IMG/VR virus record: IMGVR_UViG_3300037516_001783
Location: 43,936 to 107,935 of that record
Source: a virus
Direction: 5' to 3' (one strand)
DNA: 64,000 nt
The notes beneath the pieces are model-generated. The model made no database searches and was not told the DNA's origin. It worked only from the letters and a program-made list of their open reading frames with translations. Positions within the stretch are counted from its first letter, which is position 1; the number at the start of each line of letters is the position of its first letter. A program made the translations under genes and the position numbers. Below are positions 1 through 64,000 of this stretch, one piece after another.

Positions 1-898
1 TACTTTTAACAACATATCTGATGAAATTTTCTCTCATCCTTTTAACGTCACTTTCTGAAGCTGAGAAACCCCAATTCCCCCAAACAGACACACCTGTAAG
101 CACTTCACTTTGTGTTTGTGAATTTGCTTGTACTGAAATTTTCTTAACTCCTAACTCCTTGTATTTGTCATAAAAGTTAGACATTAACTTTCTAGCAAAG
201 TCAGTATTTCTAAGTGTTTCAGAACAACCAAAACTTGAGTGGTAAACAGAACCATCTGGTCTAATTACTCTTGAAATCTGAAAATGTTTTGGTTGGCTAA
301 AACCAAACTCATCAGTTGAAGCAGAATCCTCAGACATGTGAACTCTTATTGTTCCGTCAGAATCACAAAAGAACCTTTTGTCAGAAACATTTCTTCCATT
401 AGTGTTAGGAATGTAACTATCTATCAATTCATTACAACCTTTATAAAGGTCTGCTATATCATGACCTTCCCAATGTTTGTTAAAATTGTTAATAGAAGTT
501 TGGTCTGATTCAACCCTTACATTTTTTAACTTCTCTAATGTAAGTTCTGGTTTTTTAACACCGTAAGCTTCATCTGTAATTCTATCAACTTGCTTTAACA
601 CTTCTTCCTTTTTAAATTGGAAGCTGTTACCTTTCTCAACCTGTTTTAATGAATGTGATATTACAGATTGCTGGTGAAAATATTCAGCTTTTTTCAATAA
701 CTTTTTAGCCAATTCTTTTTCAGTTGAAGATAACATTTTATCTTCATTTACAGCATTAATATCTCTAATTTTTACATAAATTATGTGAGAATTTTTATCA
801 AGTTTTTGTTGATATTCAGGATTCCCCTTCTTATGTATATTTTGTAATCCACCTTTGACAATTACACTGTCAAAGGCTTTTTTCAATTCATCTTGCAT
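1..898 (-). CDS. Partial (runs off the window start); hypothetical protein with a putative GNAT-like acetyltransferase domain
   Basis: Not in the ORF track. My translation from ATG 898 (MQDELKKAFDSVIVKGG...) is open to position 1 and contains YHSSFGCSETLRNTDFARKLMSNFYDKYKELGVKKISVQAN...GVSVWGNWGF, which resembles GNAT motifs A/B. Confidence 0.5.
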   Translation of the reverse strand, partial: MQDELKKAFDSVIVKGGLQNIHKKGNPEYQQKLDKNSHIIYVKIRDINAVNEDKMLSSTEKELAKKLLKKAEYFHQQSVISHSLKQVEKGNSFQFKKEEVLKQVDRITDEAYGVKKPELTLEKLKNVRVESDQTSINNFNKHWEGHDIADLYKGCNELIDSYIPNTNGRNVSDKRFFCDSDGTIRVHMSEDSASTDEFGFSQPKHFQISRVIRPDGSVYHSSFGCSETLRNTDFARKLMSNFYDKYKELGVKKISVQANSQTQSEVLTGVSVWGNWGFSASESDVKRMRENFIRYVVKS

Positions 899-899
899 A

Positions 900-3122
900 T
901 TATAATATTAATGAGTTAAATGCTTTTTCTATATCAACGTCTACAATGAATAAACTTCCCGAATCCAATGATTTCATTAATTTTTTAACAACATTTTCTT
1001 CGTTACCATTTTCACTCCTAAAGAAGTGCATACATTTAATAACACCTTCTTCGTTCTTGTAAGAATTCTTAATTTTGTCTATGTTTTTAGCCATAAAATT
1101 AAGAGCATCTTTGTATTCACTGTAAGTGTAGTTCTGTCCTTTTAGGTTTGTAAATCCAATACCTAATTGTTCTCTTTTATTTATAAGATATTTAGAACGC
1201 TCTATAAAGGTATCAGGAGTTTCCTTTATATTTGCTAACATACTTCTTGATTGAATTGGCTGTGGAGCATTATCTAATGAAGAAGTGATAAAAACACACT
1301 TACCTTTGAATTGGAATTTTTCTGGTAAGTCGTTTGGGTGAGTTATGCTTTTTGGGTCAACCTTTCCAGACTCTTCGTCAGTTTCATATTTCCAACCACC
1401 TTGTCTAAGAGCGTCACCATAAGCACCGTTATCTTCAAAGTCAGAAGGTTTAAAATCAGGTTTATAACGACCTGTATTAACACTTGTCAACCAAGCAACT
1501 TCACCATCACCAGATGTATCTAATGCTCCTTTTAACAAACCTTGACCAAGATTGCTTTCTAAAACCTTATCAGCAGAGTTGTCAAAAACAATTGTCTTAA
1601 AGTTATGTTTAAACAAAGTTTCGTATAATGATTTCTCTGTTAAACCACCTCCTGCTGAGGAAATAACAACATATTGATTACTTACAGGTTCCTCACCATC
1701 TTCAGGTTCGTATTCTAAGTTTTGTTGTTTCTGTAATGTACAAACTTCATGAGAATTTTGCATACCTTTTTGTTTTAAGTAGGTAGTAACATTATTCGCA
1801 TTTGTATCAGCAACAACAGCACATTTAACTTGGTTTCCTGTTACCATATCTAAAGAGTTGTAAAACGAATCAAAGTTTTCAACTATAGACATTTCAGGCT
1901 TATCTTTCAATAAAATCTTATCAGCTTCAACCTCCCATTTCATCCCCTTTTTAGAGAAGAAATCTCTGATAGCATTACACTTTGTTAAAGTTCTACCACT
2001 TAACTCCTCTAAATTTCTCCAATTTTTAGCAAAGTAATTAGCAATACTTTCTTTCTCCTCATCTGTAACTTCTACTTTATTACCTAATGCGTCTTGGAAT
2101 TTTAGAGAACTGTTAATCTTACCATAATTAGGATTCTCGATTCCGTTAATCATTTTCCTACCATCATGTAAGATTTTATCATTTAACAGGTCCCAAGTTT
2201 CCTTTTTAGTTAATCGTAAGTTTAAGTTATCAGAATTTGTTAAAATCCTTTGGAAATTTTCAGCTTTTGGTCCATGTTTTTCAGCTTGTTTATCTAAATT
2301 CACATTAGATATTAACATAACACTACCATCGAAGTCAAATCTTGGAGGAACACCATCAGAAGTTTTCTCATGTACATTACCACTTTTAGGGTTTGTAAGA
2401 GTTACACTTCCTGTGTTAGAAGATATTGAGGTTAAAATATTCAACATGGCTGGGTCATCAAAAACCATATCAAAATCATCCAAAATAATCTTCTTATCTT
2501 TATTGTTATAAAGCATTTCAAAGAAACCTCCGGGAGTTGTACCACCTGTGAACTTTACAACATCACCATTTTCAAGACCTTCTTTGATTTTTGTATTTTG
2601 TAATACAGTAAAAGTTTTACCAACACCACCTGAACCTGAAGCAATAGAAAGTCTAAGAGATTTATCATCAGCAAAATTTGATACCATTTTCTCCCACTCA
2701 ATCATCCTTTCAGCTGGAGAGCCATAAATATCATAATCTAAACCACCTTCATCTTCATCAGAAACAACTTTTTTCTCACTTGGTTTAACTTCACCTTCTG
2801 GTGTAATTGGTGCACTACCTTCACCGTCATGAGGGAATACTAATTTGTTAGGTGATTTGTCATGACGTCTTCCTGTTTGGTCTTTCAACTTAACATATCC
2901 GTCATCTTTAACACCAACAATTGTATGTTCTTCACCGTTGTATAAAGCAACATCACCTTCTTTAACATGTAAATGTTCGTCAGTAACTTCATCCTTTTTT
3001 ACCCAAGTTAATCTCTTGTGGATTCCATGAGCACCATGAACAAGTATAAATTTTGGAACCAACTTACCACCGTGTGATAAGTCTGCAGCCTTCTCTATGT
3101 CTGTTTCTAAATTATTTAACAT
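900..3122 (-). CDS. Tandem AAA+-type ATPase (one intact and one degenerate domain) with a shared N-terminal SH3-like domain
   Basis: Walker A SGSGGVGKT and Walker B IILDDFD, then PPRFDFDGSVMLISN. A second copy (LYETLFKHNFKTIVFDN...LKGALDTSG...PEKFQFKGKCVFIT) lacks Walker A. Confidence 0.7.
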   Translation of the reverse strand: MLNNLETDIEKAADLSHGGKLVPKFILVHGAHGIHKRLTWVKKDEVTDEHLHVKEGDVALYNGEEHTIVGVKDDGYVKLKDQTGRRHDKSPNKLVFPHDGEGSAPITPEGEVKPSEKKVVSDEDEGGLDYDIYGSPAERMIEWEKMVSNFADDKSLRLSIASGSGGVGKTFTVLQNTKIKEGLENGDVVKFTGGTTPGGFFEMLYNNKDKKIILDDFDMVFDDPAMLNILTSISSNTGSVTLTNPKSGNVHEKTSDGVPPRFDFDGSVMLISNVNLDKQAEKHGPKAENFQRILTNSDNLNLRLTKKETWDLLNDKILHDGRKMINGIENPNYGKINSSLKFQDALGNKVEVTDEEKESIANYFAKNWRNLEELSGRTLTKCNAIRDFFSKKGMKWEVEADKILLKDKPEMSIVENFDSFYNSLDMVTGNQVKCAVVADTNANNVTTYLKQKGMQNSHEVCTLQKQQNLEYEPEDGEEPVSNQYVVISSAGGGLTEKSLYETLFKHNFKTIVFDNSADKVLESNLGQGLLKGALDTSGDGEVAWLTSVNTGRYKPDFKPSDFEDNGAYGDALRQGGWKYETDEESGKVDPKSITHPNDLPEKFQFKGKCVFITSSLDNAPQPIQSRSMLANIKETPDTFIERSKYLINKREQLGIGFTNLKGQNYTYSEYKDALNFMAKNIDKIKNSYKNEEGVIKCMHFFRSENGNEENVVKKLMKSLDSGSLFIVDVDIEKAFNSLIL

Positions 3123-3136
3123 TACCTTATATTTTA

Positions 3137-4702
3137 TTATTCAAACGGATTCTCACTATCATCTGTTGGCATATCAGAATAATCTTCTTCACCATCTTCA
3201 GGTTGTACTTCACCACCTTCTTGTTCACCACCCATACCCATTTGTTGTGCAGCCATTTTGAATTGTGAGTAAGTACTTGACATAACATTATCTGCAGCTG
3301 GGTCTTTAATTTTTGGATAACCAAGTTCTTCTCTAACTTCATTTAAAGTTGCAAAGTTGGTTACTTTCTTAACTGCCATATCCAATTCCTCTGACTGACT
3401 TAATGCATCTATTCCAACGAACGATAAATAATAATCCTTATCTAATTGGTTTACCACATATTTATTTAGTCTGGAAGCTATGAATTTTAAAAGTGGGTAT
3501 AAACCTTTGTCCTTACTATGTTTTAATTTACCTTCATTATTACTTTCAAATAATGCTCTGTTTTCAGCTCCACCACTTTGTGAGAAACCTATTTCTTCTG
3601 GAGATATACAGTAAATTGCACAAGCTGTTTTGATAAGGTAATCTTGCCAAGCCTTAAACTCCATGTCTTTATTGGCAGTTTGAAGGTTGATGAATTCCAT
3701 CTTTCCAGCTTCCATAACAGGAGTCTTCCAAGCATTATGAACTCCAGAAACCATTGCTTGCCACTGTTGTTTAAATTCTTGGATTTTTGCTGGTGAAACT
3801 GAACCGTCTACACGAATAATACCTTTAGGTGCTGAACCTTGTGAGAAGAATCTTCTGTTATACTCATCTGACCATAACATAGAAGTTATTGTTGTTACAA
3901 GTTCTTCAAGTTCTGAAACTCCGTAACCAAAATTATGAATATCACTTTCTGGATTTCTAACACCAAAACATAATTCCCAAGGATAAAAATCTGCTACAAC
4001 CTGACCATTGTCTACTTGACAAAATGACGGATAATAACCTTTGATTTTTTCTTTGTTTTGGTTTTGATAACTATCATCATCAACACTATCAGATATCCTA
4101 AAAGTAGATGCGTCTGTGGCAATGAATTCTATTGGTAAACCTTTTCTGTTGTAAATAACCTCAAAAGTCAATTGGTCAAAAACTAATGAATCTCTTGTTA
4201 CTTTTCTTATGAAACTGTCAAAATCATCTGCTTCCCAAGAGTTGTTTGTACCACAATTCAAAATAAATTGCGTTATTTCATCAACCCTAGCTTGTTCTGC
4301 TTTTGTTAATTTTGAGTTTTCCTTACCTCTTTTTAAAATCTTAAATCCTGTACTGAATTTATCCTTCTGAGGTTCAGCAAATGCGGCAACTTGATTTACC
4401 CTTGTCTTAATAATAGCACTAATAACAGGAACTCTTGCCATACGTTTTAAATTGTCGTATGACATCCCCATAGCTTTATCCTTGTAACCTAAAGAAGTTG
4501 CAAAATCTAATGGGTCAATTAATATAGATTTTCTATCAGAAAGTTCTCTGTTCTCTATGTATTTACTTGCGATTGCTTGTGCTTTTACTAACTCATTTGG
4601 GTCTGTAGAAGATAGTGCACTGCCAACCAAAGACATTTTCTTAGCTAATATCTTTTCCTCTAAAGTATTTAAGATGTTTATTTTTTCTATTCTACCCATC
4701 AC
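3137..4702 (-). CDS. Phage portal protein
   Basis: AIIKTRVNQV, RDSLVFDQ, GYGVSELE, NRRFFSQGSAPKG, KDMEF, SKDKGLYPLL, TLNEVRE: typical of large myovirus portals. Confidence 0.92.
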   Translation of the reverse strand: MMGRIEKINILNTLEEKILAKKMSLVGSALSSTDPNELVKAQAIASKYIENRELSDRKSILIDPLDFATSLGYKDKAMGMSYDNLKRMARVPVISAIIKTRVNQVAAFAEPQKDKFSTGFKILKRGKENSKLTKAEQARVDEITQFILNCGTNNSWEADDFDSFIRKVTRDSLVFDQLTFEVIYNRKGLPIEFIATDASTFRISDSVDDDSYQNQNKEKIKGYYPSFCQVDNGQVVADFYPWELCFGVRNPESDIHNFGYGVSELEELVTTITSMLWSDEYNRRFFSQGSAPKGIIRVDGSVSPAKIQEFKQQWQAMVSGVHNAWKTPVMEAGKMEFINLQTANKDMEFKAWQDYLIKTACAIYCISPEEIGFSQSGGAENRALFESNNEGKLKHSKDKGLYPLLKFIASRLNKYVVNQLDKDYYLSFVGIDALSQSEELDMAVKKVTNFATLNEVREELGYPKIKDPAADNVMSSTYSQFKMAAQQMGMGGEQEGGEVQPEDGEEDYSDMPTDDSENPFE

Positions 4703-4819
4703 AGTTAATTAAAAACAAAACACAGTAAAATTCACCTGTTTTAAAAAATATAACTGTTTGTATGGAAACAATTATTAAGGGATGTTAATAACAACACCCC
4801 TTAATTTAAAATAATTTGA

Positions 4820-5311
4820 CTATTGGATTGTAACTTTTAACATTTCAATAATGTCTTCCATCTCCTTAATTTTAAGATTGACAGTATTTACTCTACATTC
4901 GTCGTCAGCAACTAATTGGTATTTTTTCACACCACCTTTTAACCTATCCTCAACACTTTTAGCTTCACCTGTGATGATGTAACCGTATTGGTCTAAAAAT
5001 GCAATTTTTGTTAATAAATCCTCTTTTGATTCTGAACACTTTTTCAGTAAATCTTTTACTTCAAACCATTCATTACCAACAATATTGTGTAAGTTGTAAA
5101 ATAAAGCAAAAGCTTTCGATTTATTATCTCTAAGGTATTCCATGTGTGAATACTTAGCTACAGAATCTTCAACAACTTCTAAAACATCAGCAAAATTTCT
5201 AATAACTTCTACAGGTGATAAACCTGTAGACTTTAATTCAGGAAGTTCTGGAGAGGTCATTAAAAACTCACCTGATTCTTGCTTTTCAATACTTAAATTA
5301 ATTTTGTTCAT
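4820..5311 (-). CDS. Hypothetical protein; N-terminal HicB-antitoxin-like fold, possible C-terminal winged helix
   Basis: LSIEKQESGEFLMTSPELPELKSTGLSPVEVIRNFADVL resembles the HicB N-terminal consensus. Confidence 0.45.
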   Translation of the reverse strand: MNKINLSIEKQESGEFLMTSPELPELKSTGLSPVEVIRNFADVLEVVEDSVAKYSHMEYLRDNKSKAFALFYNLHNIVGNEWFEVKDLLKKCSESKEDLLTKIAFLDQYGYIITGEAKSVEDRLKGGVKKYQLVADDECRVNTVNLKIKEMEDIIEMLKVTIQ

Positions 5312-6260
5312 CTTTTAATATATTAGACAATGTGAATTCACCTTTGTAAGTGAATGTATTTAATTTTGACTTAAATTCCTCCTGTAATTGTAATTGATGT
5401 TGTTCTGATAACCAACAAGTTTTCAATTGCATTAATTTAGCATTCCTATAAACTTTTTCAGCAAGAGCAACTTCATCTTTCTTAAATTTGAAGTGTGCAT
5501 TTATCAATAAAGCAATGAACTCAATATATCCACTATCCCAGAATTCACAACCCAATAGTGAATTTTCATTCGCTTTTTGTACAATTCCTTCTGCCGTTTT
5601 ATCACCCATTCCTGTACAGATATTCGGGACATTATCACCACCATCACCAACTAATATTTTCTTTAATGTGAACTCGTTGTTATTAACTTCTATGTATTTA
5701 ACCTTATCTGAATTTTTAAGTTGTACCATCTTACCTTTAGCATGATACAATTTCAAATTAGAGCTGTTATTACAATAAACAAAATTGTTACCTGTAACAG
5801 ACTGAACCATATCAGCGTCTCCAGTAACAATTATTTGTGAATCACTTTTACTGTTCTTAGCGAGTTGTTCAACCCAATAAACTAACAGGTCATCACCTTC
5901 TAAACCTTCTATGCTTGAAATGATAAATCCTCTGGTTGACATAAACCTTTTGAATTTATCCATTATAGCATAAAAGTTCTTCCAACCTTCTTCATCTGAA
6001 GGGTCTTTTATTTTATTTTTGTATTCTGGGTAGTACTCTTTTCTCCAAGATTTACCTAAGTCAAAAACAATTACAATCCTACCTATTTCTGTAAAATTAT
6101 TGATTGCGTAACAACAATCAGTGATACATTTTCTGAAGAAAATACCTTGTTGTTCTTTTGTTTGAAGTGCATCTGTTAAGGTAGCATCTTGTCCCCAACC
6201 CTTTAATACACTAACACTTTTATGGAATAAATAATTCCCATCAATAATTATATTGTTCAT
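5298..6260 (-). CDS. 5'-3' exonuclease / flap endonuclease (T4 RNase H-like)
   Basis: IIDGNYL, VFD..SWRKEYYPEYK, EGDD, TGDADM, GDGGDNVP..GMGDKTA. Confidence 0.92.
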   Translation of the reverse strand: MNNIIIDGNYLFHKSVSVLKGWGQDATLTDALQTKEQQGIFFRKCITDCCYAINNFTEIGRIVIVFDLGKSWRKEYYPEYKNKIKDPSDEEGWKNFYAIMDKFKRFMSTRGFIISSIEGLEGDDLLVYWVEQLAKNSKSDSQIIVTGDADMVQSVTGNNFVYCNNSSNLKLYHAKGKMVQLKNSDKVKYIEVNNNEFTLKKILVGDGGDNVPNICTGMGDKTAEGIVQKANENSLLGCEFWDSGYIEFIALLINAHFKFKKDEVALAEKVYRNAKLMQLKTCWLSEQHQLQLQEEFKSKLNTFTYKGEFTLSNILKDEQN

Positions 6261-6272
6261 TAAATGATTAAA

Positions 6273-7310
6273 TTAATAAAGTAAGAATGAGTTGTCTCTT
6301 TCACCAACATTTATTTTTGACCTTTGTTTACCAACACCAACTTTCATTTTCCAATACTTTTGGTATTCACATAACATCATTTCTATATTGTGTAATGTAA
6401 GTTCACCTGTTTCAGAAACTTCATATACCTTTTTAACCTTGTTCCAAGTTGTATATTTAAAATCTTCAACTTGTTCGTTAAACATGTCTCTTAGTAAACC
6501 TATGCCACCAATTATTTCCTTTTCTTGTAAGCTTGGAAAAATTAATCTCAACCCAACTTTACATCCTGGACCGACATTGGTGAAATCATTTTGGTCAAAT
6601 TTGAACTTGAAATTCTTACAGTAAATTGTTATGTAAGTTAAGTCTTGATATAATTCATGACTAACAAAATGTGAAACAGAAGATATCGTTTCAAAACATT
6701 TTATCAATGGTTTTACATCATTTCCTTTAGCAAGAGTTTCTATTTTACTTAACAACGAAATCATCTTTGGGATAACCTTATTACAGAAATGCCAATCTCT
6801 TGTATGACCTATAGAACCTACGCTGTTTGTACAGTATGCATTTGTAAAAGGATTCCCACCAGACATCCTAAATTCCTTCAAAAGTTCTTCAAAAACAATT
6901 GGGTCATATTCTTCTGGTGTTGGGATACCTCTGTATGGAGAGTTCTTAATTAACCAAGAAAACAACAAATTGTTGTTAAAGAATTTAAAGAAGAACATGT
7001 AATAATACAACAACTTTATATCATCATTTGCATACGTAATTGCAGAACCTTTTAAATTTTTAGTATCAAAAGGTATCATTATTTTACTAATCAAGAATTG
7101 ACTTTCCCTGTCTAATTCCCTGTAAACATTTGTGAATTTGTTGTTTAATAGAATTTGGTCTTTAGTCCAAGGTTTTGGTTCTTTTAAAAACCTTTTGAAC
7201 CAAATATCTTGCCTCTCTTTAACTACGTAGAAAAATTCTTCTAAATTCTCTTGACAGACATCTAAATCTTCTGAAGGCAAGAACTTCTCAAATGTATGAG
7301 GTTTTTTCAT
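6273..7310 (-). CDS. aGPT-Pplase1 / 5-hmdU DNA kinase helical-domain family protein (thymine hypermodification)
   Basis: ERQDIWFKR..EPKPWTKDQIL.NNKFTNVYRELDRESQ, FTNAY, GPGCKVGL, IEMMLCEYQKY match this family as I recall it; no P-loop is visible. Confidence 0.8.
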   Translation of the reverse strand: MKKPHTFEKFLPSEDLDVCQENLEEFFYVVKERQDIWFKRFLKEPKPWTKDQILLNNKFTNVYRELDRESQFLISKIMIPFDTKNLKGSAITYANDDIKLLYYYMFFFKFFNNNLLFSWLIKNSPYRGIPTPEEYDPIVFEELLKEFRMSGGNPFTNAYCTNSVGSIGHTRDWHFCNKVIPKMISLLSKIETLAKGNDVKPLIKCFETISSVSHFVSHELYQDLTYITIYCKNFKFKFDQNDFTNVGPGCKVGLRLIFPSLQEKEIIGGIGLLRDMFNEQVEDFKYTTWNKVKKVYEVSETGELTLHNIEMMLCEYQKYWKMKVGVGKQRSKINVGERDNSFLLY

Positions 7311-7648
7311 TATTTCAAAATAAATTTAATCCTTTTATCAGAAGATTTCATTTTATCTTCTACAAATTTTTGAACTGCTAAAACAGATTCATAACTAAGG
7401 AATGTGTTTGTATTCACACCAGAATAAGTTTCTGGTAATTCACTATCGTCTACATAAAGTTTCTTATGTGACAATGAACAAACAACAGGTTGTTTTAATT
7501 TGTTTACTTTACTAACAACTTGTATTGGATAGTAAGAATGAACTAAATGTAAAACGAATTTAAGCGATTTACTATCTTCGTATTTCTTATGTAATTCTGA
7601 AACTAATCTTTCAACCTCTTCAACTTTATCAACTTCTTCTTGAAACAT
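7310..7648 (-). CDS. Hypothetical protein
   Basis: ORF track; coupled to the next gene. Confidence 0.6.
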   Translation of the reverse strand: MFQEEVDKVEEVERLVSELHKKYEDSKSLKFVLHLVHSYYPIQVVSKVNKLKQPVVCSLSHKKLYVDDSELPETYSGVNTNTFLSYESVLAVQKFVEDKMKSSDKRIKFILK

Positions 7649-7799
7649 ATCATTGTTTTTTCACAAAAATACCTGTTATTTAAAGTAAATCAACTCACAA
7701 ACAGTAACACCTTTGATGTGCATTACCTTCAGAACTGCGTTACTTAATCTATGGACGTTGTTATTTTCTACCTTAACAACGTCCTTCTTTTTTACTATT

Positions 7800-8057
7800 T
7801 TAGACATCTTTACAATTTTCTCTGAAGACTCTACCTTCAAGTTCACAAACTTTAAATTTATAAGCTTGTTTGTTTCCTACAATCACCTTACCACTTTCCA
7901 AAATATGTGATTCTTGTTTTTTATGTAAGATAATGGTATCATTCAAGCTTAGACTTTTAAAATTCACAGTAAGATTTAGTGATTTATAAAACGTCAACCA
8001 ATTAACATATTCTTTAGGACATTCAATTGGTAAATCAACATAAACAACTTTACTCAC
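7800..8057 (-). CDS. Hypothetical protein
   Basis: ORF track; overlapping operon arrangement. Confidence 0.6.
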   Translation of the reverse strand: MSKVVYVDLPIECPKEYVNWLTFYKSLNLTVNFKSLSLNDTIILHKKQESHILESGKVIVGNKQAYKFKVCELEGRVFRENCKDV

Positions 8058-8475
8058 TTTTTTCCTTTTTAACTCTTTTGGTTTTGTTTACTTCTTTGTC
8101 TAAAATCTTCATTTGATTTTCATCAACGAACCTTACATTACCATTTTGGATTTCATCTAAACATAATTGAAACATGTCTTTTATGTTAAAAAGTTCCTCC
8201 TCCATATCCTTGATTTTGATGAACCTATTAAGTTTATTCCTCATCATCAAGTATTTCCTATTGAGTTCAATGAAGTCCTTTTTTATGTCTTTCAATTCCT
8301 TTGATTTGAAATCCTGTTGTAAGGCAACTGCTAAATGTTCTAAACCGTATTCAACACAAACAGCAGAATTAATGAAGTTCATTCTATTCTTAGAAATAGA
8401 CTCATTAATTTCTTCTAAATTAGAATTCTTGTTTTCTAAAATAGTTTTTATTTTTGAACCTAAATTACTACTCAT
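8050..8475 (-). CDS. Hypothetical protein (coiled coil)
   Basis: ORF track; overlaps the ligase stop. Confidence 0.6.
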   Translation of the reverse strand: MSSNLGSKIKTILENKNSNLEEINESISKNRMNFINSAVCVEYGLEHLAVALQQDFKSKELKDIKKDFIELNRKYLMMRNKLNRFIKIKDMEEELFNIKDMFQLCLDEIQNGNVRFVDENQMKILDKEVNKTKRVKKEKSE

Positions 8476-9589
8476 ATTCCTCTCTGTTTATATTGATGAT
8501 TACAGGGAATCTTGGAATTCCATCAGGAGTTAAGTTCTGATATTTACAAGTAGCAGATTTACCAATGAAATCTTTTTTCTTTAACAACAACATTTTGTAA
8601 TATTCTCTATCACCTTTAATGTTGGAGTTGAAAACCTTTCCAGTCACCCTATCCTTTAAAACGATACCTCCAGCCATTCCTGCTCTTTCACCGTTACCTT
8701 CTTCTACATCAACAATTTCGAACTCCTCAGTAATCATTTCCTTTCTTTTTAACAAAGACTTACTTCTGTTATTTTCGTAGGCTGATAATGACGCTCTAAC
8801 CATTTGACCTTCATAACCTTCTTCCAAGAATTTACCGTAAAGTTCATCAAGATGTTCGTCTGATTCAACTTCAATGGTTTCAACCAACTTTAAATATTTG
8901 AAATCGTGTTTTTCAAATATCATTTCTAACAGCTGGAATCTTTCAACAAAAGAAACGTGTTTATGTTCTGGTAATTGTATGTCGTAGATGTGGTATTCTA
9001 AAAATTCTTCTGAGATTTGTAAGTCAGATTCAGAAGGTTTTGTTTTCTTAGCGTAAGAAATGATTTTGTTAAAATCTTCTTTTAAAATGTGGTTGTAAAT
9101 TTCACCGTCGATAACACAAGGTAAATTAATTTCCTCCTCCAGGATAGCAAGTTCTTTATCAAAATGAGGAACAGAAATTACAGGTTTACCACCTCTACTG
9201 AATTTACCGTTTTCATTTTTCACCATCCTCATACCATCCAATTTAGGCTGGCAGTGTCTTCTTTTACCTATTAGAGAACCTTTCATTTTCTCATATTCGA
9301 AGGCTAACATAGGAGCAACCATTTCTAATTTAGCAACGTCAATTAAGCTTAAACTGTGGGTGTAACCATTGTCTAACTTCTTAACTTGTTTTGCTCTTGC
9401 TTCCAATTGGGCTTGTTCTTCTGGTGAAGTTTCATTGCTTCTACCGATATTTTTACCTTTACAAACTGTCCAAGCAGAAGTGGTTCTAACACCTTCAATC
9501 TGACCTTCTACAGTTCTGTATTTATTACCTTCTACGATAATTTCCCAAACTTGGATGGCTCCAGTTTTAGTTCTTTTATATAACTCCAT
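8468..9589 (-). CDS. lig: ATP-dependent DNA ligase with an N-terminal WGR-like domain
   Basis: PMLA, QPKLDGMR (adenylation Lys), IDGEIY, YHIYD, EGQMVR, LLKRK, PRFP. Confidence 0.95.
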   Translation of the reverse strand: MELYKRTKTGAIQVWEIIVEGNKYRTVEGQIEGVRTTSAWTVCKGKNIGRSNETSPEEQAQLEARAKQVKKLDNGYTHSLSLIDVAKLEMVAPMLAFEYEKMKGSLIGKRRHCQPKLDGMRMVKNENGKFSRGGKPVISVPHFDKELAILEEEINLPCVIDGEIYNHILKEDFNKIISYAKKTKPSESDLQISEEFLEYHIYDIQLPEHKHVSFVERFQLLEMIFEKHDFKYLKLVETIEVESDEHLDELYGKFLEEGYEGQMVRASLSAYENNRSKSLLKRKEMITEEFEIVDVEEGNGERAGMAGGIVLKDRVTGKVFNSNIKGDREYYKMLLLKKKDFIGKSATCKYQNLTPDGIPRFPVIININREEYE

Positions 9590-9802
9590 GATTAAATAAT
9601 TGATTAATTGAATTTTTTAAAACGCTGTTTAATACAGTAAAATGTCTAACAGATTAATGAAATTAAATGCAAGACAAACAACGCTTACGAAGAGAGTACC
9701 TATTACAAATATAATGTTCATAATTTTCTAACTGATTTAACACTACAAAAATAGTGGTTTTAAAATCAATTAGAAAATTATGTTTAATTAGAAAAGACCG
9801 TT

Positions 9803-10972
9803 TTATAGGTTTTTCAATGCATTTATCAACCTTAAAGCTACTTTTGTTGTATCCATTTTTCTGGCGAATTTCTGACCATTGTCTTGAATCTGTTTCAATT
9901 CTAAACTGTCTTTTTCACCTTTGAACCAATTTATGTATTCTGCTACATTTTCTAACTCAAACTGAACACAACAATCTTCTGGGATAACATTATCAGGGTC
10001 TTCAAAGACATTTCTTTCTATCATAGAAATTGTCCTGTAACATAATGGTTCAAAGTGAGTATAATTAGTATATCCACGAGTACTTAAATCTATACTGAAT
10101 AAACTCTTAGCATAATACTTTTGAAGCAGTTCGAACGGCACATGACCGTACATATTATGAATAGCATTAGGATTATGAACAATGATTTCACTTTTGTCAA
10201 AATTAGGGTCATCTTGAAAGTTAATCTTACTCATACGCCAATCTTCTTTTATGTTATTAAGAAACTCATCTGTTTTCTTAATGTAATGGTATTCAATACC
10301 AACACCAAACATATTGATAGGAACTTCTACTTTGTCAATTTGTTTGAATAACTTATCATGATTTTTCCAACCAATCCATTGAGTTGCTAACATACCAATT
10401 TCTTGTTTTCTGTTAAGCTTCAATTTATCAATAGGTTCAAAATCTATAGGAAAGTAATCCCAATACTTAACACAATCTGCTGGGAATCTTTCTACTGAAT
10501 GACTGAATTTCTTTTGAGAAGAAACACAAATGTCAATGTAATCAGCTACATCTGCTGCCCAAGGATTTGTCTTTTCCCAATTTGCGTCATGATAGATAAC
10601 AACTTTAGGAGGAGTTGGTTCTGTGTATAACAATTTCCAGTTTTCAATGTCTGCTCTACCAAGATTATCTTTAGTAGGGTGAGGAGAATTCTTACAGAAA
10701 ATTATAGCGTCAAATTTATTAAGAGTTTCAATAGAATCTGCTATGTTTTGCATTGTATAACTCAGGTGATGTCCAGCTAACTGATAATCATCTAATTTCT
10801 TCACATCATTTTCACTATCACAAGTGAATCTGTTGGTTGGAGTTGCATAAAAGAATGTAGGTTCTACACCGTTTCTTCTTAAACCCTTTTGAATTTCTTT
10901 ATTCCACGTAACAATACCTCCTGCATTGTTTATAGGAAAGAAAATCATTGCTACTTTTTCTATTTTCCTCAT
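9803..10972 (-). CDS. GT-B-fold glycosyltransferase, candidate DNA-base glycosyltransferase
   Basis: N-terminal NAGGIVTWNKEIQKGL (GG motif), VIYHD, WKNHD, G.V...L...Y....F.IDLS, NYTHFEPL. Confidence 0.7.
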   Translation of the reverse strand: MRKIEKVAMIFFPINNAGGIVTWNKEIQKGLRRNGVEPTFFYATPTNRFTCDSENDVKKLDDYQLAGHHLSYTMQNIADSIETLNKFDAIIFCKNSPHPTKDNLGRADIENWKLLYTEPTPPKVVIYHDANWEKTNPWAADVADYIDICVSSQKKFSHSVERFPADCVKYWDYFPIDFEPIDKLKLNRKQEIGMLATQWIGWKNHDKLFKQIDKVEVPINMFGVGIEYHYIKKTDEFLNNIKEDWRMSKINFQDDPNFDKSEIIVHNPNAIHNMYGHVPFELLQKYYAKSLFSIDLSTRGYTNYTHFEPLCYRTISMIERNVFEDPDNVIPEDCCVQFELENVAEYINWFKGEKDSLELKQIQDNGQKFARKMDTTKVALRLINALKNL

Positions 10973-10973
10973 C

Positions 10974-11405
10974 TTAATTAAAGAATTGTTTTACTTCTCT
11001 CACTTTTCTATTTAACATTGCTATCTCTAACAATTTAATTGACTTTGTTAAGTCCATTTTACCTTCAGTATCTGTTACCAGAACTAATTCTTCAGAAGTG
11101 TAGTTAGAAAGGAAATCTATTGATTCTACCCAAGACTTAAGAATATCAATTTCTATTGTTCTGTAACCTGATAACAAATCTTTATCTGAAGTTGTAAGCT
11201 TTATAAAGTGTTTTAACCTTACATCTGCGTAGAACTTCGTTATGATGTCAGTAGCTTTAATTGCAACCTCTTTTTCACAACCTTTATCACATTCAGGACA
11301 TAATTTATCGTACTGTAAACTTAGTTCCTTGAAGTGCGAATCAACAGTTTCTGATATCACCTTGATATCAAATAAGAACTTGTAATATAACATTGAAAAT
11401 GCCAT
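10974..11405 (-). CDS. Hypothetical protein
   Basis: ORF track. Confidence 0.55.
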   Translation of the reverse strand: MAFSMLYYKFLFDIKVISETVDSHFKELSLQYDKLCPECDKGCEKEVAIKATDIITKFYADVRLKHFIKLTTSDKDLLSGYRTIEIDILKSWVESIDFLSNYTSEELVLVTDTEGKMDLTKSIKLLEIAMLNRKVREVKQFFN

Positions 11406-11429
11406 GATTTTTATTTTTTTATGGTTAAA

Positions 11430-11474
11430 AAGTGTGGATTAACTTCAAAAAACTCTGTTAGTTAATCCACACTT
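11430..11474 (-). terminator. Hairpin/terminator after the 520-aa gene
   Basis: 14-bp inverted repeat AAGTGTGGATTAAC / GTTAATCCACACTT, followed by Ts on the minus strand. Confidence 0.6.
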
Positions 11475-11477
11475 AAA

Positions 11478-13040
11478 TTATTTACTCAATCTACCAAGAG
11501 CAGTTCGTTTTACTCCGTTGAACTCTTTATGTTCTTTAATTTCAAAAGTAGCTTTTATAACACTACCAACTTTCACTTCTTCAGAATCACTGAATTTAGG
11601 ATTAACAGTACCGAATTTTGTGAAATTATTACCTTCTTCATCAACAAATGAAAATAGAGTCCAAGTACCGAATTGTCCATTCCCAGTTTTGATATCTGTG
11701 ACAGTTAAGGTTAATTTTTCTTTCTGACCAACAGTACCTACAAATTTTGTTTCTGGTGTAGATTTGAACTTCAAGAACGAAGCATATCCAGCAGATAAAA
11801 CAGATAAATCTTTGTTCATTATCATTTTCTGGTTAGCAACTTTTTGAAGTTTATAATTGAAATCTTCAACGGTTCCAGAAACTTGAATTTCTTTAGTTTT
11901 GAAAGTACAAGTTACAGCACCACCAGCAAACTGTTTATCAAATTTACAACATTCAGTTATAGTGATAGAATTATGACCAACGTAAAAACCAGAAACTGTT
12001 AGTGTACGAATACTCCCTCCGTAATTTCTTTGAATATCTTGTAATGAAGAATCAAAACCATTATGATATTCAACTTTTTCAAAAACACCGTCTTGAATGT
12101 ATTGCTTAATTTCTGCTAACCAATTATCTTGACTTAATTCAACCCTTTCAGTTACAGTTTCTGTATAAGAATACGTATTCAACTTCAGGTTGTTAACATA
12201 CTCAATGAATTCAGAAAAATCAACTTGTTTATAATCTTCAGAAACTTTCTTCAAAGATTGGTACAACTTGTTAATTGTAGCAGTTTCTTTATTAAGTTGC
12301 ATGCTTAAATCATTCTCATATTGAATATCACCATTATGGTCATAAACATAAGCACCTCTGTAATTTGTAACAGGTTTTTGAGCGAACTTTTGTTTTTCAT
12401 AACCAAATTCAGAAACTTCTGGTATAAGAACAGACATCACCTTTTCCATTTCAATGCCACTGTATTTGTTCAACCAAGACCTATCTCTACCTGACCTTCT
12501 ACTATAATCATCCCAATCCTCACCATCACCGTTGAAGTTAAAAACAAGGACTTCTGTGAACATTACTTGTAAGTTGGTGATATTAGTCTCTGACATTCCT
12601 AAAAATTCCTTAGAGCATGTAGAACCAACCTGTTTGAATGTAGTACCGTTTTTAACAATAAATGATTTCCTACGAGCATTATGATTTCCTCCACAGTGGT
12701 CACATTTATTGTAATCTAAACCTAACTCTACAGGAGGAACTGTATTCACATCTATAGGTAAAACTATTTGGTCTTGAAATAAAACAACTGAAACTAAATC
12801 CCAACCATTCAATTTATAAGAACTGTCAATGTCTAAAATAACATCAACAACTTCTAACATTACAATTCTGGTATATTTCTCACCCTCACAATCCTCGTAA
12901 ATAGTTTTTTCTCTGTTGTATGTATCACCATATTTAAAAGTAGGCTTCTCCAAACCCATTTTACCAACTTTCTTAGCAAAAAGATTGAATTTAGTTTCGA
13001 AGTTATGTTTAGAACAAGTTTCTATTTGAATAGTTCTCAT
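11478..13040 (-). CDS. Early hypothetical protein with a Zn-binding motif and a C-terminal OB fold
   Basis: CDHCG...R...QVGSTC motif; C-terminal FVGTVGQKEKLTLTV...GQFG...IKATFEIKEHKEFNGVKRT. Confidence 0.6.
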   Translation of the reverse strand: MRTIQIETCSKHNFETKFNLFAKKVGKMGLEKPTFKYGDTYNREKTIYEDCEGEKYTRIVMLEVVDVILDIDSSYKLNGWDLVSVVLFQDQIVLPIDVNTVPPVELGLDYNKCDHCGGNHNARRKSFIVKNGTTFKQVGSTCSKEFLGMSETNITNLQVMFTEVLVFNFNGDGEDWDDYSRRSGRDRSWLNKYSGIEMEKVMSVLIPEVSEFGYEKQKFAQKPVTNYRGAYVYDHNGDIQYENDLSMQLNKETATINKLYQSLKKVSEDYKQVDFSEFIEYVNNLKLNTYSYTETVTERVELSQDNWLAEIKQYIQDGVFEKVEYHNGFDSSLQDIQRNYGGSIRTLTVSGFYVGHNSITITECCKFDKQFAGGAVTCTFKTKEIQVSGTVEDFNYKLQKVANQKMIMNKDLSVLSAGYASFLKFKSTPETKFVGTVGQKEKLTLTVTDIKTGNGQFGTWTLFSFVDEEGNNFTKFGTVNPKFSDSEEVKVGSVIKATFEIKEHKEFNGVKRTALGRLSK

Positions 13041-13140
13041 GATTAAATAATTAAATGTTCAAGCTTCATTGCTTAACATTACAAAGGTAGTAATAAAAAA
13101 ATTAAAAAGAAAACAGTCTTTAAAAGGAAAAGACTGTTTT
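13041..13140 (-). promoter_or_regulatory. Repeated early-promoter unit 1 (hairpin + Bacteroidota -7 element TACCTTTG + conserved leader)
   Basis: Minus-strand TACCTTTG at 13082-13089, upstream hairpin AAAACAGTC/GACTGTTTT, leader TGTTAAG..CTTGAACATTTAAT..TTTAATC-ATG. Confidence 0.8.
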
Positions 13141-13150
13141 GATTAAAATG

Positions 13151-16100
13151 TTATGCAGAACCATAACGAAAACTTATCCAACATTCACTACCAGAGTTCC
13201 AGTGAAAACCAAGTTCATTTAATTTAACTTTGTCTTCTTCTGAAACCTCTTCTTCTGTAATACCCATAATCATAAGTTCATCATGTTCACAATGAGTTGG
13301 GTAATCTTCATTTTTGTACTTTAAGAAGATTTGTAAAGCTTCGATTAATTTTTCCATAACTTAATTTTCAAAAGATTCTGGTTTGATTATCACAATGTAT
13401 TTTGGATTTAAACATGCTAACTCTTTATGATAAACAACAATTTCATCCTTAAAATGATTCGGATTTACTATGATACCATGTATATGGGTTATGTTTGAAA
13501 TTACTGTTGTTGTGATATTATTTACACTATTTAAATATTGACGAACTTCATCTTCAATGAATTCTTTTAAACGTGGAGAATAACAAATCATTAAATCTTT
13601 GTCTGCACAACCCTTGCTATTCAACATTAAAATAGCTTCTTTTATTTTGTCATTTACTTTCATCAACTTTTTTCTTTAAAGTGTTATTTGGTGGGACTTT
13701 CCCATCCTTAATGAATCTCAAGTCAACTGCTTTTGCCGCTTCTTTTTCACCTTCATTACCTACAACTGATTCTGGGAATAACCTTACAAATTGATAATTT
13801 GGGATTCTAGCTTTCCAAATTATCTCACCTGTTCTTATATCTTGGTATTTGTAGACATATTTGTACTTTTTAGACTTCGCTATTTTCTCAAGTTGAGTTT
13901 TTATCGTACCTATGTTATGAGTTGGTCTAATCATCTCTTCTTTTTCTTCAATTCTCTTTGCATTTTCCTTCTAACTGCTCTACCAGAAAGGTAATGCTGA
14001 GAACCATCTGGTTTGGTAACTATATGGTCTTCATAAGATAATAAAGGTCTGTCGTAAAATGATTTGTTAAAAATATCTGGAACAGGTTCAATCTTAAACT
14101 TACTCAATACAGGCTCTTGTAACTCAGAAATTTTTGGGTCGTAAGGTATTAATTCAAAATCCTTTTCAAGTGCTGTGTGGATTTGTGCCATACCTGAACC
14201 TGCAATACCACAACCTACAATGTAAAGTGCTTTTTTCTTGGGTCCTTCAAACAACTTAACATCTTTAGCAGTAATTTCTTTTTCAACATTATCTGTAGTG
14301 TCTAAAACTTTGATAACAGATTCTCCATTTTCAATCTCATCTCTCAACTTTTGAAAGTGATTTTCCCATTTATCCTCTTGGTGTGGCATTTTGAATTATG
14401 TTGTGAAGTTCTAATTTTAGATTGGCAATTTTCACATCTGCTTCCAGTAACTTACCTTCCAATTCAGATAATTGTCTCCTCAAAGATATTTCTTCATCTG
14501 TTGGTTTTACTGTCTCTTCATTTGTATTTATCAAACCTTCCTCTTTAATAAAATCATTGTAGTCCTTTAAAATTGATACATTTGACCGATGGTCATATTC
14601 ACCATTTTTTGTAAATGTGATAAAACATTTAGGTTCCTCACATACTGACAGAGTAAGAGGATAATCAGTGCCATGATTTTTGTTGTTTTCTAGAACTCCT
14701 ACAATTACTACTTTTTGACCTAATTTGAATTCCATGATTTCTCTAATTTATTTTGTTAAATTGTTAAATTGTTAATTAATAGTTTTAATTCATCAATTGA
14801 CGAAATTAAATGTCCCCAAGGATGAGTATCAGCATGCCATTTTTTACTTGACAATCCCATAAAAGTATCAGGAATTGGATAGAAATATTGAGGGATAACT
14901 GATTTTATGATTTTATAAATTTGTTGTTGATTTTCTTCAGTAACATTTATACACCAATCAGTTGTTAATTGTCCATCTCTAATGACTTCTTTTTCCACGA
15001 TTCCTCTAATTTATTTTGTCCATTCCAGCTTACTAATTTTTCATCCTCTGTGAGGTCAACCATTTCAAAATAACCTAACTCTTGAACGAGGATTAACTTT
15101 TCATTTAAATCCTTAAAAGCTTCAAAAAATTTACTACAACAAATATCCTCACCTTGAATTGAAGCTTTATGGCATGTGAAGTGTGTAGGATATGAATTGT
15201 CTTTTGGGTTGTTACAATTTTCAATAATCTCTTTTGCTCTTTCTACAGATACAATTCTGTCTTTGGTTAGTAAGCAATTTTTACAAGGTTTATTGTAGAC
15301 TTTTAACATGATTGATTAAAATTGTTAAGCAACAACATCAACGCTGTTTTGTTTTATAGATTGAAGTGCTTCTAAAATGTTTTTAACAACAATTTCTTTC
15401 TGAGATAACCAATCTTCGAGTTGTTTTATAGTAGGAACAGCAACTAAAGAAGTTAATCTACCACCTTGCTCTATATAAACCAACACTCACTTCAATATGT
15501 TCAGCAGTTCTCTCTTCTTTGATTTTGAACTTCTCAAGTTCCTCCATAGCCTTTTCAATAAAAGAAACCTTATCTTCAACAGTTCCGTCAATATTTAACA
15601 GAATATCATGAACTAAATTCAAACTCCTTAATGAATGTGCTTTAGCTAAATCTAAATCTTCTTTGTTTCTGAATACTCCAAAACCATGTTCTTGTAACAA
15701 GAAATTTGCTAAAGTTATAGGGGCTAAATCTTTGATGTTTTTGTTATCACTCATTAGAATTTTGTTTTAGTGAAGTAATTTAACAATTTAGAAAACCATG
15801 TTTGCTTGGGTCTATGCACTAATGGTTTACTCTTCATCTGCGTTTTCTAAGTATGCACAACTTTGTGATTCTTGTGCTCTTATTTTGAAAAGAACATTAC
15901 CTTCTTTGTCAACCACAATACAGTAATTACAATCAGCTTTGTTTATGAACAACCTTAAACCTCTAACTTCTTTAACAAGTTCAAAGGACATATCTTTGTA
16001 CCTTATTTCTGTTGAAATCTTATCCATTTTATTTAACAACTAAAATTAACATTTCATTTATATTAGTATCAAGCAAACACTTTTCAACTTTATATTCAAA

Positions 16101-19100
16101 ACCGTAATGTAATACAACATCACCTTTAGACATTGTTATAGGGAAATCATATTCTGCTAAAATCTCCCAACCTTTCATTAAAATTACTTTTGTTTTCATA
16201 AAGTATTTACATTTTATGACCTGATTTCATTAACAATACAGTAAAAGTTTTAACATTGTTTTGATTTGACATACTTCTAAAAACCCTTTCTATGTTGTAT
16301 TCTGTAATGAATTTGTAAAACCTTTCTTGTACTTTTATAACTTTAGAAGATAAAACATGAGGAACATTTTCCATGAGTGCTTTTAAGTAGTAAAAATCAT
16401 CCTCATCTAAAACTAATACTGTGTAACAAGGCTTTATTGCTTTACGTAAATGTGACAAATCAAGTGGGACATCCATAATCACTTTGTTTTTAGAAGTTAA
16501 ATCCAAATCAACAGTTGGTGTTGAAGGGTTTTCTCCTGTAATTAATTTGCCATGTGGGTCTCTACCATGAATCCTTTTGTCAACATAACCAGAATTCATA
16601 TTCATTTGGCTTTTTACAGTAATTTCTTCCTTATATTCCCAAGGTCTTTTATTTTCCATATCGTTAAAAATTAATCGTCCGAACCTCCACTATCACTTGA
16701 ACCTCCACCGTCATAACTTGAACCAGAATCGCTGGGAGAGTAATCATTATCAGAACTTGAATCGTTATTCCATATAGAAAAAGGACTCATTGGGTTTAAC
16801 GGATTGCATGGGTCAAGTATATCATCACCACTTTGATTACCATTGGTTGCAGGACGAGAATAAGTTCTTGATTCTTGTTCCCACTTTTTAAGGTTTCTAA
16901 CACGAGTTGATTCTTCCCTTTGTTTTTGCCATGCCTGACCTTCTTTTGTTCTTAGGAATTGTTCGTGTTCCCTATCCTTCTCAATTCTTTGTTTTACTTC
17001 AAAGTGTCTTCTGATTTTATCACTCCTCAAATCCTGTTTCTCTTTTGTAGTTGGTATTCTTCCATACCACCCTACAAACTTATCCTTAGCACTGAAACCT
17101 TTTTCACCTGTTATTGTTTCTACATTAAAGTCAGCTGATTTCTCATCTTCATTTGTTTCAGGTCTGTTTCTGTGATAATCTTTGAACTTGAGAAACAAGC
17201 AACCACAGATTATTGTTACGATAATTATTAACAGGATTTCCATATTAACTTAAAATTTGGAATTTATCTTTAATTATATCTTCCAAATCAACTTCTTTAG
17301 GTATGTTTTGAAAGTTCTTTTTAACATCTTCAGAAATTACTTTTATAACTTCATCTTCTGCTTCGTTGTTGTTATGGTCTTTATACCAATCGTACTCATT
17401 TTCATAATCTTCATCATCTTCCTCCCAATCAGACCACTCTAAAATTTCTTCATCTAACATTCCTGTTACACGCTCTTCAGGATAATTCTTTTCAATGAAT
17501 TCAGCAATTGATTTTACAATACTTTCCATTACACTTCTTTTAAATTATTTAACAAGAATTTGTAGAACTTCTTTTCAGCGTTAATTTTTAACCTTGTATA
17601 ACAAGAATAAGTTTTGATATTTCCATTTCCATCCTTGTAATTGAAGTGAAATTCTTCAGCACCTTTAGGACATTTCTTGAAGTTTCCTGGAGTGTTAACT
17701 TCATGTTCTCCTCTACTTTCTGAAGTTGAAGACATTGCTGTTATCATACCAAACATAGCAGATAACATTCCTATTTTCTTTAAAGACATAATAATTCAGA
17801 TTTTTCTATTTCTCTATAATGATGTTCTTTAAAACCGTTTTCATTAAAACCACCATAGGTCAATCTTAAATCGTTGTCAATAAAAAATGCTGTAGCTTCT
17901 GTATTCTTAACACACAATTCTTTTGGGCTGTTACCTACTTGCCAATAACAACCTAAATCTATTAACAACCTTTGAATTTTTACATTATCTTCAATATTGT
18001 CACCAACCCATATTTTACATCTATGTAAAAGTATTGGATTCTGGTCTAAATACCTTTTGATAGCTTTTTCTATAAAAACCCTCTCCATGAAGTTACTTGT
18101 ACGGTGAAGGTGCATTTCACCCATATCTCTTAATTTAACAAGCCTTATATAAGTTTCTCTTGGGATAATCTTAAATTTATCTGTAAAGTACCATCCCCAA
18201 ATAACTTTGATTTGTGTTTTTACTTTAAACCAATACCAAAATCCGACAATACCTACATACAGAATTATTGAACCGAATAATATGGCACCAAACAATGATA
18301 AACCTATGAATATAGAAGCTTGTAACAACAAATTTTTCCTTCTTAAAGATTTGTCATCAAAGACATACATTACTGACATACCGTTCAAAACAAAGTATGT
18401 ACATAACAACACTAATAAAATAATTTCCATTTTTGTTTTTTATTTATACCAATCAATATTTAACCAACCTCCTTCTGTACCGTCAGAATTCCACTGTATA
18501 AAGTAAGATTTCATTTTAGGTAACTTTCTGTTTTCATTGTAATAAGAAACAATGAATTCATAATCATTTTCTAAGATTTTAACCTTCCTGTAGTTCAACT
18601 CTAATTGTGAAACCAAAGGTCTGTAAGAATCTTCACCAATTTCTTCGTAGATTACAAAGTAAACGTCATTTCCTCTTGGGATATCACCTTCATTCCTTAA
18701 AAACAAATCTTTGGTATCTTCATACCTACCAAGTTTTGTAGGTGGTTTTGCTACACAATCTTGTAATGTTAAAATATAAACCTTATCCATTTTTAACACC
18801 TTTTGATTTGTCTAAAACTTGATTCATTTTCCTTAATGACTGTAGATAACCAGCATAATTCCCCCAATGAAAACTTCCTGCACTTGCTCTTTCAAATTTC
18901 TTAAGGTTTGCTAATTTCACTAAATCAATAGCGTCTTTCATAGCCTTGTTATAAGAAGTAAAAGTCCCAGACATTTCACAATCACCTGTGAATTCTGACC
19001 AACCTAAACTTGTTCCAGAACTAACTTTCATTATTTGCCAAAGGAATCCGGAAGCATTTGTATAAACAGAAACAAGGACGTCATATTCCCTCATGATTTT

Positions 19101-19706
19101 ATGATGTTCTTCTGTCAAACGAATTAACTCTTCTACATCATCTTTTAACTTAACAATGTAACTACTGCTACCACTTGCTATGTACAAACCGTTTGTTATT
19201 GACAAACAATTAACTTGAAATACACTGTCTAAGTGAAAATCGTTGTTTTTAATTTCTTCTGAAACTGGAATCAAGCTTAATCCGTCTCCAGTTATTTTAG
19301 AAATGAATTCTAAATCCTTACCTTTCCTTACCATTTCTTTCTGAATTTTCTAAGCTTTACTTGCATTTCTAATAACTCACCTCTTATCTGGTGAGCATCT
19401 TCTACATAAACGTCTGAACATTGCATTTTAGCAAGTTCCTCACCGATACATTTAACAAATCTATCAATCTCTTCCTCTATCTTTATAGAAGACATTGTAG
19501 TTGAAACTACCATTTTGATTTTTAGTAATTGAGGTGTAACTCCAGGACTTGAGAAAATAACAATATCAGATTGGTTTAATAATCCAAAAGCTTCACTTTT
19601 AAGGTCTTTACATTTTACGTTGTGTAAATCGAAACCTTTTTCTTTGTGGTTACAATCGTTGATGTCTAAAATTAAGACTTTAGGATTGTCTATTTGATTT
19701 GCCATA
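13151..19706 (-). other. Cluster of about 19 short, tightly packed hypothetical (early/accessory) genes
   Basis: ORF track shows consecutive 60-220 aa minus-strand ORFs with abutting or overlapping starts and stops; few recognisable domains. Confidence 0.7.
13650..13934 (-). CDS. AP2-domain-like DNA-binding protein
   Basis: SKKYKYVY...WKARI...F......EKEAAKAVD. Confidence 0.55.
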   Translation of the reverse strand: MIRPTHNIGTIKTQLEKIAKSKKYKYVYKYQDIRTGEIIWKARIPNYQFVRLFPESVVGNEGEKEAAKAVDLRFIKDGKVPPNNTLKKKVDESK

Positions 19707-19722
19707 TAATAATTAAATTTTG

Positions 19723-19791
19723 CCACCCCAATAGGTCTCGAACCTACATCTCTCTGCTCAGAGTATTCTCACCGAATTAAACTACAGGGTG
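19723..19791 (-). ncRNA. tRNA-like element with a deleted anticodon loop
   Basis: Acceptor CACCCTG/TGGGGTG, D arm GTTT-AATTCGGTGA-GAAT, anticodon stem CTCTG/CAGAG closed by only AG, T arm GTAGG-TTCGAGA-CCTAT; 69 nt. Confidence 0.8.
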
Positions 19792-19794
19792 GTC

Positions 19795-19939
19795 AATTAA
19801 AAGTTTAACAGTTTCCTCGGTTTAGACGTCGTTCCCCTCCCACTGTATTTGTTCTACTTGTGACTTTCCCAACCCTTAGGGAATTCACTTTCTTTCAGTT
19901 AATTACTCTGAAGATTTCAAATCAAATTAACTTTTAATT
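19795..19939 (-). ncRNA. Putative structured RNA module directly upstream of the tRNA-like element
   Basis: Closed by a perfect 11-bp inverted repeat AATTAAAAGTT/AACTTTTAATT; internal hairpins TTCAG/CTGAA and GTGA-TTCCC/GGGAA-TCAC; locally GC-rich and largely non-coding. Confidence 0.55.
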
Positions 19940-22900
19940 TCTTCGATTGTATAAGTACAACCTTTTTCGTCACAATCAGAAATTACTTTAAATTTCCTCC
20001 CTCTTGATTCAATAACTTCTTGACCTTTAATAACAGCAAGACTTGTGAATTCAAATATTTCTGATATCGTTAAATCAGATTTTGTTTTAATGTTCAAATT
20101 AATCATCTTGAACTATTAAACGCTGTTATTTGTTAGATTTTACTGTAGTGGTTTCACCTACCTTGGCAGATTCATATTCATGCTGAGTAACTTCTAAGTC
20201 AACAACTTTCCCTCCAACCTTCATTGCTAAATGAGGTTTACCTTTAACCTTGTATTTACCTGTTACAACTCCTGTTTGTAACTTCATTGAACATGAAACA
20301 AGTAAAGCTAATAATATGAATTTGTACATGATTATACTTTTATTTTAGTAAAACGACTTGACATAACTTCCCAAGTATCTTCTCCATCTGTAACCCTGAA
20401 GAACATTCCTTTTGGTGATATCTCCGTTATTTTTACCTTATGTCTGTTATCAAGAATAACAAATTCGCCAACTTTAAATAAAGGTTCTGTAAATAAAGTG
20501 CAATACTTATGTACAGCTTTGAAAACAACTTTAATCAACGGTTCACCTTCAGAAGCTATTTCTATAGTATCAAACTCACCAACTGTTAATGAGTGAATTC
20601 TACATGAATCAGCAAATATTGTAACCCAATCTCTCTTATTTATTTTCTCAACTACAGGCATCAAATCATTCCACTCATTGTAATATGGTAATGGCTCGTA
20701 ATCTTTTGCTTTTGGACAATTGTAGAAATAAAATTTCTTACCTGTAGAAGCTGCAACACCTTCCTTTGGCTCCAAACCCATGTATCTTGCTATACATAAA
20801 ATCTCTTCTGTGTATTCCATGTTACCTATTGTCAAGATTCTTAAGTTGTTTAAGATATTCAGAAAGAGATTGTTCAGCTTCATTTTTAGAAGATGATATT
20901 ATTGTACAAATAAATATACCTTTGTAAAAGAAAGTATATTTACTCAAAAAATTATCTATCTTCTCCACTTCAATTGTAATCTGTTTTGTTGAACACCATT
21001 TGATTACAGTCAAAACACACAATGAAATTGAAACTAACAGAATGCTAATTTGAATTGGTTCTGGAATTGTACACCACATATTACTTATTGTTTAAAGATA
21101 TAAACCTTTCAATGTCTTGTCTGTATTCTTCGTCAGAAACTAAAACAGAAGTATCTTTGACAGGAAACCTCTTAGTTCTTTTATCAGACCAGCATGAATG
21201 TTTTGTATGAAGAGAATCAAGCTTAAATTGAATCTTAGCTTTTTCTAAACTTATAGCAGTAGAATCCTTAATCTTCTCTATTTGTTTGTCTCTTAAGGCT
21301 TTTTCATAACCTTGATTGTAGCAGAAAACAATAAGTAAAGTTGAAAATGATAAAATAATTAAATACTTCATTGTTATGAAACAGATTTTGGTTTATGTTT
21401 TTCAACTAATTCGTCAACTTCTACTCCTAACTGCCCAAGTTCCATGATTTCAGAAGTTTCAACACCTTCTACAGTTGTTACTTTCTTCATCTTCAATGTT
21501 TCATCAGATTTTTTAGGGAATACTAACTTGTAAATACAGTTTTCCTCAATGGCTTTTATCATCACCTTGCAATAGGTAACCATTTCTCTTTTGTTCCACT
21601 GATTTGGAAAAAGGTCTATTGATTTATTCCAGGAATTTGAAGTATTTCCTGTTCTTAATACTTCATCTAATCTCCTTGTCCAAGTTTGTAATGGAGTTTC
21701 TTCTTCGATAACAAATTTCTTCATAGTTTTTAAAACGCTGTTATTTACACAGCTTCAATGTGGTAAATTTTAAATGTTCTTCCAAAATATCTTCAATACT
21801 ATTCACATTAAAGACTCTTGATTTTAGTGTACAAACATCTACAGCAAAACATTTAGAAACATAACAATGGTCTTTAAGAATATCATAACAAATCCTTACT
21901 CCATCTTTTATCATGTGAACCTCATTTTGAGATGTAAAGGTTTCTGTAAATCCTGTGCTGTTGTTAAGCACTATCTTACGGAACTTATCTTCTCTACTAT
22001 CCATAATTATGCTCTGTAATTACTTAACAATCTAACATACCAAGGCAATCCTTTTGCCACTCTTTTTCTTATAGCATCGAATTCCTTTTCTAAATCATAA
22101 ATTGACATATTTGTAACATCAAATGAATCAAAAATGTAGTGCTGGAATTGGTAAGTACACTGTCCTAAAGTATTATCTGTTATCTCACCTCCAGAATCTA
22201 TATTGTAGAAATGAATACAAGGTGAATCATTGTACATGTAAAATCCGGCAACTATTTTCTTCTGACCTTTCTTCTTAGCGTCATTGAAAGCATTGATATG
22301 GCAGACATAATTGTACCTACATTTTCCTGCTATTGGGTAGATTTGTTTCAACTGAGATTTTATATTCTCACAGATGATTTCCTTAGCTTTGTTATTTAAA
22401 ATACTAAACATATTTCTCAATTAATGAATTTTGAACTTCTAAAACTTGTTCGTAAGTAAGTCTTTTTAACAACTCTGTTATGCTGTCAATAACTTTAGGT
22501 TTCAAATTCATTTTCTCATAATCCCACCTTGAATTATACAAAACATAATCTGTAGAATAGTTTGTTACTTGTGTCAAATCTTCTACATGAAACTTCTCTT
22601 TAAACCAAGGTCTTTCCTCAACCTTAAGAGTAAAATATTTCCTACCTACCTTGTCAACTACAGCTTCAAAACCACCATCTTTGTTATGTCTAGCTAAATT
22701 TCCTGTTAATTTGACATAGAACTTTTGTCCCTCATGTATGTTACTTTGAAAAACCATCCTAATTGATTTTAATGATTATCACATTTGGTGAAGTTGTTCC
22801 CCACTTCTTACAAATCTCAGCTTGTTCTGTAAAGAACCTGTTCAAACGGTCGTCGAATCCAAGACTCGTATTATCATCATTACTTTTAATGATTTTAACC

Positions 22901-23976
22901 AACGGTGAGATATTTTCTACAATTGGTCGTACATATACACCATTATTGAAAATTAAACCTCCAATGACCTCAATTTTATCAGTTTTCTTTACAACTAAAG
23001 GTCTTATGTAATGTCCACCATCAAAATGACGATGATAAGAAAGGAACTGTTCACCCTTGTCGTCTTTTGCAATTGACATACCGTGGGCTCCACCATTTTC
23101 TAACTGAATGTACTGAAATTTATTTTCCATCTCTAATGTGACCAAGTTCAAATCCTAAATAAAACCTTGCATTGTCAAGTTCTGAAAGGCAGTTCGAACA
23201 ATGAATAAATAGATTAAAAGTTTCTCTATCACCTTGTGTAGAATGTTTTTGATTTATCTCGTCAATAACATCGTCACATTCTTTTCTGGTCTTACCAACC
23301 TCTTCTCTCAACCAATCAATTTTCGCAATGTAAGGTATTGTCTCAGCATAACGATGTGATGATAGAGTTGCTTTATCACTTGCTGGTTCGATATCTGCAA
23401 CTGTTTCTCTTTTACCGTCATTCTGGTATGGGGTTGCTTCACCTAACAAACCTAAGATTTTTCCCAATCTTGCTTTTGCTAATCTTAAGGAATTTGAACA
23501 CAGTTGAAGTTCAGAAGTGTTTTGTATAAAACCAACTTCAGTGTCAAGAGGGATAAACAATTCACCATTTGAATTCCTAAACATTTCCTCCATCTCAGAA
23601 ATTGTTGGTGGTAAATCCTTTCCCACTTCTGTATTTAACCATTCTGAAACACCTTTTTCGTGTAATTCATTAATTGTTATCTTACCAGAAGGTTTTGGTT
23701 GTTGCCATAACTCATCTACCAATTGGTTCAAGGTATCAATTTTCAACCTTAACTCTATTATCTTAGTTTCCATTGTTATTATTTTTATAATTTTGAATTT
23801 GATATTTACGAGCCATAATCCTGTTCTGAATATTATGTATATCTCTTGATGTCTCTAAATTGTCTGAACTGTGAATAATATCAAGTTTTAAAATTTCACC
23901 CCATAATTCAGAAGTTAATTTTAAAACCTTTTCAACTTGTTCATCTTCATTAACTCCCATAAACAATCTAACTCTG

Positions 23977-25959
23977 TTACTGTTTTATAATTCTGTAGTG
24001 GGATTTTGGGTCTGGGTTCACCTCATGTTTGATGACATTCTTTTCCTCGTCTACCAACAAATAATTACCTTTATTGATTTTCTTAGCACACCAACCACAG
24101 TAGCTAAAAGTCAGGTAAATCCCATTTGAATAATCCTTACTCATTGGGTCTGTTATGTTGTACAAAGGGTTTGTATCTTGTAAAAGTGTATTCCCTTTGT
24201 AAGGAATTAAACCGTAGTAATGGTAATTCTGGTAACCGTATGGAAGGTCATCTCTTTCACAATCTAAAATGTAACAAAGGTCGGACCATTTCTTTATGTG
24301 AAAGTAAGTGTAAAAGTGCGAACTTTGTGTTTTATTACAACATTGACAAGTTAATGAATGTTCATCATAAAAACTTCTTTTCCTTTGCCTTTCTCTTTTC
24401 AAATTTGGAGCGTCTATAGGAATTGTCGAATAAATCCCTTCTTTTCTACCTTTGACATTGTACTTCAACTTGTCGAATCTTGTTTGACATCCTCTACTTC
24501 CGAACTGTTCTATTTCAAAATTGTTCTTAACATAAATTTCATCAAAATTAAAAACAAGTTCTTTAACCCTTTCGAATTTCTGACTTAACATGTCACTCAA
24601 GATTTCTCTATCCCTGTCTCTGTTATAGTTCTTCTGTATATGTTCTCTTACTGAATCAGCCTTTTTATTTAACAAATACCAACGTGTAAGTTTCTCAATC
24701 CTATCTACAGTCCCTACCCAGTTCTCGTCGTAATAACGGTCATTTTTAACAACGTCTTTATTGACAACTGTAAGTTCAGAAGATTTAACTCCTTTCAAGG
24801 CTGTACCTATCAGGTCTTGGTAAAATTCATCTACACCTTTGTAATTAACAAAGTCATCAGATTTAACCTCACCATTATCTTGTTGCCCTATTAAGAATTT
24901 AGGATTGTCAATGAAACCTTTCAAACTTATTGTTTGTCCATAATCACCTTTGTATTCGTCTATGTTATCTAACAAGAATTTAGCATAGTGATAGAAGTAA
25001 AAAGGATATGAAGGATGTACATTTTGCCAATCCTCAAAGTAATATTCAGCACTGTACTTTGAATTCCTTAGGCTACCTTGTTTTCTGTGTTCTGTTACAT
25101 CATCAAGTAAAAACCAAGGAAGTTCCAAACCACCTTCTCTGTCGAATGGGATTTCTTTGTCTGTATATCGGTATTTCTTTTCATTGTACCTCCCAGCAAT
25201 CACTCCCTTTCCATATGGGTTGTTAAAATCTCCTCCTATTTGTTGAACCCAGACATTACCTTTATAGGAAATCAGTAACATGAACTGTGAGAAGTCTAAC
25301 TCAACTCTATCAATTCTTAAGAATAATGAAACAACTAATTTGTCGTGTGTTTTGAATGAAAAGTTTTTCTGGAAATCAAACCATTCGTTTACATCGTCAG
25401 ACATAATTATCTTAGGATACAAATACAGAGGTTTGTTAAATAACCTTTCTGTTATGACTTCACCTTCTAATAGCTTGTGAGTTGTTTTAAGATTTATAAC
25501 ATTCCCAACAGCCTGTTTTGCTTCTATTATGTTTCTTGGTGATAGGTAGTTTGCTTTTAACTTGTCCTCACTTATGTATTTAAACTCAATAAAAGTGTCC
25601 AAGTACATTTGATACTCAGAATTCAACCAAAGTTTATAAGTAAATTTTGTTTCTCTGATTAATGAGAGAATTACGAAGGTCTGTTGAAGGTTTTCATCTG
25701 ATTCAAATACATCATCCCTCAAATCTAAGAGCCTTGTGTAGTCTCTTATTCTTCGGTATAAATAAGAGTTGAGAATTTCTAATGCAAAACCGTGGTAATT
25801 CAAATTCATGAACAACTTACAATTAAAAAGTGCACTTTCTATTCCTGAAAGGTCTACTCTTCTGGAAGTCCATTTAGTATCTAAAAATTTAGATTCATCT
25901 ATTGAAAAGAACTTCATGTACCTGTCATAAAGTTGTTCAGTTGTTTCTTTGAAGTTCAC
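23977..25959 (-). CDS. Large hypothetical protein (660 aa) with C-terminal CxxC motifs
   Basis: CQCC and CGWC near the C-terminus; no family recognised. Confidence 0.6.
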   Translation of the reverse strand: MNFKETTEQLYDRYMKFFSIDESKFLDTKWTSRRVDLSGIESALFNCKLFMNLNYHGFALEILNSYLYRRIRDYTRLLDLRDDVFESDENLQQTFVILSLIRETKFTYKLWLNSEYQMYLDTFIEFKYISEDKLKANYLSPRNIIEAKQAVGNVINLKTTHKLLEGEVITERLFNKPLYLYPKIIMSDDVNEWFDFQKNFSFKTHDKLVVSLFLRIDRVELDFSQFMLLISYKGNVWVQQIGGDFNNPYGKGVIAGRYNEKKYRYTDKEIPFDREGGLELPWFLLDDVTEHRKQGSLRNSKYSAEYYFEDWQNVHPSYPFYFYHYAKFLLDNIDEYKGDYGQTISLKGFIDNPKFLIGQQDNGEVKSDDFVNYKGVDEFYQDLIGTALKGVKSSELTVVNKDVVKNDRYYDENWVGTVDRIEKLTRWYLLNKKADSVREHIQKNYNRDRDREILSDMLSQKFERVKELVFNFDEIYVKNNFEIEQFGSRGCQTRFDKLKYNVKGRKEGIYSTIPIDAPNLKRERQRKRSFYDEHSLTCQCCNKTQSSHFYTYFHIKKWSDLCYILDCERDDLPYGYQNYHYYGLIPYKGNTLLQDTNPLYNITDPMSKDYSNGIYLTFSYCGWCAKKINKGNYLLVDEEKNVIKHEVNPDPKSHYRIIKQ

Positions 25960-26173
25960 AGTTTTAACTTTTTACAATGATTTACAATCTTTAAGTAATA
26001 TTCACAATCAACTTTGTTGTTTGTTGGTTCTGCTGAACTGTATGAACCATGACCTTCATAACCAGCACTATCCCCAGCCAAATCTTGACCACACAAAGCA
26101 ACGTCAGCCGATGATACACCTGTAAAATGTACTACCTTAAAACCATCTTCAAATGTTTGAACTTGCTTTTCAT
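25956..26173 (-). pseudogene. Small frameshifted gene
   Basis: ATG AAA AGC stops after 13 codons, but the shifted frame reads KQVQTFEDGFKVVHFTG...LCGQD...VDCEYY...KL* and its TGA overlaps the next start. Confidence 0.5.
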
Positions 26174-28397
26174 GTTACCTATTTTTGTATAGAGTTTCCT
26201 GTTTTAACTAAAGCTTGGTAAAACTTAACATTAGTCTTTGTAGAAACTTTCTGTATGCCATTTACATTAGTTTCTGATTCAACAACATTCTCAACTACAG
26301 TAGCAACTCCACCTTGTAGTTTCCAATTAAAAAACTTCCTTAGAAAATAATCAACATCATCAACAGGAAGAACAACATAAACCTTATGTTCATCAATAGA
26401 ATTCATTTCTTCTTCCCTTAATTTAATCTGTTTTTCGATGTACCTGTTGTAATCTTCTTCACTAAGATTCTCAAGACTTTCTCTGTAGTTCATAACCTGA
26501 TTATTATAGATATTCGTTGTATTCTTCAATCCACTCTTGCTTCAGAGGTAAGTTTGCTTCAACATACCTGATGATTGTGTTTCTCACATCTGTATGTCGC
26601 TTTTCATTGTGAATTTTCAAAGGAATTAAACCTAATGGTGGTCTGTTTGCACCAATTTGTTTGGTATCTTCCTTCACAGGTTGAACAATGAAAGGTAACT
26701 CTAACAATGAAATAGTTTTAGCAGTGAAAGCAGTCTCTTTCATTGTCCATTCACCATTCAACTTACCAATAAAGTGTTGACTCTTGATATCTGGGAAGTT
26801 TGTAGGTAAGTGTTGTGATACATGGCTAAATACATCAAAAATCTGATTTTCAGTAACCCAAATACACCAATTATTTCTATCATAAATTTCACCTTTTTGT
26901 GTATTTATGTTACACTTGTTTTCATCTTCAATTTTAAATTGTTCTGCTAAAGTGTTATACTGAATATCCTGTTCATAGGAAGTTGTAGAAATAATATCAT
27001 CTGGTGAAAGGACTAACTGCAAGTTCATGAATTTCTTACGACGTAGGTCTAAAACACCATAAAAGTTGAATTTTATAATGTAATCAGAACCACACTCTTT
27101 TCTTTTGACAAAGTAAAGTGTTCCGTCTTTTAATTCTGAATGTTGTAAACCAAATAACTGTACTGTTCTACTAGTCTTCTCACTATGCTCTATTTGTGAC
27201 ATTTGGTTATAGTATTGCTCAATTAAAGCAAAAGCTTCCTTTGCTACTTTTTCACTACAACCGTCTCCGCAATATGGGACTAAACTTTGATACTTTACAG
27301 CCAATCTATACCTACTTGATTCTTTGTAATCTGCAGATAATCTTGATTCTGTATTGTTGTGAGTATCCATTATCTGACGAATCTCCTCTCTAAATTGGAA
27401 ATAGATTTTCCCAAAGTTTTTGAACAATATTTCTACTTTGTTGTTAGTCATGGTGAAATTTATATTTTATAATTCTAATGTTACTCATCTTTACATAAAT
27501 CAGGGAATCTCCTTTGAAATTCATCGTAGGCTTCCACTACAGTTTTGTTATTATAGAAAGCACCAATCCTAATCATTCCTGTGAAATTTCTATGTTTCCT
27601 AACATCATGGATATTAAGGATTCTTTTGAATTGGCTTTTAGGAGAAACATTAAGTTCCTCAAAATGCACTTGGTTGTGACAAAATACAGCAATCATACCT
27701 TTCTCTCTTCGTATTTTTGTTCTTCAAGTTTCACAGGTTCAAAACCGTAATCAGTACGAATAAGATTAATCCTCTCATTGATTAATTTGTCTATCACCTG
27801 TAGATTTTGTATTTGACTTGCTGAATAAGTTCTATGTGTAGATAGAAGATTACCAGAAGCGTCCATTACAGCACTAACAGCTCCTTGCTCTATTATCCTA
27901 ACTTTCTTGTTAAAAAGGAGTCTGTGAAGTTTGTCTTCTATGATAGTCCTTTGACAAAGTTCAGCAAGATTGTTATTTTCTTGGATATTACTTTCCATTA
28001 CACTGACAATTTGAAATACAGGTTTTCTATGAAGCTGTATTGGTTAAACTTTAACAGTAATCTTAAATACCAAGGTTGTTTACTCATTATACTTTTGATA
28101 GCATTCACCCTAATATACTCTGCTTTTGAAATAAACACTGCTGGCTTGGATTTATCTTTAAATACTTCCATGTACAGACCGTGTTTTGATTTGAAGAATG
28201 CAGAATTGTCTTTTCCTTCTAAGTTGATTTTATTCGGTAATTTCATTGCTATAAATTTTATCTAAGAACCTGTTTGACTTTGCTTTGAGTTTTCTCTTAA
28301 CTCTTTTTCTAACTGAAGTGTTAGAACTTCCTTTTTTGAACATATAATCACTATCCCATTTGAACTTCATGATTCTGTGGTAGATGTTACTTTTCAT

Positions 28398-28477
28398 GAT
28401 TAACAAATTTTTAACATTACAAAGGTAGTACTTTTAATTTTACAAAGAAAACAGTCTTAAGTTAGAAAAGGCTGTTT
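28398..28477 (-). promoter_or_regulatory. Repeated early-promoter unit 2
   Basis: TACCTTTG at 28420-28427 plus upstream AAAACAG/CTGTTTT hairpin; ATG at 28397. Confidence 0.75.
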
Positions 28478-28894
28478 TAATTGTAATTGATTTCAAAATC
28501 CTTATCGTAATAAGTTGTTTTCACTGTTGAAAACTCAAACTTAACTGTTAAAGTTTTTGGTGTTTTCTTGATTACAGTCCCCTTACCTTTATCTGGACAA
28601 TTTACTTCTTGACCTTTACTTATTTCTGACAGTTTCATTTTTATAAGTTGTTTAAGTTTCTCGTAGAATTGTGAAGTGAAATCATTTTCAAACATAATCT
28701 CACTTGTTTTAGGATGCATTTTGTAAAATCCTTTCTGTTCCGTAAAAATCTTTCTTTAACATTATTGTCACAGTTCTATCTGGTTCTGTAGAAGCTAAAT
28801 CAACTCCCATAACAATATTGTCAAAGAAGTGAGGTTCAAATAACCTTCCTCCCACTATCCTCGGTTCTTCACATATAGCAATGAACTTTGAATT

Positions 28895-29440
28895 CTACTC
28901 CTTTTGAAACTTCTGGAGGTTTATTAACCTCTCTACACCTTTTCCTACTTTAGGAAATTGGTAGTCAACATACGGCAGTAAACTCATCTTAAATATTGAA
29001 TTTTCAATTTGCTCTTTCTTATCTTCTACAGATTCCTGTTCTGAAGTTTTCTTACTTGAAGATTCTACAGATTTTCCACTCAACCTTTCCTCAATCCTTT
29101 CTCTGATAATCATACGGTCTCTTTCTGTTGGTATGTAATCATTAGCGAATTCTGGAAAGCTTTTAATTGCTTCTAAATAAGTTCCGGAGTAATCAGTAGC
29201 ATTAATTCCTCTGTTAAGACATTCCTTATACAGTTCGTCATTTCTATTCTTCAAGTAAAGAAGTTTGTCATAGAAAAACTTCACATGACCTGTACCTAAA
29301 GTAAATTCTTTTGGTTGGTTATCCAGATTAAACCTACCTTTCAAAATACAATTGGGAATTCTTTTCATTTCCCTTAGTTCAGCAAATAAATGTTTGCTAT
29401 TTAATTCCTGAGGAGGAATACCACAATTAATCCTTGTCAT
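28895..29440 (-). CDS. denV: Pyrimidine-dimer DNA glycosylase / endonuclease V with a C-terminal extension
   Basis: MTRIN...EL..KHLFAELREMKRIP, FTLGTGHVKFFYDKL.YL..R..L..E...RG. Confidence 0.92.
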   Translation of the reverse strand: MTRINCGIPPQELNSKHLFAELREMKRIPNCILKGRFNLDNQPKEFTLGTGHVKFFYDKLLYLKNRNDELYKECLNRGINATDYSGTYLEAIKSFPEFANDYIPTERDRMIIRERIEERLSGKSVESSSKKTSEQESVEDKKEQIENSIFKMSLLPYVDYQFPKVGKGVERLINLQKFQKE

Positions 29441-30180
29441 ACCAAGTTGGGAAAGTTAATTCTGTGTTTTTATTTCTTGCTACCCAACTAACAACCCTGT
29501 CGGTTAAATCAATATAAGTTTGTAGTTCACCACCTGTGAAAGTACAAGCAGAATCTTGACAAATAACATCTGCTACATTCTGAGTAAGTTCTTCTGTTTC
29601 TGGTATTACTTCGTTGATTAAACGTAAAAAGCTTTCGTAAAACTTGTTTAAGCTGATATCAACACACTCCTCTTCTCCTTCTTCCTCACCTTGTACTTCC
29701 TCTTCTAATTCTTCATCCCAATAGGTTTCATATGTTCCTGTACCTACCCACTCCCACTTTTCATCCTTAGCATTACAATTACCATTGTTACAGTAATCGT
29801 AGTACAACCTTCCAACTGCCCTAATTAATTCACCTTGAACTGTAACTGGTGAACCTGAACTTGGAACCAATTCTTTGTTCAGCTTGTTATAAATATTTTG
29901 ATACCTACCTTTGTTATTCCAGTAGCATCTTTGAATGGCAGAATTTCCCATGAGATTAAAGTGTTAATTTTATTACACCAAATTTAATTAAAGTGAGTAT
30001 CTCTTCTAATGAGATATAGATTTTTGTATTAGAGATAGCTTCTCCAGTTGCATATCCATCTTTTACTCCGAAAAAAGCTTTCTTCCAAAACGGACCTGTA
30101 CAAACAAGTACGCTGAAGAGTAAATAATTATTCACTTTGATTTGAGATGTTATGTAGTTTATCTCTTCTTGGGTTGCCAT

Positions 30181-30283
30181 AAGATTAAATGATTAAATGT
30201 TTAAGCTTTGTTACTTAACATTACAAAGGTAACTCTTTTCTTTTAAACAACAAAACAGCCTTTTATAGGAAAAGGCTGTTTTT
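30181..30283 (-). promoter_or_regulatory. Repeated early-promoter unit 3
   Basis: TTG-17 nt-TACCTTTG (30224-30231), hairpin AAAACAGCCTTTT/AAAAGGCTGTTTT, conserved leader. Confidence 0.8.
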
Positions 30284-32466
30284 TATTATTTTATTTCCTT
30301 TCAGTGTTAATCAAGGATACACCAATCTTCATTAGAAATCGTTTTCTATAACCTTCTTAATTTCATTAGGGTCGTGTTTCACCCAGATTCCTTTTACAGC
30401 ATTGTACTTTAACAGTTCGCCATTCTCGAACTTAACTGTTCCATCTTTAATTTTCTCTTTAGACATTTTATTTGTTGTTATTAAGGGTTGCTAATATTTC
30501 AAGTTGTTTTACTCTGGTATGTGACCTGTCTATGTGAACATCTAAAAGTTTCAACCTTGCGTCTGAAAATTTATCCATCTTCTGAAGACATTCCATAATC
30601 ACAATTTGATTCTTCATGATTATAGTTAAATCTAATTCTATTGACATACTAAAATTCTAAACCAAGTAATTGTACAACTGTTATGACTGCTAGAAATGAC
30701 AAATATGCCAAAATAAATGTGATTCCTAATTTCTCCAATATTGAGGAATCCTTTTCCTTATTGTAATCTTTGAAGTTCATGTTATGAATTGTTATTGTTA
30801 CCTTTAACAACGCTGTTTTCTAATTTTAATTTTTCTTTTATCAGTTCATCAAGTTCTGATTGAGTTCCTATTCTAAAATGAAAACCCAATTCTCTCTTTA
30901 AACGAATTTTTAAATCTAACAACTTTATTTTATCAGCTTTTGATTTTCGTTTCTTATTCTCAAGAGTTATAATTTTCTCTTTAGCTTTTTCATAAGAATT
31001 AACAACATCAATATGTGTACCTTTTGGTAATGAAAATTCCATATTTCTATTGTAGATTATGAATCCACTTTTCTACCTTAACAACTCCATCTTGAAGACT
31101 GTCATAAACTAACTCCTCTTCCAGAATCCCTTTCTCCTTTAACAGTTCAAGAAGTTCTTCCTGTGATTTCTCACCTACTTCAAACATCTCAAAGAATTTC
31201 TCTATTTCTTCTACAGGAATAGCAAATCTGTTTACCCTGTAACCTCCATATGGAGCGTCAGGTTTTACTTCTTCTAATTGGTAGTATTGTACACCTGTCA
31301 ACTTATTCTTCATAAGTTTAGCAACAGTATATTCAACACCTTTCTTAATCCAATTTGTTGACCTCACTTCTTCTGGCTTGTGAGTATCGTCTATACAAAC
31401 AACTTTCATACTTAGAAATTTTGTAATGAAACTGACTTCAATATTTCTTCAAACATTGCTTTTGCAATAATATGTTCAACTTCCTTAGAGAACAACATTT
31501 CTGAATGTGAAACTGAAAATCGAACTTGTTTTGTTTTACCATTAATTTTGAACTGCAACATATACCTTTCTTCTGGATTTATGCCTGCTAACTTGTACAT
31601 AACAACATCTTGTAACATGTTGTTAGTAACACCTACAGATTCATTTCTTAATTTCTCAACTGCAGTTTCGATTAAAATTTGCTCCTGAGTTTCTTCAAGC
31701 TGTTTTTGTAATTCTACAGCTTTTACTTTCAGTTCACTAACCATTAGATTGTTCTTTTTCTGAGAAATACAATTCTACATCATCCCACTCGAAACCCATT
31801 TCATCATTGAAATAATCTTCCCAACCATATGGTTGTTTTGTTTCTTCGTCAATTTCTTCATTATACATTTCAACCAAGATTATGTTTGAGTAATCTGGTA
31901 TGAACTTGTTTTCGTATAGAAACAGGTGTTGATTTGCTAAAGTGTTAAGAACCAAGTAAGCTTCTCTCTCACTTTTCACTTCTACAGCGAAATTCTTACT
32001 TACTCCAACCTGAGGAAAGTGTACAACTCTCAGTTTGTTCTTTATTTGTTTGAAATCTTCCATTTGTTATTCTTTAGGAGGTGCTAGTCTGAAATAATTT
32101 GATTGTAAGGTTGTTTCGTAATATGAGAATCTGTAAGGCAAACTAGAATCCATAAACCAACTTTTCATTATCGGTTTATCTGTTTCAAATCGTTTTTGTT
32201 GTTGTTTAGATTCCTTACTACGTGTGAAAACTCTAACTCTTATTCTGGGATTCTCATCCATCTTCTTACAGTTGAATATTGTTGTGAATCACTTCTAAAG
32301 AACCATCTTCTTGGTAAATGTCTTCCGTTTGTTATATCCCTATCTGAGAATCTTGAAACTTTGAAACTCCCATGGCTTGTTTCTATTAAAACATATTCCC
32401 CAGCTTCTGGTAATTGACAATCAGGTTCTATTGTTATCCAAGGACTTTTCATATTGTTATTTTGAC

Positions 32467-32759
32467 GATTTATAAATTTTCTCGATGGATTTCACCATCA
32501 GAGGACTTTTTACTTTATTTCTGACAGAATTGAATTTATAACTTCATCAATTTGTTTACCCATACCTAAATTCTCTTTAAGCATAGGGATAAACATCATT
32601 TTGTAAACCTCATCTGTTATTATAGACTCTGTTGTTACATATTCATACCCAAATTCCTTCAAGTTTCTAACACCAGCATTTAAAAGATGTTGCTTTATAT
32701 CTTCGTTTGTCATGATTTACAAATTTTCTCGATGTATCTGCCGTGGGAGGACTTTTTAC
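32467..32759. repeat. About 45-nt intergenic direct repeat flanking the 67-aa ORF
   Basis: gattta(t/c)aaattttctcgatg...gaggactttttac at about 32467-32513 and 32714-32759. Confidence 0.75.
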
Positions 32760-33069
32760 ATCATGTTATCCTCAAAATATATCCCTTCATCAACAACTTC
32801 TATGCCTAAGATTTCAGAAATAGATTGAAAAGCTTCTGCTTTCTTGTTATTCTGTTCCATACTGTAAACATAATCCCTAGTAACGTGTAACGGCATATCA
32901 CTGTCAACTTCTAAAGTTATTATGACGTCAATCTTTTTTCTTTTACCACCCATGACTATATGAATAATCTATTGTTTTCACTTATTTTATCGTACTCCAC
33001 AAGCTTCTATATTAAATTTCATACACTTATATGAATTGGAACTTTTGAAGCTTTAAATGACGATATTTG

Positions 33070-33141
33070 CCCTGAACCCAAGAATCGAACTTGGACACCT
33101 CGAACAATAGGACGAGTACTCTACCATTAAGATAATTCAGG
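33070..33141 (-). ncRNA. tRNA-like element with an enlarged anticodon loop
   Basis: Acceptor CCTGAAT/GTTCAGG, D region TCTTAATGGTAGAGT, arm CTCG-TCCTATTGTT-CGAG (10-nt loop), T arm CCAAG-TTCGATT-CTTGG; 72 nt. Confidence 0.8.
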
Positions 33142-33517
33142 GTTTGTTTGTTAGGTATTTCTCTCTTTATACCTTTGTAATTCTATTTCTTTAACCTTGT
33201 TCTGGTAATATCCTATAACAAGTTCCTTTACTTCCTTCAGACATTTCAAATCCATAGCGTAAAGGTAAGGTGTGATTTGGTCTACTTCCTTACTCCTTTC
33301 CTGTATGCTCTCATAGAACTTGAAGTCTGCGTTTTTGGTTATGCTGGTAAGAAACCTATCCAAATGCTTTGTGGCTAAATTGAAATCCTTCTTCACATTA
33401 TTCCTTAGAGAACTATGCTCCTCGAAATCCTTCATAGAACAATACAGGTTATTGGTATGAGTTACCACCTGTAAGAAATGGAATTGCTTTTCACTTTCAC
33501 TTCTCTCCTTTACTTCA

Positions 33518-35113
33518 CTACTCATTTTCTATTGAATCCTTTATGTACTTTGGTAATTTGTTCCTATGGATAAGGTTGCTGAAATTGCTGTCTAATATGT
33601 GAGTTACACTCCAGTCGTCTTTACTTCTTGTACTTCTACCACATAGCTGTATAACATCACAAAGTGTCTTCCAACCATACCACGTCTCATTTGATTCCAT
33701 TCTCCTTTTGATTTGCTCATCAGCCATACTAGGATATGGTATCTTCATTAACACCTGAAATCTTGCTAAATCTCCCTTTAAATCTACACCGTTGACCATT
33801 GAGGGTGATACTAGCACTGTTTTCTTTTCAGACTCTATATGATTGTTTAACGCTGTTTCCCTATCTGTGGAGTCGTGGAAGATAAATTTGTCTTTTAAAT
33901 CTTCTATTTGTAACAGGTCTCTCTTAAGCCAATTAGAAACCTTATAGTTCCCTGTATGGATTATACCTTTATAGTCTATGTTCTCCCTTACTATCCTTAT
34001 GGTTTTCTTTAGTAGCTTGTGATAGTTTTCTTCTATACCTTCGAAGTTCATTTTCCCTATTGGCGAATACACTATCTTCCTTTTTTCTGCTTCGAATGGT
34101 GATTCTAAACTTAGGAAGCTGGATGTTGTTAGGTCTATGTTCATAATTTTACAGAACATTACTCTATCTAAAATAGTACCTGAAAGTAGAACTATGTGGT
34201 CGTATTTTTCCCATAGTTGTGGTAGATAATTGGTTCCCCAGATGACTTTTGCCTTAATTAAAACAGTTCCGTCCGTTGTTATCTCCTTATTTAGTATCCA
34301 ATTGTTACTCCAGTTTTCATTATCATCCAGGAATCTGTTTATTTTTAACTGTAGAAATGAGATGTTTTTTATTTTCTTTAGTAGGGTTTGTTTTTTATTC
34401 TTACCTACACAGATTTCTAGTTGTTGGTTTAATTTGCTGTTTTGTTGTCTTATTAATTCGTTTACTTCTTGTTCTATAAAGAGTGCGAATTGTTTTATTG
34501 TTGTTATTGTTTTTAATCTGTTTTCTGTTTCTTTTGTTACTTCCAAACCTAATGAAGCCAAGTAATTTGTTGAAATGAAACATTCTACATAGTGTGAGTA
34601 TGTTTCTTCGAATAAATGTGCTTCATCTATAAACAGTATCTTTGCATTTCTTTCATCTATGAATGCTGGGTTGTTACAATATAAACTTAGGAAAAGGTTG
34701 AAGTTCAATACTCCTACCGATGATTCCATGTATTCCTTCTTTGCTATCTTATATGGGCATGAGTAACATTGCACTTCTTCACCTGAAGCAATTAATTCTT
34801 GACCAACTGAACAGTTTTCTACTTCATGGTCTGTACATATGTAGTTTTCCTTACCTTTTAAGCTTCTTAGATAACTGAAATCTGATATGTATTGGTCTTG
34901 TAATATCTTGGTGTTTGTTAATATGTCGAATTTTGCACTTGGATTTAACTCCTGTACGTGTCTCGCCATCATTTGTATAGCATAAGATTTACCTACTCCT
35001 GTTGGCATTTCTGCTACTAAAAATTTCTTGTTTAGTTCTATTAACTTTATAAACTTACTTACAACCAATATTTGTTCTGCCCTCGGCTCCCAATTCAAAG
35101 TGATGTCTTCCAT
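33518..35113 (-). CDS. DinG/XPD-family SF2 helicase
   Basis: MPTGVGKS, LKGKENYIC with a Cys cluster, DEAH, LSGT, GVDLKGD, Q.CGRSTRSKDD. Confidence 0.9.
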   Translation of the reverse strand: MEDITLNWEPRAEQILVVSKFIKLIELNKKFLVAEMPTGVGKSYAIQMMARHVQELNPSAKFDILTNTKILQDQYISDFSYLRSLKGKENYICTDHEVENCSVGQELIASGEEVQCYSCPYKIAKKEYMESSVGVLNFNLFLSLYCNNPAFIDERNAKILFIDEAHLFEETYSHYVECFISTNYLASLGLEVTKETENRLKTITTIKQFALFIEQEVNELIRQQNSKLNQQLEICVGKNKKQTLLKKIKNISFLQLKINRFLDDNENWSNNWILNKEITTDGTVLIKAKVIWGTNYLPQLWEKYDHIVLLSGTILDRVMFCKIMNIDLTTSSFLSLESPFEAEKRKIVYSPIGKMNFEGIEENYHKLLKKTIRIVRENIDYKGIIHTGNYKVSNWLKRDLLQIEDLKDKFIFHDSTDRETALNNHIESEKKTVLVSPSMVNGVDLKGDLARFQVLMKIPYPSMADEQIKRRMESNETWYGWKTLCDVIQLCGRSTRSKDDWSVTHILDSNFSNLIHRNKLPKYIKDSIENE

Positions 35114-35169
35114 GATAAATTATAACTTTGTTTTGCAATTTATTCCTAATTTATCAAGTTCTTCTGTTG

Positions 35170-36295
35170 TTATAGAATTTCTAAATTTAACCTTCCTATC
35201 CCTTCCAGAAGCATTTCTAACATCTTCTTTGTATCTTTTAGAGTCTTTAAAACACCTCTTTCATAATCTGAAAGAAAGTCTCCTTCCGCAATTCCTTTTA
35301 ACCTTGAATCTATTCTGTTAAAAGCTTCCTGTAATCCTGTTACTTCCTCTGCAGTATCTTGTTGTTTTCCTGCTAAGTAAAGATTATTCCCACCTAAATG
35401 ATAATAACAATCCAGAAGTGAATCTTGTGCTTTTTGTTTTACCCAATCTATTTTCAGATGATGTACAAACAACTTTTCTGGTAAGATATCCCAAGTTTTA
35501 TTGTCATCGTAAACTTGTTTTGCGAAACGTCCCATTCCATCCCAAGACCTTGTTTGCTCATGTGACTTTAATTCATCAGCACTTCTTACAAGTAAATGTA
35601 AATCTACACCTATGTAGTGAGCAACTTGAAACATTTCAGATATCTCTTGGTGTATTTGAATACAATTACTTCTCATTGTATCGAAATCAATTTTTGGTAG
35701 TCCCATTGTTACTTAAGATTATGTTTCTTTGACAAACGAGCGATTAATTTTTGTTTTGCTAATTTTTCAAGCTTTTTAGACCTCATGACTCTTGCAAAAC
35801 TGTTAATGTAATTTTCAAAAAAATATTGGTCTTTGTCTACGTGGTAAGCGTGGAAAAATGGTATTGAACGAACATTGTCTTTGTAAATAATACAAAAATA
35901 ACCTTTCTCAAAGAAGTATTTACACTTACTTCTTATTTCCCTTAACAGCTGAACTTTCATGATTAAATTGATTAAATTTTTCAAAGTAATCAACGCTGTT
36001 ATGTAATTTACTTTGTTTTCTTTAACAACTCTAATTCCTCTATTCTAAGTTTTCTCTTTGGTGAGATTTTTGCTACAACAACACGGATACCAAACTCATC
36101 GTTCAATTTTTCCTTTAATTCATTGTACTTCTGAACATTTTTAACAATCTCTTCGTGATATGCTAAATTCATGTTTTTCAAAACCCTCATTTCTTCAATT
36201 ATTGGTCTTGTTACTTTACCATGAGGATATAACCTTTTGTCTGTTAAATCGAATAAATTTACATAAAAACCTTCTTCACACTTCCCTTGCTTCAT
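35170..36295 (-). other. Three hypothetical genes (35170-35706, 35709-about 35960, 36008-36295)
   Basis: ORF track. Confidence 0.6.
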
Positions 36296-36313
36296 AAAAT
36301 AATTAAATTTAAG

Positions 36314-36455
36314 TGATTCTGGTAGGAATCGAACCTACAACATTCCCTACTTGCTTACATGTTACATTTAACTACCTAGGATGTTGTTATTTGTGAACAA
36401 GAAACCATCAAGAATCCAATTTCGACGTTTAGAACCATTAAACGTCTACAGAACC
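36314..36455 (-). ncRNA. Oversized tRNA-like element (142 nt)
   Basis: Acceptor GGTTCTG/CAGAATC, perfect 8-bp D stem GACGTTTA/TAAACGTC, T arm GTAGG-TTCGATT-CCTAC, about 85 nt between the D and T arms. Confidence 0.75.
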
Positions 36456-36460
36456 ATATT

Positions 36461-36659
36461 AAAAATAAACAAACTCCCTTACCTATCAATAATTACTATC
36501 AAGGTTCTGTACTCACATCTTCATCGTTACTCTTCTAAAGTTTACGACTTATAGCTTTTCTTTGAGGATACCTTTCCGTAATTTGTCGACTTGGACGGTA
36601 CACTTACAATCAGGACATTAAGTGTAGGCAAATAACTCCTACATTGTTTGTTTATTTTT
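36461..36659 (-). ncRNA. Putative structured RNA module between two tRNA-like elements
   Basis: Perfect 14-bp terminal inverted repeat AAAAATAAACAAAC/GTTTGTTTATTTTT; internal hairpins TGTAGG/CCTACA and CACTTA/TAAGTG. Confidence 0.6.
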
Positions 36660-36660
36660 G

Positions 36661-36730
36661 CTCTGGTGAGAGGATTCGAACCTCTGTCTCCCACTGAAAG
36701 GACGGCACTCGCCAACTATGCTACACCAGA
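36661..36730 (-). ncRNA. tRNA-like element with a shortened anticodon/variable region
   Basis: Acceptor TCTGGTG/CACCAGA, D arm GCAT-AGTTGGCGA-GTGC, T arm AGAGG-TTCGAAT-CCTCT; only 19 nt between D and T stems (22-23 is normal). Confidence 0.8.
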
Positions 36731-36738
36731 ACCTTAAC

Positions 36739-36840
36739 AACTTATGTAAATTGCTAAGTACAGTTCCAAGTCAGCTTCACTTGAATTTCAGACTACTGTA
36801 CACCTGTATCTTTAAATAAACCACTTTTTACATAAAAGTT
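36739..36840 (-). ncRNA. Putative structured RNA module
   Basis: Terminal TTATGTAAA/TTTACATAA pairing; internal GTACAG/CTGTAC and CAAGT/ACTTG stems. Confidence 0.45.
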
Positions 36841-36901
36841 TCAACTACATGTTTTGTTTATTTCAAGAACCTTAGACTTGTTTTCACATAGGTCTAAGAT
36901 T

Positions 36902-37081
36902 TTAGTTGTTAATCAGTTCAGACCATCTTTGTATAGTTACTAAGAACATTTCCACAAAGTCACATCAATCCCTGATAGGCTTAGATTCTTCCTAATTTAC
37001 CTGACACAGACATTTCTCTGCATTTTCGTCACTTGATTGTTATAGAACAGACAAGAACAAATAAATTAGGTTAACAACTAA
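36902..37081 (-). ncRNA. Putative structured RNA module
   Basis: Perfect 11-bp terminal inverted repeat TTAGTTGTTAA/TTAACAACTAA enclosing non-coding sequence. Confidence 0.5.
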
Positions 37082-37137
37082 TTTTATTTCCTGTAACTCC
37101 AAGTTTGTTAATATTTACTTACTTCAAGTAGGAATTG

Positions 37138-37232
37138 TAGCTTTCAAGAGATTCGAACTCCCATCCTTTACAGTTTTCGATTCCTGTATCCTCATTACGA
37201 AATGAGTGCTTTATCCATTAAGCTAGAAAGCT
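37138..37232 (-). ncRNA. tRNA-like element (Arg-like D loop) with a 6-nt anticodon loop and a long variable arm
   Basis: Acceptor AGCTTTC/GAAAGCT, D arm GCTT-AATGGATA-AAGC, arm CTCAT-TTCGTA-ATGAG, variable stem TACAG/CTGTA, T arm GGGAG-TTCGAAT-CTCTT; 95 nt. Confidence 0.8.
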
Positions 37233-37235
37233 GTT

Positions 37236-37324
37236 ATAATTAGACATAACTCTTCTTTGGTTGAGTTCTTACCATTCTGGGTGGTGCTTACGAAGGTATT
37301 ACACCCTTTCTCCTCTCTAATTAT
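37236..37324 (-). ncRNA. Putative structured RNA module
   Basis: 9-bp terminal repeat ATAATTAGA/TCTAATTAT; internal GGGTG/CACCC and AACTC/GAGTT stems; ends 3 nt before the tRNA-like 5' end. Confidence 0.45.
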
Positions 37325-37338
37325 TTTAATTTTCATAA

Positions 37339-37493
37339 ATCAAAACAACCCTACTAACGGAGTCAAACCATTAACTAAAACATGAAATATTGAAAATTGC
37401 GACTTACAATATTTCATTAGTTTGTTAGTGATGTGACTTTCAAACTAATCTTTATGTTAAAGTTTCTTACACAAGAAGTACGGTTGTTTTGAT
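37339..37493 (-). ncRNA. Putative multi-hairpin RNA with a T-arm-like 3' hairpin
   Basis: 12-bp terminal repeat ATCAAAACAACC/GGTTGTTTTGAT; hairpins ATTAGTTTG/CAAACTAAT, GAAATATTG/CAATATTTC, AATGG-TTTGACT-CCGTT. Confidence 0.6.
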
Positions 37494-37626
37494 ATTATTT
37501 TGCAACTTATTTTATCTTTCGAAATACGTAGTTACCAAACGCCATGCCCCTACATGGTTTATATTTCCGATTGAAATATAGGTTGAACCTCAAACTTAGT
37601 TTCCTAGAGGTTTGAGATTTAGTGTC

Positions 37627-38457
37627 TTATTTTTTGATATTTATCATATCGTAGAAACCTGATTGAGTTACATACTGAGGCATAGGGCATCCAGCTTTCG
37701 TCCAACCTTCTATAGCTTTTTCTTTTATAGCTATTTCTCTTTCTTGAAGTAATAACGCTGTTACACCTAATGACCTTGCTCTACTTGCTTCAGAGTTTAA
37801 ATTAGCAAGTTCAATTTCTTTCTTGGTGTTAGCTAACTTTTTATCTAATATCGCACTTTCACCTTCAACCTTGTTTCTTTCAGCAATTTTAGCTTTCATT
37901 TCTGGTGTGAACGACAGTTGTGAAGAGTATGTTAGTAATTCGAACCCAGCCTTGTCAAATATCTTTCTAAGAGAATCTGTACACATTTTCTCATATTTCA
38001 ACTTACCACCGTTGTTCATTAATTGTTCATCCGATAATGAGTTAGAAATCTCTCTGGAAATATCTTTGATTCTTGGGTCTAATATTTGGTCTTCAATCAT
38101 ATCGAGGTCTATATTATCTCCTAAATGTTTATAATTGAAAACAATATTTATACCTTGACCAACCTTCGCTCTATAAGTATAGATAGGACTAACAAAGAAA
38201 TCGGTATTATCTGTAGAACTTATTGTTAATTTATCACCATAATCACCTTTTTGTTCATAAAGTGGAACTTGAAATAATTCACTTCCAGCAGTCCAAGTGG
38301 CAACTTTTCCTGTTACTCTATGGAAATCAGATTTACCATCCTTACCATAATTTTCCATCATTACACCTTCGTGGTTAGGTTTTACCCAATCATTACAAGA
38401 GGATAACAACATGATTGCTCCTAAGAGCATGACCAAATTAAATGCTACTTTTTTCAT
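37627..38457 (-). CDS. SPFH/Band-7 domain lipoprotein
   Basis: Lipobox LLSSC, V.P.HEGV, band-7-like core, C-terminal coiled coil, AIEGW..G.PMPQY. Confidence 0.8.
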   Translation of the reverse strand: MKKVAFNLVMLLGAIMLLSSCNDWVKPNHEGVMMENYGKDGKSDFHRVTGKVATWTAGSELFQVPLYEQKGDYGDKLTISSTDNTDFFVSPIYTYRAKVGQGINIVFNYKHLGDNIDLDMIEDQILDPRIKDISREISNSLSDEQLMNNGGKLKYEKMCTDSLRKIFDKAGFELLTYSSQLSFTPEMKAKIAERNKVEGESAILDKKLANTKKEIELANLNSEASRARSLGVTALLLQEREIAIKEKAIEGWTKAGCPMPQYVTQSGFYDMINIKK

Positions 38458-38614
38458 TTGATTTTGACTTTGTTTGTCGTTTAATATATAAGTAAACTCC
38501 TGCTATTGTAATGCCCACAGGAATTAAGGCATAATATAAATTATAATGATTAAAAGTTGTAACAATAACTTGTAACATTATAAGTAATACGATTGTAAAT
38601 ATAACATCTTTCAT
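38438..38614 (-). CDS. Small membrane protein (58 aa; not in the track)
   Basis: MKDVIFTIVLLIMLQVIV...LIPVGITIAGVYLYIKR: two hydrophobic segments; overlaps the SPFH start. Confidence 0.55.
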   Translation of the reverse strand: MKDVIFTIVLLIMLQVIVTTFNHYNLYYALIPVGITIAGVYLYIKRQTKSKSNEKSSI

Positions 38615-38631
38615 AATGAATATAACGCTGT

Positions 38632-40320
38632 TTAAATCATTTCAACTCCGAAACCAGAGTTCATTAAGTAAATTCCTTTAATTGCTTGATGCATAGACAT
38701 TGCTGTATCGTCGTGCCCACTTGTTGCTGAAATACCTTTATTAGTATATGAAACAGAAGTAAGTTCGTTAAACAAGATATCTTTGATATTCCTACTGTAT
38801 TCACTTCCGATAGGGACTTTTATTTTACCCTTTTCAAATAGTAAAGACATTCCTGGAATCCCAGTTTTCAAGTCATTTTTGCTTTTTGCACTTGTAGCTT
38901 CATGTACAATTGGTAACCCTTCACTATCTGCTGCCTGACAGAACATTGCTTGAAATCCGTTACTTTCTATAACAATTATGTCTGGTTTGAAGTCTACATT
39001 TAAACCTCTCAACTTTCCTAATTGTTCTAAATAACTTTTACCATGCATCCTGTATTGGTTAATTAACCAAATATCACCTGAAGCGTCTAAACCTAAAACA
39101 GTATAAACAGTATAATCGGCTCCCACATTTGCAGAAATAGCTAAATCGACTCCTATAACAACTCTTTCAAAAGATATTGGGAAACTTTCTATGTTATGAC
39201 ACATTTCAAATTTATCCATACCAACCAACGATTTCTGTAAGATATTGTATGGGAATAAACTTGAATCATTTGAAACAGGTCTAACTAAGTGTTCTCTTGA
39301 GAAAGTTACAGAACCTTGTGATTCCTTTTTATTATAAAGTGTGTCAAAATTATACCTATTCCTCCATAATAATTTACCATCTGGAAAGATACTTGGGTAT
39401 TCAGCATAATAGAAAATTTTGTCTTTCTTTAACTGACCATATAAATCTTCAGCATGAAAAGGAGTCCCAACAACTTTTACATCACCTTGTGGGACAATCA
39501 TATTCATTATAACAGAATAGAAATAACTTGTGTATTTATTTCTTTGTTCTGCAGAATATAAATTTGATTCATGTAAAAAGTCATCTACTATTATAAAATG
39601 TGGATGGGCACCACGAGTAGATGCTCCGGCAGAAGAAGAAGTGATTGTTGAACCGTTCTTACATACAATCCTTGTTTCTGCCCAATTCCCATCACTTCTT
39701 GTTTCTGGTAATAACTTCTCTCTTAACAATTCATTTTCTTGAATTGTTGTTTTTAAAGTTCTAAGTAATTTTGTTGACTGACCTTTGGCGAAACTGAATA
39801 GATAACCTTCCTTTCCTACAGTACTTAACTCTCTTCGTTTTGAATCTTTTGTGTACCTATACAATTTCCATATAGGATATGCATTGGAGAAGAAGTGACT
39901 TTTACCATGGTCTCTGGCTGCCAGAATACACATATACTTAAAAGCTTGACAAGTTTCTGCCCATTCTATATGGTGCCAATTCATTTCAAATTCAGGCATA
40001 ACTGAACTTATGAAATATGTCAAACTTTCAACTCTTAAAGTTTCTTCAAATGAATCTGTTAATTTATCTAAATACAGATTTGTTATTGGGTTGTAACTTA
40101 ATTCAGAATTTGAGTGTTTGAAATTACCATAAACTGTACTGTATGTTTCAGTAACCAAATCCTGTAATAACCTGTCTACATCACCTTCAGAACCACCTAA
40201 TAATTGTGACAAACCTGAGTCGTCAAGATTTTCAATTATTTCCAAAGTAATTCTTAGACAGTCATCTAACTTATCGAACGGTATGGCACCTTGAACTATA
40301 TTCTTGTTAATTATATCCAT
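38632..40320 (-). CDS. terL: Terminase large subunit
   Basis: AARDHGKS, RGAHPHFIIVDD, VGTP, GVDLA...ADYTV, IESNGFQ, HDDTAMS. Confidence 0.93.
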   Translation of the reverse strand: MDIINKNIVQGAIPFDKLDDCLRITLEIIENLDDSGLSQLLGGSEGDVDRLLQDLVTETYSTVYGNFKHSNSELSYNPITNLYLDKLTDSFEETLRVESLTYFISSVMPEFEMNWHHIEWAETCQAFKYMCILAARDHGKSHFFSNAYPIWKLYRYTKDSKRRELSTVGKEGYLFSFAKGQSTKLLRTLKTTIQENELLREKLLPETRSDGNWAETRIVCKNGSTITSSSAGASTRGAHPHFIIVDDFLHESNLYSAEQRNKYTSYFYSVIMNMIVPQGDVKVVGTPFHAEDLYGQLKKDKIFYYAEYPSIFPDGKLLWRNRYNFDTLYNKKESQGSVTFSREHLVRPVSNDSSLFPYNILQKSLVGMDKFEMCHNIESFPISFERVVIGVDLAISANVGADYTVYTVLGLDASGDIWLINQYRMHGKSYLEQLGKLRGLNVDFKPDIIVIESNGFQAMFCQAADSEGLPIVHEATSAKSKNDLKTGIPGMSLLFEKGKIKVPIGSEYSRNIKDILFNELTSVSYTNKGISATSGHDDTAMSMHQAIKGIYLMNSGFGVEMI

Positions 40321-40321
40321 T

Positions 40322-40966
40322 TTAGAATTTGAAAAAATTTGCCACTTTCTCAGTTTTAACTTTAGAATCCTCTTGTGATTTATTATTCAAACCTTTTCTC
40401 TGTGTTTTTACCATGTAACAAAATAAGTCATAGTTGGCTCTTACATCAGCTATTGCTCCATGAGCACCAACTAATTTAACTCCTGCTCTTGAACAAGCGA
40501 TTGTCAAATTATGTTTATCTTCTTCTGGCCAAATCTCTTCAGACCTCGGTAATGTATCTATGAAAGTTCCAGAAATGTAATCATAAATATCATACCCATT
40601 TAATAAAAAAATGTACTCTAGGAATTCCCTATCAAAACCAACTATATTATGCCCAAGGAGGACAGTATTCCCTCTTTTCTTACCTTTTTGTGAATTATTC
40701 CTTTTGAAAAAGGCAATCATTTCTTCAACAACTTTCCAATGTTCTTTACCATTAGCAACATCTTGAGGTGTTACTGTTGTTTTCTCAAAAACAATTGGGT
40801 CTATTGTCAAACCACCATAAACTTTGATAAAACTTGAATACTCTTCTATTACAGATAAATTATCCAAATAAAAACTCAACATGGCAACCTGTGTTATAGG
40901 ATGTTCATCTTTGTCTAAACCTCCTGTTTCACAATCTACAACTGTTACTATTCTTCTATGAGCCAT
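40322..40966 (-). CDS. DEDDh 3'-5' exonuclease (Pol III epsilon-like)
   Basis: VDCETGGL, GHNIVGFD, DTL, AHGAIADV. Confidence 0.9.
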   Translation of the reverse strand: MAHRRIVTVVDCETGGLDKDEHPITQVAMLSFYLDNLSVIEEYSSFIKVYGGLTIDPIVFEKTTVTPQDVANGKEHWKVVEEMIAFFKRNNSQKGKKRGNTVLLGHNIVGFDREFLEYIFLLNGYDIYDYISGTFIDTLPRSEEIWPEEDKHNLTIACSRAGVKLVGAHGAIADVRANYDLFCYMVKTQRKGLNNKSQEDSKVKTEKVANFFKF

Positions 40967-41221
40967 ATCTACCTATTTAACCTCTTCACATTATTTTCAT
41001 GTACATAATGTTTATTACAAGTATGTTTCCTTGCTTCTTCAGATTTCACATCTATAAACCCAAGAATTGCTCTACAATGGTCACAATAAGCTGGAGAGTT
41101 CGATTGAACAAACCTGTTATGATTAAAATCTTTTGAAGCGTCAATAGGATATTTTACACCTGTCATTGGGATAAATTCCCTTATGTAACCGTCTACACAC
41201 CTAACTCTCATAAATGAAAAT

Positions 41222-41253
41222 AATGGTAGGAAATATCAAAACTTCCTACCATT
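41222..41253 (-). terminator. Hairpin after the histone-like gene
   Basis: AATGGTAGGAA / TTCCTACCATT inverted repeat. Confidence 0.55.
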
Positions 41254-41264
41254 TCTATTTTACG

Positions 41265-41450
41265 TTAAGCTTTTGTTTTCTCTTTTCGAGCTTCTAAAAC
41301 TGCAACTCTAATTTCATTAGCAAGGTTTTTTACCTTTTGCATAGAGTTACGAACTCTTGTTCCAGCAGCAACATTTCCTTTGCTATTCGCTTCAACGTCT
41401 TTTTCAACTGCTTCGATTTCGTCTTTTAAACTTTTGAACAATTCTGACAT
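41265..41450 (-). CDS. Hc1-family histone H1-like protein
   Basis: KGNVAAGTRVRNSMQKVKNLANEIR matches the Bacteroidota Hc1-like motif. Confidence 0.85.
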   Translation of the reverse strand: MSELFKSLKDEIEAVEKDVEANSKGNVAAGTRVRNSMQKVKNLANEIRVAVLEARKEKTKA

Positions 41451-41767
41451 AATAATTTAATTTATGGTTAATTTAACTTTCAATTTACTAAACGCTGTTA
41501 AACGAATTCACAATTGTTTTCTACCATTTTAGATAGAAAATTTTCATGTTCAGCGTCTCTAACACTTTCTTCTTCAAAAGAAGCAACAATTTGTTCACCA
41601 TCTAAGTAATTCACAACTATCTGGTATAGAATTATGTCACACATAGTATCGTGTGTGTGTTGTTTCATTATACTCCTAATATTTTTAGGAGATATCTGGA
41701 AATCTACACCTCTTAAGTGAAAGAACTTTATGGATGGTTGTTGTTCACCGTCAAATGATTGCATATC

Positions 41768-42952
41768 TTAAATTGTTGAATTTCTACTATCTGACAGAAG
41801 TTTTGATTGCATTTCAATCTTCTTCATCAAAATATTCCTAAGGTTATTTTTTACAGTATCAGATGAAACAGAATCTCCTTCTTGTTGATTTTCTAAAGCT
41901 TTTTGTTTCATCTTCTCTTTAAATTCTATTTTCTCTCTTCTTAAAGTTTCCTCTGTAGCTAAATTTGCAGATTTGATTTTTTCAAAATCATAAACTTGTA
42001 AGCTTGGTAAAATAACCTCTTCGTAATCTACTTCTTCACCACCAGAAACTAATCTGTTGTATTTAGAATAGTACGAAGAATTTAATTCTGAGATGATATT
42101 TAAAGGGTTTATTCCAGAACGAGCTGATAACCTACCGATGATAATTTCTTTCAGTGGAACTCCTTTCATCATCTCTTGACGTACATGTAGAGATACTTCA
42201 GTTTGAATTTGAATTCCTAAGTTACCATTGATTGTCAATTTATCACCCTCAACTTCTTTTCTTATGGCATCTAAAGTCTGTATTAAAGCTTTATGGTCAT
42301 CCCTATGGTTTGACTTTTCATACTTGCTTTTTAATTTAACATAAAGAGTTGTTAATTCCTCAACCCTTGAAGTCTTTGAGGTTAATCTTAAATGTGTGTA
42401 GTCACTTTTATACTTTTCCTGTAATTTCCTGATTTCATCTATGTTATCAGTGTAAAAAGTTGAAACTAAATTCTCTGTTATATACTTAAATCCTAAATCT
42501 TTCAGTTTAATATAAACCTCTTTAACAGTATAAAGTTTAGAAAATAACTCTAAGATAATAGCTTTCTTTGCAATCATTATTGTAGAAGCAACCTTTTCAT
42601 TTCTTTGTTGTGTTGTTTCTACTTCTACGTTGCTTTTTTTGTTCACACTCAACTTTAATTTACGAACCCAAGAATTCCTTAAGACCATAAATTGTTTGTA
42701 TTTAGCAAGCAGTAATTCACTTTCTTCATCATTAAGGTCAGAAGATTGTGACATCACAACAGAAAAAGGAGCGTCTAATTTATATTTAGTACCATCAACA
42801 GCAACATAATGGTCATTTTCTTTTGCAAGTTTGAGGTCATTAACATACTCTAAGAACATTCGTACGTCAGTTATTTCAAACTCACAATCCTTAATTGCCT
42901 GTTTTTCTAAGTCTGTTAATTTATCGTTAGCAAGTAATTCATTATTATTCAT
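41768..42952 (-). CDS. Hypothetical protein, possible terminase small subunit
   Basis: HTH-like segment, helical SRVEEL...LDAIRKEVEG region, close to terL; not diagnostic. Confidence 0.3.
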   Translation of the reverse strand: MNNNELLANDKLTDLEKQAIKDCEFEITDVRMFLEYVNDLKLAKENDHYVAVDGTKYKLDAPFSVVMSQSSDLNDEESELLLAKYKQFMVLRNSWVRKLKLSVNKKSNVEVETTQQRNEKVASTIMIAKKAIILELFSKLYTVKEVYIKLKDLGFKYITENLVSTFYTDNIDEIRKLQEKYKSDYTHLRLTSKTSRVEELTTLYVKLKSKYEKSNHRDDHKALIQTLDAIRKEVEGDKLTINGNLGIQIQTEVSLHVRQEMMKGVPLKEIIIGRLSARSGINPLNIISELNSSYYSKYNRLVSGGEEVDYEEVILPSLQVYDFEKIKSANLATEETLRREKIEFKEKMKQKALENQQEGDSVSSDTVKNNLRNILMKKIEMQSKLLSDSRNSTI

Positions 42953-42953
42953 A

Positions 42954-44399
42954 CTATTCTTTTGGTAAGGTTACAAAAACAAGTTCATCCATTGCTCTTG
43001 TATAACAAACATATTCTAAATTCTTTTCTTGTTGAATTTCCCAATCTGTAACAGCCTGTTTACTTGGCATAAGTTCTCTGTTAAGAACAAATACTCTTTT
43101 ACTTTCAAACCCTTTCGACCTGTGGATTGTTGATAGTGTAACTCTGTTACTTTCTACCTTTTCACTAAATAAATCCTCTATTATGTCTATAGTTTGTTTA
43201 ACTGTTGTTGTGTAATTAAACAACACATTAACAATTATATCAATTTTTTCTGAAAGGTTTTTGTAAACATTTGTTCTGCTTGGGTCTGGTATGCCAAAGT
43301 TCCTTAATCTATTTTCCAATTTAACAAGAGAATATTCTAATTTTATTTTGGCAGCAGACTTCATTATGGCTTTTGTTTCAACTAACATCTTCACCATTTC
43401 TTTCCCAAATTCATGTCCTTTTATAAAACTCTTTTTCCCATCTTCAAAAAGTAACATTGAAAGTTCGAACAAAGGTTTTGTATTTCTACAAAGAACAAGG
43501 TCTCCAGAAGTTAATTCACTAATACAACCATCCCTGATTATCCCTTCATCCAAATTAGAAAATGATTCTATTTCAGATACCAGAGGTTTTACATAATCAA
43601 CTATATTATTTTTACACCTATAACAAACTGAAAGTGGTAAGATTGTTGTATTAGGTAGATTTTTCAGGTTGTTGAAACTATTTACGTCTGCTCCTGCAAA
43701 GCCGTATATGGCTTGATTTACATCACCAACTGCTATATGTCTAGCACCGACCTTCTTTGTCTTAAGAAATAGAAGTTGTTGTAATTTAGATAAATCTTGA
43801 CATTCATCTATGTAAACGTAATCAAATTTCTTAACTTTCAAATTGAACTTTACAGGTAAGTAAATCATGTCTATAAAATCTACAGAACTAGCTCTTTCTG
43901 ATAATTCAAGTATTTCTATAGCACATTTAATTTCCTCTTCTGTGTATAAAGTTCCATGCATGAAACATGAATCAAATATCACCTCATGTTTATGTTCAAG
44001 AAAATTATTCCTAATGTAATCAACTAATTTAGCTATCTTGTAGATAAAACCGTTTTGAAGTTTCACAGGAATATTGTATTTCTTTATATTTTCTCTTACA
44101 AGATTTGGAATCTTATTTTCATCTACTTTTCTCCTCCCTAAAGACATCAAAGCTTGGAACCCTAACGAGTGTAAGGTTTTAACTTCAACACCTTCCATGA
44201 CCTTAGTTTTTAAACTATCAACATTAGATTTATTAAAAGCTAAGAAAAGAACATCATTTCCTTCAGGTATGAATTTTAGACTTTCTATGATAGTGGTAGT
44301 TTTACCACTTCCAGCAACAGCCTGTACAAGCAAATCTCCTGTACCGTTTGCAATAAAATCAAATATGTTTTTCTGATAAGAACTATACTCGTATTCCAT
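42954..44399 (-). CDS. UvrD/Rep-like SF1 helicase
   Basis: AVAGSGKTT, LAFN, IDECQD, VGD.NQAIYGF.GA, STIHRSKG.E, YVCYTRA. Confidence 0.93.
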   Translation of the reverse strand: MEYEYSSYQKNIFDFIANGTGDLLVQAVAGSGKTTTIIESLKFIPEGNDVLFLAFNKSNVDSLKTKVMEGVEVKTLHSLGFQALMSLGRRKVDENKIPNLVRENIKKYNIPVKLQNGFIYKIAKLVDYIRNNFLEHKHEVIFDSCFMHGTLYTEEEIKCAIEILELSERASSVDFIDMIYLPVKFNLKVKKFDYVYIDECQDLSKLQQLLFLKTKKVGARHIAVGDVNQAIYGFAGADVNSFNNLKNLPNTTILPLSVCYRCKNNIVDYVKPLVSEIESFSNLDEGIIRDGCISELTSGDLVLCRNTKPLFELSMLLFEDGKKSFIKGHEFGKEMVKMLVETKAIMKSAAKIKLEYSLVKLENRLRNFGIPDPSRTNVYKNLSEKIDIIVNVLFNYTTTVKQTIDIIEDLFSEKVESNRVTLSTIHRSKGFESKRVFVLNRELMPSKQAVTDWEIQQEKNLEYVCYTRAMDELVFVTLPKE

Positions 44400-44798
44400 A
44401 CTTTAGACTTCTAAAATATTAAACTCTTTTGAAGAAAATTTGTCAGTTTGATGTAAACTAACAACACAATCATGAACTTCTTCTTCTTTCAAACAAAACA
44501 TAACTTTAACTTCTGTAATGTCTAAAGACAAATCTGAAACTTTTAAAACCTCTCTAAATCCGTTGTTCAAATTCTTTAAGATAACATACTCAATATCAAA
44601 ACCTTCATTAATAAAAGTTTCTACTATTTCATAATGGTTGAATTGATAAGTATCTTGTTCGTATGGGATGAATTTTTTACCTTCTTCTTTTGAAATGATG
44701 AAAACCCCATTTCCAATTCTTCTTTCAGACCTAACAAAATTTAAAGGTGAAACTTTGATTACAGATTGACCTTCTTTTAGGATTATTGAACTTTTCAT

Positions 44799-44900
44799 GA
44801 TTAAATTGATTAAATGTTTAAGATTCATTTCTTAACAATACAAAGGTAGTTCTTTTATTTTAAATAAGAAAACAGTATTTATCAAGAAAAGACTGTTTTC
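44799..44900 (-). promoter_or_regulatory. Repeated early-promoter unit 4
   Basis: TACCTTTG at 44841-44848, hairpin and conserved leader; implies the downstream gene starts at about 44798 (MKSSIILK). Confidence 0.75.
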
Positions 44901-45190
44901 TTAAATTTACCTTAAATTCGATGTCAATTTATATTGTATTGCCTTGCTGTATTTGGCTGTAATTGGCAATGCATTTGAATTTAAAAATGAATTGAAATTG
45001 TTCAAAGTTGGTTCGTTTATCTGTAACCAAGTTGTAATTTCAAAACCTGTAACTACATTAACAAACTGACTGCTAGTGTCATCGAATGAATTTACAATCC
45101 AATATTCAACTTCTGAATTTGGTAAAAATACTTCTAAAAATGAATAACCTATTTTAATTTCAGAAACGACTTTTGAAATATATATCCTTT

Positions 45191-45811
45191 TCATACACAA
45201 CCTTTATTTATTTTATCCTTGATGTTTGACAACATATTATTATACTCAACTTTTGAAATATTATTGTTTAAACAGAAGTCTTTCATACTTATTTGTTCAA
45301 CTCTGCTATTTATCAATAGAATTTCATTTTCTGAAAATGATAAATCTAATAATAAAGGATTGCTGGGTTGAAGTGTATGGACTTTATTACTTTTTCTGTT
45401 TAGTTCGGTAATACAAACATTTTCGTATCTACCATGGTAAGTTCTTTCTTGTATCCTGTATAATCCGGAACTCAAGGCTTTGTTATAATAAAAGTAAAAT
45501 TTGCTATCTTTTAAAGAAATGTCAAATTTTTCAATACACTTGTTTAAAATCAAATAACACTCTGAAACTATATCATCTTTTTCATGTATAATCAAACTGT
45601 TATCAACACCCTTAATTAAATTAAAGAAGTTGTTAACATTCTTAATGATTATACCAGACATAGATTTAAAAATGTATTCTCTGTGTTTATCAGAAACAGA
45701 ACCTTTAACATTTTTCACAATCAAAATGCTATTCCTTATCTTTGTGTCGTTATAAGGTTCTTTAAACTTAGATATTTGGTTGTATAGGTAATTCATATTA
45801 TTGCTTTTCAA
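45191..45811 (-). CDS. Sigma-70-like transcription factor
   Basis: Region-2-like EKDDIVSECYLILNKCIEKFD...KFYFY; region-4-like C-terminal HTH. Confidence 0.65.
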   Translation of the reverse strand: MKSNNMNYLYNQISKFKEPYNDTKIRNSILIVKNVKGSVSDKHREYIFKSMSGIIIKNVNNFFNLIKGVDNSLIIHEKDDIVSECYLILNKCIEKFDISLKDSKFYFYYNKALSSGLYRIQERTYHGRYENVCITELNRKSNKVHTLQPSNPLLLDLSFSENEILLINSRVEQISMKDFCLNNNISKVEYNNMLSNIKDKINKGCV

Positions 45812-46196
45812 CCATGGTTTTCATCTCACCAACAGCTTGTGATTGTAATGACATTTTACGTTCTTCGATGTTCTTTTTATAATCATCTTTTGAACGTTCT
45901 TTTAATATTTTCTTCTTTTGGTCAGTTGTCATTGAACCGAAAGATAAAAATTGTGGTAAACTGTCTGGGTCAGAATAATCTTTTTCTATAGGGACTAATT
46001 CTAAAGGAGAATTATCTTTTTTACTTAGAATTTGATTACCACTTCCGTCTTTATAGACTTTGGTTTTTATATTGAAAGAATACCTATTTGTTTCAAATTC
46101 AATCTCACCACTATTAACATTTCTGAATTGTGCCATACAATTTTAAAGCGTTTTATTTAAAATACAAATTTCTAAATATTAAATTAAAATAGCAAA

Positions 46197-46652
46197 TTAT
46201 TTCACCGTTCTTCTTCCGTATTCAGCTATCAACATAGCGTCAGAATTCCATAAGAATATTTTATGAGAAGGGAATAATTGTTGGCATTTTGCTTTTAAAA
46301 TGTTCTTCCATTCTGTAGGTGAAGAACATCTGCTTTTTGTAGTTCCTATTTGGTAAATCTTTTGCCATTTCTGAGGTGTAACAGTTTCAAAAGGTATGTT
46401 GTTAGCTAAAAGTGCCATTTCTAAATGACCATAACCCTTACCAAAATTAAAACTTGCACTAGAACCGTTTCCTGGAATACCACCTACCAACTCTAAATAC
46501 GCAAAAACTTCAGTACCTTTGTATTTTAAAAAGAAGTCGTTGATATCTTTTGGTGTTTCCATCATTTTTTCAATATCAACGAACATTTTTGTTTCAGAAT
46601 TTAGAACACAAATACTTCCGTTCTTTCCTGGGTCTATACCTATAATCAACAT
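46197..46652 (-). CDS. RuvC-like Holliday junction resolvase
   Basis: IIGIDPGKNG, E, FNFG..YG, VTPQKWQK, DAMLIA. Confidence 0.85.
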   Translation of the reverse strand: MLIIGIDPGKNGSICVLNSETKMFVDIEKMMETPKDINDFFLKYKGTEVFAYLELVGGIPGNGSSASFNFGKGYGHLEMALLANNIPFETVTPQKWQKIYQIGTTKSRCSSPTEWKNILKAKCQQLFPSHKIFLWNSDAMLIAEYGRRTVK

Positions 46653-48547
46653 ACTTTCGATACTTTATCTTTCATTTTCACAGTAACCCTGTTAAAATCA
46701 TCAGAAGTATTTTCAACTTTACTGTGAGTTATGATTACAGTTGTAGCTTTAAACACTTTTAACATATCAAAAACAACTGATTGTCCAGAGGAATCAAGGT
46801 TATCAATACATTCATCTAAACAAAGTAAATCTAAACCTTTCCCATCTGATAAGCTGTTATTTATCAGTGTGTAGAAAGTTAGGATAGCACTTACATTTAC
46901 ACGTTCCTTTTGACCTCCGGAAAATTTGTCGAACTTACTACCTTCTGTTTCTCCAGAACGAATTATCGTTGTTTCAATCTTTTCTCTAACATCACCATTT
47001 GCTAAAACTTTGTAACCATTAATAACAACCTTCAAATTAGAACCCATTAATTCCATGAAATTGTTACAATAAGATTCAATTGTTTTTATAGATTTATTAG
47101 CTAAAAATGTCTGGAAACCTTTCTTACCTAAGTGGAAAATCCAGAAATTCTTGTCATCTAAAATTTCAAGTTTAGAGCTGTTTAAGTCTTCAAAATGAAT
47201 TTTCTGTTCTTTAAAGACTTCTATCTTGGATTCATATTCTGGTATTTTGGAATCTAATTTTACTTCCTCTTCTAAAATAGATTTTATCTTATTTGAGTTC
47301 TTAACATTTCTCTCTTCATAAGACGATATTTCAGAATTATCATCTTCAATAGAAGATTCTACTGTTTTAATCTTTTTGTTTAAAATCTTTCTGGCAGAAA
47401 GCAATTCTTCTGAAACCTTAATTTCATTTTCAACAAGTTCATATTCATCAGATGTTGCTTTTTTATTCAACTCGTCATCCTCTATTTTCTTGTTTATTTT
47501 TTCTATCTTTTCAGTAATCTCAAGTACAGACAATTCACTGTCTATAATGAAGTTGAACTTACAAGAAGGGCATTCAATTTTGTCACCTAATGAAGATTTC
47601 AAGGTTCTTAATTCACTTTTTTGTTTTGAAAGTACAGATGAAATCAAATTAACTTCGTTTTCAATTTGTCCTCTAAGTTCTCTCAAATCATTTAAATCTT
47701 CATCATTTAAGTCTTCTCCACTTTTCAATTCAAGCTTTAATGCTTTCAATGATTGTTTTTTCAGTTCTATTGATTTCTTTAAAGCTACGATTGAAGCTTT
47801 ATTTTCTTCAATTTTATCTTTAAAAGGTTTTATAAGAACTTGTTTGTCTACTTTTGGAGCATTTTTCTCCTCATCTATCAACCCTAAAAGAGTTTCTATA
47901 TTAGTTTCAGCTTTTACGATATTAGCATTATTTGAAGCTATCTCTTTCTCTATTACAGATTTCTCATCTTCTAAAGTTTTGATTACTGAATTAACAACTT
48001 TTGTGTCTATAAATCTTGAAATGATTTCTTTCTGTTTTGTATCAGAATTCTTAAAAAATGAAGAATAGTTACCTTGATTTATTATGAAAAAATTAAGCAA
48101 ATCTTCTTTTGAAATGCCAATTTTTTCTATAATAAATTTATTCGCTTCAGGTACTCCTGTAATCTCCTTAACATCTTGACCATTAATGTTGATAACTACT
48201 TCAGCAGAAGATTTTGTAATTCTTCTGGTAATGGTAAAATCTTCTTTTAAGAAATCATTTCTCAACAATAAGGTAACTGTAGAAGATTTAAACCCATCTC
48301 TAATTAAATCAACTTTATTTACGTCCTTATATGACTCACCTGTAAGAGCATAAGTGATTGCCTCAATGAAACTACTTTTACCAGAACCATTGCTGTCTGC
48401 ACCACTATCTATATCGTCTAAATTTAGACCACTTATCACAGTAACCTTACCACTTTTAAAATCTAAAGTGGAATTTTCATGTGAAATAAAATCTTTTATT
48501 GTTAATGAAATTGGTCTATACATCTTCTTGTAATTTTTCTGGGTCAA
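46646..48547 (-). CDS. SbcC/Rad50 (gp46-like) recombination ATPase
   Basis: NGSGKSS, zinc hook CPSC, FSGGQ, LCLDE, ITH. Confidence 0.93.
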   Translation of the reverse strand: MTQKNYKKMYRPISLTIKDFISHENSTLDFKSGKVTVISGLNLDDIDSGADSNGSGKSSFIEAITYALTGESYKDVNKVDLIRDGFKSSTVTLLLRNDFLKEDFTITRRITKSSAEVVININGQDVKEITGVPEANKFIIEKIGISKEDLLNFFIINQGNYSSFFKNSDTKQKEIISRFIDTKVVNSVIKTLEDEKSVIEKEIASNNANIVKAETNIETLLGLIDEEKNAPKVDKQVLIKPFKDKIEENKASIVALKKSIELKKQSLKALKLELKSGEDLNDEDLNDLRELRGQIENEVNLISSVLSKQKSELRTLKSSLGDKIECPSCKFNFIIDSELSVLEITEKIEKINKKIEDDELNKKATSDEYELVENEIKVSEELLSARKILNKKIKTVESSIEDDNSEISSYEERNVKNSNKIKSILEEEVKLDSKIPEYESKIEVFKEQKIHFEDLNSSKLEILDDKNFWIFHLGKKGFQTFLANKSIKTIESYCNNFMELMGSNLKVVINGYKVLANGDVREKIETTIIRSGETEGSKFDKFSGGQKERVNVSAILTFYTLINNSLSDGKGLDLLCLDECIDNLDSSGQSVVFDMLKVFKATTVIITHSKVENTSDDFNRVTVKMKDKVSKVC

Positions 48548-49178
48548 ATGAAATACCTGAATCTTTTAATCTCTCATACCAATCAACATTCTTTGTGAAT
48601 TCAGGTGTTTGTTTTTCAAGTTTAGAAATTTCTTGAAAGAAATTCAAATGCATTTTACTTCCTTGTGGTTGTGAAATTTTGTTATTGTATTTAGCATCAA
48701 CTTTTTTGTTGTAAGGGTTTATACAATAACCTTCTGTTGTTTGGAAGTAAACTTGACCAATTTTCATGTTAGGGTAAATGACTATTGGTTTTACACAAGT
48801 AACCTCTAAAGTGAAATATCCAGAATAACCTACGTCACCAAATCCTGCTGTAATGTGTACAAACAAACCTAATCTTGCCAAACTACTTTTACCCTCTATG
48901 ATAGGAACTAAATCAGATGAATCTATGAATTCATTTACACAAGCCAAATATAAATTGTTTGGGTATAATGTCAAACCACTTTCTGGAATAAGAAGTTCTT
49001 CTGTTTCATTTTCAACCTTACAGTCAAGCTTGTCATTTTTGTAAACAAGTAGTTTGTTACTTAAAGAAACATCATAACTATTGCTACCAAGATTTGATTC
49101 GCTGAATGGTACAATTGAAAAACTATCCTCATGATTTAATAATCTTTCGAGTATTTTTGAATCTGCTAAAATCGACAT
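48516..49178 (-). CDS. dcd: dCTP deaminase
   Basis: NSYDV, GKSSLARLGL, TAGFGDVGYSG.FTLE, IGQ. Confidence 0.93.
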   Translation of the reverse strand: MSILADSKILERLLNHEDSFSIVPFSESNLGSNSYDVSLSNKLLVYKNDKLDCKVENETEELLIPESGLTLYPNNLYLACVNEFIDSSDLVPIIEGKSSLARLGLFVHITAGFGDVGYSGYFTLEVTCVKPIVIYPNMKIGQVYFQTTEGYCINPYNKKVDAKYNNKISQPQGSKMHLNFFQEISKLEKQTPEFTKNVDWYERLKDSGISFDPEKLQEDV

Positions 49179-49182
49179 TGTT

Positions 49183-50226
49183 TTATAAATATTTGATTAT
49201 CTTATTTAACTTTGTTTCTTTAATTTTATTCTCTTTACAGTATAATTTCAACTCAGACATTAAAGATTCATTTGACAAATTAAGTGAGTGTTTAACTCCT
49301 TCCTCAATTTCTTCAAACATCTTAAGTGAAGATACTGTCTTCTTAGAAACTTTAAAACCTTTAGACTCTAAAACTTTAGAATCAATTTTTATCAAATCTT
49401 CATCTGAACCTACAAATTCAATTTGAATGTTTGAATCTTCTAATTGTAAAGCTAATTCATTTGAAATTTTTTCAACTTCATACCCTTCAAAGATGTCTAA
49501 TCTCACCTTTTTGTAAGTTTTAAACTTAAATTTATAGTTCTCTACTGAAAGGTCTGAATATAAGATTAGAGCTCCCTTTTTATCATCTTCTCCGAAGTTT
49601 CTTGGGTCTGTACTACCAATGTATGATATTTTCTTACTTACCTGTGTGGCGTTGTGGTAGTGACCAATTAAGACCTTATCAAATTGTTTAAAATCTGATT
49701 GTGTAATCTTATTTTCAACCTCAGAATTATTGTTGTTAAGTACACCATGAATCCCGATATGTGTTCCTAAAACATTGTGTAATTTAGGAGATAATATTTT
49801 AGAAGCTTTTAACAAATAATCCTTGTAAATATCTTCTGTAAAGAATGGGATTGATATCAACCTAACACCATTTAAATCTACAAATGAATATGAATTTGTA
49901 ACAATTAGATTTTCACTCCTATAAATATCTAAATAGCTATTTGTTGAAGATTGGTCAGTTTTATCGTGGTTTCCAGGAATCACATGCATTGTGATACCAT
50001 TATCCTCTAATAAAGTAATTATCCTCTGGAACGATAATAAAGTTGATAATTTTTGAGAAATTCTGGAGTTGAAGATATCTCCTAAATGGAAAAACTCTTC
50101 AACTCCTTTTTCTTTACATAAATCAACTGTTTGTTTGAAAATATTATAAACATTTTCACTATTCAATTCATCAAGATGTGTATCTGTAATGAAAATACCT
50201 GCAATACTTTTACTCTTCATCGTCAA
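49183..50226 (-). CDS. SbcD/Mre11 (gp47-like) nuclease
   Basis: TDTH, LGDIF, GNHD, GHYH, YIGS. Confidence 0.92.
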   Translation of the reverse strand: MTMKSKSIAGIFITDTHLDELNSENVYNIFKQTVDLCKEKGVEEFFHLGDIFNSRISQKLSTLLSFQRIITLLEDNGITMHVIPGNHDKTDQSSTNSYLDIYRSENLIVTNSYSFVDLNGVRLISIPFFTEDIYKDYLLKASKILSPKLHNVLGTHIGIHGVLNNNNSEVENKITQSDFKQFDKVLIGHYHNATQVSKKISYIGSTDPRNFGEDDKKGALILYSDLSVENYKFKFKTYKKVRLDIFEGYEVEKISNELALQLEDSNIQIEFVGSDEDLIKIDSKVLESKGFKVSKKTVSSLKMFEEIEEGVKHSLNLSNESLMSELKLYCKENKIKETKLNKIIKYL

Positions 50227-51316
50227 CAGTTGATTTACTATCTTGGTCTAATCTGTTTCTTAAAATTTCCTCATGATACTTTTTAGTAATCTTTCTTACT
50301 AAAACATTGTACATAGGATTACCTTCGTCAAAAATATCATAAAGTTGTCCTCTTGACAACCATTCTAATTTACCATCTAAAAATGAATATCCATTTTTAC
50401 CCTTTCTTTGTAAAATGTTATGTTCAACGGCAAATTCTAATTCTTCCTGTGTTAAGATGAAACCACTACCAAATGAAATTTCAACTTTCAATTTGTCAAG
50501 GTTTGAAGTGAAATCTGATTTAACAATTTCAATACAAGATTCTTGACCTCTTTTAATGTCTTTGTGTTTTACAAAATTGGTTCTTGAAATACTTAATCTC
50601 AAGTTTGGCATGAATTCAATACCTTTTCCACCGTAAGATTTAACACCAGCACCACCAAAACCATTTACAGAATCATAAACGTGGTTAATTGCTATAAAGA
50701 AAATATCTTTGTCAAATACTTCTCCTTGTAAATACCTTAAACCTCGTTTCAATGCTCTGGCTGCTGAACCCATTGCTGCTTTGAATTGGTCATCACCTTC
50801 ATCATTGTCAGCAGATTCCTTCATTTTGTTAAGTTCTTGACCTGAAATTGAAGCACCAATAGAATCCCAAACAAACATAAATTTAGGCTTTTCTTTTATA
50901 CCTTCAGATTTAAAAGTATCCTCAGTTTGTTTTATAATTTGTTGAGTTTTAACAAACACATCCTCAATGGTTTTACATTGAGCAATGATAAGATTGTCAA
51001 CGTCTATACCTATCTTTTTGGCATACGGTTTATTATCTCTTCTTTCTGTAGAAAGTATAACAGGAACACCTATTTCTGGAAACATCCTTTGAAAGTTCCT
51101 AAGAAGTTGTAATGATAGTGTTGTTTTACCACCTCTAGACTCACCTCTTATTTCTATAATACCTACAGGAATTCCTATTGTATTCAAGTGGGCATCTAAT
51201 TTTGGTATCCCTGTAGATATCCAACAAGATTGGTCTTTAAATAAATCAACTTCACCAAGTGGTTTGATTTGTGCGTTTTTATCAAAACCTTTAAGAATTT
51301 TATTTATAATACTCAT
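50210..51316 (-). CDS. RecA/UvsX recombinase
   Basis: ISTGIPKLD, GESRGGKTT, VWDSI, INH, GGKG. Confidence 0.9.
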   Translation of the reverse strand: MSIINKILKGFDKNAQIKPLGEVDLFKDQSCWISTGIPKLDAHLNTIGIPVGIIEIRGESRGGKTTLSLQLLRNFQRMFPEIGVPVILSTERRDNKPYAKKIGIDVDNLIIAQCKTIEDVFVKTQQIIKQTEDTFKSEGIKEKPKFMFVWDSIGASISGQELNKMKESADNDEGDDQFKAAMGSAARALKRGLRYLQGEVFDKDIFFIAINHVYDSVNGFGGAGVKSYGGKGIEFMPNLRLSISRTNFVKHKDIKRGQESCIEIVKSDFTSNLDKLKVEISFGSGFILTQEELEFAVEHNILQRKGKNGYSFLDGKLEWLSRGQLYDIFDEGNPMYNVLVRKITKKYHEEILRNRLDQDSKSTVDDEE

Positions 51317-51334
51317 AACTTTAGAAATTAAAAG

Positions 51335-51364
51335 AAAAAAGATAGGTTTTACCCTATCTTTTTA
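51335..51364 (-). terminator. Rho-independent terminator after SSB
   Basis: AAAAAAGATAGG/CCTATCTTTTTT hairpin. Confidence 0.7.
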
Positions 51365-51386
51365 TATTATCAAATATTATTTTAAA

Positions 51387-52799
51387 TTAAGCTTTTTTGC
51401 TTTTAAGGAATTTGGCTCTAAGGTCAGCGATAGACATTTTTGGCTTAGATTCAGTTGGTTTTTCTTCTTCCTCTTCCTCCTCTTCTTCGTCTTTAACAAC
51501 CTTTTTAGTAGATTTAGCAGGAGTTTTTACAGGCTTTTCTTCCTCTTCTTCCTCGTCATCTTCAACCTCCACTTTAGGTATTTTCTTAGTAGTTTTAGCA
51601 ACAGGCTTTGTTTCTTCTTCCTCTTCTTCATCCTCCTCTTCCTCTTCTACAACTTCAACTTTTGCAGGTTTTTTAACTACCTTTTTAACAGGTTTTTCTT
51701 CCTCTTCCTCCTCTTCTTCCTCTTCTTCAACTACTTTAGAAGGTTTTGTAGTTTTGGTAACAGGTTTTTCAACTTCTCTGATTTTATTTCTAATAATTTC
51801 ATCAGAGTCAAGTTTCTTAACTAAAACATCTAAATCGTTATCTTCAATATACTCTTTCAACTCATCTCTGTCTAATTTAGACAGGTGGTCTTTAATGGCT
51901 TTTTTAACAGGTTTTTCTTCTTCCTCATCCTCTTCTTCAACTGAAGGTTTAGAAGATTTTTTTGCTGGAAGTTTAGAGTACTGTGCTTTTACAGTTTTGA
52001 CGATAGATAAGAACTCAGCTTCATCGAAAATTTCAAATTCATTTTCAATATCAAAGTTTCTTAAAGCTTCTAAACCTTTTTCAAAATCTGAGATTGTATA
52101 AACATCTCTCATGATTTCAGATAATGGTTGTTTTGAAACAAGTTCGTCAAACATTTCATCAGTCAGAGGTGTAGCAACACTTGATAATTGAACTGTATAT
52201 TTCTTGTTCTTATCTTTACTTTTCGAATCGAACTTGATGATAATAGACCTTCCTGTTTCTGGGTCTGTGAATGGGTCGCACTCAATAGCTTCATCATCAT
52301 CTTCAATGATAGATAAGCTGTTAATTGAATCCCTAACATTTCTCTTAAATTCTAAGATACCAAATTTAGGGTCTACGTCTTTCTTAATTGCCCAACCATA
52401 TGCCCACCAAGAAACTGATGAAGCCACTCCTGTTTTCCAGTCAGTTAAGATTTTAATTTTTTCAACATCAGAAGCATACATTTTCTTCGCAAAAGCAATA
52501 TACTCCTCAAAGATGTCCATAGCAGTACCACCATGAATCCTAGAGTTTAGGATTGGAACTCTGGCTAAAGTTCCGTCGTTTTTAGTTATAGAACCCCAAT
52601 GAGTCATTCTCATAAGGTAAAAATCCTTCTCTCCAGGAAATTTAGGTGCTAATCTGATTTTATTAGAACCTTCGTTGATTTCAATGAACTCTTTTGAGTT
52701 GTTAGAAACACCTAACTGCTTATCCTCCGTGTCTTTTAACTTTTTTAAGTCTGTGACATTCGTAGGTTTAAATTGGTCTCTACTGAATTTTGTTGACAT
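51387..52799 (-). CDS. Single-stranded DNA-binding protein (gp32-like) with a long Glu/Lys repeat tail
   Basis: EGSNKIRLAP, DPFTDPETGRSIII...KYTV; located next to RecA; acidic tail. Confidence 0.7.
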   Translation of the reverse strand: MSTKFSRDQFKPTNVTDLKKLKDTEDKQLGVSNNSKEFIEINEGSNKIRLAPKFPGEKDFYLMRMTHWGSITKNDGTLARVPILNSRIHGGTAMDIFEEYIAFAKKMYASDVEKIKILTDWKTGVASSVSWWAYGWAIKKDVDPKFGILEFKRNVRDSINSLSIIEDDDEAIECDPFTDPETGRSIIIKFDSKSKDKNKKYTVQLSSVATPLTDEMFDELVSKQPLSEIMRDVYTISDFEKGLEALRNFDIENEFEIFDEAEFLSIVKTVKAQYSKLPAKKSSKPSVEEEDEEEEKPVKKAIKDHLSKLDRDELKEYIEDNDLDVLVKKLDSDEIIRNKIREVEKPVTKTTKPSKVVEEEEEEEEEEEKPVKKVVKKPAKVEVVEEEEEDEEEEEETKPVAKTTKKIPKVEVEDDEEEEEEKPVKTPAKSTKKVVKDEEEEEEEEEKPTESKPKMSIADLRAKFLKSKKA

Positions 52800-52848
52800 A
52801 CAAAATGTGATTTAATTTTTACTAATTACAAATTAATTAACGCTGTTA

Positions 52849-53400
52849 TTAGTCTTCTTCAACAACACGTTTTTTGATAACAATTTTAACACCATTCACA
52901 ACAGAAGTTTTCATGTTATGAATATCATCTTTTGTTATAGTTAAAGACAATTTATCTAATTTGTTAGATTTGTCTTTCAATGACCAGAAAATAGAATTAA
53001 CTATATCTACAGCACTCTCAGCTTCGATTAATTGAGTTTTCTTTTTTAAATACTCATCATTCAGAAGTAAAGAAGTTTCAACCTCATCTATTGTCATTTT
53101 CTTAACAGCTGTAGATGAGTCTCTAATTTCACTTTTTGTTTTAGCACACCAAATTTCAAAGTCAAGTTTTTTCTTACTAAACTCCTTTTGTGTTTGTGCT
53201 AAAATATTCCCCCATTTGTTAGTTATAACAGGTGCTGTGATAATTTCACCAATTAGATTATTTAAATCTAATTTCATAAGTGAATTAATATCAACTTCAT
53301 CTGATATCTTTTCAAATGATAATTTAATCAAATTACCACCGTAATTTACTACAACAATATCAGCTTCTGAATTGCTTGCAGTTTCATAAACTTTAGCCAT
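52849..53400 (-). CDS. UvsY-like recombination mediator (tentative)
   Basis: Helical protein (KMTIDEVE...DEY...LKDKSNKL) adjacent to SSB/RecA. Confidence 0.45.
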   Translation of the reverse strand: MAKVYETASNSEADIVVVNYGGNLIKLSFEKISDEVDINSLMKLDLNNLIGEIITAPVITNKWGNILAQTQKEFSKKKLDFEIWCAKTKSEIRDSSTAVKKMTIDEVETSLLLNDEYLKKKTQLIEAESAVDIVNSIFWSLKDKSNKLDKLSLTITKDDIHNMKTSVVNGVKIVIKKRVVEED

Positions 53401-53574
53401 GTATAATGAATTTAAGTGAAAATATCAAACAAACACCAAATGAAATTCCCTGTAATGTGGCAGAAGATACAATTACAACTTTATTACCATATGGATATTC
53501 ACCATTCCCTATGTTTTTAATAACAATTAATGCACCAATTATAGGAATGAAAGGTATTATTTTCTTCATCACAA

Positions 53575-53934
53575 TTAATCTACTATGTCAGTGTTTCTAG
53601 CATTACCAATTCTGTTTTGTCTAACAGCATCGAATAAAGCATAATGACAAATTTTAAATAAATCAACTTTGTTCTCACCCTTCTTATATTTAGGGTCTGC
53701 CACATATCTTTGAAGATATCTTGACATCTGGTAAGGGTTGATTGCTTTACCTAAATCACTGTGATACAACTGTTCTTTAGTGTCAATTAGGTTTTTAGAA
53801 CCTTCGTACTTATCTTTGTAAGTTCCATGTAAATGTCCTACTAATTCAATTACAACTGAACCGAATTCTGGTTCTAATTTTGAAATCTCTGCTATTTTAG
53901 CAAAACAATCTTTCAATTCTTGGTCTTGAGTCAT
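53575..53934 (-). CDS. DUF3310 / T7 gp1.7-like nucleotide-kinase-family protein
   Basis: TY...Y, RYLQRY...KKG....DLFKICHY. Confidence 0.55.
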   Translation of the reverse strand: MTQDQELKDCFAKIAEISKLEPEFGSVVIELVGHLHGTYKDKYEGSKNLIDTKEQLYHSDLGKAINPYQMSRYLQRYVADPKYKKGENKVDLFKICHYALFDAVRQNRIGNARNTDIVD

Positions 53935-54373
53935 ACTTATTTGTGTTTATTCTTGAAAATTCTAATATCTAAGTGTTTGAATTTATTCTCTATCAATTCG
54001 TTAGTTAATTGTAAAGCTTCATCTTTGTCTAAACCTAATCTAACACATTCATTAAAGTGAATTGATATTTCATTAAGAGCGTCTGAAATTTTCGGATTAA
54101 ACCTTTCTATCCTTTGTGATAGATAATCCTCTTCTTCTTTAATTAAACTCTTTATTTTACATTGTATTTGCTCTTGAGGCATGTTTGTTACAAAAATTAA
54201 TAATTCATTAACATTCATTGTATAAACTTCATTACTTTCAATATCATAACACAAAACTGTATTCCCTTCTTTTGTTTTATAAATATTTGAAAGTATCTCA
54301 ACAACAATGAAATTAGGTTTAATACTAAAATCTTTTATAATGAATCTGTAACCAACCATACACAAACCTCTCT

Positions 54374-54940
54374 TTAAATATCCCTTAAATCTAACATCAA
54401 TTTGAATTCACTTTCTAAATTATTGATACAATAAATTTGAGTTTTTAACAATTTATCAGATTTATTACCTAATGAAATTTCATTGTTAATAAATTTATTA
54501 AAACTCATCCAATCTGAAAGTTTGACAATTGTTTTAATCAACGGTGTTACATTCTGTACCATATGTTGTACCGAATACAAATCATGTTCTTTTAACTTAT
54601 CATCTAATCTTGAACCACAGAATTTTGACAATAAAGTTCTCATTTCTGAACCGTTGACTTCATCATTCTTAACTTGATGTGGAATGTCACCTGAGAAGAC
54701 TTCTTCTACGTCATGCATTAATGAATATGTTAAAACTTCAAATTTGAATTGAGAGTCATACCCATAAAAAAAGTTTTCTAAAATGTACAAGCAATAAAAT
54801 GAAACCCAAAATGAATGTTCAGAAAGGTTCTCATTTTTATTTGTTTGTAATAATGTCCATCTTTTTATTGAGTCCATTGAACTTAAATCACTGTCGTTGA
54901 TTAAGTTGTTAATCTTACTTAATTGTTTATTATAACTCAT
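54374..54940 (-). CDS. HD-domain 5'-deoxynucleotidase (YfbR-like)
   Basis: IKRW, ENLSEHS, LMHDVEE..SGDIP..VK, VKLSD. Confidence 0.85.
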   Translation of the reverse strand: MSYNKQLSKINNLINDSDLSSMDSIKRWTLLQTNKNENLSEHSFWVSFYCLYILENFFYGYDSQFKFEVLTYSLMHDVEEVFSGDIPHQVKNDEVNGSEMRTLLSKFCGSRLDDKLKEHDLYSVQHMVQNVTPLIKTIVKLSDWMSFNKFINNEISLGNKSDKLLKTQIYCINNLESEFKLMLDLRDI

Positions 54941-57401
54941 AAAATACGCTATCGCTGTTTATATATACATTGTTTTTATTTCTGAAATCGTCGAATCCAA
55001 TCTTACCTGTGATAAACATTAATTTACCTTTCCAAGTTGCTATTTTGTCTTTTATCAAACTGTACTCATCAGCCCAAGCAATACACTCTATTTGATAATT
55101 ATTAGCAGAAATTTCCATTTTACAGAACACACCTTTCTTAGATTCAAATTCTCTAAAATTCATTAAGAAACCAATAACACCGTAAGTTTTACCATTATTG
55201 TAGAACTTCTTGATTTCAACTTTCTTACTAAGAACATCTTTGATTTCCATATAATCGTAGTCAGCAGAAATGTTATGTTTGTGTTCGTTTAACAACTCTT
55301 TAAACTTAACATCGCCATTACCTATCAGTTCTTTTTGATTCAACATCCAGAAGTAATTTTTGTTGGAAGCTGGGTCGTTTAAAACCTTACATTCTTTTAA
55401 TTCTTTTGGGAATTTAAGTTCATATAACTCTTGTAACAATTCTCTTCTTGCTTTTACATCCCTTATTCCACAAAGACTGTCAAAAGCACCACATTGAATT
55501 AAAATTCTAATTACTTTCTTATTAACTCCTGAAGGTATATTATTACAAAAGTGTACAAAGTCCTTAAATTTACCGACTTTTTCTCTCGCTTGGATTATCT
55601 TTTCTGCAGTTGCTACACCTATTCCCTTGATTTTATTTAGAGACCAAAATATCCTACCTTCTTCCCTATCACAACAGAATTCAAAAGAAGATTTATTGAT
55701 ATCTGGCTTGTCAACAACAATATCTAAATTAGCTTCTTGAACTTCTCTTAGAATTAATGGTATGTCAACATCTTCCTTACCAAAATTCATTGCTGTTGTA
55801 TAGAACTCTAAAGGGTGATTTGCTTTTAACCATTGACATTGATAAGCCATAATTGCATAGCAAGCACTGTGTGAATTGTGACTAACTATATCATCACACA
55901 CGAAATTATGGTGAACAGGCATTTCGATATCGTATGTATCTTCTTCACCAACAAATTTAATTGAATTTGCTTTTGAACTTGATAACATCATAAAATCAAC
56001 TGTTATAATGTTATCACCTTCTTTTAAACACTTTAGTTCAACATAACCTCTTTTTGTTAAAAGTCTGTGATTGTCAGTGACTTTTATTTTCTTACCATCT
56101 TCAAGTTCTAACTCATACACTTTTTGTTTACCTTGATAAAAAACTTTAGACAAATCCTGTTCTATAATTTCATTATCATTGTTTACAGAATATAGTGTAT
56201 GATTAATACCTTTTAAGAAATCATTATGTAAGTCAACAACATTAATATCACCTTTTGTAGTTTTAATAACAGAATCCTTGCTTAAACACTTGTTAAAACC
56301 GTATCCTGCAAATGATAATAATTTCTTCCAAATAGCTTTTGCTTCCTCTATACTACAACCCTGTTCTTCCATCCCAAGTAAGAATTTCACCTCGAATTTA
56401 CCCATCAAAGCTGTATCTTTTTTCTTGATAGCAGTTCTCATTTGGTCACTTTCAAGTAAAGTTAAACCACCAACTACAACAGCTTGCATAACCTGTTCTT
56501 GATAAATATAAATTCCTTGAGTATCTTTAGTAACAGTTTCCATATTGAAATCAAAAACAGGTTTTTTCTTACCATTTTTGAAGTCTATGAAATCTTTATG
56601 AGCACCAATTTCCATTGTAGCTGGACGATACAAAGCATTCATAGCAATTAAATCGGAAAGTGAATCAGGTTTAACTTGTTTGCTGAAATTCTTTAGTCCG
56701 AAAGAACCGAATTGAAACACATCTTCATTATGACCTTCCCTGAATAATTTGAAAACTTTTTCATCGTTGAAATCAATTTCTTGTAAATTAATTTCTTGTC
56801 CTGTATTTTCTTTGATTAAGTTCAAACAATAGGTGTATTTATCCAACTGTTTGATTCCTAAAATATCTTCTTTTAAAACACCAAAAATATCTGTATATTT
56901 ACCCTCCCATTCAGAAACAATCATGCCGTCAATTTCCCTAATTGGCATCCAAGTTTCCAATGTCCTTCTAACACCTTTCTTATCAACTTTAGGTAAAACA
57001 ACAATTGCTGAAGGATGAATAGACATAGATTTTGGATTATTCAAAATAACCTTCAAATCTAAAATCAGTTGAGGATTTTTCTGTATGAAATCATAAAGTT
57101 TAACACTCTTTCTGGCAAATAAAAAGATGTCCTTCCAAGAATATTCTAATTGGTCATCCATTACCTTAGTTAATTCATTAGCTTCCTTAAAATCTACACC
57201 TGCAACTCTACATAAGTCCTTGAAAGCTTGTCTTAGTTTTAACCTACCATAACTACCAAGAGAACATACTTGGTCTTCAGTAAATTTGTCTGTTATGTAA
57301 GCTTTAATGTCATCTCTGTTCTTGGAAGTGAAATCTATGTCGATATCCGGAAACACGTCCGACCTGTTTTGCTTCTTCTTTTCTATCTTAATTACCTTCA
57401 T
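54930..57401 (-). CDS. dnaE: DNA polymerase III alpha, C-terminal part (contains a mini-intein); likely start ATG 57401
   Basis: PDIDIDF, SIHPSA, KEDILG, VFQF, NALYRP, IYQEQVM, YGFNK|SH, WLKANHPLEF, IKGIG, GAFD. Confidence 0.93.
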   Translation of the reverse strand: MKVIKIEKKKQNRSDVFPDIDIDFTSKNRDDIKAYITDKFTEDQVCSLGSYGRLKLRQAFKDLCRVAGVDFKEANELTKVMDDQLEYSWKDIFLFARKSVKLYDFIQKNPQLILDLKVILNNPKSMSIHPSAIVVLPKVDKKGVRRTLETWMPIREIDGMIVSEWEGKYTDIFGVLKEDILGIKQLDKYTYCLNLIKENTGQEINLQEIDFNDEKVFKLFREGHNEDVFQFGSFGLKNFSKQVKPDSLSDLIAMNALYRPATMEIGAHKDFIDFKNGKKKPVFDFNMETVTKDTQGIYIYQEQVMQAVVVGGLTLLESDQMRTAIKKKDTALMGKFEVKFLLGMEEQGCSIEEAKAIWKKLLSFAGYGFNKCLSKDSVIKTTKGDINVVDLHNDFLKGINHTLYSVNNDNEIIEQDLSKVFYQGKQKVYELELEDGKKIKVTDNHRLLTKRGYVELKCLKEGDNIITVDFMMLSSSKANSIKFVGEEDTYDIEMPVHHNFVCDDIVSHNSHSACYAIMAYQCQWLKANHPLEFYTTAMNFGKEDVDIPLILREVQEANLDIVVDKPDINKSSFEFCCDREEGRIFWSLNKIKGIGVATAEKIIQAREKVGKFKDFVHFCNNIPSGVNKKVIRILIQCGAFDSLCGIRDVKARRELLQELYELKFPKELKECKVLNDPASNKNYFWMLNQKELIGNGDVKFKELLNEHKHNISADYDYMEIKDVLSKKVEIKKFYNNGKTYGVIGFLMNFREFESKKGVFCKMEISANNYQIECIAWADEYSLIKDKIATWKGKLMFITGKIGFDDFRNKNNVYINSDSVFYEL
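55875..56288 (-). mobile_element. Mini-intein (138 aa) in DnaE
   Basis: GFNK|CLSKDS...TDNHRLLT...TYDIEM..HNFV....SHN|SHSACY; no endonuclease domain. Confidence 0.93.
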
Positions 57402-58185
57402 ATAAATATCTCCATCTAAAACCTCCTGCTGACCTGTTATCTTTATTCGCAGCACACGTAATTGAACCTCTGTTGATACCTAAAACCTTTGAAGCTTCTA
57501 CTGAACTCTTAAACGTTGCTATGGTTTCTCCTGTATCTTTGTTAATTTGAACAATCCTTATAGACTTCTTATTTGACATGTTCTGCTTCTGAGTTTCATC
57601 CCAAAATTTACCATAATTCGGGTTCTTTTCACCGTCATATCTACCTATAAATTTTTCACTCAATTGTTTCTTTTTATCTTCAGACCATTTTCTACCATAG
57701 TTTGGATTCCTCTCACCAACTTGATTTAAAGCTTTAACAGAATCAGATATCTTCTTCCTTACTTCTGGGTTGTCTATGTAGAATTGTTTCTTTGTTTGTG
57801 AAAACTTCTTCATATTCTCAATACCAACATCACTTTTAAAAAATTTACGTATAGAAATTGTAAATTTTCCAACAACCTCTGGAAGTAACATTGGCGAACC
57901 AGAACCGAATTTATTTGAAGTTCCTATTAATATGTTATAACCACAAACCCTATTTGTAGAACTGTATAGTTCAATGAACAATTCTTCGTATCCATCCAAT
58001 TCTTCTTGTGTTTTTAACCCTTCAATTAAAATCTCTTTTGAGAAATTACACTTACCATGTTTTTTAATTGAATTCACTATTAATGTTCCAGAACCAAAAT
58101 AATTTTTAGAATGTTGTTTACATTGAGTACTTTGACCAATATAAACTTTACCATTTCTAATGTCAGTTGTTTTGTAAATATACAT
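57388..58185 (-). mobile_element. Free-standing GIY-YIG homing endonuclease with NUMOD3 and NUMOD1 motifs
   Basis: YIYKTT..NGKVYIGQ, YFGSG, GYN; two G.NPNYG...K repeats; C-terminal FKSSVEASK.LG...SAGGFRWRY. Confidence 0.9.
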
Positions 58186-58221
58186 ACCAGATATAGAGTT
58201 AGATTTTAATAAACATAACTG

Positions 58222-59910
58222 CTAAACACTGTATGTACTTGAAACTTCATCACCTTCAACTAACTTATTAGATTCTATTTTAGAACCATCTTCCATTTTA
58301 ACAAGCTCACCTTCAGTAAATGATAGAACCGTGTTATTTTCTAAAGTCACTGTATAATTAAATGACTCTTTAAAACGAGATTCATTTAAGAACCTTTCAA
58401 ATAACAAGCCATATTCAATTGGGTCTACAAGCGTAACTCCTATCACATAAGCTAATAATGAACCAGCAGCAGAACCACGTCCTGGACCAACAAATACTTT
58501 ATTAGAATTAGCAAAATCAACTACATCTGCTAGAATCAAGAAATAATCACTAAACCCAGCACCAGAAATAATGTCAAATTCATGTTTTAACCTTTTTTCA
58601 TAAATATGGTGTTTACTTTTTGGTATTTTCTTGTAGATTATATTTTCCATACCAATTTGACATAAATCCCAAAGTAAATTATCACTTTCAGATTTTGTTA
58701 ATTCTACACCGTCAATTTCAAACATCGGTAATTTTGGTTCACCGATAGGTATGTTGTAATTACAAATTTCAACTAACTTGTTAGCAGATTCAAGACCTTC
58801 ATTTATTAGATTTTGAAATTTATCATAATCGTCAAAATATTCACCTATCACTTGTAAAGTTTCTTCTGAAGTTTTCATAAATTGATTTGGTGAGTAATGT
58901 CTTGTGAAACCACCAATCTTATTCAAAATATCTTTACAATGAGCATGAGATTCTTCTAAATAATAAACGTCGTCCAACAGAATAATTTTAACTCCTGTAT
59001 CGTGGAAATTGTCTAAAAAGAATTTCAAAGAATTTAAACATTTCAAATAAACCCTATCGTCTGAAAATATAGCAGATGATAACTGGAAATACAGGTTTTC
59101 ACCAAAATTTTCTATGTAGCTGTTGAGGATTGATTTGTAATGTTTTAAATCAGTAATGTCTTGAAAAACATTTGATGAAAAATCTATAACACAAACGAGT
59201 CCTTCTGAATGGTCTAACACATCTATGTTGTGTACAAAACCTTTATTATGAACATTTATTTGTTTATTGATTGAAAGTAATGAATCCCAACCTTTTTCAT
59301 TAATAACATACATTTTCAGATTGTAAGTTATTTGTTTACTCAAAGATTCGTCGTAATCATAACAAACACTTATTTCCTCACCAACTATAAATTTCAAGCC
59401 ATATGAAACTGCTTTCTGTTGAAACCCTAAAGTTCCAGCTAAAGTGTTATGGTCACAAATTCCTATTGATTTATGTTTTAAGAATTTAGCTTTTTTACAA
59501 GCGTTTGTAAAATTTAGTGCAGAATTAAGAAGTTCATATTCAGAATGTACTGCTAAACATTGGTGAAATGATTCTTTTGGACTTTCACCTAAATACAAAA
59601 AGTCATTAAAATCTATTTTTATGTATTCGTCATTAAACTCGTCCTTAAACATCTTAATTTCCGAATAAAAGAAATTACTACCAAATTCAAAAAGTATCTT
59701 TAGACCTTTGTATTCCTTAGCTAAATCAAGAATTAATTCTTGTTCTTCACTTGAAATATTAAACACAATTTCTTTCTTAACATCTTCTAAGAATAGATTT
59801 TGGTCTCCTCCTAATATGTAAAAATACATATCTGTATTCTCTACTTTTAACAGAGACTCAGATATGTATTCTACAGATAAATTATTTACTTTTATCCAAT
59901 TTTCTAACAT
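58222..59910 (-). CDS. dnaE: DNA polymerase III alpha, N-terminal part (PHP domain and start of the palm)
   Basis: HSEYELL, CDHNTLAG, YFLILAD, GPGRGSAAGSL, LLFERFLN, then a non-polymerase tail and a stop. Confidence 0.92.
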   Translation of the reverse strand: MLENWIKVNNLSVEYISESLLKVENTDMYFYILGGDQNLFLEDVKKEIVFNISSEEQELILDLAKEYKGLKILFEFGSNFFYSEIKMFKDEFNDEYIKIDFNDFLYLGESPKESFHQCLAVHSEYELLNSALNFTNACKKAKFLKHKSIGICDHNTLAGTLGFQQKAVSYGLKFIVGEEISVCYDYDESLSKQITYNLKMYVINEKGWDSLLSINKQINVHNKGFVHNIDVLDHSEGLVCVIDFSSNVFQDITDLKHYKSILNSYIENFGENLYFQLSSAIFSDDRVYLKCLNSLKFFLDNFHDTGVKIILLDDVYYLEESHAHCKDILNKIGGFTRHYSPNQFMKTSEETLQVIGEYFDDYDKFQNLINEGLESANKLVEICNYNIPIGEPKLPMFEIDGVELTKSESDNLLWDLCQIGMENIIYKKIPKSKHHIYEKRLKHEFDIISGAGFSDYFLILADVVDFANSNKVFVGPGRGSAAGSLLAYVIGVTLVDPIEYGLLFERFLNESRFKESFNYTVTLENNTVLSFTEGELVKMEDGSKIESNKLVEGDEVSSTYSV

Positions 59911-59912
59911 TT

Positions 59913-61046
59913 CTAAAGGTTTTCTGGTGTGATAACTCCATACACTTCCTTTAACCTTGTTGTGAAGAAATTCTTCATCATAGCGAATTCAATTGAACTT
60001 TTGAAATCAGTATCAAGAACTTCTTCTAATTTTTTGATAGAACTAAGCCTATCACCTTCTGTTCTTGAAGAATTTACATATTTTAGGTAAATGTCACAAC
60101 CTTTAAACATGTTATCTAAATACCTAAATGAATGATTACCGTGGTTATCAACAGGAGGATTTTCATCTTCTAAACCTTTTTCAAATATTTCCAACCTTTC
60201 TGTTAGGTATTTGTCAATTTCTTGTAGACGTCCAACAGGTGTATCAGCTTTAAAGTTCAGTTTGAAGTTTGCTCTTGGATATTTATGAATACCATTTCCA
60301 GAATTCAGTGAATTTAAAACTTTCAAAGTTAATGGATTTGAAAGGTATAAATGTAAACTCTGGCTGTTATGAGTCTGTGTTCCTACTGAAATGTTTAAAA
60401 TACTTGAAATTAACTTTGAAACGAAGTTGAATTGATACAAGTTGGTTGGAAGTCCCCAATGAACATCGTTGCTCCTGTTTTGTATGGTAGTATGTAAAGA
60501 ATTGTTTCTTATTTTAAACATAACCATATCATTACAAGGAATATCTTTTGAATTAACATCCAAATCAAGGTTTGGATTCCAAATAGAAATTACAGCTCTT
60601 CTGTCTTCCTTGTTCTTAGCCAACATTTTGATAACTTTAGCAATCTGGTCAATTTCTTGACCTTCAATGCTATTCGTTTCAACATTATCACAACTTTTTT
60701 CGTTGTATTTTCTCATTCTGAAACCATATGGTGCATGAAAATTAACACCATCGTCAGAATATTCACCCATTTGAGAGTTTAATTTTTTCAGAATTTCAAC
60801 GTCTTTACGACCATTCCAAATCCAAACAGCTTCAATGAATAAGAAGAAAACATTGATATTTCTACCATGACCATAAACTATACAATTGTTTGGGTCAGTA
60901 AAGGTTGATTTAAAATTTAACAGTTCTAAGGTATCTCCATTCCTAGATTTTTGAAGTTCACCTTTTTCTAACAAACCTTTAATCAACTCTGGGTAGTCAT
61001 GTGAGAAACTCTCTGTTTTCATCACATTCAATTCCAAATTAACCAT
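59913..61046 (-). CDS. Thymidylate synthase family, dUMP hydroxymethylase type
   Basis: SRNG.TLE, YSDDG...APYG.R, DRRAVISIWNP, KDIPCN, RSNDVHWGLPTN (Asn indicates dUMP specificity), SLHLY. Confidence 0.8.
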   Translation of the reverse strand: MVNLELNVMKTESFSHDYPELIKGLLEKGELQKSRNGDTLELLNFKSTFTDPNNCIVYGHGRNINVFFLFIEAVWIWNGRKDVEILKKLNSQMGEYSDDGVNFHAPYGFRMRKYNEKSCDNVETNSIEGQEIDQIAKVIKMLAKNKEDRRAVISIWNPNLDLDVNSKDIPCNDMVMFKIRNNSLHTTIQNRSNDVHWGLPTNLYQFNFVSKLISSILNISVGTQTHNSQSLHLYLSNPLTLKVLNSLNSGNGIHKYPRANFKLNFKADTPVGRLQEIDKYLTERLEIFEKGLEDENPPVDNHGNHSFRYLDNMFKGCDIYLKYVNSSRTEGDRLSSIKKLEEVLDTDFKSSIEFAMMKNFFTTRLKEVYGVITPENL

Positions 61047-61049
61047 ACC

Positions 61050-62075
61050 TTAGATATTGTTATTTTGCTCTACAGATTCAATGATTTTTTTTCTATTAGA
61101 CTCTAACTTTGAATCTAATCTTAAAATCTTTTGAGACAAAATTTCAAGGTATTCTAATTTAACAAATTCACCGAAATTTTCGAAGAAAACATTTTTAAAG
61201 TGAGGGTACAACACTTTAGTTGTTCTTGTAGAAAGAGTATCAATAAAGTCATCACTACCAAACATTCCTAAGAATACAGCATGAATATCTTCAAGACTTT
61301 TACACAAATTCAAACTTTTGAAGTGAATATTTGCTCTTACTCTACCATCAATAAATCTTATGTCTACGAAAGTAATGATAGTTCTAGCACTAACAGAACC
61401 GTTCAATCTGATATTGATAGAAGTTGGTTGGAAAGAAACTAAATACTTACCACTATCAATAATTTCCTGGAAATAAGGTGTTAAAACTTTAACGTGGTCT
61501 GGATTATTACCACTGTAATGTTCAATTGTACTTTTGGCAACTTTTGGCTCTTTTTTAGTTTTAGCAGAAACTTTGGCAGCAACTTTTAAATTACTATCAA
61601 TTTCTTCAATAGCTTCGTCAGCAAGTTCTTTGATAACTTTTTCGTTAGCACCTCTAACAGCTTTTTTCTTTGCAGGTTTTTTTGGCGTTTCTTCTACAAC
61701 ATCACTTTCTTCAACTTCAAGAAGAGCTTCCTCTTCTTCAGTAATTACTTCAACAACTTTAGCAGTTTTTTTCTTAGCTGATTTTTTAGGCTTAGGAGTT
61801 TCTTCTTCAGCTTCAAAATCAGTTTCAATTTCTTCTGGCTCAGTTTTAGAAACTTCTTTAACAGTTTCTTCAGCTTTTACAGTTTCTTCGTTTTCATCAA
61901 TTTCTCTGAAAGCTTGTAAGATTGTTACTAAGTCATCTAATGGTTCTGAATCCATATCTTCAATACCGAACTTTTCAAGTTCTTTAAGGATTGCAGCAGT
62001 AGAAGTTTCTAAATCTGTAGAAACAATTCCTAATTCATTTAGGACTTTAATTTGTTTTTTGGTTAAATTAGCCAT
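61050..62075 (-). CDS. Hypothetical protein with a Glu/Lys-rich low-complexity region
   Basis: ORF track. Confidence 0.6.
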   Translation of the reverse strand: MANLTKKQIKVLNELGIVSTDLETSTAAILKELEKFGIEDMDSEPLDDLVTILQAFREIDENEETVKAEETVKEVSKTEPEEIETDFEAEEETPKPKKSAKKKTAKVVEVITEEEEALLEVEESDVVEETPKKPAKKKAVRGANEKVIKELADEAIEEIDSNLKVAAKVSAKTKKEPKVAKSTIEHYSGNNPDHVKVLTPYFQEIIDSGKYLVSFQPTSINIRLNGSVSARTIITFVDIRFIDGRVRANIHFKSLNLCKSLEDIHAVFLGMFGSDDFIDTLSTRTTKVLYPHFKNVFFENFGEFVKLEYLEILSQKILRLDSKLESNRKKIIESVEQNNNI

Positions 62076-62111
62076 GATAATATATGATTTAATGATTTAA
62101 TAATCCTGTTA

Positions 62112-62729
62112 TTACGATTCTTGTAACGCTGTTATGTGAACCAATTGTTTTGATTTTTCTTCAAATAACAAACAATCTTTTTTACTTTTCATGAATTCAA
62201 CCCTTTGTTTGATAAAAGATTTAACATTCATTACGTCACCAAAAGTTTTGTGTAATTTATTTATTTCCATACCTTTTAAATACAGAGAATAAACCCTTTT
62301 TTCTATTGTATTCAAACCTTGAAAAATGTCGTAGCCATTAATTTCTACAGTAAGGTTTTCAAAATCAACATTGATAATATTTTCATTACTAACAGAATAG
62401 TCTATGTTGTAATTTGGTGAATAATCTATTGTTGTATTTTGTTTATAAGAAGAACCTGAATTTGTGATACTTGAAATATAATCTATCTTAAATCTTTTTA
62501 AACAGGTTTGTAGATAAATTTCTATTGGTAAATGAGTAGTAACTCCTCTTTCAACTTCTTTTCTAACAGACTCTTTATATGAAATAATAGAGGTGAATAA
62601 TTTTATTCTGAATTCTTGAATTAGGTCTTGAACTTCTAAACCTATTTTGTGAGAGTCAAATAAACTCTTAGCATAAACTTTTGCTAAACCTTGGTGCTTT
62701 TCAAAAAGCAATTCATTTTCACTTTTCAT
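62112..62729 (-). CDS. Sigma-70-like transcription factor (early)
   Basis: LFEKHQGLAKVYAK...EVQDLIQEFRIKL (region 2); LNTIEKRVYSLYLKGMEINKL (region 4). Confidence 0.7.
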   Translation of the reverse strand: MKSENELLFEKHQGLAKVYAKSLFDSHKIGLEVQDLIQEFRIKLFTSIISYKESVRKEVERGVTTHLPIEIYLQTCLKRFKIDYISSITNSGSSYKQNTTIDYSPNYNIDYSVSNENIINVDFENLTVEINGYDIFQGLNTIEKRVYSLYLKGMEINKLHKTFGDVMNVKSFIKQRVEFMKSKKDCLLFEEKSKQLVHITALQES

Positions 62730-62925
62730 AATTTAATAATTAAATGTCTAAGACTTATTTCTTAACAATACAAAGGTAGTAATTTTATTTTAAACAACAA
62801 AACAACATTTAAAATGAAAAGATTGTTTTTGTTATTTTTAATTGTTATCTCTTTTTGATAACATTACAAAGGTAGTAATTAAAAAATTAAAAAGAAAACA
62901 GTCTTTAAAAAGAAAAGACTGTTTT
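62730..62925 (-). promoter_or_regulatory. Tandem early-promoter units 5 and 6 upstream of the sigma gene
   Basis: TACCTTTG at 62771-62778 and 62867-62874; unit 6 is nearly identical to 13075-13140. Confidence 0.8.
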
Positions 62926-62942
62926 CATTATTTTATTGTATA

Positions 62943-64000
62943 TTAATCTAATCTTCCAGATGTCTTTTGGTAATTAAACTCTACAGGTTCAGTATGTTTT
63001 AATTCACCTGTTTCTATTGCGTCTAATAATGATTTATTTTCATTTTTTAAATTAGCAATTTTGTTTTTCTTAGATTCTATCTTATAATCTACTTCTCCGT
63101 TATGTTCAAAATTCTCATCTCTGTTGGTTGACATAAAATTATGAGTGTAATTTTTACCTTGAGGTGAAATAAATTCTTCTTTGTGATTTTCGATTTCAGA
63201 AGTTAATTTTTCAATTTCACTTTCATTTTCTTTTATTTTGTTTGACCAAATATTTTTGTTTTTTGACCAATTTTTCATGTTCTCCCTGTATTTCTGTAAT
63301 TTTTCAGAAGCTAATTTATCTTCTAAAGGTTTACTCTCTTCCTTTTGTTTCAGGTTATCTTCTTGTTTTGATTTGGCTCTTCTCAAATCATTCATTTGTA
63401 ATTCTGTAGCCTTTTGGTTGTATTTGTTACCCATACTGTGAAATTGGTCTACTTGTTTTTGATTACCACCACTTTCTTTTAATTTCCTAGCATCCTCATG
63501 ATATTTTTTACTTAAATTTTCATATTTAGTAATTTCATCTTGAATTTGTTCAACTTCTGATTTTTCTTCTGGTATTTGCTTATTAACTTCACTACCATCG
63601 ACATGTGTTAGAACTCCATTATTTTTATGAAGTTTTTCTATGATTTCCTTGTACTTACTTATATCGTGGGTAGTATTTACAGGTCGAACTATTTTGAGTG
63701 GTCCAGCTTCTCTTTTTGTAGATTCAATATTTATTTTATCCTTACCAACCTTAAATTTTAAGGTATTTGTAGAACCATCTTCAGCTGTTAAAACATAAGT
63801 AAAATTATTACCAAGTTTTGTATCATGAAAATCTTCTGGTTGGTGAAATTCAACTTTTAAAGGTGATTTATCATGCCTTTTACCATTCTTATCTTTGAGT
63901 TGTAGATAACCGTCGTATTTAACTCCTGTAATTGTGTGTTCTTCACCATTATGGGTGACTTTGTCTCCTGCAGAAACTTGTCTATGGCTTTTTATTTCAT
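62943..64000 (-). CDS. Partial gene (starts beyond the window) with the SH3-like domain shared with 900..3122 and a coiled-coil C-terminus
   Basis: The frame is open from 63998 into the track's 163-aa ORF (checked codon by codon): EIKSHRQVSAGDKVTHNGEEHTITGVKYDGYLQLKDKNGKRHDKSPLKVEF... Confidence 0.8.
   Translation of the reverse strand, partial: EIKSHRQVSAGDKVTHNGEEHTITGVKYDGYLQLKDKNGKRHDKSPLKVEFHQPEDFHDTKLGNNFTYVLTAEDGSTNTLKFKVGKDKINIESTKREAGPLKIVRPVNTTHDISKYKEIIEKLHKNNGVLTHVDGSEVNKQIPEEKSEVEQIQDEITKYENLSKKYHEDARKLKESGGNQKQVDQFHSMGNKYNQKATELQMNDLRRAKSKQEDNLKQKEESKPLEDKLASEKLQKYRENMKNWSKNKNIWSNKIKENESEIEKLTSEIENHKEEFISPQGKNYTHNFMSTNRDENFEHNGEVDYKIESKKNKIANLKNENKSLLDAIETGELKHTEPVEFNYQKTSGRLD

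Follow-up and report, generated by a model that had tools for sequence, protein, structure and literature searches.

In mitochondrial tRNA punctuation, plant t-elements and MALAT1-mascRNA, tRNA shapes are the cut marks of RNase P and RNase Z that set the ends of neighbouring RNAs, and t-elements and mascRNA are tRNA mimics that do not decode. A literature search found no described case of tRNA punctuation in a bacteriophage. YrlA and other Y RNAs of bacteria and phages, which Ro60 (Rsr) binds and which are found in some phages, join a long closing stem to a tRNA-like module, while GOLLD and ROOL are large phage ncRNAs often located beside tRNAs, the former first seen in lake metagenomes. A tRNA scaffold for recombinant RNA was reportedly devised by Ponchon and Dardel. 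Engineered tRNA scaffolds for recombinant RNA expression in E. coli are described in PMC3753655. Theta (minimal HDV-like) ribozymes lie no more than 5 nt from the ends of tRNAs in Bacteroidota and Bacillota phages, often beside suppressor tRNAs, and were proposed to process tRNA 3' trailers (PMC10879173). In phage T4, the transcript of the tRNA region also gives rise to RNAC and RNAD (species 1 and 2 RNAs), small non-tRNA RNAs for which no role is known (PMC3014915, PMC9697503).

The locus of this study belongs to a lake phage of the virulent type with a complete genome of 107,935 bp (107.9 kb), of which a stretch of 64,000 nt (the window) was analysed; coordinates are those of the window unless a related contig is named. 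No internal gap free of minus-strand ORFs of at least 80 aa was larger in the whole 107,935-bp genome than positions 36296-37626 (1331 nt), in agreement with the initial annotation, which had noted 1.3 kb without a long ORF in a coding genome. The coding share of the genome was otherwise 89%, with small ORFs abutting one another. No frame was opened in 36296-37626 by recoding TGA as W, or TAG or TAA as Q, and the codon-usage scores of its short ORFs were -0.23 to 0.01, versus 0.17-0.46 for genuine small genes of the phage. A 37-aa ATG ORF across module M2 (see below) was rejected as a gene, since its codon usage was that of non-coding sequence. Neither codon usage nor any genetic code tried gave a sign of coding, and the sequence is a real non-coding accessory island. 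It consisted of three co-oriented tRNA-shaped elements alternating with small stem-closed inserts, and two more tRNA-shaped elements were found elsewhere in the genome. The reading that we prefer, with a probability of about 0.45, is that these tRNA mimics would punctuate a long transcript, so that stem-sealed RNAs are released and the ends of mRNAs are set.

All five tRNA-shaped elements lay on the minus strand. T1 (19723-19791) and T2 (33070-33141) are outside the island: the anticodon loop was down to 2-4 nt in the former, and had 8 nt with a U-U closing mismatch in the latter. Within the island, T5 (37138-37232) had a 6-nt anticodon loop (8 nt with the last pair open) and a 25-nt variable arm, and T3 (36314-36455) had a 7-bp acceptor stem, an 8-bp D stem and a canonical T arm, with ~85 nt replacing the anticodon and variable arms (folding z = -2.35). 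T4 (36661-36730) had a phage tRNA-Asn chassis, with 27 nt identical to a genuine phage tRNA-Asn of the contig L023. Its 7-nt loop was UUUCAGU (UCA), its anticodon stem was mispaired, its variable loop had 2 nt, and its anticodon region was 3 nt short; despite the UCA, TGA was the stop in 10 of 120 phage ORFs. Rfam tRNA scores of T5, T4, T2 and T1 (43.6, 42.7, 38.0 and 37.8 bits, respectively) were above the gathering threshold of RF00005 (29 bits), and that of T3 (18.5 bits) was below it; on the same model, a normal tRNA of a relative (G001) scored 72.7 bits. ARAGORN, including its tmRNA and intron modes, called only T4 and T5, the latter as Tyr(gta) with an offset, and no canonical tRNA was found in the phage genome.

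A chassis detector and constrained folds found the 7-bp acceptor stem, 5-bp T stem, 7-nt UUCRANY T loop of the UUCGA type and D-loop GG intact in five of five elements, and in Rfam alignments and constrained folds the anticodon domain was abnormal in every one. By these features, all five are non-decoding mimics. The initial annotation had placed three tRNA-like elements at 37138-37232, 36661-36730 and 36314-36455, and had described them as non-decoding mimics; both statements held, also for the third with its 7-bp acceptor stem and canonical T arm. In the related contig L009, three elements near a shared gene likewise combined a preserved top half with defects in the anticodon domain (3/3), and the 120-nt element L009:6927-7046 was comparable to T3. 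This pattern bears on the explanation, which we consider rather unlikely, that the island is debris, i.e. a decaying tRNA cluster with remnants of deleted small genes, in which inverted repeats are by-products of indels and recombination in a hypervariable region and nothing functions at the RNA level. Neutral decay should spare acceptor and T arms no more than anticodon arms, but the acceptor stems were fully paired and the T loops canonical in all five elements, and the abnormalities affected every anticodon domain.

The inserts were also read on the minus strand. M1 (37339-37493) had a 12-bp closing stem and a ~35-bp imperfect hairpin, M2 (37236-37324) a 9-bp closing stem that ended 3 nt before T5, and M3 (36902-37081) an 11-bp closing stem with an inner perfect 9-bp helix. 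In M4 (36739-36840), a 9-bp stem was present in the sequence and unfavoured in folding, a local hairpin that stopped 2-3 nt before T4 being preferred over it. M5 (36461-36659), whose perfect 14-bp closing stem was rich in A on its 5' side and in U on its 3' side, occupied the gap between T4 and T3, beginning 1 nt after the former and stopping 5 nt before the latter. These five stem lengths, their positions, and the spacings of M5 to T4 and of M2 to T5 were all as described in the initial annotation. By eye, none of the closing stems carried an AGUA/GAA clamp. An extra module outside the island (19795-19939, minus strand) had an 11-bp closing stem that ended 3 nt before T1. That such stems might be equally common in shuffled sequence, an objection raised in the initial annotation, was contradicted: perfect inverted repeats of at least 9 bp with a gap of 50-200 nt numbered 7, versus 1.27 ± 1.11 in 1000 dinucleotide shuffles (P ~0.001), and those of at least 11 bp numbered 3 in the array versus 0.10 in shuffles. 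By inverted-repeat count, the array ranked among the highest 0.5-1.8% of windows of its size in the 64-kb stretch. The 9-mer AGUUGUUAA/UUAACAACU, used in the arms of M3, had three copies in the array and 18 genome-wide, and was reused as alternative closing-stem arms.

Since the island is AT-rich, ORF-free and located 1 kb from the terminase large-subunit gene, with many inverted repeats and a repeated 9-mer, it might be a DNA-level element (a replication origin, packaging site or recombination hot spot) built of these repeats. We regard this as very improbable, because the tRNA-shaped elements are confined to one strand and point the same way as the genes, the stems are placed in relation to the ends of these elements, and no GC-skew inflection was found at the island.

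The initial annotation had further proposed that the modules are structured RNAs, to be checked by RNA folding and by Infernal against Rfam. Strong folding was found in M1 (MFE -45.6 kcal/mol, z -6.33; 0 of 200 shuffles equally stable), with weaker z values for M3 (-2.09), M2 (-1.88), M5 (-1.45) and M4 (-0.28). In the fold of the whole array, the pair probability of the closing stem was ~1.0 for M1, ~0.99 for M3, ~0.67 for M2, 0.06 for M5 and 0.0 for M4; the M5 stem did form when M5 was folded alone. According to these models, M1 is the sole module predicted to be clearly more stable than shuffles, and M4 and M5 are thermodynamically weak. The proposal of structured RNAs is unevenly supported: strongly for M1, with closing stems of M3 and M2 that persist in the global fold and those of M4 and M5 that do not. 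In a sliding-window analysis, the stability of the array was only 0.66 sd below the genome mean. Rfam searches at gathering thresholds and, by cmscan of 36000-37900, at E values up to 10 returned tRNA only, with no module match and no other family near its gathering score. No alignable module counterpart was found in L009 or in a second related contig, L008, and because no module had an alignable homologue among the relatives compared, the module folds are without covariation support.

The weak z values of four of the five modules, together with spacers that could not be aligned with relatives, would suit a rather unlikely alternative, in which the tRNA-shaped RNAs are the products and, as decoys or sponges, capture host factors or defence toxins that bind the tRNA acceptor end or elbow, and the spacers merely insulate folding and processing. 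Selection was visible on the tRNA-like top halves alone (5/5 here and 3/3 in L009), and the 27 nt that T4 shares with a genuine tRNA-Asn point in the same direction. However, the excess of long perfect closing stems and the strong fold of M1 would be left unexplained, no target system was identifiable, and the location of T1 and T3 in mRNA leaders is a better fit to processing than to decoy production.

The position of the stems relative to the tRNA-shaped elements was also regular. Perfect stems stopped 3, 3, 3 and 5 nt upstream of T1, T5, T4 and T3, respectively, placing a helix before the 5' ends of four of the five elements; with 118 such stems in 64 kb, our own arithmetic gives a chance of ~0.02 per site. 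The geometry of stem and tRNA-like element was alike in L009 (4-nt spacing), and the 3-7 nt found between genes in an ordinary phage tRNA array (L021) matched the spacings seen here. As in the case of phage T4 RNAC and RNAD, a precedent for the punctuation reading, the modules share the strand of the tRNA(-like) genes around them, and they tile the gaps from T5 through T4 to T3. The neighbours of the phage T4 RNAs are functional tRNAs, whereas those here are non-decoding, and the likeness is one of arrangement.

The island is probably transcribed on the minus strand, within a long unit that would extend from the terminase genes through the helicase gene. A consensus scan of the minus strand from 41222 to 30282 found no terminator-like site, and canonical hairpin-plus-U terminators were present elsewhere in the genome; a scan for promoter motifs (Bacteroidota TAnnTTTG and sigma-70) was uninformative. 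In the punctuation reading, host RNase P would cut the 5' ends of the tRNA-shaped elements, and RNase Z or exonucleases their 3' ends. The elements have kept just the acceptor stem, T arm and elbow, which are the parts recognised by RNase P and RNase Z. Because the helix stops 3-5 nt before the predicted cut sites at four of the five elements and M5 starts 1 nt after T4, both spacer ends would be tucked into a stem, and M1, M2, M3 and M5, once released, may be exonuclease-resistant. The same cuts would set the 3' ends of upstream mRNAs and the short 5' leaders of downstream mRNAs, as at T1 and T3. These two elements resemble t-elements and mascRNA in that they are non-decoding, and the structural prerequisites for cleavage are present; unlike those systems and tRNA punctuation, which are organellar or nuclear, the locus belongs to a bacteriophage, and cleavage is a prediction.

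A 13-nt leader, AAAUUUAAUUAUU (36298-36310, minus strand), lay in the interval from T3 to the start codon (AUG, 36295) of the following gene. It occurred twice in the genome, after T3 and between T1 and the downstream AUG, and the proteins encoded downstream of these two leaders were unrelated. The identical leader after T1 and T3 suggests that punctuation also serves neighbouring mRNAs.

Two paralogous hairpins were found on the minus strand of the island. hpA (37586-37619), directly 3' of the stop of a 276-aa gene, had a 10-bp stem and a conserved 14-nt loop and formed in the whole-array fold, and hpB (36868-36901) was followed ~20 nt further on by AAAACAUGUAG. Homologues of hpB were present in L008 (about 4006-4034) and in a third contig, L057 (8904-8932). 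When hpA, hpB and the L008 copy were aligned, two stem pairs were changed on both sides and 96.7% of cells were paired; this hairpin, with two copies in the array and more in relatives, gave the sole covariation in the region. hpA and hpB were rejected as intrinsic terminators, since the minus strand was without a U-tract and the scan flagged hpB on the plus strand alone. The motif CAUGUAGG (37549-37556, minus strand), in which AUG is directly followed by UAG, was the first of three in the array, which held three of the seven minus-strand copies of the 108-kb genome. These hairpins with their AUG-UAG motifs, the reused 9-mer arms and the shared 13-nt leader had been missed by the initial annotation.

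In L008 and L057, the matching site 3' of the hpB-type hairpin was the start of a 34-aa zinc-ribbon gene. Judging by the AUG-UAG remnants that follow both hairpins, part of the region may be the leftover of lost genes, and AUG-UAG where relatives have a true gene start is in favour of debris, as are the wholly different content between contigs that share the neighbour gene, the indel-like behaviour of the modules between conserved flanks, and the weakness of M4 and M5. No pseudogene remnants were found by tblastn of relatives' ORFs against the array. Against debris, 1.3 kb of junk is unexpected because the genome is otherwise tightly packed, and identical copies of the array were present in lake metagenomes of several studies (DNA, low depth). 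Natural variants were absent from these reads because the sequence was identical and the depth low.

Relatives of the adjacent 276-aa gene, with 71-86% identity, were found on contigs up to 204 kb. In IMG/VR, L008 (83%) and L009 (75%) were the sole contigs with this gene, and the island content differed in both. Among related contigs, stem-closed inserts were present or absent between conserved flanks: an insert of ~120 nt in L057 was absent in L008, and one of ~145 nt in L008 was absent in the window, where the blocks CUUGAAGUAAGUAAAUA and UUAACAAACUUGGAGUUA (37094-37128, minus strand), common to L008 and separated there by that insert, were contiguous. Wider searches gave little: blastn against INPHARED phages found no match; terminase relatives in IMG/VR and JGI metagenomes (43-47% identity) had neither tRNAs nor an array; scans for exact matches to patterns from the 3' halves of T3 and T4 returned ordinary tRNA-Asn genes of unrelated phages only, and those with T5 and T1 zero matches; a shared 17-mer gave 33 matches, with wider array similarity in none except L008's own contig (L049); and nothing was found in the GTDB genomes scanned.

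The presence/absence polymorphism between conserved flanks in L057, L008 and the window might indicate that the modules are small mobile cassettes, MITE-like or recombination-borne, which insert by the conserved hairpins or tRNA-like sites and whose terminal inverted repeats are read here as closing stems; the recurrence of UUAACAACU/AGUUGUUAA as stem arms is consistent with this. We consider it very unlikely, since no second copy of any module was found in the genome, the terminal repeats were unlike between modules, and no transposase, tyrosine integrase or reverse transcriptase (RVT_1) was found in the genome. In the punctuation reading, the inserts would be lineage-specific cassettes, and such turnover is expected of accessory, possibly counter-defence, elements.

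Several known RNA families were compared with the modules. Genes for Ro60/TROVE (PF05731), RNase III, the CCA-adding enzyme and RtcB were absent from the complete genome. This absence of a phage-encoded partner for RNA processing or binding, among those sought, counts against the punctuation reading, as do the lack of alignable module homologues, the different island content of L008 and L009, the weak folds and the AUG-UAG remnants. An identity as Y RNA/YrlA was rejected in view of the missing PF05731 gene and the lack of an Rfam match; moreover, unlike in Y RNAs, the acceptor ends of the tRNA-like elements are open and normal, and the stems are parts of modules of their own. GOLLD and ROOL were rejected because neither covariance model matched (cmscan, E up to 10, 36000-37900), and the island differs from them in being a tiling of separate small units, not one large fold. 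A retron ncRNA, with its a1/a2 closing stem, was rejected since RVT_1 is absent from the genome, and 6S-like, tmRNA-like or CRISPR-repeat-like identities had no support in Rfam or in the anatomy. As judged by Rfam models and layout only, no HDV-like or theta ribozyme match was near its gathering score, and the modules (90-200 nt, with closing stems joining 5' and 3' ends) are unlike the nested double pseudoknot of theta ribozymes.

T3 and L009:6927-7046 resemble the tRNA scaffold in that an insert of 60-85 nt replaces the anticodon arm of a tRNA chassis; the scaffold is a laboratory design, and T3 is known here from its sequence. A putative function in trans would be that sealed, rapidly swappable RNA cassettes, or the mimics themselves, are released via RNase P and RNase Z as decoys against RNA-sensing or tRNA-end-targeting defences. 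We consider this distinctly unlikely, and the decoy or antitoxin-mimic function proposed in the initial annotation is speculation. If it were true, the laboratory tRNA scaffold would have an equivalent in nature in this locus.

If the island were debris, it would still reveal the tRNA parts that persist longest in the genome of a phage. If, on the other hand, the tRNA-shaped elements are cut marks, a bacteriophage would use the tRNA punctuation known from organelles, with non-decoding mimics shaping both mRNAs and sealed small RNAs. This would give a testable function to many phage tRNAs labelled "pseudo" or "undetermined", and would offer a starting point for explaining small RNAs of phage tRNA clusters that have long been a puzzle, RNAC and RNAD of phage T4 among them.

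The array on the minus strand occupied 36296-37626; no other internal segment free of minus-strand ORFs of at least 80 amino acids was as long, and other seeming gaps of the genome were occupied by abutting small genes (43-86 amino acids). Reading the array with table 4, with TAG=Q or with TAA=Q gave no open frame, and the codon-usage log-odds of its short ORFs were -0.23 to 0.01, versus 0.17-0.46 for the small genes of the phage. The absence of a long ORF, pointed out in the initial annotation, was borne out. The phage genome is a single contig of 107,935 bp (CheckV completeness, 100%; G+C content, 31%), of which the window is the final 64 kb, and nearly all genes are carried by the minus strand. 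Identity of the large terminase subunit (38632-40320) to its counterparts in Bacteroides phages DAC19-23 and in uncultivated viral contigs was 39-47%, and the same phage sequence was contained in lake-water metagenomes of several studies. Neither an integrase nor a reverse transcriptase was found in the genome.

Four Rfam tRNA matches were obtained in the window (none further in the whole genome), with modest scores: 43.6, 42.7, 38.0, and 37.8 bits for the tRNA-shaped elements T5, T4, T2, and T1, respectively, in comparison with 72.7 bits for a normal tRNA of a relative. The score of T3 was 18.5 bits, and only the T arm was covered. A detector for the tRNA chassis (7-bp acceptor stem, 5-bp T stem, and UUCRA-type loop) recovered exactly T1-T5 on the minus strand, together with one likely false match within a gene. 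The anticodon domains, read from Rfam alignments and constrained folds, differed among the five minus-strand elements: T1 (19723-19791) had an anticodon loop of 2 nt, or a tetraloop; T2 (33070-33141), a loop of 8 nt with a U-U mismatch as its closing pair; T3 (36314-36455), an 8-bp D stem and ~85 nt in place of both the anticodon arm and the variable arm; T4 (36661-36730), a 7-nt loop (UUUCAGU) on a mispaired stem and a variable loop of 2 nt, being 3 nt short in total; T5 (37138-37232), a 6-nt anticodon loop and a variable arm of 25 nt. On the other hand, the GG of the D-loop, the canonical T loop, and a C after the discriminator were retained in all five. Since the damage was limited to the anticodon domain in every element, it argues for selection on the half-molecule recognized by RNase P and RNase Z. 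The proposal that these tRNA mimics are non-decoding was convincing. A genuine tRNA-Asn from a phage has the same acceptor stem and T arm as T4 and is identical to it at 27 nucleotides, which identifies T4, by sequence, as a descendant of a real tRNA with a remodelled anticodon arm. ARAGORN assigned T4 as tRNA-SeC(tca), but a role as a UGA suppressor was rejected: TGA is the stop of 10 of the 120 ORFs, so that the UCA triplet is no recoding signal, and no sign of recoding was seen. In a 968-nt freshwater contig (run X5, record 19), matches to T4 and T5 were confined to their T-arm regions and lay 161 nt apart; this contig probably derives from another phage with a related tRNA(-like) gene pair.

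The closing stems were all present as perfect inverted repeats where the initial annotation had placed them. Seven perfect inverted repeats of at least 9 bp (gap of 50-200 nt) were counted in the array versus 1.27 ± 1.11 in 1000 dinucleotide shuffles, and three of at least 11 bp versus 0.10; the concern that similar stems might be equally common in shuffled AT-rich sequence was thus not substantiated. The array ranked in the top 0.5-1.8% for inverted repeats among segments of equal length across the 64 kb, and its anatomy is real and non-random. When folded singly, M1 (37339-37493) alone was far more stable than its shuffles (z = -6.33), whereas M2 (37236-37324), M3 (36902-37081), M4 (36739-36840), and M5 (36461-36659) gave weak values: -1.88, -2.09, -0.28, and -1.45, respectively. 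The pair probabilities of the closing stems in a whole-array partition function were ~1.0 for M1, 0.99 for M3, 0.67 for M2, 0.06 for M5, and 0.0 for M4. By these values, the description of the modules as a set of structured RNAs had good support in M1, reasonable support in M3, weak support in M2 and M5, and none in M4; the closing stem of M5 would need the flanking tRNA-like elements to be folded or removed beforehand. The GC-corrected stability profile of the array was merely 0.66 sd under the genome mean. The modules were mutually unrelated, had no second copy in the genome, and matched nothing in Rfam.

Perfect stems ended 3 nt before T1, 3 nt before T5, and 5 nt before T3. Another (36912-36904/36742-36734) ended 3 nt before T4, where a local hairpin in the thermodynamic fold ended 2-3 nt before the element; M5 started 1 nt after T4. 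Since the 64 kb contained 118 perfect stems of this kind, the chance of one ending within ~10 nt upstream of a given site is ~0.02 by arithmetic, and this was seen at four of the five sites. The same arrangement was found in L009, an IMG/VR contig with a homologue of the 276-aa gene adjoining the array, in which a long hairpin ended 4 nt before a 120-nt tRNA-like element. The module spacings equalled the intergene spacings of ordinary phage tRNA arrays (3-7 nt in L021), and by this measure the modules sit in "tRNA slots". T1 was preceded by a purine-rich 145-nt unit (whole site, 19723-19939), whose 11-bp closing stem overlaps a 58-aa ORF at its stop. By eye, a stem-closed element (AUAUCGU..AAGCUUC/GAAGCUU..ACGAUA) was also seen 4 nt after T2 (site 32985-33141).

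Four further features, absent from the initial annotation, are a hairpin, AUG-UAG remnants, a 9-mer, and a 13-mer leader. The hairpin, a stem of 10 bp topped by a conserved 14-nt loop (hpA, 37586-37619, minus strand), directly followed the stop of the 276-aa gene, with a second copy at 36868-36901 (hpB, minus strand) and homologues in L008, the other IMG/VR contig with this gene, and in L057. Among three copies, both partners were exchanged at two pairs of the stem (C-G/U-A/A-U and A-U/G-C), with pairing kept in 96.7% of cells; this was the only covariation in the region. No orthologue of M1-M5 could be aligned from the relatives compared. The hairpin had no U-tract, in contrast to the canonical terminators of the phage. 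Three near-identical hairpins (62880-62940, 13098-13152, and 44865-44903; GAAAACAGUCUUU/AAAGACUGUUUUC), each with a minus-strand U-run after it, look like a conserved family of such terminators. Directly downstream of the hpB-type hairpin, L008 (4053-4157) and L057 (9087-9191) carried a conserved 34-aa CxxC...CxxC zinc-ribbon mini-gene, and at this position in the window only an AUG immediately followed by UAG was left. AAAC[AC]AUGUAG or a near variant occurred three times in the array, part of which therefore resembles relics of gene starts. A 9-mer (UUAACAACU/AGUUGUUAA; three copies and one variant in the array, 18 in the genome) allowed alternative pairings around M3 and M4.

The 276-aa gene (37627-38457) is lipoprotein-like (PHROG 200; Pfam Band_7/SPFH in relatives) and had relatives with 71-86% identity on long contigs. 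In IMG/VR, two contigs carried it: L008 (83%) and L009 (75%). These two had little else in common with the phage, and their downstream content differed. Both held stem-closed units, and L009 also contained, downstream of the gene, three further anticodon-less elements of the T1-T5 kind. Present at 75-86% identity in contigs with hardly anything else in common with the phage, the 276-aa gene seems to spread as a mosaic accessory gene beside variable non-coding inserts. Short blocks shared with L008 were contiguous at 37128-37094 in the window and split by a ~145-nt insert in L008, and L057 carried a ~120-nt insert with an A-rich/U-rich closing stem, missing in L008, between the hairpin and the leader of the zinc-ribbon gene. 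Since both inserts interrupt conserved flanks, comparison of the contigs indicates that stem-closed units act as presence/absence cassettes. A ~100-nt repeat unit (CAUUUCUACUG..UAAGUUGUUGUA..UACAACAA) followed two successive gene stops in L009 (5796-5913 and 6822-6922); the second copy formed a ~28-bp hairpin whose end lay 4 nt upstream of a tRNA-like element.

Several known systems were compared with the array. Y RNA/YrlA with Ro60 was rejected (no TROVE gene in the phage and no Rfam match), as were GOLLD or ROOL (no Rfam match in the array) and a retron (no reverse transcriptase). One of the two closest precedents is tRNA punctuation of the organellar type, with t-elements or mascRNA as non-decoding mimics. 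The other is RNAC and RNAD of phage T4, which are made from its tRNA region and still have no known role (PMC3014915, PMC9697503). Theta/HDV-like ribozymes occur beside phage tRNAs (PMC10879173), but neither Rfam nor the layout supported one here. No description of phage arrays of anticodon-less tRNAs with stem-closed spacers was found in the literature.

From 41222 to 30282, a simple scan of the minus strand revealed nothing terminator-like, and the array therefore probably belongs to a long transcript. Punctuation of this transcript by tRNA mimics is the most economical reading, to which we assign a probability of roughly 0.45. The tRNA-shaped elements would be the cleavage sites of RNase P and RNase Z, and the enzymes would be those of the host because none of the RNA-processing enzymes sought in the phage genome (RNase III, CCA-adding enzyme, and RtcB) was encoded. 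Stems beside the cut sites would shield the ends of the pieces set free, and a function of these RNAs as decoys is speculation. A 13-mer leader (AAAUUUAAUUAUU) had only two copies in the genome, in the intervals from T1 and from T3 to the next AUG, and the proteins encoded downstream were unrelated to each other; cuts at T1 and T3 would make the short leader of the mRNA that follows.
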